A stretch of DNA of 63,377 nt, the filler included, from Octopus bimaculoides (lineage: Eukaryota), in NCBI RefSeq assembly GCF_001194135.2. It is 5 parts of 5 records of this genome, joined end to end, with 100 filler letters (N's around TTAATTAATTAA, not from the genome) between each part and the next. Parts side by side here need not be neighbours in the genome. Positions count along the whole stretch, not along the records: positions 40,985 to 51,992 come from NC_068986.1; 4 more parts are not named here. One strand, 5' to 3'. Numbering within the stretch: position 1 is the stretch's first letter; each line of letters opens with the position of its first letter. Shown in pieces: positions 1 to 63,377 of the stretch. The notes beneath the pieces are model-generated. The model made no database searches. It was not told the origin of the DNA and saw nothing but the letters and a program-made list of their open reading frames with translations. The translations under genes and the position numbers were made by a program.

Positions 1-9
1 ATTAGATCG

Positions 10-225
10 GTGAGCTGGCAGAATCGTTAGCACGCTGAGCGAAATGCTTGGCGACATTTCGTACTCCTTGTCGTTCTGAGTTCAAATTCTGTCGAGATCA
101 ACTTTGCCTTTCATTCTTTCGGGGTCGATAAATTAAGTACCAATGAAACACTGGGGTGGATGTAATCAACTAGTCCCCTCTCACCATAACTTCAGGCCTT
201 GTGCTGCTAGTAGAAAAGATGATTA
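10..225 (+). mobile_element. SINE family B (tRNA-like head, GCCTTTCATCCTTTCGGGGTCGATAAA core, TTA tail)
   Basis: Same body recurs at about ten loci in the window; B-box-like GAGTTCAAAT; (TTA)n tail. Confidence 0.85.
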
Positions 226-247
226 TTATTATTATTATTATTTTATA

Positions 248-672
248 GGCGCAGGAGTGGCTGTGTGGTAAGTAGCTTGCTTGCCAACCACATGGTTGCG
301 GGTTCAGTTCCACTGCGTGGCACCTTAGGCAAGTGTCTTCTACTATAGCCTGGGACCGACCAAAGCCTTGTGCATGGATTTGGTAGACGGAAACTGAAAG
401 AAGCCCGTCATATATATATGTATCTGTGTATATATATATGTATGTGTGTGTGTGTGTGTTTGTGTGCCTGTGTTTATCCTCCCAGCATCGCGTGACAACC
501 GATGGTGGTGTGTTTACGTCCCCTAGTAACTTAGCGGTTCGGCAAAGGTGACCGATAGAATAAGTACTAGGCTTACAAAGAATAAGTCCTGGGGTCGATT
601 TGCTCGACTAAAGGCCGTGCTCCAGCATGGCCGCAACAAGATGACTGAAACAAGTAAACGAGTAAAAGAGTA
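248..672 (+). mobile_element. SINE family A, full length, internal (TA)n(TG)n
   Basis: A-box TGGCTGTGTGG, B-box GGTTCAGTTCC, body repeated many times in the window, AAAAGAGT tail. Confidence 0.9.
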
Positions 673-686
673 TAATTATTATTGTT

Positions 687-868
687 AAGGCAACGAGCTG
701 TTCGAATCGTCACTGAGCCGGGCAAAATGTATGTCGTCCGTCTTCACGTTCCGAGTTCAAATTTCACGGAGGTCGACTTTGCTTTTCATCCCTTTCGGGG
801 TCGATTAAATAATTAATCGACTTAACTCCAAACCCGAAATTGCTGGCCTTGTTCCAAAATTAGAAACC

Positions 869-870
<2 letters not shown>
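687..870 (+). mobile_element. SINE family B, degenerate, followed by (TTA)n to 940
   Basis: Aligns by eye to the 10-225 copy. Confidence 0.8.
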
Positions 871-940
<70 letters not shown>

Positions 941-942
<2 letters not shown>

Positions 943-1155
943 GGCGGCGAGTTAGAGTCGTTAGCACGCCAGACAAAATTCTTACCGACATTTCGTCTGC
1001 CTTTTACTTTCTGAGTTCAAATTCCACCGAAGTCGACTTTACCTTTCATCCTTTTGGGGTCGATGAAATAAGTGGCAGTTGAGCACTAAGGTCAATGTTA
1101 TCGGCTTCTCATTGCCCTCTAAAAACTGTTGGTCCTGAGCCAAAATTTGAAACCA
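941..1155 (+). mobile_element. SINE family B
   Basis: Head aaggcggcgag, B-box gagttcaaattcc, core cctttcatccttttggggtcgat. Confidence 0.8.
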
Positions 1156-1462
1156 TTGGTGATGATGATGCAGACGACGGGGATGATGTCGAAGAGAAGG
1201 AGGAACAAGAACAAGAAGTAGTAGAAGAAAAATCAAGATGTATAGAAGAAAAAGAGCAGGAACGGCGACAGCAACAAATACAACAATAACAACAACAACA
1301 GTTGAAGCAGTAGAATGAGTAGGTGTTATAACAGTGCTTCTCTACTTGGCATTGGTTCAATATAATTAGAACCTGTATATTTTGTTAATTTGCATCGTTT
1401 TCATAAATTACAGCGGCATGAGAAGATATGTGTGTGCAGGGTTTTAGAATGTATGTGCATGG

Positions 1463-1534
<72 letters not shown>

Positions 1535-1893
1535 GAGTATGCGCGCGCGCNNNNNNNNNNNNNNNNNNNNNNNNNNNNNNNNNNNNNNNNNNNNNNNNNN
1601 NNNNNNNNNNNNNNNNNNNNNNNNNNNNNNNNNNNNNNNNNNNNNNNNNNNNNNNNNNNNNNNNNNNNNNNNNNNNNNNNNNNNNNNNNNNNNNNNNNNN
1701 NNNNNNNNNNNNNNNNNNNNNNNNNNNNNNNNNNNNNNNNNNNNNNNNNNNNNNNNNNNNNNNNNNNNNNNNNNNNNNNNNNNNNNNNNNNNNNNNNNNN
1801 NNNNNNNNNNNNNNNNNNNNNNNNNNNNNNNNNNNNNNNNNNNNNNNNNNNNNNNNNNNNNNNNNNNNNNNNNNNNNNNNNNATATATATCTG

Positions 1894-2110
1894 TGTGTAT
1901 GTGTTTGTGTGTCTGTGTTTGTGTGTCTGTGTTTGTCCCCACAACATCGCCTGACAACCGATGGTGGTGTGTTTACTTCCCCGTAACCTAGCGGTTAGGT
2001 GTAAGAGACCGATAGAATAAGTACTAGGCTTACAAAGAATAAGTCCTGGGGTCGATTTGCTCGACTAAAGGCGTTGCTCCAGCATGGCCGCAGTCAAATG
2101 ACTGAAACTA
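1894..2110 (+). mobile_element. SINE family A, 3' half after gap
   Basis: Near-identical to 470-660. Confidence 0.85.
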
Positions 2111-2697
2111 ACGAAGCTAACAAGAATGCAAGATCTATTTCGGCCTTCTTCTGCCTTTTCCATGACATGTACGTGCAGTCCCATACCTAGACGAAATTTG
2201 ATGTGTGTGTTGTTTGCTCGTTGAATTTGGAATTATGTGGCAAACAGCTCACATCAAAAAATTTATTAGTGCTTACTGACATAAAATCTAACGTTCAGAT
2301 ATTGACCATAACAAACAAATCAATTTATGACTGCTGATATATGAAGCTAACGATGAAAAAAAAAAAAACTTTAGTGAGAATATGTACGTGAATTCAACCA
2401 GTGTATAAGAGAGAGAGAGAGAGCAAGAATAATCAGATATTGAATACGAGACTATGAAGCCCTGGAAACGTCGAATATGAATTTAGGAACTTTATCATTC
2501 TAAACTAACTGTAAAAAGATTAAAGAAGTGCGAAAAATCTAAAATAAACACGATAAACGTGAACATAGTTGTATATTTAATGAAGTACACATATTCATAT
2601 ACATATATGTACATACATACACACTCCTGTACATTTTTGTATGGCTACATATATATATGTGTGCATACATATGCATTTCGTATCATTTTTGTTATAT

Positions 2698-2764
<67 letters not shown>

Positions 2765-2784
2765 TATATATATATGTATATATG

Positions 2785-2860
2785 TATTTGCGTGTCTGTG
2801 TTTGTCTCCCCAGCATCACTTGATAACCGATGTTGGTGTGTTTATGTCTCCGTAACTCGG
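2785..2860 (+). mobile_element. SINE family A fragment
   Basis: gtgtctgtgtttgtctccccagcatcacttgataaccgatgttggtgtg matches the family A body. Confidence 0.65.
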
Positions 2861-3418
2861 AGGCTCAAAAGCTTGATTTTTAAATATCAACTCACATGTC
2901 CGTGTGTTTAGAGATATTATGAAAAATTTATTTTGACATATACATATAGTTTTGCAAAATATATTTTTTGCACATAGTATCACTAAACACGTGATGGTGT
3001 GAGACCTAATGAATAGCATGAAACCATTGATAGTTCGCATTGCTTTATGAATATAAATCTGTTACTCTATATTTTTGCATCGAGTACTATATTTTCTTTG
3101 ATATATTTGATATTATCAAAGTATACGACATAGTCTTCACTTACGTAGTACATAATATATCTCAATACACTGTTTTAATGATTTCTAATCTTTAGATATG
3201 CAACACACGGCATGTGTCATTCCATCGTTTCACCAAATTGCCACAACACAAACGTTAATGTGGTTAGACACGTTTTCAAAGACTCGAGGTACATAAATAC
3301 AAGTTAAGATATTGTATATCATCATATGGTTTTAACGAATTGCATTATAATAATTCACAGCTGAGCGCTCTTAGTTGTAAAAATAAGATTACCCAGTGTG
3401 AACTGAAAACATTTAGAA

Positions 3419-3704
3419 CAGGGATTTTCAAACTTTTTGACTTGCGGACCCCTTTATATTTCAGGCTTTACCTTAGGGAACGCTTATGAAATTTATACAT
3501 AAATATTTGCTTAACATAACATATATTTTTACATTTATTTATTTAACAGTATTTAACGAATAGGTTTATTGTCAATTAAAAGATTTCGATTAAAAAACAT
3601 ATATAAAATCAAATTGCCCATAAAAAGTATTTGCTGTCCACGGACCCACTGTCTTGTCCTTGCGGACCCCCTGTGGTCCGCGGACCATAGTTTGAAATCC
3701 CCTG
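3419..3704. mobile_element. hAT (Charlie-like) MITE, 286 bp
   Basis: TIRs CAGGGATTTTCAAACT / AGTTTGAAATCCCCTG; 8-bp TSD atttagaa/atttagac (7/8); subterminal GCGGACCCC/GGTCCGCGGACC repeats. Confidence 0.85.
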
Positions 3705-4725
3705 ATTTAGACTATCAAAAATATCGTCCTCTTTTAAATAAACCCTACATCAAAAAATAATGGTGAAATCCGAAGGCCTAATCAAGCGCATGCTCTGGAG
3801 AGTGGGTTTGTTTGAATCAAATTTAGGTGATAAATCAACATACAACGATAGCACTAAAACCGGAACTACTCTNNNNNNNNNNNNNNNNNNNNNNNNNNNN
3901 NNNNNNNNNNNNNNNNNNNNNNNNNNNNNNNNNNNNNNNNNNNNNNNNNNNNNNNNNNNNNNNNNNNNNNNNNNNNNNNNNNNNNNNNNNNNNNNNNNNN
4001 NNNNNNNNNNNNNNNNNNNNNNNNNNNNNNNNNNNNNNNNNNNNNNNNNNNNNNNNNNNNNNNCAAAAAAAATAACCCCCCCCCCTTTACAACAGCTACT
4101 AAAGCAATATATACAACATATTTGTTTGGTTAAGAAAATGGCTACAAGAGTGTTCCTCTCTTTATAATGAGTTTATTTTTCTTTAAACGGACACATGTGA
4201 TATACACACATAAGATAGTTTCACCAAATTCATACGTTTTTTTTTGTACCCCATCCTACGATATCAACAAATATCCATATTTCACCTCTACGGCATTCGT
4301 GACGGAAGTGGAAGGAAACAATTTCGACCGGAAGTTGAAATTACGTCACACGTTTAAACTCAACTTGATTTAACTGACGTGGATCTTACGGTTTGCTCCC
4401 CTGTGTTCACTATATCGTCGAGTAGTCAGACATAGTAGGTGATAAATGTCTATATTTGTAATCCTCAAGCACATTAGAAACTCTCAACGCTAAATATTAA
4501 TCTGTGTTGATAATTAGCGTCGTTTTGTTTTAAGTGAAATTATGATATATTTAAATGACATACAGGCAAAGAACCGAGAAGTATCACATGACCATTGTAA
4601 CATATGCGCACACACGCAGGCGCACACACGCAGGCGCACACACGCAGGCGCACACACAAAAACACAAAAATACACAGATGTGTATATTCATAGGTAAATA
4701 TATATGCACATATACACGCGTATAT

Positions 4726-4814
<89 letters not shown>

Positions 4815-5264
4815 TACATCTCTCTTAACGTATATGTGCATATGTATGTATGAAATATGNNNNNNNNNNNNNNNNNNNNNNNNNNNNNNNNNNNNNNNNN
4901 NNNNNNNNNNNNNNNNNNNNNNNNNNNNNNNNNNNNNNNNNNNNNNNNNNNNNNNNNNNNNNNNNNNNNNNNNNNNNNNNNNNNNNNNNNNNNNNNNNNN
5001 NNNNNNNNNNNNNNNNNNNNNNNNNNNNNNNNNNNNNNNNNNNNNNNNNNNNNNNNNNNNNNNNNNNNNNNNNNNNNNNNNNNNNNNNNNNNNNNNNNNN
5101 NNNNNNNNNNNNNNNNNNNNNNNNNNNNNNNNNNNNNNNNNNNNNNNNNNNNNNNNNNNNNNNNNNNNNNNNNNNNNNNNNNNNNNNNNNNNNNNNNNNN
5201 NNNNNNNNNNNNNNNNNNNNNNNNNNNNNNNNNNNNNNNNNNNNNNNNNNNNNNNNTGTGTGTG

Positions 5265-5298
<34 letters not shown>

Positions 5299-7139
5299 CT
5301 TAACAATATCTCTTGTATGTAGATGCATACGCACACATAGATGTGTATAAGCATTCTACGTAGGCACGTATGATTATAGAATGTAAATGATATATGGAGC
5401 TACGTCTTTACTGAATTTTTCCGCCATAAATCAAGCGTTTGGAGTATTTACTTGGCGCCATTTTTAATCCTCTGTCTTCAGTTGAAAGTAACAAATATCT
5501 CTTTAATACTGTGATGGGAAAACGAAGTCGGAAGGAAACAATAATGCCGGATGGAGATCTTTCAATTTTGACTTATTTCTAATCTCAGGAATAGATAGAT
5601 AGCTTCGTTGACAAACAGTCCATGTGAAACTAGATTAGTCATTAGTCAGTTCAGCATTGAGCTGAACTTTTCTGCTTGGTGTGTGTTAGGTTCAATAAGC
5701 TTTATATTACTGTCTGTGCTAGTGTTGTTGTTGCTGTTGTTATTGTTATTGTTGTTGGTGGTTGCGGCGGCGGCGTTAGCTTTTGTCAGGTTTACTGTTA
5801 AACATATGAGAATCAACGTTGTTTGAAAACCTATGAATTTGTTATGCACGATATTCATATTTGTTTTTACTCTTTTAGTTCCGCTAGTGACTGAATTAAA
5901 TTTCGAGGTCAGGTTGCTAATGTCTCCTATAATCTCTTTTATTTTAGCCAATATAAATGTTGGTTTGTTGGTTGATTTTTCCACCACAAATTACATTGAG
6001 AGAAGGTGATAAAGAAAGGAAGATAAAGAAAGCGTTAATATAAGAGGTACAGGATAAGTGCACATACTATGCTTGGTGGCATGCAATGAGTGAATAAATG
6101 ACACATACAGACAGTGAAAAAGAAAGAATCAGAGAGACATGAGGGAAGTAGTTATGGGAAGAGCTATGCAAAGGAAAAAGTTTTCTTTCAAAAGTTTGTA
6201 TTCATTTCATCCCTTTGTACGAACGCTAAGAAATGTGATAAAACTTAGTTTTGCCTATGATAGCAAAACTATACCTCTAAAGTTACCCGTTATATGACAG
6301 ATAACACTCTTGTTTTTAATAATCTATGAAATTAAAAAATAAATTTAATGTACAAATTAAAGAGCATAAGAATTTTCGGCTCAATTATTTGGCTAGGATC
6401 ATAATTTTGCATAATGCCTTTTAATCTTGAAGATGCAAAATGGTTAGCATGGCGTTAAATTTTGTTGTGTATCGCCATGAATCTACCAGTTATATGCTTG
6501 ATTTCAACAAATTTAACGTATCTGTGCACTCAATGAGCAATATGTACACAAGAACATGTTGAGTATAACTGAGAGGAATCACCATAAATTGCATCGTCAA
6601 CTGTGTTACGATATTTATCTCGTTCATCTAATGTGCTTAGCTAATATTTTCCGATGTCGATTAAAATATTGATCCACCAGACATCGATAATTCATAAGAA
6701 AATCAAAACAATACAAAACAAAAGAACGATAATGGGAGCTGTTCTATCTGCGTTATTCTTTTTTCTTAAAGGGCCTTCAACTAAGGCAAAAAAGCAAATA
6801 ATTATTTAAATTAAGGCGTTTTAGGTTACGCTTCAACTAGAACGGGTCGGATTTGCTTTCCGAACATTTCCAGAGAAGATATGATCGCAAAGGTAAACAA
6901 TTTTGGTAAACAAAATATTATAGCGACAATGTTAACATTAATAATTGAACGACTGAGATATATTGTGACACTGGGGTGACGTAATAGAAAACCAAAGAGT
7001 TAACCGTCATATTACAAGTAACTTTAGAAGTATACTTTTGCTCGTAATCGTCATGTATCGTACGCTTTTACAGTGCGTTGATAACACTACAGCGAAAGTC
7101 TTTCCGATTAAGGGCGAGTGCTATCGGATGAAACCAGAG

Positions 7140-7320
7140 CGTTACTTCGTCCTGATTTTTTCATAGTGTTTTCTCGGCAGAGATATAGGGGGTGGTTTGC
7201 TGTTACCTTCCCCAACTGGGTGGCTGTAGACCCATAGGGAGCTCATTCGGCCTTCGGCAACTCTTGTGTTAATCCTGCTGGGTGTTCCGACCCCCTGTTC
7301 ATAAGAGTGGCAAGCGCGCG
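7140..7320 (-). mobile_element. Possible RTE-derived UTR fragment (Bov-A-like motif)
   Basis: Minus strand reads GGGGAAGGTAACAGCAAACCACCCCCTATATCTCTGCCGAGAAAAC, resembling from memory the RTE/Bov-A GGAGAAGG..ATGGCA.CCCACTCCAGTA..CTTGCC.GGA.AATCC motif. Confidence 0.35.
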
Positions 7321-7904
7321 CACACACACACACACACACGCACACAGAGACACACACACAGACACACACACACACACACACGCACACAGAGACACACACA
7401 CACAGACACACAGACACACACAGAGACACCCCACACACATAATATGTGTATTAGTAAATGTAGGGATAGGCAGGTTAGACAGATCAATATGTTAAGTGTA
7501 TTAAGTATATTAGCACATTGAAACTGAAAGGACATCCCCGCTGACGGGGCCTTGACTCATGTAATTAACGACTACAGCACGAACACCGACACACTCACTC
7601 ACATTGACAATATAAACCACAGACAACATGAACCAGAAGAATATATTTCAATGAATGCAATATATAGGTAGTGACAAGTGGGAGCACTACAGAGAATATA
7701 CATAAATGTGACGAGTGTTCCGTCTTTTTTTTTTTTACCAGAAATGAGTAACTGTCGTCATGTTCTTTGACTAAGTTACAATCTTCTCTATTGCTTATTC
7801 TCCTTGCCTTCATCCTCGTCGGGCGTTTCTTCTTTCTCCTCCCTACCCTCTTCTTCTTCATCTTCTCTGTCTCGTCGTCGCCATCTTTGTCATCCTCGTC
7901 GTCG

Positions 7905-8860
7905 TCCCCTCTTCTTCTTCTTCTTCTTCTTCTTCTTCTTCTTCTTCTTCTTCTTCTTCTTCTTCTTCTTCTTCTTCTTCTTCTTCTGCTTCTTTCTCCT
8001 CCTCCTCTTCCTCCACCTCTTCCTCCTCCACTTCCTCCTCCTCCTCTTCCTCCTCCACTTCCTNNNNNNNNNNNNNNNNNNNNNNNNNNNNNNNNNNNNN
8101 NNNNNNNNNNNNNNNNNNNNNNNNNNNNNNNNNNNNNNNNNNNNNNNNNNNNNNNNNNNNNNNNNNNNNNNNNNNNNNNNNNNNNNNNNNNNNNNNNNNN
8201 NNNNNNNNNNNNNNNNNNNNNNNNNNNNNNNNNNNNNNNNNNNNNNNNNNNNNNNNNNNNNNNNNNNNNNNNNNNNNNNNNNNNNNNNNNNNNNNNNNNN
8301 NNNNNNNNNNNNNNNNNNNNNNNNNNNNNNNNNNNNNNNNNNNNNNNNNNNNNNNNNNNNNNNNNNNNNNNNNNNNNNNNNNNNNNNNNNNNNNNNNNNN
8401 NNNNNNNNNNNNNNNNNNNNNNNNNNNNNNNNNNNNNNNNNNNNNNNNNNNNNNNNNNNNNNNNNNNNNNNNNNNNNNNNNNNNNNNNNNNNNNNNNNNN
8501 NNNNNNNNNNNNNNNNNNNNNNNNNNNNNNNNNNNNNNNNNNNNNNNNNNNNNNNNNNNNNNNNNNNNNNNNNNNNNNNNNNNNNNNNNNNNNNNNNNNN
8601 NNNNNNNNNNNNNNNNNNNNNNNNNNNNNNNNNNNNNNNNNNNNNNNNTCTTCCTCCTCCACTTCCTCCTCCTCCTCTTCCTCCTCCACTTCCTCCTCCA
8701 CATCCTCTTCCTCTTCCTCCTCCACTTCCTCCTCCTCCTCCACTTCCTCTTCCTCCTCCTCTTCCTCCACCTCTTCCTCCTCCTCTTCCTCCACCTCTTC
8801 CTCCTCCTCTTCCTCTTCCTCCTTCTCTTCTGCCTCCTCTGCCTCCCCTCCCCCTCCTCT
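7905..8860. repeat. (TTC)n/(TCC)n polypyrimidine tract spanning a gap
   Basis: Direct inspection. Confidence 0.95.
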
Positions 8861-9258
8861 ACCTTCTGTGAAAAAAATACCGACTGTAGCCATCTCTGGA
8901 GAGGAGCTTAAAGATGCCCAAGACACGCAACATATCATGACATCATGACGGTACCAACTTATATATCAGGCTGAAACATGGCCCGTAGAGTTCCTATAAC
9001 CCTCTCTCGCCAAGGAATCACAGTTTTAAACGAATAACGTTAAGTTTAAGAATTTGTCGCTTGGTATTGTAAAAAACTGAATGAAGGTACAAAAAATATA
9101 AATATAGATAAATGAAAAAAAATAAAAAGTTAGCATAATCAATGATAGTCTAAAGTATTCACGAAGAACGAGAAATTAACATAAGTAATCTGCATAGAAT
9201 CAAAGAAAAATCTAGTACTAATGAAAATTTAAACAAAAAGACTTATTGGCAAATACTA

Positions 9259-9317
<59 letters not shown>

Positions 9318-10028
9318 TAATAATAACACTTTGAGAGCGAGAATATAAGAATGAAATGGACCCCCACCCTAGAAAACAATCCAAAAAACCCGAAGAAAAT
9401 GAGGAAATTTTCACAGAGTCAATGAATAAAATGGAAGAATAAAGTTTATTGAAAACTTTTCAGAATCTTTAATTACTGACATTTGAAGATAATATCTAAA
9501 ATTCTCGAAACATCTTTTACATCTGTTGAAATTATGCGTAAAATTCAGCAAAGTCTTTCACACAGACATATACACACACGCAGAGGCTCACACATACACA
9601 CAACCACGCCACCGACACGCACACACATGAACATGAACATACGTGTTTTTCTTTATTTATGTTTTTTCAGTTTTACATGACTCAAGTAGCTTTCGATAGG
9701 GTAGCAAAACTTACCGTTCACAACCAGATGTTTCTTTTGTTTGCTCACCGTTAATTAACATATGCATGTGCCTTACATTAAGTATGTATGTATGTATGTA
9801 TAATGTGTATGTGTGTGTATGTATGTATGCACATATATGTATACATATATCGTATATATGCATATATGTATTAATTATATATATACATACATATCTATAC
9901 GATATATATATATATGAATGTATATGTATATATACACATATCGATATATATATATACACATGCGTCTCAATATGTATATGTTGCCAAATGCTAATACATA
10001 CCCATTTATCACCTATATGTATGCATCT

Positions 10029-10124
<96 letters not shown>

Positions 10125-10689
10125 NNNNNNNNNNNNNNNNNNNNNNNNNNNNNNNNNNNNNNNNNNNNNNNNNNNNNNNNNNNNNNNNNNNNNNNNNNNN
10201 NNNNNNNNNNNNNNNNNNNNNNNNNNNNNNNNNNNNNNNNNNNNNNNNNNNNNNNNNNNNNNNNNNNNNNNNNNNNNNNNNNNNNNNNNNNNNNNNNNNN
10301 NNNNNNNNNNNNNNNNNNNNNNNNNNNNNNNNNNNNNNNNNNNNNNNNNNNNNNNNNNNNNNNNNNNNNNNNNNNNNNNNNNNNNNNNNNNNNNNNNNNN
10401 NNNNNNNNNNNNNNNNNNNNNNNNNNNNNNNNNNNNNNNNNNNNNNNNNNNNNNNNNNNNNNNNNNNNNNNNNNNNNNNNNNNNNNNNNNNNNNNNNNNN
10501 NNNNNNNNNNNNNNNNNNNNNNNNNNNNNNNNNNNNNNNNNNNNNNNNNNNNNNNNNNNNNNNNNNNNNNNNNNNNNNNNNNNNNNNNNNNNNNNNNNNN
10601 NNNNNNNNNNNNNNNNNNNNNNNNNNNNNNNNNNNNNNNNNNNNNNNNNNNNNNNNNNNNNNNNNNNNNNNNNNNNNNNNNNNNNNNNN

Positions 10690-10736
<47 letters not shown>

Positions 10737-10841
10737 ATAAGCATGCACACATATGTATGTATGTGTACATATATAAATACCATATATAATCAATATTATA
10801 ACCATACACACGCACACACGCACACACACACACACGCACAT

Positions 10842-10946
10842 ATATAGATGTTTTCGATCTAGTTTGGATTCTTTGCCATCAAATTTGAATTCTTTGCAAT
10901 CAGATTTGATGGCAAAGAATCCAAACTAGATCGAAAACATCTATAT
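10842..10946. repeat. Perfect 43-bp inverted repeat, 19-nt spacer
   Basis: 10842-10884 is the exact reverse complement of 10904-10946. Confidence 0.95.
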
Positions 10947-11815
10947 TATCTCTCCTATAACCTGTCTCCGTTTTGGGACTGCAGGCAAACAGGAACACTA
11001 ACTTGACGGTTGTAGTTTAGAAAACCGACAACAGGACAAAACACACTGAAGTGGTCTTCTATGCTACGCGTGGTATCTTGGCCTTCAGCCCTCAACTGTA
11101 ATATTCACCTCCACCCCACTGAGTAACTGGATAAGGTCTGGGATGTTTCCTATTTTCTTCGATTTTATATGGTGGATGATCTCCACTGAGATTCGAGATC
11201 GAAACATCCTCTACATTTTCTTCACTCTCAGAAATGTCTTACTTCCTTCCAAAGTTACACAGGCTAACGACCACCAGATGCTTAGCTTAAGTGGAATTAC
11301 CTCTATTTTAATGCAACAGGTCCTTCTCCCTAAAGACGTTGTGCACAGGGTGAGCTCCTGTCGCGCAAGGAAGCAATAAAGTGCTTCAGCCTGTGGGTTT
11401 CGCCGATGAAGAGGATTTCCAAACTCCCTAACTGCCTTGATGACATGCTCTGTCTCTTCCCATATGTCTTTCACGTGTGTCGCTACATTTGGCTGTCAGA
11501 TTTTAGTTGACACCTCTACAGTATTGCTCTCTACAGTACTGTCGCTGCCTAAATATTAGCTACAATGATAATTTGTGCTCTCGTCCCTTTCATCCCTACA
11601 AGCTGTTTTACTGTGTCCTGCGTGTCTCCTTTTCATTTAGACAGATCGAGAAGTGATGTGTTGGCTTCGCCTCCATCCAGTAAACGCTTATTTGCTCATG
11701 GAGTCGATCCCACCGCTTTGTCATTGTTATTTTCGTTATTGTTGCCACCTCTGCTGTAGTCAGTGCTATCAATTTTGATGTTGTAGTTGTTGATATTGTT
11801 CCTGTGCATGCTTAT

Positions 11816-12150
11816 TGGCACTCCGTTGCTTACGACGTCGAGGGTTCCAGTCGATCTGATCAACGGAACAGCCTGCTCGTGAAATTAACGTGCAAGTGGC
11901 TGAGCAATCCACAGACACGTGTACCCTTAACGTAGTTCTCGGGGGATATTCAGCGTGACACAGTGTGACAAGGCTGACCCTTTGAATTACAGGCACAACA
12001 GAAACAGGAAGAAAGAGTGAGAGAAAGTTGTGGTGAAAGAGTACAGCAGGGTCTGTCACCATCCCCTACCGGAGCCTCGGTCTGGGAATCGAAACCGCGA
12101 TCCTATGACCGCGAGTCCACTGCCCTAACCACTGGGCCATTGCGCCTCCA
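11816..12150 (-). mobile_element. SINE family C, full length
   Basis: tRNA-like head TGGAGGCGCAATGGCCCAGTGGTTAGGGCAG...GGTTTCGATTCC; flanked by catgcttat (11807-11815, 12151-12159); close to the 35668-36050 copy. Confidence 0.9.
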
Positions 12151-25359: not shown

Positions 25360-26741
25360 GGAGTTAGAGAGTAGTGATGCAATGCCAGTCAATGTATTAC
25401 TCTGTCATATGGTTAGTGGAAGTGTGAGGCGAAGGGAAAGAAAAAGAAAGAAAGAAATATAAAGTGTTTAGCAGAGGGAAATTTTAAACATCATATATTA
25501 TTTTGACTGACAAGAAGATAACATTTTAATATTCAATATTTTATATCCTCTATCTGTCGATCTATCTATCAACATTGACAAATACATCGATGGGTAGACA
25601 GAAGAAAGAGGGCTTATATTAGATATACTGATAAACTTATCATAGATAGAAAGATTGATTTTTCAAGGAAAGTGAAATAACTTAGCAAAATAGTTGTGGA
25701 TGTTTTTTTTTTATTCGTTATTCGAACTTCGTATTGTCAGAATAGAGAGATACACCGACGGTAAGAAAAGTAGATAATATAAGCAGACAATTGAAACTGA
25801 ATTGAAATAAAACAACTTGGACTGAGTTTGTTACTGAAAACTATAATGGCGGTGATTGTGATAGTATTGGTGGTAGTGGTGGTGAGTGGATAGTGAAAAG
25901 TGTATTATTTTATTGAATTAAATTTTTTTTATATCACCTATCACTTAACGCATGTTCATAAATGCAATTGTTTATTGTCTGCTCGCTTGGAAATTGATGT
26001 TTGTCCATAAAATATGGATGACAGATGACGTAAGCTAACAACAGACAGAATGAAACGGTAAAGGCAACGATGTTAAGAGAAGCAGAGGGTCGAATCATTA
26101 GAACAAGCATGGAAACAGCAACGCAAAAGAGAAAGTATTAATCAAAGAGAATATAGTGAGTATTTACAACAGATAAGAGAACGTGTTCAAGGCAGAATAG
26201 AAAATGAAAATGAGAGAAAAATATCAAAAAATGCCGTAAACATATGGTTGAAGGTTACACTGTTGATGACATGAATATTCTCTATAATCATTGTGAAACA
26301 CTTAGATTTATAAGTGATTCTTTGAACTGCTGAGAGAATGGGAAAGTCATGCTCCCTCAATTACTGCTGAAAGCTTGTGTTTCAAAATGAAAGTAATGCC
26401 AGAATATACAATTTTAAAAGAAGCACTANNNNNNNNNNNNNNNNNNNNNNNNNNNNNNNNNNNNNNNNNNNNNNNNNNNNNNNNNNNNNNNNNNNNNNNN
26501 NNNNNNNNNNNNNNNNNNNNNNNNNNNNNNNNNNNNNNNNNNNNNNNNNNNNNNNNNNNNNNNNNNNNNNNNNNNNNNNNNNNNNNNNNNNNNNNNNNNN
26601 NNNNNNNNNNNNNNNNNNNNNNNNNNNNNNNNNNNNNNNNNNNNNNNNNNNNNNNNNNNNNNNNNNNNNNNNNNNNNNNNNNNNNNNNNNNNNNNNNNNN
26701 NNNNNNNNNNNNNNNNNNNNNNNNNNNNNNNNNNNNNNNNN

Positions 26742-26772
<31 letters not shown>

Positions 26773-26872
26773 GATCATAAGAAAATGGAGATATAACATT
26801 TAATAAAAATTTATGATCTACAAAAATCAATTATGGTCCCTTACAGCTGTTTCAATTAAGCCTAATAGATTA

Positions 26873-27008
26873 AAGAAGTAGTCAAAACGACCAAAATCCT
26901 GAAACCTAAGTCTGACCGGAATAAAATAACAAGGTAAAAAGTTTTTTATTTTTCATTCCTTTTGAAGATTGCTCTTAAATGTGGTTTTGGCCGTTTTGAC
27001 TACTTCTT
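26873..27008. repeat. 24-bp inverted repeat pair (23/24), MITE-like
   Basis: aagaagtagtcaaaacgaccaaaa (26873-26896) versus ttttggccgttttgactacttctt (26985-27008). Confidence 0.8.
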
Positions 27009-27163
27009 CTAGCGTGCAAAAACTACCTGTTGAAGGTATTTTTCTCTTGTGTTTAAATGTACACTATTTTATATTGAGAATATGTTGTCTATTGACTTTT
27101 TATGCATGCTAGGCAACTGGTGGTGAATTTTCTAAAAACTTACCAACCTATATATATTTTACG

Positions 27164-27253
<90 letters not shown>

Positions 27254-27442
27254 TATATATATATGTAGAGAACGACCGTGCGAACCAAAGGAGAATGGTG
27301 ACGAATGGAACAGGCTCCTTTTAACGCGTCGCACGGTCGACACAAACATATATATATTATAATACTATAACATAGAGAATTCGCATGTGAAATGCGAGGA
27401 AATTGCCAGCAAGGAAAAGATGAGAGACTCAACCGATAAAGA

Positions 27443-28282
27443 TGTATAACAGTAAGGTTTATTGGTTGTCAACTAGAATGTCTGTGTGAGTGTGAATGCG
27501 ACATAATAAAACACAATATAGGACAGGCCGTCATGTAAACAAAAGAGTGTATGTATACAAATATATGTATGTGAATGCAAGAGATACAGAGCATAGAAAA
27601 GAGTCTGTAATAAGTACGTTAGAAGTCCAGACACCAGGATAAGAAATACCAGTTCTCAGTTAAGGTACACAGTAGATTGAAAGTCTGTATATAAGAGGTT
27701 GAGGCGTTGAGGCAGAGCTAAGTCATTTGTCGTGCAGTTGAGGCTTCTATGCCGAGCCGGGCTACTTGATACAGATGGTTTCTCGCAGGTTGTGTTCTGT
27801 TAACCTTGGTGAAGATATTTCACAACGGTATTGAGTGAACCTGTGCGGACGCTGTTTGGTTGCAGTTGGTAGCTTGTGTACGTAGAGACGTCGTGTTGAC
27901 GTTGAGGACGAAGCTTGTAGTAAACAGTTGAACGATGGTGTTGATGTCGTCGCTGGAAACTGGCTGGTTGGTGTTACGTGGTCAACGACCAGACCTCAAA
28001 AGGTCCGAAGCCGCGACAAACTGGCGGGGATAAAGCAGGCTATTTTATAGGAAAAAAGCGGCTCCAGAAGCATCAGAAAAACACTCTCTCACGTGACCTT
28101 ATTAGATGGTCACGATTGGTCGGTATGCACCCTGGCGCGAAACAGAACTGGAGATAAATGCCGCGCAAATAACAGTCAATCAGGGTGGTGGATACAGCAG
28201 GGTCCAAGGCAGGAAAGAGATAGATGTTACCTGCTACGTTCGCATTTGTACATAAATAACCGAGAGAGGTGGTTTCACTACA
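27443..28282 (-). mobile_element. Putative solo LTR
   Basis: Minus strand order CCAAT, CACGTG, TATAAAA, GC-richer R-like region, AATAAA, then terminal TGTTATACA. No TSD confirmed; right boundary uncertain. Confidence 0.45.
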
Positions 28283-29577
28283 TATATATATATCAAAGGC
28301 GATGCCTAGTCATCAGCGTCACGCAGGCTCATCATAGATTTCGCATAAGACACGTCTGGTTGAAGAATTTCACGTTTTGCCGCTTTATTTCTAGCCCCAA
28401 ATGGCTTATTTTTTTCATATCTAGCACTATGTCTTTCTGCATTTCTAAATTAAGGGTAACAATAAAGCAATCCTACAAAGCACAACTGATCTTTACACCC
28501 AGACGCACAGAATAACAGCAATCAAATAACGACAGCGAAGTGCACAACAAACATCAGCGATCTGACTGTCGCCTGTATTCTTGACAAGAGATGCCAGTTA
28601 GTCTTTTACACCTACCAGGCTCGTTCCTTTAAGAAAATTGTAGAATGGAAACTTTTCATAGACTGGAATTTAAATCTTAATCTTTATAGAAATTTATTGA
28701 TTCAAGAAAACATTGAATTTGAATTACTTTTAATTCTTAAGATTATAGATAACAACTCGGGCTGTAACTTCTGAGCCCGGGTCAGGCGCGTGTGAACGGT
28801 GTCGANNNNNNNNNNNNNNNNNNNNNNNNNNNNNNNNNNNNNNNNNNNNNNNNNNNNNNNNNNNNNNNNNNNNNNNNNNNNNNNNNNNNNNNNNNNNNNN
28901 NNNNNNNNNNNNNNNNNNNNNNNNNNNNNNNNNNNNNNNNNNNNNNNNNNNNNNNNNNNNNNNNNNNNNNNNNNNNNNNNNNNNNNNNNNNNNNNNNNNN
29001 NNNNNNNNNNNNNNNNNNNNNNNNNNNNNNNNNNNNNNNNNNNNNNNNNNNNNNNNNNNNNNNNNNNNNNNNNNNNNNNNNNNNNNNNNNNNNNNNNNNN
29101 NNNNNNNNNNNNNNNNNNNNNNNNNNNNNNNNNNNNNNNNNNNNNNNNNNNNNNNNNNNNNNNNNNNNNNNNNNNNNNNNNNNNNNNNNNNNNNNNNNNN
29201 NNNNNNNNNNNNNNNNNNNNNNNNNNNNNNNNNNNNNNNNNNNNNNNNNNNNNNNNNNNNNNNNNNNNNNNNNNNNNNNNNNNNNNNNNNNNNNNNNNNN
29301 NNNNNNNNNNNNNNNNNNNNNNNNNNNNNNNNNNNNNNNNNNNNNNNNNNNNNNNNNNNNNNNNNNNNNNNNNNNNNNNNNNNNNNNNNNNNNNNNNNNN
29401 NNNNNNNNNNNNNNNNNNNNNNNNNNNNNNNNNNNNNNNNNNNNNNNNNNNNNNNNNNNNNNNNNNNNNNNNNNNNNNNNNNNNNNNNNNNNNNNNNNNN
29501 NNNNNNNNNNNNNNNNNNNNNNNNNNNNNNNNNNNNNNNNNNNNNNNNNNNNNNNNNNNNNNNNNNNNNNNNNNNNN

Positions 29578-29621
<44 letters not shown>

Positions 29622-31009
29622 TGTGTGTGTGTGTGTGTGTGTCTGTGTGTCTGTGTCTGTGTTATACAGAATTTATATAAAATTTATGAAAATACCTGAT
29701 ATGATTACCCTCAGTATCATGACATGTAGCAAAGTGGCGGGCGTGGAGGCAATCAACCCAGGAAACGTGTTTGGGCACCACATTTCCTCTGTTAATTAAG
29801 GTGAAAGGGATGCAAAAAGTGTCTTTGACCCCCACCTAAATCTGTCTATGCTACTGACTTTGTTTAGACCATATCTAACCTACAGTATGATTCATGTTCA
29901 AGAGTCGTCACGATTATAAAAATGGTTATTATATAAACTTCACAAGACGTTTATAATATAGAATCTTTTTGGCTTTTTAAAATCAGAATTAGATACTTGT
30001 ATATTAAGACAGCACATATGATTCCTAAAGCAAACAAGAGGAAGAAAAATGGTTTAAGCAATGGAAACCAGTTTCAGAAAGAGCTTATGGAAAGCATGAA
30101 TAGATGGATAAATACAATAAATTACTTCAAATTAGAGTTACTGATTACAAGTAGGTATTGTTTCCTGCTCCAATAACCGTTACTGTTTATATTTCTGGTA
30201 TTATTGTTATTATTTTTTTTTAATGTTATTTTGGCGTTTGTTCAGCTTCGTCGATGCCAACTTGATTATTACTATTCTCGTGACGTTTTTCTTTGTAATT
30301 ACCGTTATTGTTATTGTTCTGTTGTTGTTATCTATATTGGTATTATTATATTTACTGTTGCTATTGCTGCCGACTCAAATCTTATTTTCTTCTTTTTATA
30401 TGCTATTTTTCTCTTCTCTTTCAGTCACCAAGGCATCCATTTTTGTGCAGACTCCCGCTCAAGCTTCATAGTATTACTGTCAATTCAGCTTTCCGTCAGT
30501 CGATATAAAACCTGCCGTTCATTTATTTGTTAAACTAGTGAAGCGAAAGTAAACGAAATAGAATTTCCAATCTTCCTACATTCACGGTGGTAAGTTACTG
30601 AAATCGACTTCCCCCAACCAACCCGCTTTCTTTACCAATTCCGCCTTTCTGTCGCCTCAAAACGGAACTCACGTCTGCTTTGCCAACTACAAAATCGTGG
30701 ATTCCGAAAATATACACGTCCAATGTCAACAACTCACACCACCACACTCGTCATATTCACTGCCATTAGTAACACTAACAAAATAACATTTCCTACATTC
30801 TTCAATGAAGAATTTCGACACAAAGGATAAAAATTCAAACGTGAACATTATGGAGACGTACTAGGAAAGAGGTAATCATTTCACATGGTTCAAAGCTGGT
30901 TTAATGCTACATAATCAAAAGAAAGTCGAAATGCGCACAGGTAGAAGACAGAGATAGAAGAAGAAACAACCACATGCAAAGTATTATGGAGTTATTGATT
31001 AACATTGCA

Positions 31010-31215
31010 TTGGCAATGTGAATGGTACAACAGATATGTGAATAGTACAATGAATACGAGAATGCTACAATGGATATGTGAATAGTGCAAGGAGATGTGA
31101 ATGGTGAAGCAGTGGATATGTGAACGTTGCATTTAATATGTGAATGATGCAATAGACGTGAATATTGCATTGCATATGAGAATGGTGCAATTGGCATGCG
31201 AATGAAGCAATGAAA
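31010..31215. repeat. ~20-bp minisatellite, ~10 copies (approx. aatggtgcaatggatatgtg)
   Basis: aat recurs at 31021, 31041, 31061, 31081 and at 31161, 31181, 31201. Confidence 0.8.
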
Positions 31216-31527
31216 TCTACGAAATACAGCTCAGAAACTGACTACATAAACGAATAAACTAAACACTACCAATAACACGTATATAAGGAGCTGCGGTTTA
31301 CCTTCAGGGAAAAATTCCGTTAGACATGCCCATCGCTAAGGAGTTTCAATACTGAACGGTACTGTCCCCTCACTATTCAATGGTGCACCCTCAGATTAAG
31401 AAAATACTGTTTTAAAAAATTAGTATCTTCCCAAAATATTCTGAAGCTTCCCCAAGTATCAAAGTCTGGCGACTGGCCTGCCGTTAGAATTGTATAGTGT
31501 TAAAAAAAAAAGGAAAAAAAAAACGCA

Positions 31528-32283
31528 ATATAGGTGTAGGAGTGGCTGTGTGGTAAGTAGCTTGCTTACGAGCCACGTGGTTTCGGGTTCAGTCCCACTG
31601 CGTGGCACCTTGGGCAAGTGTCTTCTACTAATAGCCTCGGGCCGACCAATGCCTTGTGAGTGGATTTGGTAGACGGAAACTGAAAGAAGCCCGTCGTATA
31701 TATGTATACTCTCTCTTTTACTCTTTTACTTGTTTCAGTCATTTGACTGCGGCCATGCTGGAGCACCGCCTTTAGTCGAGAAAATCGACCCCAGGACTTC
31801 TTCTTTGGAAGCCTAGTACTTATTCTATCGGCCTCTTTTTGCCGAACCGCTAAGTTACGGGGACGTAAACACACCAGCATCGGTNNNNNNNNNNNNNNNN
31901 NNNNNNNNNNNNNNNNNNNNNNNNNNNNNNNNNNNNNNNNNNNNNNNNNNNNNNNNNNNNNNNNNNNNNNNNNNNNNNNNNNNNNNNNNNNNNNNNNNNN
32001 NNNNNNNNNNNNNNNNNNNNNNNNNNNNNNNNNNNNNNNNNNNNNNNNNNNNNNNNNNNNNNNNNNNNNNNNNNNNNNNNNNNNNNNNNNNNNNNNNNNN
32101 NNNNNNNNNNNNNNNNNNNNNNNNNNNNNNNNNNNNNNNNNNNNNNNNNNNNNNNNNNNNNNNNNNNNNNNNNNNNNNNNNNNNNNNNNNNNATATATAC
32201 GACGGGCTTCTTTCAGTTTCCGTCTACCAAATCCACTCACAAGGCTTTGGTCGGCCCGAAGCTATAGTAGAAGACACTTGCCC

Positions 32284-32328
<45 letters not shown>

Positions 32329-32575
32329 CGTGTGCGTGTTCGCGTATATGTTTGTGTGTCTGTGTTTGTCCCCCCAACATCGCTTGACAACCGATGCTGG
32401 TGGGTTTACGTCTCCATAACCTAGCGGTTCGGCAAAAGAGACCGATAGAATAAGTACTAGGCTTCCAAAGAATAAGTCCTGGGGTCGATTTGCTCGACTA
32501 AAGGCGGTGCTCCAGCATGGCCACAGTCACACGACTGAAACAAGTAAAAGAATAAAAGAGTAAAGAGTATACTTT
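31528..32575 (+). mobile_element. SINE family A (+) interrupted by a nested inverted family A copy (~31709-32283, -)
   Basis: Order: plus-strand head 31528-31706, minus-strand tail and body, gap, minus-strand head part to 32283, microsatellite, plus-strand 3' half 32350-32575. Confidence 0.85.
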
Positions 32576-32739
32576 CAACACTACGCGCCTCAAAAGGCTG
32601 TTTCCCGACCGATAAACTGTGGTTTCTTTTGTTTAAGGAATACACGTACGTAAAGTACGTAATATTGATTATAGAGCTACTTCTATTGCATAATCTGAAT
32701 TAAACAAAGATTATTCAGTCTTGGCACTGTACTATAGCG

Positions 32740-33147
32740 TATATGGTAAGGTACCGTAACTTAGTTGGTAGTGTATATGGTAAGGTTGGTAATGTGTAGT
32801 AATTTAGTCACTAAAGTACTGTAGTGTAGTTGGTAGTGTACTTTAGTAAGATTGGTAATGTGTTGTAATTTAGTTACTAAAGTACTGTAGTGTAGACGGT
32901 AATGTACTTTAGTATCCTTGGCTGTGTATTATTATGTAGTTGGTAGTGTTCTTTACTCTTTTACTCTTTTACTTGTTTCAGTCATTTAACTGCGGCCATG
33001 CTGGAGCACCGCCCTTTTAGTCGAGTAAATTGACCCCAGGACTAATTCTTTGTAAGCCTAGTACTTATTCTATCGAACCCTTTTGCCGAACCGCTAAGTT
33101 ACGGGAACGTAAACATACCAGCATCGGTTTCAAGCGATGTTGGGAGA

Positions 33148-33190
<43 letters not shown>

Positions 33191-33830
33191 ACACACACAC
33201 ACATATATATATACATATACATATATATGACGGGCTTCTTTCAGTTTCCGTCTACTAAATCCACTCACAAGGCTTTGGTCGGCCCGAGGCTATAGTAGAA
33301 GACACTTGCCCAAGATGCCACGCAGTGGGACTGAACTAAGAACCATGTGGTTGGTAAGCAAGCTACTTACCACACAGCCACTCCTGCGCCTAGTAAGCTT
33401 AGTAATGTTTTGTAATTAGTTAGTAAAGTACTGTAGCGTAGTCGGTAGTGTATTTTAGTATCCTTGACTGTTGTATTGTTATGTAGTTGGTAGTGTACTT
33501 TAGTAAGATAGGTGATGTGTTGTAATTTAGTTAGTAAAGTACTGTAGCGTAGTCGGTAGTGTACTTCAGTATCATTGGCAGTGCTCTGTAATGTAGATGA
33601 TAGTGTACATAAGTAACATTGGTAATCTACTGTATGATTGGCAGTTTACTGCAATGAAATTTGTAGTGTACTTTAGTATGGTTGGTTGTGTACTTTAGTG
33701 TGATTGGTAGAGTACTGTAATGTTGTTGATAGTGCACTGTCATATTGGTAAGTGTACTTTAGAATTATCCACAGTGTGCTGTCGTATAATTTAGTATGAT
33801 TGGAAATGTACTGTACTGCAGTTAGCATTT
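32740..33830. repeat. Degenerate TAG-rich minisatellite (gtagttggtagtgtactttagta subunits), interrupted by a SINE
   Basis: aaagtactgtag recurs at 32813, 32879, ~33425 and ~33536. Confidence 0.75.
32955..33392 (-). mobile_element. SINE family A, full length
   Basis: Reverse complement of the 248-672 copy including the head (ctcctgcgcc). Confidence 0.92.
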
Positions 33831-34252
33831 TACTATTTGCATATTCTCCAGACAGAAGAGTTATTATTTAGTGCCATAATTCGTAAAATAGAAAACAACA
33901 ACCATGACAAAAAAACAAAAACAAAAAAAACTAATAAACTATCTATGCTTTATCTCACTTACAAATAACGTTATTGAGTATGAATGAAACCTCTCAACGT
34001 CTTCATGTTTGAGAGACGGAGGCGAACTTGACAGAAGCCAAACTCTTACCGATGCTGTGAATTCAAAATTAATGTTGGAGGATAGTCTTAGGAAAACGGA
34101 AGGCCACTTCATCGCGAAGTAGAATATACATGTTGAGTCAAAACATATATATTCTCCTCCTATTAAAGTGATTTTTCTTGTTTTTCTTTTTCCTTTATTT
34201 ATTTATTCTCTCTCTCTTTCTGTCTCACACACACACGCACACACACACTCTT

Positions 34253-34318
<66 letters not shown>

Positions 34319-35351
34319 GCACGCACACACACACATACACACTCTCATTTATTCATTCACTTTTTTTTTTCTTTTTTGAAGTGCTGATTCTTGTCAAGTA
34401 CGATCATCACTTGTCTCTTCAAATTAATATGATAATATTTGGAAATGATTGCAGACAAACGTACGTTCTGTAATCTTTTACCACAATTCTTTATTTATTC
34501 TAAGCATTGAATTCATCTATTGATACCCACCACCACCACCACAACCACCAACATCACTTCTACCATGGAATCGAGCTCAATGTGGAGGTAATAAGAAGCT
34601 TTTAGCTATACAAGCCAGACTATTGCAATGGCATTTTCTCTAAATCTAGTAAATTATGTTTAGTCAAACGGTATTGTTTCTTGCATTTTTAATTCTTTAC
34701 TAAAATACATACTTAGTCTTTAGAATTAACAAATTCCCTTCGGTGTTGTGGAACATCATTTTTCCGGGAAATGTACTATCTATATAAGATATATTTTACG
34801 ATTTCTAACCAGCAATATATGATTCCATCCTTCAGTTTTCTAGTGCTTTGTTTGAAAGGGTACATATTACTATAACATTAGCAAATCCAGAATTTTCACT
34901 ATCATAGCTGTCTTAGTTTGAAGGGTTTCATGCCTCTAATAAGAAATATAAAACAACATAGTCTCACCTCATAGAACTGGCCACAAATTATCTGAGATAA
35001 CATTGTGCAACACACGTTCATACACTGTTTTTAAGTTACTCCATTGTATGTACTTTTACAGTAATACACACGACGTAGGAACATCTCGGGCAAAGTAATA
35101 CACTGAGGTTGCTATTTATAAGATCAATAAACAATAAATACTTGGTTAAAATTCAAGAAGTACAACACATGCTGTGCTGAGTTCAAATCCTATGTATGTA
35201 GCTTGGGGAAACATGGGTTCAGAAAAACTCTCACGCTCTAGATATATAACATGGACAGGAAGCTTCGGTGACAAGTAGGAGAAAAGAAAAGTAACTACAT
35301 CTAATAGGGATGCATATCACAAATAGAACAGCATAGCGCCTTCCACTAGTA

Positions 35352-36165
35352 ACCATGTCGTAAAAGGAGCAGATTCAAATAGTTTAAAGGGACTTGTGTC
35401 GTAAATGGAGCAAGTTCATGCCTACTAAGAGGACCAGTGCCGTAAATGGAGTAGATTCAAACCTTCTAAAAGGGTTCCTGTTGTATATAGAGCAGATTCA
35501 TATCTTCTGAAAGAGACTAGTGTCGTAAATGGAGGAACTTCATACCTTGTTAAGGAGACCAATGTTATAAATGGAGCTGGTTCAAATCCACATAAGGGGA
35601 CTAGTATCATAAATGGAGCTGGTTCATACTTTCTAATGGGAATAGAGTAGGTTTAAATCTAAATGTGTGGAGGCGCAATGGCCCAGTGGTTAGGGCAGTG
35701 GACTCGCGGTCAAAGGATCGCGGTTTCGATTCCCAGACCGGGCGTTGTGAGTATTTATTGAGCGAAAACACCTAAAGTTCCACGAGGCTCCGGCAGGGAA
35801 TGGTGGCGAACCCTGCTGTACTCTTCTACCACAACTTTCTCTCACTTTTTCTTCCTGTTTCTGTTGTACCTGTGTTACAAAGGGTCAGCCTTGTCACACT
35901 GTGTCACGCTGAATATCTCCGAGAACTACGTTAAGGGTACACGTGTCTGTGGAGTGCTCAGCCACTTGCACGTTAATTTCACGAGCTGGCTGTTCCGTTG
36001 ATTGGATCAACTGGAACCCTCGACGTCGTAAGCGACGGAGTGCCAACAACAAATCTAAATGTGATTAATGTCGTAAATATAGCAGCTTTAAATTTTCTAA
36101 AAGAGACCTATGTCGCAGATGGGGCAGGTTTAACCCTTCGAAAAAAAGCCTGTGTGGAAAATGGA
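35352..36165. repeat. 41-42-bp degenerate minisatellite (tgtcgtaaatggagc.g.ttca...), interrupted by SINE C
   Basis: Equivalent unit positions at 35359, 35400, 35441, 35482, 35524, 35566, 35608, resuming near 36068. Confidence 0.8.
35668..36050 (+). mobile_element. SINE family C, full length with 13-bp TSD
   Basis: aaatctaaatgtg at 35655-35667 and 36051-36063; intact A/B boxes. Confidence 0.95.
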
Positions 36166-36904
36166 GTAAATTGAAACCATCTAAAATAGTTCCATGTGAG
36201 CTTCATATGTTTGAAGTCGCTTTTTTCTTATCCAGCCGATACANNNNNNNNNNNNNNNNNNNNNNNNNNNNNNNNNNNNNNNNNNNNNNNNNNNNNNNNN
36301 NNNNNNNNNNNNNNNNNNNNNNNNNNNNNNNNNNNNNNNNNNNNNNNNNNNNNNNNNNNNNNNNNNNNNNNNNNNNNNNNNNNNNNNNNNNNNNNNNNNN
36401 NNNNNNNNNNNNNNNNNNNNNNNNNNNNNNNNNNNNNNNNNNNNNNNNNNNNNNNNNNNNNNNNNNNNNNNNNNNNNNNNNNNNNNNNNNNNNNNNNNNN
36501 NNNNNNNNNNNNNNNNNNNNNNNNNNNNNNNNNNNNNNNNNNNNNNNNNNNNNNNNNNNNNNNNNNNNNNNNNNNNNNNNNNNNNNNNNNNNNNNNNNNN
36601 NNNNNNNNNNNNNNNNNNNNNNNNNNNNNNNNNNNNNNNNNNNNNNNNNNNNNNNNNNNNNNNNNNNNNNNNNNNNNNNNNNNNNNNNNNNNNNNNNNNN
36701 NNNNNNNNNNNNNNNNNNNNNNNNNNNNNNNNNNNNNNNNNNNNNNNNNNNNNNNNNNNNNNNNNNNNNNNNNNNNNNNNNNNNNNNNNNNNNNNNNNNN
36801 NNNNNNNNNNNNNNNNNNNNNNNNNNNNNNNNNNNNNNNNNNNNNNNNNNNNNNNNNNNNNNNNNNNNNNNNNNNACAAGGCCAGCAGTTTGGCGAGTAA
36901 ATAA

Positions 36905-37710
36905 ATTAATTATATCGACTTCAGTACTTGACTGGTACTTTATTCTATCGACCCCGAAATAACGAACGGTAAAGTTCAATCCGGCTGGATTTGAACTGAT
37001 AACGTTAAAAGCCGGAAGAAATGCCGTTAAGCATTTTGTTCCGATGCGCTAACAATTCTGCCAGCTCGCCTCGTTAAGAGTAATAATCCTTTCTATTATA
37101 GGCACAAGGCGTGAAATGGGGGGGGGGGTACAGTCGATTAGATCGACTTCAGTACGCAACTGGTACTTAATTTATCGACCCCGAAAGGATAAAAAGCGAA
37201 GTGGAGCGCGGCGGTATTTGAACTCAGAACGTAGTGACAAACGAAATACCGCTAACCACATTGCCCGGCGTGCTAACTATTCTGCCAGCTCACCGCCTTT
37301 GTAAGAGAAAGCAAAACTTAATCCTTTTCTAATATGGGCACAAGGCTTGAAATTTGTGGGGAGGGAGATAGTCGATTACATTGACCCCGGTGTGTAACTG
37401 GTATTTATTCTATCGATCCCGAAAGGATGAAAGATAAAGTCGACCTCGGCGGAATTTGAACTCAGAACGTAAAGAAGGACGAAAAGCCGCTAAGCATTTT
37501 GCCCGCCGTGCTAAGGATTCTGCCAGCTCGCCTCGTTCATAATAATAATGATAATCTTTTCGACTATAGGCTTATGGTCTGAAACGTTGGGGAGAGGACT
37601 ACTCGATTACATCAACCCAATCTTCAACTGGTACTCATTTTATCAACCCGAAAGGATGAAAGATAAAGCCGACTTCAGTGGACATAGAGCCAGAAGAAAT
37701 GCTGCAGAGG
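36905..37710 (-). mobile_element. Four stacked SINE family B copies (~36905-37075, 37085-37280, 37318-37535, 37550-37710)
   Basis: Repeated tatcgaccccgaaaggat core, all on the minus strand. Confidence 0.85.
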
Positions 37711-37853
37711 ATGATCAGTGACAGTTGCTTCTCTACCATCGCTGCTTTCAACGCCAGTTCATGAACCGGCGTTGAAAGCAGAGATTGTACAGAAACAATT
37801 GTAGCTGATCATTGAAGATGTGTTAAAGCCTTTCTTTGTCCTCTTATTCGGAT

Positions 37854-37908
<55 letters not shown>

Positions 37909-37916
37909 TTGTATGT

Positions 37917-38139
37917 ATATAAGGATTTACTTTTCGTAGTGAGATAAAAAAAAAACCAAGGCTGTGCATAATATAGAACATTTATAGTTAACTATTGCTT
38001 AATCATCCTTTCACACCGTCTCCGATGAAGGCATATAATAAATATCCTGCAAACAGCTATAAGACATTCTATTTATAAATGTTCTATATTATGCACAGCC
38101 TTGATTTTTTATCTCATTGCGAAAAGTAAATCCTTATAT
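37917..38139. repeat. ~70-bp imperfect inverted repeat enclosing an 87-nt spacer
   Basis: 37917-37986 versus 38074-38139, differing by a few substitutions and A-run length. Confidence 0.9.
38018..38065 (+). ncRNA. Degenerate minimal hammerhead ribozyme motif
   Basis: Stem I gtct/agac; CCGATGA core; stem II agg..cct; GCAAAC-AGCT-AT-A (expected GAAAC-AGCT-GT-A). Confidence 0.5.
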
Positions 38140-38493
38140 TCACACGCTGATACATGACCTACGTTGGACCCCTTATTCGCATAACTACCGAACCTAGAGC
38201 TTAACTGTAGTCTATCCATAGCACTTACTCAGCATTACCTGAAACCCTTGGGTCTAATTGACACAACTATCACTCATAACCTATATATGTATGTATAAAT
38301 TTTGGTCGAATTTATCTTGTTACTTTTGAGTCTCACGGTGAAAGTCCAGGGCTTCCATGCAGGATATTACTGAAAAATTGATGAAGTCTGCACATCTACA
38401 TATAGATTTCTTGTCATAAGATGTAGTGGTGGAGGAAAAAATGATGAAGCGGGGTTGGGGAGGAAAGAACAAAAAGAACAGGATGTATAAGTA

Positions 38494-39023
38494 CAGTAAT
38501 GACTCGATATATGCGTTAGTTTGTTCCCGGAGATCACTCGTAAAGCGAAAACTTGTAAAGCAGAGCACTAATTTCCCATAGTAGCGATGTTATAAATTGT
38601 AATTCGTTCCCAGAAAAATAATTTACGATAAACAACAATAGAATTTAAATAATATCCTATGTAAAGTAAAAAGAGTGTCAAGATCATTTATAATTATAAT
38701 CGTTTTCTGAATCATTTTCACTCCCAACAGACTCGCGCACTTCATCACTTATAGACGCGATCACTGATTCACAAGCACTCGTAGACGGACTGGTAGATTT
38801 CTTTTTAAAAAATAAGTCTAGAGTTGTTTGCTTACAAGAAGCTTTTTTTCGCACTCTATAAATTTCTCGGTAACATACAGAAGCATTTGTTATGGTAGTA
38901 GAAACTTTTGTACCTTGTTCAAATTTCGGATATTGTGCTTTAACTTTTGTATATCGATTACAAAATAAAACTCGTAAACCCGGGGCCCCGTAAATCGGGT
39001 CCTCGTAAAGTGAGGTATTACTG
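38494..39023 (-). mobile_element. Tigger/pogo-like internally deleted DNA transposon
   Basis: TA-flanked CAGTAAT..CTC termini at both ends; retains transposase C-terminus-like text CYREIY...KQTTLDLFFKK. Confidence 0.8.
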
Positions 39024-39135
39024 TATATCATATATAAATGTGTGTGAGTGTGTTAGTGTGTATTACTCCTTGTTTTCCGTATGTTCAGGAGTCTTAGGAA
39101 CACATACAATGTGTGATTTCCTTTAGAAGATAGGA

Positions 39136-39452
39136 TATGGCGCAGTCGTTGCTGTGGGTAAGCAGGTTCCGGGTTCAGTCCCATTGCGTGGCAGCTTGGG
39201 CAAGTGTCTAGTGCCTCGGGCCGACCAAAGCCTTGTGAGTGGGTTTGGTAGACGGAAACTGAAAGGAGCCCGTCGTATATATGTGTGTGGGGGGTGTCAT
39301 TCTGTCTAGGTTTGTTCCACCGCTTGACAACTGGCGTTTACATCCCTGTAACTTAGCGGTTCGGTACAGGGGCGATTCATTCGACTAAATATTCTTCAAG
39401 GCGATGTCCCAGCATGGCCGCAGTATCATGACTGAAACATGTAAAAGATAAA
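39136..39452 (+). mobile_element. SINE family A, older variant
   Basis: B-box gggttcagtccc and family A body. Confidence 0.85.
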
Positions 39453-39729
39453 TGAGAAAGATGTGATTTGTAGACTATTTGGCTGCTATTTCTTCCAAGT
39501 CAACCGAAGGCAGAGTTAAAGAGAGACGAGCCTATTGATATATATATATATATATATAAACAATATATGAGTATATGCATATATATGTACATGTATGTAC
39601 ATACATTCATCTACATGTACATATAGATACGTGTGTGCGTGTGTATGTGTATGTGTATGTATACGTAAATGAATATGTATATAGTGTGTGTATAGAAAAA
39701 GACGGAGCGAGAGAGAGAGAGATAGAGAC

Positions 39730-39817
<88 letters not shown>

Positions 39818-40147
39818 ACAGACAGACACAGAGATAGAGAAAAAAAGAAAGTGTGTGTGTGGAGTGCGAAGGAAGATTATGAATATATAAATACTTAATA
39901 TCTATTCCTATTTGGCCACAGATGAACGCTTAGATATGTAAGCAGTAACTTAGTCTGACCAAGCTATACCATCGAAGAATACAAATCGATAGTTCTTCAG
40001 ATAAATAGTCAAATTGGTGCTATATGACCTTAATACACACAAATTCGGAATCGCCTATTGTTTTAGGCAAAAATTCTTACACTACATTTCACCCTTTCGT
40101 GCAGATATACAAACATACATACATACATACATACATACATACATACA

Positions 40148-40180
<33 letters not shown>

Positions 40181-40181
40181 G

Positions 40182-40227
<46 letters not shown>

Positions 40228-40554
40228 TATATATATACATATGTAAGTATAGGAAGTGCAGGTACATATATAATGCGCAAGCATGCGTGTGACCGAGTGC
40301 ATGTGTACGCATTTTCGAGAGTGCACGTGACTGTGTTTATACAAGCACGTATATATTTATTTGCATTTTGCTATCAGTTCTTCCGACCTGCACACTGCGG
40401 CCATAATGGAGCAGTGTAATACAGAAAGTTATTTTTTTCTTGTATTGATGAAATACGAGAAAAAAGTGCGTATCTGTCAGTATGTATGTATGTATGTATG
40501 CATGTATGCATGTCTATCTATTTATTTGTCTGTCTGTCTATCTATCTATCTATC

Positions 40555-40590
<36 letters not shown>

Positions 40591-40682
40591 TATATATATA
40601 TAATCGGGCGGGTTTATAATATTAACTGCTCTACATCTTAGAGTGTGCTTCTCCTCCGGATTTATGTATTTCTACAAACGAT

Positions 40683-40714
<32 letters not shown>

Positions 40715-40837
40715 ACACACAAATATATAGACACGTACACAGACACGCACATGTATGTATGTGTATATATGGATATATATATTACTTGTATGTATATATA
40801 TATGTGTAAATACATATATATTTATATAAATATATAT

Positions 40838-40884
<47 letters not shown>

Positions 40885-42557
40885 NNNNNNNNNNNNNNNN
40901 NNNNNNNNNNNNNNNNNNNNNNNNNNNNTTAATTAATTAANNNNNNNNNNNNNNNNNNNNNNNNNNNNNNNNNNNNNNNNNNNNTATATACATATACATG
41001 TATATATATACATATATATTGACGTAAACCCGCTGTTTTATCAGTTTCCGGTCACTTTTTTAAAGAATGACAGACGTGTCATTCTAACGATATATAGATG
41101 TGTCATATGAGATGCCTATCGTCGTCTGAAATAATGGAACAGTCATCTTCTTATATGTATTACTTACATATGTATGCATTTACTCAAACACGCGATGTCA
41201 GCATAACATCATGTTACAACGGACGAGTTATAATGATATAATTAATATTAATTTAAATATGCTAAAATAGTTACTAGGATATAATTGATTATTAAAAACA
41301 CTATTAAGCAAAATACACTTTAAATAGTAATAGTCGCTTCTCTCTTCAGACGTATGCTGTCAATAACATTTGATTTATATTATCGTCTAAGCTAATATCC
41401 TATTAAAAATCCTTGACATCATAATGTTATGTATATTGGCTGGATATCACATCTTAAGTGATCATAGAAATCAATCTAGAACATGTGTAGCAAGCGTCTT
41501 TCGATAGAGCTATTCTGTTAAGCTGTGATTATTTGCAGCGTATCGTTTTCCAATTTCTGACAATCATTCACTTTTTTTTTATAGAAAGTTATTTGTAGAA
41601 AACAAATATATACATATTTCAAACGTAAAGTTTTCAGTTACGTGTGGTATAAATATCGTATTTCACGATTGATAAAATACCATGTATTATCTTATACATA
41701 TATCGGATGGCAAGAACTACAACAGTTTCAAGTAAGATTAACAAGCATTAACTTAAGGCTGTCTCTAAAAAATATATTAATCTTGAATGTTAAAGAATTG
41801 ATTGTAAGATGTATGCAGAAATATAGAAATTCCGAATATCAATGTAAGCCACGAGAAAAAGCAAACATTGTATTCTAATTTATTCTAAAATGACCATCTT
41901 TATTATATCAATTCAGTCACTGGTTCAAAATGCTTTGTGCAGAAGTTGATGTCTTTTGTTCAGTAAGTTTTAATTGATTCATATTTATATTTTGAAGTTA
42001 TTTGATGGATGAAAGAAGCTACGATGTGTATTACACATCTAGTTAGAAACATTTAATTAATTATATAACTAACAGCACCCGTGGAAATTCCACGGTTGTT
42101 TTGAAAACCGTAAGATAGTTGGAAGTATATAAAGAACAATGGAATACATAGTCTCTTTTGAAATTATATATTGAAATACACAATTTCTTTTGAAATTGTA
42201 TATTTTTTAGATGGTATAAAAAAACCCACACAAGTAGTACAGAATGTGCAGTCTTAGATGACAACATTTCTGAAAGCACTATTCCTTGTTATACATTGGC
42301 TACTCCTTCTACCTTGAATGATGTTATCATTACTATGGAATAAAATCGAAGACATAAACTATCTATAAAATTATCCTGCTATTTCAAAACTACATTTGTA
42401 AAACTTTACCATATGTTAATAAACTGCATTACATCCATATTTTCATATCAGAGAAAAGTTCCTACGGCTAGATTTGAACAGAGTCACAACGAACGAAATA
42501 TATTAGCTGCCTCACTGAGCTGTGCATTCTACAGAACCATATCACTAATACACAAGT

Positions 42558-42800
42558 AGGTATGGCGGCATAACTAAAAAGTTTGCTTCTTAATCATGTT
42601 GTTTTTTGTTTAACCCCACTGCATAGCAACTTGGGCAAGTGTTTTCTACTATAAATGTCGAGTAGCTTAATAACTTGTGCGAAATTTGTTAGATTAAAAC
42701 AGCTTGAAAGCTTATCGTATGTATGTATGTATGTATGTATGTATGTATGTATGTATGTATGTATGTATGCATGTATGTATGTAAGCATGCATGCATGTGT

Positions 42801-42836
<36 letters not shown>

Positions 42837-42995
42837 AGGTTTGTATGTGTGAATGCGCCTATGTTTATGCCGTTTTTGAATTCGTTTATGTCGTTGAGGC
42901 ATGATAAGGTGACGTTCGACATATACACATTGATGAAGTAAGTGCCAAACTTAGAAATAATTACTGGGGTCGATATACCTGACTAAACTCTTGAA
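42558..42995 (+). mobile_element. Highly decayed SINE family A remnants split by microsatellites
   Basis: cttgggcaagtgttttctactata near 42630 and ctggggtcgat..gactaaa near 42965. Confidence 0.5.
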
Positions 42996-43322
42996 GGCAT
43001 TCCAATAATCGGGAAAAGACTAATTTAAAATACTTAGTCTCATGAAAATATGATATCTATCAGATTATGTCTTCGATTGCGTTCCATAGTTTGGAGCGTG
43101 ACACAAAATATAGGTAGGTGTGTACTAACTATTGTATTAATACACAAATAAAAAAAGTTAATTAACTGAAGCGACATCAGCTTCTATCCAGTCTAACGTG
43201 TGACTATGCCTTTTTTAATACAGTGGGGGGTAATAAAATAAACCAGAAAAATAACTGAAATTATTCAGGGTTTCACTGAATGTTTGTTTAAATATGTGCG
43301 GATAATTCTTTTGCGTTCAGTT

Positions 43323-43551
43323 TTACTTCGGGACTTTGCTTAAAAACACTCTGTTTTTACCGACCATGATTCCTTGTTGCGCTATCAAAACCTTCGATTT
43401 TAGATAAAACTTCTTGAAGAGAAAAAATGCTGTGGCACATACAAGACCCCCACAAAGCATGATAAAGGCTCCAGCAACGTGGCCTACATCAAATTGTTCC
43501 AAACGCAATTTATCTGATTTTTTATGACAACGATTAAGATCCTGCCACCAC
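43323..43551 (-). CDS. iGluR last identified exon, S2 end-M4-short C-tail
   Basis: Acceptor tactttcag. The first G completes the Arg codon, giving KRWWQDLNRC, then the M4 helix; TAA at 43325-43323. Confidence 0.9.
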
Positions 43552-45244
43552 CTGAAAGTAAAAGAATAAAATATTGAAACATTTACTTTCAGGTAGAATT
43601 AATAGTTCGGTACTTTCAAAACACGAAGTTAAGCAACAATGTTTAACACACACACACGCACGCGCGCGCAAACAGAGGGCCCTTTGTATAGTTTTTATGT
43701 TCCCAGCATTAATTATGCTAATACTAATTTAGCCATGGTTTTTCGGTCAGATAACGACTTAGAATAATTTATTCTTTGAGTTTTTACCTTTACAGACATA
43801 CATGTGTTCAATATTGTATATTTACTTAAAGGACCTCTTATAACTATATGAGCAAGTGCGGTGAACCCTATGCTTCACTGAGGGTATCTAATAATACTGA
43901 AATACGCCTAGATTTATCTCATGTATTTTCCGAAATATGATAATATTAGTGACAACTACTAATAACAGTTTCTTGTTGAGATTTGATGCTCGCTGCATTA
44001 GGTATGCTAACACCAACTAAGCTATTATCTAAAAAGTGAACTAAGTTAACAGACTGACTACAAATCCTATTACCAATAAATCAAAGTTATTTCTTTTTTC
44101 TCTACTGATATTTTTCTTAAATTTGTTTTGAATTGACTAAATGAACATCATCCAAGGTGGGCTTAACTTATAAATACCAAAAACGTAATACGTAAATATT
44201 TATATCCTAAATATCATTTACGTGAGTATTCAACTCATTGTCTATCTATAAATCATTCCTCCAATCATTCAACTGTTTAATTTCAGTCTATTTGTCCGTT
44301 TAGGCAAACTCTCACTCTTAACTGTCCATACCTTTGCATTTTCTCGGCTTTGATACTTACCGCTTGTTCATTTTCTCGATCAGTCCTTCTTCCTTCATTT
44401 TTAATAGTTCAATATTAATTTTTGTCTTGTAGAGAGCATTTTCTTTCATAGCAATACCATGTTCCATAATGAACACAGGTGTACCAACCTTGACAGTATC
44501 ACAATAAGTCATCGAAGCATGCGAAATAATTTGGTAGTCGAAGACAAACGCAAAGACGGAACTGTTGACGTTTTCGATCGCAGCAGTTGCATTCAAAAAA
44601 ACCCCTGACTCGTGCAGTCGGTCATAAAGCCTAGGGTACATATTACGTATCACTGCCATTGTATTAGAGTCTTTTACTGTGCCCCATGGCATAGAAGATA
44701 CTTCAAGATCTTCCAGAGAGTTTATAGGTTTTTCCAAACTCGGCATCGTAAGGAAAGCAGCTAAATTCGCTGTGTAAGTAGAAACGATGACTAAAACGAA
44801 GAAAGTATAACCCGCTGTTAGAATTCGTTGTGAAGTTCGATTTGGTGAAAAATCGGTACCTCTTGTCATGAGTGTGCCAATTGAGAACCACAGTGTCTCT
44901 TTAACTGTAAACTTACGTTCTTGATTAGGATAATCAAGTATAATAAACAAAATGCTCACGCCAACCACCGTGCCGAATATTGCCAACCATAAATGTGCTG
45001 AGAAGGAGACAAGAAACTGGAAAATGTGCTGAGTTCCTCGTGGCCTATTGATAAGTATGGTTATACCAGTTGTCATGATTCCAAGGCTAAAATCAACAAC
45101 TTTATCTCTTTCAGATGTCACTGATAAAGCCCCAACTCCAAGATCAGCTTGCTACAAATATAAACAAAAATATTCCTTATTCTTGTTACAATTTTACATG
45201 ACTACATATATATCTCCACAACCGATAAAATAGACAAATCAACA

Positions 45245-45297
<53 letters not shown>

Positions 45298-48294
45298 TGT
45301 GTGTACGTGTGTGTGTACGTTTGCGTGTGTGCGAATGTGTGAGTGTGTGGGGGTGTATACGAACGAAAGAAAAGAGCACTTAATACGACGTTTCGTTGAA
45401 TTTACACTGATTTGCATTAACAATTTGACGTGAAATCGTATTTTCGTGATTTTCTTCACTCGTGTGAGATTTTAAGTTTACACGCCAAGATAGATTCAAT
45501 AAATGTTTCGAGGAAAAATAGCCCAAAATATCTGGAATTCCAATCAAAATATCATTTGGATATTAGTTCTTAATAAGACATATTTATGCTATTAACATAA
45601 AAAGTTGCATGGAAAGTTGTAGGAATACGCATGAAACTTGAAGTAGATTTGAAATGTAGCTTTGAATCACCGATCTGCTATTTTCTGATCGCTTATTTCA
45701 AATTATGTTTGAGCGATTAATATTACAAAATAACGAAATAACATTTGAATCGCAAGGCTTGTATCTTGTAGACGACAATTTCACGGACATTCGGCTGTAG
45801 TTTGTCTGCAAGGGCTCTCAGAGAAAGATGCAAGTAATTAGTACAAATTTTAGTGATCACACCCAGGAATTTTTGTCAAGATTATTTTTTGGCAAACCGA
45901 GATGACCGGCTATGGGTAATTTTGTCATAGTCCAACAACTGGTTAAATGTAGTCATTAATTACTTTCAGTGACAGAACATACAGACTTTTCGATAATGCT
46001 GATAAAGTAAAAATACGAATGATTTTTAAAATAAATTTCCTAGCAATTAACTTTAGGTTTTGAAAAATACCGCAGGTAAATTAAAATTGGTGACCTGGTT
46101 ATGTTGCCTCTATTAAGTAAAGGGGTGAGAGAAATAAGATACTAACATTTGTTCTGATGGCTTCAATCATTCCATTCCAATTACCATCTGGATCCTTTAT
46201 TCCATAAGAATCGACGATCTTTAATTCGTATTTAAACGATAACCGGCGTTTTAACTCATTTATCAAATCAATTGTAAATCCGGTATAATTTCCATTTGTT
46301 CCATTTGTTTTGAATACAAACGGTCGCTCCTACAATAAAAATAGCAAATTAAATATTAACACTGAAGTTCTGATTATTTATAATAGTTTTCTCGACTATA
46401 GACGTTTATCTATCACAAGATTTTCTTAAATATGCAACAGGCTATTAGAGATAGAGCATCATAGGTCACGAAATTCTATCTTTCCACATAAGATAAACGT
46501 ACCTCTACAGCCATTATAATCTGTGTTTTGGCAAACAAGCCCTTCGAACGAATGGAATCACTGTTGTTTGTTTCAATGAAAGTCAGCCTTTCTCGAGAAG
46601 AATTCTTATCCGGCGTCCATATTCCGATCTAAAACATAGTACAAATACGAAATCTTATAAATTAAGATATGAACCAAGAATGTCGAAAAATTGACGAAAT
46701 CAGTTTTAGATTAAATGAAGATCATTGAAGTCTGTAATAAGTTTATTATTTGGTTACGGATTCATCTTGCAGTGTAAAATATTCCGTATTGCATTTATAT
46801 ATTAACCAAATTGTATAAGTACATTCGAAAGAATTTCTCAATAATTTGGGATCCAAATAATTCTAACACTTGAGTGATGTTGCTGAAGCTCATATTCTAT
46901 ATGAGGATTTATTATTATATTTGACAACTGTTTTACTAATGATTTGTATTTCATTTTCTTTTTGGACGAATAAATATATAAGTATACTTATTGGATGGAA
47001 CGGGGGAGGTCATGCTTGGAAGGGAAGCAACATCTTATTTACAAATTTTTAATTCAATTTTTTAAAATTTATATATACATTTAGTTATTTATCAGTCTCC
47101 TTTGGTTAACGTTCTTAAAGTCAATCTTAGTTCGTATTTGACATAGCAGGCGATTGGAAAGGTCTTTAATGACTAAGAACCCGTAAACATACTGAAGTAT
47201 TGTTTCTGTACACATAGTAAATAGGGGAATAATAACGAGTTCTTACATAAGGCTAAAAGTTTTAGGAGAAAGTAATTGTACGTGATTGACATTTTATTTT
47301 AAATACTCCGGAAGAAGGAAATGTAAAATTGAACTTGACCTGATTCGAACTAAAGATGTAACGAGCCTGGAAGAAATAACACGAAAGTATTTTGTCCAAC
47401 GTACTAAATGGTTCTGTCGACCACATTGAACAGGGACATAATATCACCATTGTACCACTATATGGAATGTACCCTACAGACATATATTGATTAATAAGTT
47501 AACTACCATAAAACGTTGTCATAGAGTATTCATAAATAAACTTTGTCATTCAATACAATACATTAGATGCCATGAAGTTCAAGGATTTCCGGAGAACAAT
47601 ACTGGAAAGATGTCTAAAAGACAGCACGAACTGACTAGTCTATGCAATTCGTATCTTGTCACCGTTATACCCATAGCCTTGTCTTTGTTGTAATGCACCT
47701 GTAAAAAAAAGAGACATTAAATTCCTTTTAACCAAGTGTGCATCACGCCAAGTATGTAGAACCAGAGTGGTGGCATAATTTCCTGCTAAAAGTATGCATT
47801 GACTTTGCGCTAAAACTGACGGAAGCTTGCAACTACCGAATTCAATTCCTCGTGCGGAAAATCGTTTTTCCTGATAGACATATAGCCAAGTCAGAAAACA
47901 AAAAGTCTCTCATTAGCTTAACGCAACTGAAGCAGTGATAATTATCGGTGCAGTAGAAGGTATAGATATGTGAAAGAGAAAGACGGGAGAGATAAAAGAA
48001 AAGAACAAAGAAGAATTGTTGATTTACCGCCTTGTTATCTTGACTATGTTGGTACAGATGTAAGGAATAGTTTTTCCGCTCACCAGTGGCATTAAAAGCA
48101 ATCCATCCTGTTTTACCATCTTCAATTACCACCTGACAGAAAGAACTTCAAATATTAATCCTAATGTCTCGAAGGGCTATCATAGAGTATGATTTATACA
48201 ATGCACCATGTTTTTTGTTATGCTTCGTACAAATACATCTCTTAGATAGAAGAACGTAACAGGCAATGGCTTTACGATTCATGACATTATTTTG

Positions 48295-48340
<46 letters not shown>

Positions 48341-49265
48341 NNNNNNNNNNNNNNNNNNNNNNNNNNNNNNNNNNNNNNNNNNNNNNNNNNNNNNNNNNNN
48401 NNNNNNNNNNNNNNNNNNNNNNNNNNNNNNNNNNNNNNNNNNNNNNNNNNNNNNNNNNNNNNNNNNNNNNNNNNNNNNNNNNNNNNNNNNNNNNNNNNNN
48501 NNNNNNNNNNNNNNNNNNNNNNNNNNNNNNNNNNNNNNNNNNNNNNNNNNNNNNNNNNNNNNNNNNNNNNNNNNNNNNNNNNNNNNNNNNNNNNNNNNNN
48601 NNNNNNNNNNNNNNNNNNNNNNNNNNNNNNNNNNNNNNNNNNNNNNNNNNNNNNNNNNNNNNNNNNNNNNNNNNNNNNNNNNNNNNNNNNNNNNNNNNNN
48701 NNNNNNNNNNNNNNNNNNNNNNNNNNNNNNNNNNNNNNNNNNNNNNNNNNNNNNNNNNNNNNNNNNNNNNNNNNNNNNNNNNNNNNNNNNNNNNNNNNNN
48801 NNNNNNNNNNNNNNACACACAATGTACCAGAGTGTTGGCCGTCATATGATGGTTAAGACTCTAGTGTATTAATATAATGGTAGCAATTGTGGTGAACATT
48901 TTGTTATAAATTTTTAAGTTAGCGAATACTCTAGTGATTAATGCAAAAACAAATAAACAACACAAACAAACCAACAAAACAAACAATCAAGCAGAATACT
49001 TACTCAGCTAACAAACAGCTTGAATAGCATTTAATGAAAATGCTCATTACAATATGTATTAACTATTACATATCATTTTCTCAACTACAACCAACTATTA
49101 TGTCATTTATTACTCCTCCTGTCGCTATGATTCTATTAACTAACTCTGTGTGTGTGTGTTGTGTGTGTGTGTTGTGTGTGTGTGTTGTGTGTGTGTGTTG
49201 TGTGTGTGTGTTGTGTGTGTGTTGTGTGTGTGTCGNNNNNNNNNNNNNNNNNNNNNNNNNNNNNN

Positions 49266-49317
<52 letters not shown>

Positions 49318-49561
49318 TATGTATGTGTGTATGTGTGCGTGCGTGCGCGTAGCGTTCCTTCACTTGTTGCCTACCAGCTACCCAAGTATGTGCACTTATC
49401 CTTCACCTGTTATGTTAACTCTATCTGTGTTTTCCTCTTCTCCCCGTTCTCTCTCTATATGACGTAAGCCTTGGCTGGAGAAATCGAGTAACCTTATTAA
49501 CATTTATATCGGGTATTGTTTATTACAGATCCTTAAACGTACATAATAATACACACACACA

Positions 49562-49631
<70 letters not shown>

Positions 49632-62699: not shown

Positions 62700-63290
62700 A
62701 TTACTGTTAATAATTTATAATATCAGTGGCTAGCATGCGTAAAGGAACCATAAAGGCAAGAATTATCAATTAATAATGAAAGGTACTACTTGTAGCATCA
62801 GAATGCTAAAGATAGCAGTCAAAACTATTCAAAACCACAATTTTCACAAGTACACAAGAGCGATATCGAAGGAACGGGCAGTAAAATTTTAAGACACCGT
62901 GCCATAGATGAAAATAATCGAAAATGAAAGTAGAAATACTCATATAGCAGTGATTTCGAACTTTGAGAATGATCGCTTTGTTCTCGTCAGTGAGTAATAC
63001 TGATCCACGGCGAAAGCCATGCTCGCCTCATTCATGTGCTCGATAATAATTTTTAACGCCGCGGTAAATTTAAAAAGATGTTGGAAGTGAAAAGAAATTA
63101 TAAAAATAAACGAGGATATTATTGTTAATAATTTACAATAATATCAGTGGCTAGCATGCGTAAAAGAACCATAAAGGCAAAAATATGAATTAATAATGAA
63201 GGGTACTACTTGTAGCACTAACATGCTAAAGAGAGCAGTCAAGACGACTTAAAACCACAGTTTTCACTTGTACACAAGGGCGAAATCGAT
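62700..63290. repeat. Direct duplication of a ~170-bp non-repetitive segment, period 421 bp
   Basis: tatcagtggctagcatgcgtaaa at 62721 and 63142; similarity continues to gtacacaag.gcga.atcga. Confidence 0.9.
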
Positions 63291-63377
63291 TTCCAAGTAT
63301 ATATATATACCTTGCTCAGAGATTTATTATGTATATATATATATATATATATATAATAATTTTCCCAGAGGAATATG

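What the first reader, a model, noticed from the sequence alone, without database searches (positions are those of the whole stretch)
44361..46329. Receptor with a delta/GluN1-like (glycine/D-serine-type) pocket but a retained Thr655
Seen, aligned by eye to GluA2 numbering: R485 kept (SER); P478 to A and T480 to S (GALSVT, like GluD SALTIT); G653 to S; S654 to N; T655 kept; L704 to F and E705 to D (FVFD, like GluN1/GluD WD). Established: S653 plus an aromatic at 704 and D705 characterise glycine/D-serine-binding subunits, while T655 contacts the glutamate gamma-carboxyl. The sequence lacks the TP(Q)GGG pore of IR25a/IR8a. Inference: a lineage-specific subunit with a hybrid pocket that may bind a small amino acid or a non-canonical ligand, possibly in chemosensation.
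Basis: partly seen in the sequence, partly recalled or inferred. Interest (0 to 1): 0.8.

Follow-up and report, generated by a model that had tools for sequence, protein, structure and literature searches.

The report
Orphan mollusc glutamate-receptor-family subunit gene
This is the back two-thirds of an already annotated Octopus bimaculoides gene for a glutamate-receptor-family ion-channel subunit; it belongs to a mollusc-only branch whose ligand nobody has measured, and its binding pocket and pore differ in a conserved way from every tested receptor class.

Summary
Exons at 46147-46329 and 44361-45151 (minus strand) encode an iGluR ligand-binding domain and pore. A HMMER alignment to GluA2 gives P478A, T480S, R485 kept, G653S, S654N, T655 kept, L704F and E705D.

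The piece holds seven GT-AG exons. Their translation equals residues 260-832 of an 832-aa Octopus bimaculoides protein that NCBI calls "glutamate receptor ionotropic, kainate 2".

That name is not supported by the tree. The gene sits in a 100%-supported clade in which every named member is a mollusc: cephalopods, gastropods and bivalves. AMPA or kainate receptors were never its sister in 400 bootstrap replicates. Profile scores place it equally far from Delta receptors and from other spiralian orphan AKDF receptors.

The "hybrid" pocket is not an octopus peculiarity. A478, S480, R485, S/T653, T655, F/Y704, D705 and H732 are near-invariant across 33 representatives. So are a non-Gln Q/R site and a K/R at the next position.

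Published work already lists this octopus "GRIK2" as an orphan and describes mollusc-specific iGluR clades. None has been characterised functionally.

The ligand cannot be read from these motifs. It is probably an alpha-amino acid, but small neutral residues versus glutamate remains unresolved. A chemosensory role is untested.

The parts
51851..51907 (-). Coding exon, residues 260-278 of the 832-aa protein (N-terminal domain). Earlier exons lie beyond the edge of the piece.
   Evidence: AG/GT splice sites. The concatenated exons translate exactly to P0276 residues 260-832.
50427..50657 (-). Coding exon, residues 279-355 (N-terminal domain).
   Evidence: 100% tblastn match to P0276; AG/GT splice sites.
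48028..48132 (-). Coding exon, residues 356-390 (end of the N-terminal domain).
46503..46628 (-). Coding exon, residues 391-432 (linker between the N-terminal domain and the LBD, and the start of S1).
46147..46329 (-). Coding exon, residues 433-493: first part of LBD segment S1, with E433 (GluA2 E402) and Y474 (Y450).
   Evidence: Pfam Lig_chan-Glu_bd, 7.8e-29.
44361..45151 (-). One 791-nt exon, residues 494-757. It carries the end of S1 (A501, S503, R508), M1, the pore loop, M3 (STYTANLAAFLT) and most of S2 (V652 K653 D654 S655 N656 T657; F697 D698 Y699; C710; H724).
   Evidence: Pfam Lig_chan, 4.6e-30.
44843..44893 (-). M2 pore loop LWFSIGTLMTRGTDFSP. The Q/R site is T589, the next residue is R590, and the +4 site is D593.
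   Evidence: Gap-free alignment to GluA2 FMQQGCD. K/R at +1 in all 33 clade representatives.
44660..44677 (-). The alphaF ligand-selectivity motif V-K-D-S-N-T, corresponding to GluA2 L650-T655.
44534..44542 (-). The beta10/alphaI motif F-D-Y, corresponding to GluA2 L704-E705-S706.
43323..43551 (-). Last coding exon, residues 757-832 plus the TAA stop. It carries the end of S2 (WWQDLNRC, C765), M4 and a short C-terminal tail.

Best explanation
Shown:
- The piece carries the last seven exons (residues 260-832) of the Octopus bimaculoides gene for an 832-aa ionotropic glutamate-receptor-family subunit.
- The subunit has the full architecture: signal-peptide-like start, N-terminal domain, two-lobed ligand-binding domain S1/S2, M1, re-entrant pore loop, M3, M4 and a short tail.
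- It belongs to a mollusc-wide orphan lineage inside the AKDF subfamily. That lineage lies outside the AMPA, kainate and core Delta classes.

Inferred:
- It assembles into tetrameric ligand-gated cation channels.
- R508 (GluA2 R485) binds the ligand's alpha-carboxylate. D698 (E705), with E433 and Y474, holds the alpha-amine. The agonist is therefore most likely an alpha-amino acid.
- The side-chain sub-site is narrowed by S655 (G653S) and F697 (L704F), but still offers the T657 (T655) hydroxyl. H724 replaces the usual hinge tyrosine.
- My best guess for the ligand is a receptor tuned to small neutral amino acids (Gly, Ala, Ser or D-Ser), possibly with residual glutamate sensitivity. This has about 0.4 probability, against about 0.3 for glutamate or aspartate as the main agonist.
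- The pore has Thr at the Q/R site, a fixed Arg next to it, and the +4 Asp retained. This predicts low Ca2+ permeability and weak polyamine block, and possibly a need for a partner subunit.
For: Gene and identity:
- Seven AG/GT exons translate exactly to P0276 residues 260-832.
- Pfam finds Lig_chan, Lig_chan-Glu_bd, SBP_bac_3 and ANF_receptor.
- The AlphaFold model aligns over 715-770 columns to full-length GluA2 and GluK2.

Clade:
- Orthologs are 85% identical in Argonauta, 60% in another cephalopod transcript, and 42-47% in gastropods and bivalves.
- NJ bootstrap support for the clade is 100%. Its sister is a gastropod-only paralog group in about 85% of replicates, then spiralian orphans in about 45-50%, and AMPA or kainate in 0 of 400.
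- HMM and hhalign scores run Delta ~ spiralian orphans > kainate > AMPA.

Pocket and pore:
- The residues are conserved in 33 representatives.
- H732 occurs in 0 of 147 sequences outside the clade, and K/R587 in 4 of 147.

Expression:
- An intronless 3.2-kb transcript contig encodes the 833-aa ortholog P0277.

Literature:
- R485 plus an acidic 705 indicates an amino-acid ligand (PMC6307864).
- All glutamate-selective receptors tested have Gly at the first alphaF position (PMC13648236).
- Ser at the Q/R/N site lowers Ca2+ permeation and polyamine block, and the +4 Asp is needed for that block (PMC12226733).
Against: - No member of the clade has been tested functionally, so every statement about ligand and conductance is inference from motifs. 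The same literature shows these motifs to be unreliable predictors.
- S-x-T motifs made by mutation keep glutamate potency, so glutamate could be the main agonist.
- Deep nodes of my tree are NJ only and poorly supported (21-57%). The relation to Delta, Phi, "Zeta" or "group II" is therefore unresolved.
- No deuterostome Phi anchor and no confirmed molluscan Delta anchor could be included.
- The oyster Delta receptor, a different molluscan AKDF orphan, failed to reach the oocyte surface (PMC10861852). This warns that such subunits may not work alone.
- No tissue expression data were available for the octopus gene.
Confidence: 0.75

Rival explanations
1. It is what the database name says: a kainate-type (GRIK2-like), glutamate-gated receptor subunit.
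For: - NCBI's name for P0276 is "kainate 2".
- Kainate structures are among the best PDB sequence hits.
- T655, E402, Y450 and R485 are kept.
- The molluscan consensus S-A-T differs from the GluK2 G-A-T by one residue.
- G-to-S mutants of GST and GAT motifs stay glutamate-preferring, and a Y-D receptor can be glutamate-selective (PMC13648236).
Against: - Kainate or AMPA was never the sister group in 400 bootstrap replicates.
- Kainate and AMPA HMMs score 30-50 bits below the Delta and spiralian-orphan HMMs.
- Greer et al. list the octopus GRIK2 as an orphan, not a kainate receptor (PMC5225553).
- The defining G653, M/L704-E705, Y732 and QQ pore residues are all changed, and changed across the whole clade.
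Confidence: 0.05
2. It is a divergent protostome member of the Delta (GluD) family. On this reading it binds GABA, D-serine or glycine, and may work mainly as a synaptic organiser with little channel activity.
For: - The Delta HMM gives the top score for the two octopod sequences (328 and 327 bits). hhalign gives Delta 683 against 688 for the spiralian orphans.
- The best non-mollusc phmmer hits are amphioxus, starfish and nemertean proteins that NCBI's automatic annotation names delta-like.
- It shares A478, V650, D652, S653 and D705, and the local strings GTV-DS and AFV-D, with GluD2.
- Protostome Deltas are reported as early-branching and functionally unresolved (PMC10861852).
Against: - Delta was sister to the clade plus its gastropod paralogs in only 7-10% of bootstrap replicates, and sister to the clade alone in about 1%.
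- It lacks W704, the non-polar residue at 655, Y732 and the QQ pore that all Delta sequences in my set share.
- The Lottia ortholog LOTGIDRAFT_103475 is not one of the two Lottia genes that Ramos-Vicente et al. class as Delta.
Confidence: 0.12
3. It is a peripheral chemosensory receptor, IR-like in role, that detects environmental amino acids or other small molecules in suckers or the olfactory organ.
For: - The clade is mollusc-specific, and its gastropod sister paralogs have lost R485, as IRs do.
- A receptor of the mollusc-specific GluR-m9 clade is expressed in bivalve sensory tentacles (PMC11682238). It is not known whether that is the same clade.
- IR25 is expressed in cephalopod suckers, according to citations.
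Against: - The protein keeps the N-terminal domain and an intact R/S/D amino-acid triad, and does not group with the IR25-like sequence.
- No expression data for this gene were examined.
- This rival concerns where the protein acts, not how. It is compatible with the main explanation.
Confidence: 0.1
4. It cannot form a conducting homomeric channel. The fixed positive charge next to the Q/R site makes it an obligate modulatory partner of other AKDF subunits, or a non-conducting receptor.
For: - K or R at GluA2 position 587 occurs in all 33 clade representatives, but in only 4 of 147 other sequences.
- From general knowledge: Arg at the adjacent Q/R site in GluA2 strongly lowers conductance and Ca2+ permeability.
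- The oyster GluD gave no current.
Against: - The charge is at +1, not at the Q/R site itself, and the direction of its side chain is unknown.
- The SYTANLAAF gate, the +4 Asp, M4 and the S2 disulfide are all intact.
Confidence: 0.15

Closest known systems
Mollusc-specific orphan iGluR clades. These have been named GluR-m6/m9/m11/m12 (Andouche et al. 2021, as cited in PMC11682238 and PMC12837371), Phi subclasses I-IV plus the mollusc-only class 'Zeta' (Zeng et al. 2021, PMC8437780), and AKDF 'group II' (Singh et al. 2025, PMC12226733).
   Same: - The clade is found only in molluscs and lies inside AKDF but outside AMPA and kainate.
- It is functionally uncharacterised.
- O. bimaculoides sequences were in those published data sets, and the octopus 'GRIK2' is listed as an orphan (PMC5225553).
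   Different: - I could not map this clade to one of those published names, because their trees and sequence lists are not held as text.
- None of the held texts I read describes the conserved pocket signature (S653, T655, F/Y704, D705, H732) or the K/R at Q/R+1. I did not search the library for those motifs.
Delta receptors (GluD1/GluD2 and the invertebrate GABA-gated GluDs)
   Same: - It shares A478, V650, D652, S653 and D705.
- Profile similarity is comparable: the Delta HMM ties for top score.
- It has the same overall domain architecture.
   Different: - It has T655 instead of V/L, F704 instead of W, H732 instead of Y, and a T-R pore instead of Q-Q.
- The tree does not recover it inside Delta.
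Kainate receptors (GluK1-5), the source of the database name
   Same: - Sequence identity is similar, at about 34-37%.
- It has the alphaF A/N-T-M string, R485, E402 and Y450.
- PDB E-values are similar.
   Different: - G653S, M704F, E705D and Y732H.
- The pore differs.
- Kainate receptors were never the sister group in bootstraps.
Glycine/D-serine-binding NMDA subunit GluN1
   Same: - The local string TVK-S (GluN1 ATVKQSSV) is shared.
- An aromatic residue is followed by Asp at 704/705.
   Different: - GluN1 belongs to a different subfamily; the NMDA-like HMM scores lowest.
- GluN1 has V at 655, W at 704, P478 and an N-S pore.
Aplysia GluR6 and other spiralian orphan AKDF receptors (Ostrea, Pecten, Tubulanus, Owenia)
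   Same: - This is the most frequent next-nearest group in bootstraps (about 45-50%).
- It ties for the top HMM and hhalign score.
- Several members also combine S653 with T655.
   Different: - They carry W-D at 704/705 and Y or F at 732, and have other pore residues.
- Support for the grouping is weak.

Membership tests
Ionotropic glutamate receptor superfamily | A bipartite S1/S2 clamshell LBD interrupted by M1, a pore loop and M3, followed by M4 | tested here: met
   Pfam Lig_chan 4.6e-30, Lig_chan-Glu_bd 7.8e-29 and SBP_bac_3 2.3e-18. Collinear alignment to GluA2. M1, M2, M3 and M4 were located.
Ionotropic glutamate receptor superfamily | The SYTANLAAF gate motif in M3 | tested here: met
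   STYTANLAAFLT at residues 617-628.
Ionotropic glutamate receptor superfamily | An N-terminal LIVBP-like domain, as in iGluRs and IR25a/IR8a but absent from most IRs | tested here: met
   Pfam ANF_receptor scores 27.3 bits against a cut-off of 25.4. Residues 150-410 are modelled with pLDDT 67-91, and Foldseek aligns 715-770 columns to full-length GluA2 and GluK2. Only residues 260 onward lie in this piece.
Amino-acid-binding iGluR (criterion of Ramos-Vicente et al. 2018) | Arg at 485 and an acidic residue at 705, which hold the alpha-carboxylate and alpha-amine | tested here: met
   R508 and D698. Both are conserved across the clade.
AMPA/kainate classes | Phylogenetic placement inside the class | tested here: not met
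   Sister group in 0 of 400 NJ bootstrap replicates. Lower HMM and hhalign scores than Delta or the spiralian orphans.
AMPA/kainate classes | Glutamate-type pocket G653 / T655 / L-or-M704 / E705, and a Q(R)-Q pore | tested here: not met
   Only T655 is kept. The other positions are S653, F704, D705 and T-R in the pore.
Delta class | Phylogenetic placement with GluD1/2 and the invertebrate GluDs | tested here: inconclusive
   Delta is sister in 7-10% of replicates at most, but the Delta HMM ties for best score. No verified molluscan GluD anchor was available, and only NJ trees were built.
Delta class | Pocket S653, non-polar 655, and W704-D705 | tested here: not met
   S653 and D705 are present, but 655 is Thr and 704 is Phe.
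Phi class / 'Zeta' class / GluR-m clades (published mollusc AKDF groups) | Placement with the published reference members | not testable with these tools
   Reference sequences and trees are not held. Only indirect hints exist: the clade is mollusc-only and has a non-Gln Q/R site, as reported for Phi.
NMDA subfamily | Placement with GluN subunits, and an N at the Q/R/N site | tested here: not met
   Lowest HMM and hhalign scores. The pore is T-R.
Variant ionotropic receptors (IRs, including IR25a) | Grouping with IR25a or the IRs, and, for most IRs, loss of the N-terminal domain and of the R/T/D-E triad | tested here: not met
   It does not group with the IR25a-like P0041. The N-terminal domain and the triad are retained.

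The most novel reading that the evidence does not exclude
The clade is a mollusc-specific class of excitatory receptors for a transmitter or cue other than glutamate, for example glycine, D- or L-serine, alanine, GABA or taurine. The invariant S653/T655/F704/D705/H732 pocket would define a new selectivity solution. The fixed K/R beside the Q/R site would give an unusual permeation profile, such as Ca2+-impermeable and polyamine-insensitive, or with mixed cation and anion permeability.
Probability: 0.25. Interest if true: 0.6.

Novelty: new member of a known kind. Interest (0 to 1): 0.35.

Why it matters
Ligand selectivity across the iGluR family is being re-mapped. Glycine-, GABA-, aspartate- and alanine-gated members have recently been found in the Epsilon, Delta and AKDF branches. 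The mollusc-specific AKDF clades remain untested.

This clade is a clean candidate for deorphanisation, for three reasons:
- It has one ortholog per species from bivalves to octopus.
- Its pocket signature is invariant and falls between the "glutamate" and "glycine" rules.
- Its pore carries a charge that is rare elsewhere in the family.

Knowing its agonist would show whether cephalopod and other molluscan nervous or sensory systems use an extra excitatory amino-acid channel. It would also test how far motif-based ligand prediction can be trusted.

As a genome feature it is otherwise ordinary: an annotated, intact, conserved gene with a misleading automatic name.

Tried and rejected
- **Prokaryote-style ORF reading.** This gave only the large exon. 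A six-frame scan plus tblastn with mollusc homologs was needed to find all seven exons.
- **First exon coordinates.** They were off by 1-3 nt at four junctions and were corrected.
- **Word-indexed protein search with the 442-aa fragment.** It missed the identical octopus protein. That protein appeared only in the profile search, after the exhaustive HMMER search had found the Argonauta ortholog.
- **Reference sequences for Phi and molluscan Delta from paper supplements.** The eLife alignment is truncated and lacks them. The PNAS supplement holds only an OCR alignment without the oyster sequence. The scallop paper has no held supplement. Andouche et al. 2021 is not held.
- **Result of those gaps.** The clade could not be matched to a published clade name, and no deuterostome Phi anchor is in my tree.
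- **Third word-indexed search.** I considered one with a spiralian orphan as query and rejected it, because that index had proved patchy for invertebrate deuterostomes.
- **Rfam, tRNA and tandem-repeat scans of the piece.** They found only microsatellites.
- **Docking or pocket-volume analysis.** Not possible, because model coordinates are not returned.
- **Pseudogene reading.** Rejected: the reading frame is intact, the splice sites are canonical, and the gene is conserved with a transcribed ortholog.
Full report
**What is in the sequence**

The piece (40985-51992) is AT-rich eukaryotic DNA with microsatellites and three assembly gaps. On the minus strand it carries seven exons with canonical AG/GT borders:
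- 51851-51907
- 50427-50657
- 48028-48132
- 46503-46628
- 46147-46329
- 44361-45151
- 43323-43551

Joined, they translate without a stop. The product is identical to residues 260-832 of an 832-aa protein, P0276, which NCBI names [quoted passage not shown]. The first 259 residues lie beyond the edge of the piece.

The finding's range covers the fifth and sixth of these exons and the intron between them. No RNA gene or tRNA is present, and no sign of another gene turned up.

**Check of the observation**

In GluA2 numbering:

| GluA2 position | Octopus residue |
|---|---|
| E402 | kept (E433) |
| Y450 | kept (Y474) |
| P478 | A501 |
| T480 | S503 |
| R485 | kept (R508) |
| L650 | V |
| D651 | K |
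| S652 | D |
| G653 | S655 |
| S654 | N656 |
| T655 | kept (T657) |
| L704 | F697 |
| E705 | D698 |
| S706 | Y699 |
| Y732 | H724 |

I checked my recalled GluD2 and GluN1 sequences against PDB entries 6lu9 and 1pb7. The local resemblance to GluD2 (SALTIT, GTVLDSAV, AFVWD) and to GluN1 (ATVKQSSV, AFIWD) is real.

**Domain architecture**

- Pfam finds Lig_chan, Lig_chan-Glu_bd and SBP_bac_3, and, in the full protein, a marginal ANF_receptor domain.
- M1, the pore loop, M3 with STYTANLAAFLT, and M4 are all present. So is the S2 disulfide pair, C710-C765.
- An AlphaFold2 model (mean pLDDT 70; LBD and membrane domain 75-90; first 150 residues poor) aligns over 715-770 columns to full-length GluA2 and GluK2 structures.

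**Relatives**

An exhaustive HMMER search of 1.8 billion representatives gave a steep fall in score:

| Hit | Bits | Identity |
|---|---|---|
| Argonauta hians | 816 | 85% |
| Haliotis | 400 | 47% |
| Potamilus | 389 | 47% |
| Mya | 255 | 44% |
| All other receptors | 231 or less | 35-37% |

- The word-indexed searches added Pinctada, Patella, Tegillarca, Lottia, Bulinus and Candidula orthologs, many unnamed genomic fragments, the octopus protein itself, and a 60%-identical 833-aa protein.
- That 833-aa protein sits intronless on a 3.2-kb contig assembled from run SRR29271483. It is therefore a transcript, so the ortholog is expressed in another cephalopod.
- Every named member of the clade is a mollusc.

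**Phylogenetic placement**

I built neighbour-joining trees on about 390 aligned LBD and membrane-domain columns from 156-157 sequences. I used two distance corrections and 200 bootstrap replicates each.
- The clade has 100% support, and the three cephalopods group together in 98.5-100% of replicates.
- Its sister, in about 85% of replicates, is a small gastropod-only paralog group: Lottia LOTGIDRAFT_103976 and two Haliotis proteins.
- The next group out, in about 45-50% of replicates, is a set of spiralian orphans: Aplysia GluR6 and proteins from Ostrea, Pecten, Elysia, the nemertean Tubulanus and the annelid Owenia.
- Delta receptors were sister in 7-10% of replicates.
- AMPA or kainate receptors were sister in none of 400.

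Class HMMs built from the same alignment score the clade as Delta ~ spiralian orphans > kainate > AMPA, by 30-50 bits. hhalign gives 688, 683, 667 and 654 in that order.

The gene is therefore an AKDF-subfamily receptor of class-level distinctness. It is not a kainate receptor. Deeper relations are unresolved with the methods available here.

**What is already published**

- Greer et al. 2017 list the O. bimaculoides "GRIK2" among orphans that fit no vertebrate subtype (PMC5225553).
- Ramos-Vicente et al. 2018 did not include the Lottia ortholog. Their two Lottia Delta genes have other identifiers.
- Zeng et al. 2021 report Phi subclasses I-IV in molluscs and a mollusc-only class "Zeta" (PMC8437780).
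- Andouche et al. 2021, as cited in PMC11682238 and PMC12837371, define mollusc-specific clades GluR-m6, m9, m11 and m12.
- Singh et al. 2025 describe an uncharacterised AKDF "group II" from molluscs, annelids and others (PMC12226733).
- Rosano et al. 2024 could not record from the oyster Delta receptor (PMC10861852).

I could not match this clade to one of those names, because the trees and sequence sets are not held. The existence of the gene and of mollusc-specific orphan clades is nevertheless known. I found no functional data on any of them.

**The pocket is a clade signature**

Across 33 cluster representatives:
- A478, S480 and R485 are nearly invariant.
- Position 653 is S in 29 and T in 3.
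- Position 654 is A, except N in cephalopods and S in one sequence.
- T655 is invariant.
- Position 704 is F or Y.
- D705 is present in 31 of 32.
- H732 is invariant.

Outside the clade, among 147 aligned sequences:
- None has H732.
- Seven combine S/T653 with T655, but with other residues at 704.
- Four combine F/Y704 with D705, but none of these has both S/T653 and T655.

The "hybrid" pocket has therefore been held by selection since before the molluscan classes split. What is particular to cephalopods is only N654, and in octopods T at the Q/R site.

**What the pocket says about the ligand**

- R485 plus an acidic 705 is the accepted sign of an alpha-amino-acid ligand (PMC6307864).
- Wang et al. 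2026 found Gly at the first alphaF position in all glutamate-selective receptors they aligned. They found Ser, Tyr or Ala there in receptors selective for glycine, alanine, D-serine or GABA. This favours a non-glutamate ligand here.
- The same study weakens that inference in four ways:
  - GluA2 G-to-S (an S-S-T motif) keeps full glutamate potency and only adds glycine and D-serine responses.
  - G-to-S in a G-A-T Epsilon receptor, which gives exactly the molluscan S-A-T, adds only small glycine currents.
  - Threonine at the third alphaF position supports glutamate potency in AMPA receptors.
  - Glutamate-selective receptors can carry Y-D at 704/705, and swaps often fail to change selectivity in Delta and placozoan AKDF receptors.
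- My estimate is therefore soft:

| Main agonist | Probability |
|---|---|
| Small neutral amino acids | about 0.4 |
| Glutamate or aspartate | about 0.3 |
| GABA or another ligand | about 0.15 |
| No ligand-gated current when expressed alone | about 0.15 |

**The pore**

The alignment between LWFS and SYTANLAAF has no gaps, so the Q/R site is T589 and the next residue is R590. D593 sits at the +4 site.
- All clade members have K or R at +1 and a non-Gln residue (T, M or K) at the Q/R site.
- Only 4 of 147 other sequences have K/R at +1.
- A Ser at the Q/R/N site lowers Ca2+ permeation and polyamine block in both a placozoan receptor and GluA2. The +4 Asp is required for that block (PMC12226733).
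- By analogy I infer low Ca2+ permeability and weak rectification. The effect of the neighbouring fixed charge is unknown and could include poor homomeric conductance.

**Verdict**

The gene is not an AMPA or kainate ortholog, it is lineage-specific, and its pocket is intermediate.
- The lineage is Mollusca, and the gene is already annotated and already known as an orphan.
- It is a reasonable deorphanisation target, not a new kind of system.

Noticed in passing
window 44852-44866 (minus strand), pore loop: The Q/R site is Thr (T589). It is followed by a fixed Arg (R590), and the +4 Asp is kept. K or R at this +1 position is present in all 33 clade representatives but in only 4 of 147 other iGluRs aligned.
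   Followed up: partly
window 44459-44461 (minus strand): The hinge tyrosine (GluA2 Y732) is His (H724). This is so in every clade member that covers the position, and in none of 147 sequences outside the clade.
   Followed up: partly
P0097, P0131, P0192 (Lottia LOTGIDRAFT_103976 and two Haliotis rubra proteins): The gastropod-only sister paralogs of the clade have lost the ligand-anchoring Arg485 in two of three sequences (to Met and to Thr). That is the kind of degenerate pocket seen in chemosensory IRs. The Lottia paralog and the Lottia ortholog lie on contigs of the same recorded length, 7.12 Mb, which suggests one scaffold.
   Followed up: no
P0276 (the protein encoded by the window): The public name 'glutamate receptor ionotropic, kainate 2' is not supported by the tree or by the profile scores. 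The Argonauta ortholog is named only 'uncharacterized protein LOC115213333'.
   Followed up: yes
L002 (Logan contig of SRR29271483), 343-2844: A 60%-identical 833-aa ortholog is encoded without introns on a 3.2-kb contig, so it is a transcript. It probably comes from a decapodiform cephalopod. It has T653, N654 and T655, with Y704 and D705.
   Followed up: partly
window 44361-45151, and P0004 and P0008-P0024: The end of S1, M1 to M3 and most of S2 lie in one 791-nt exon. The same stretch appears as a stand-alone ORF of about 266 aa on many unannotated genomic contigs, presumably molluscan, so this exon structure looks conserved.
   Followed up: no
window 48341-48814, 49236-49265, 49632-49661: Runs of N (assembly gaps) lie inside introns and are flanked by (TA)n, (TG)n and (AC)n microsatellites. 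A 46-nt (AGA)n tract lies at 49916-49961.
   Followed up: no
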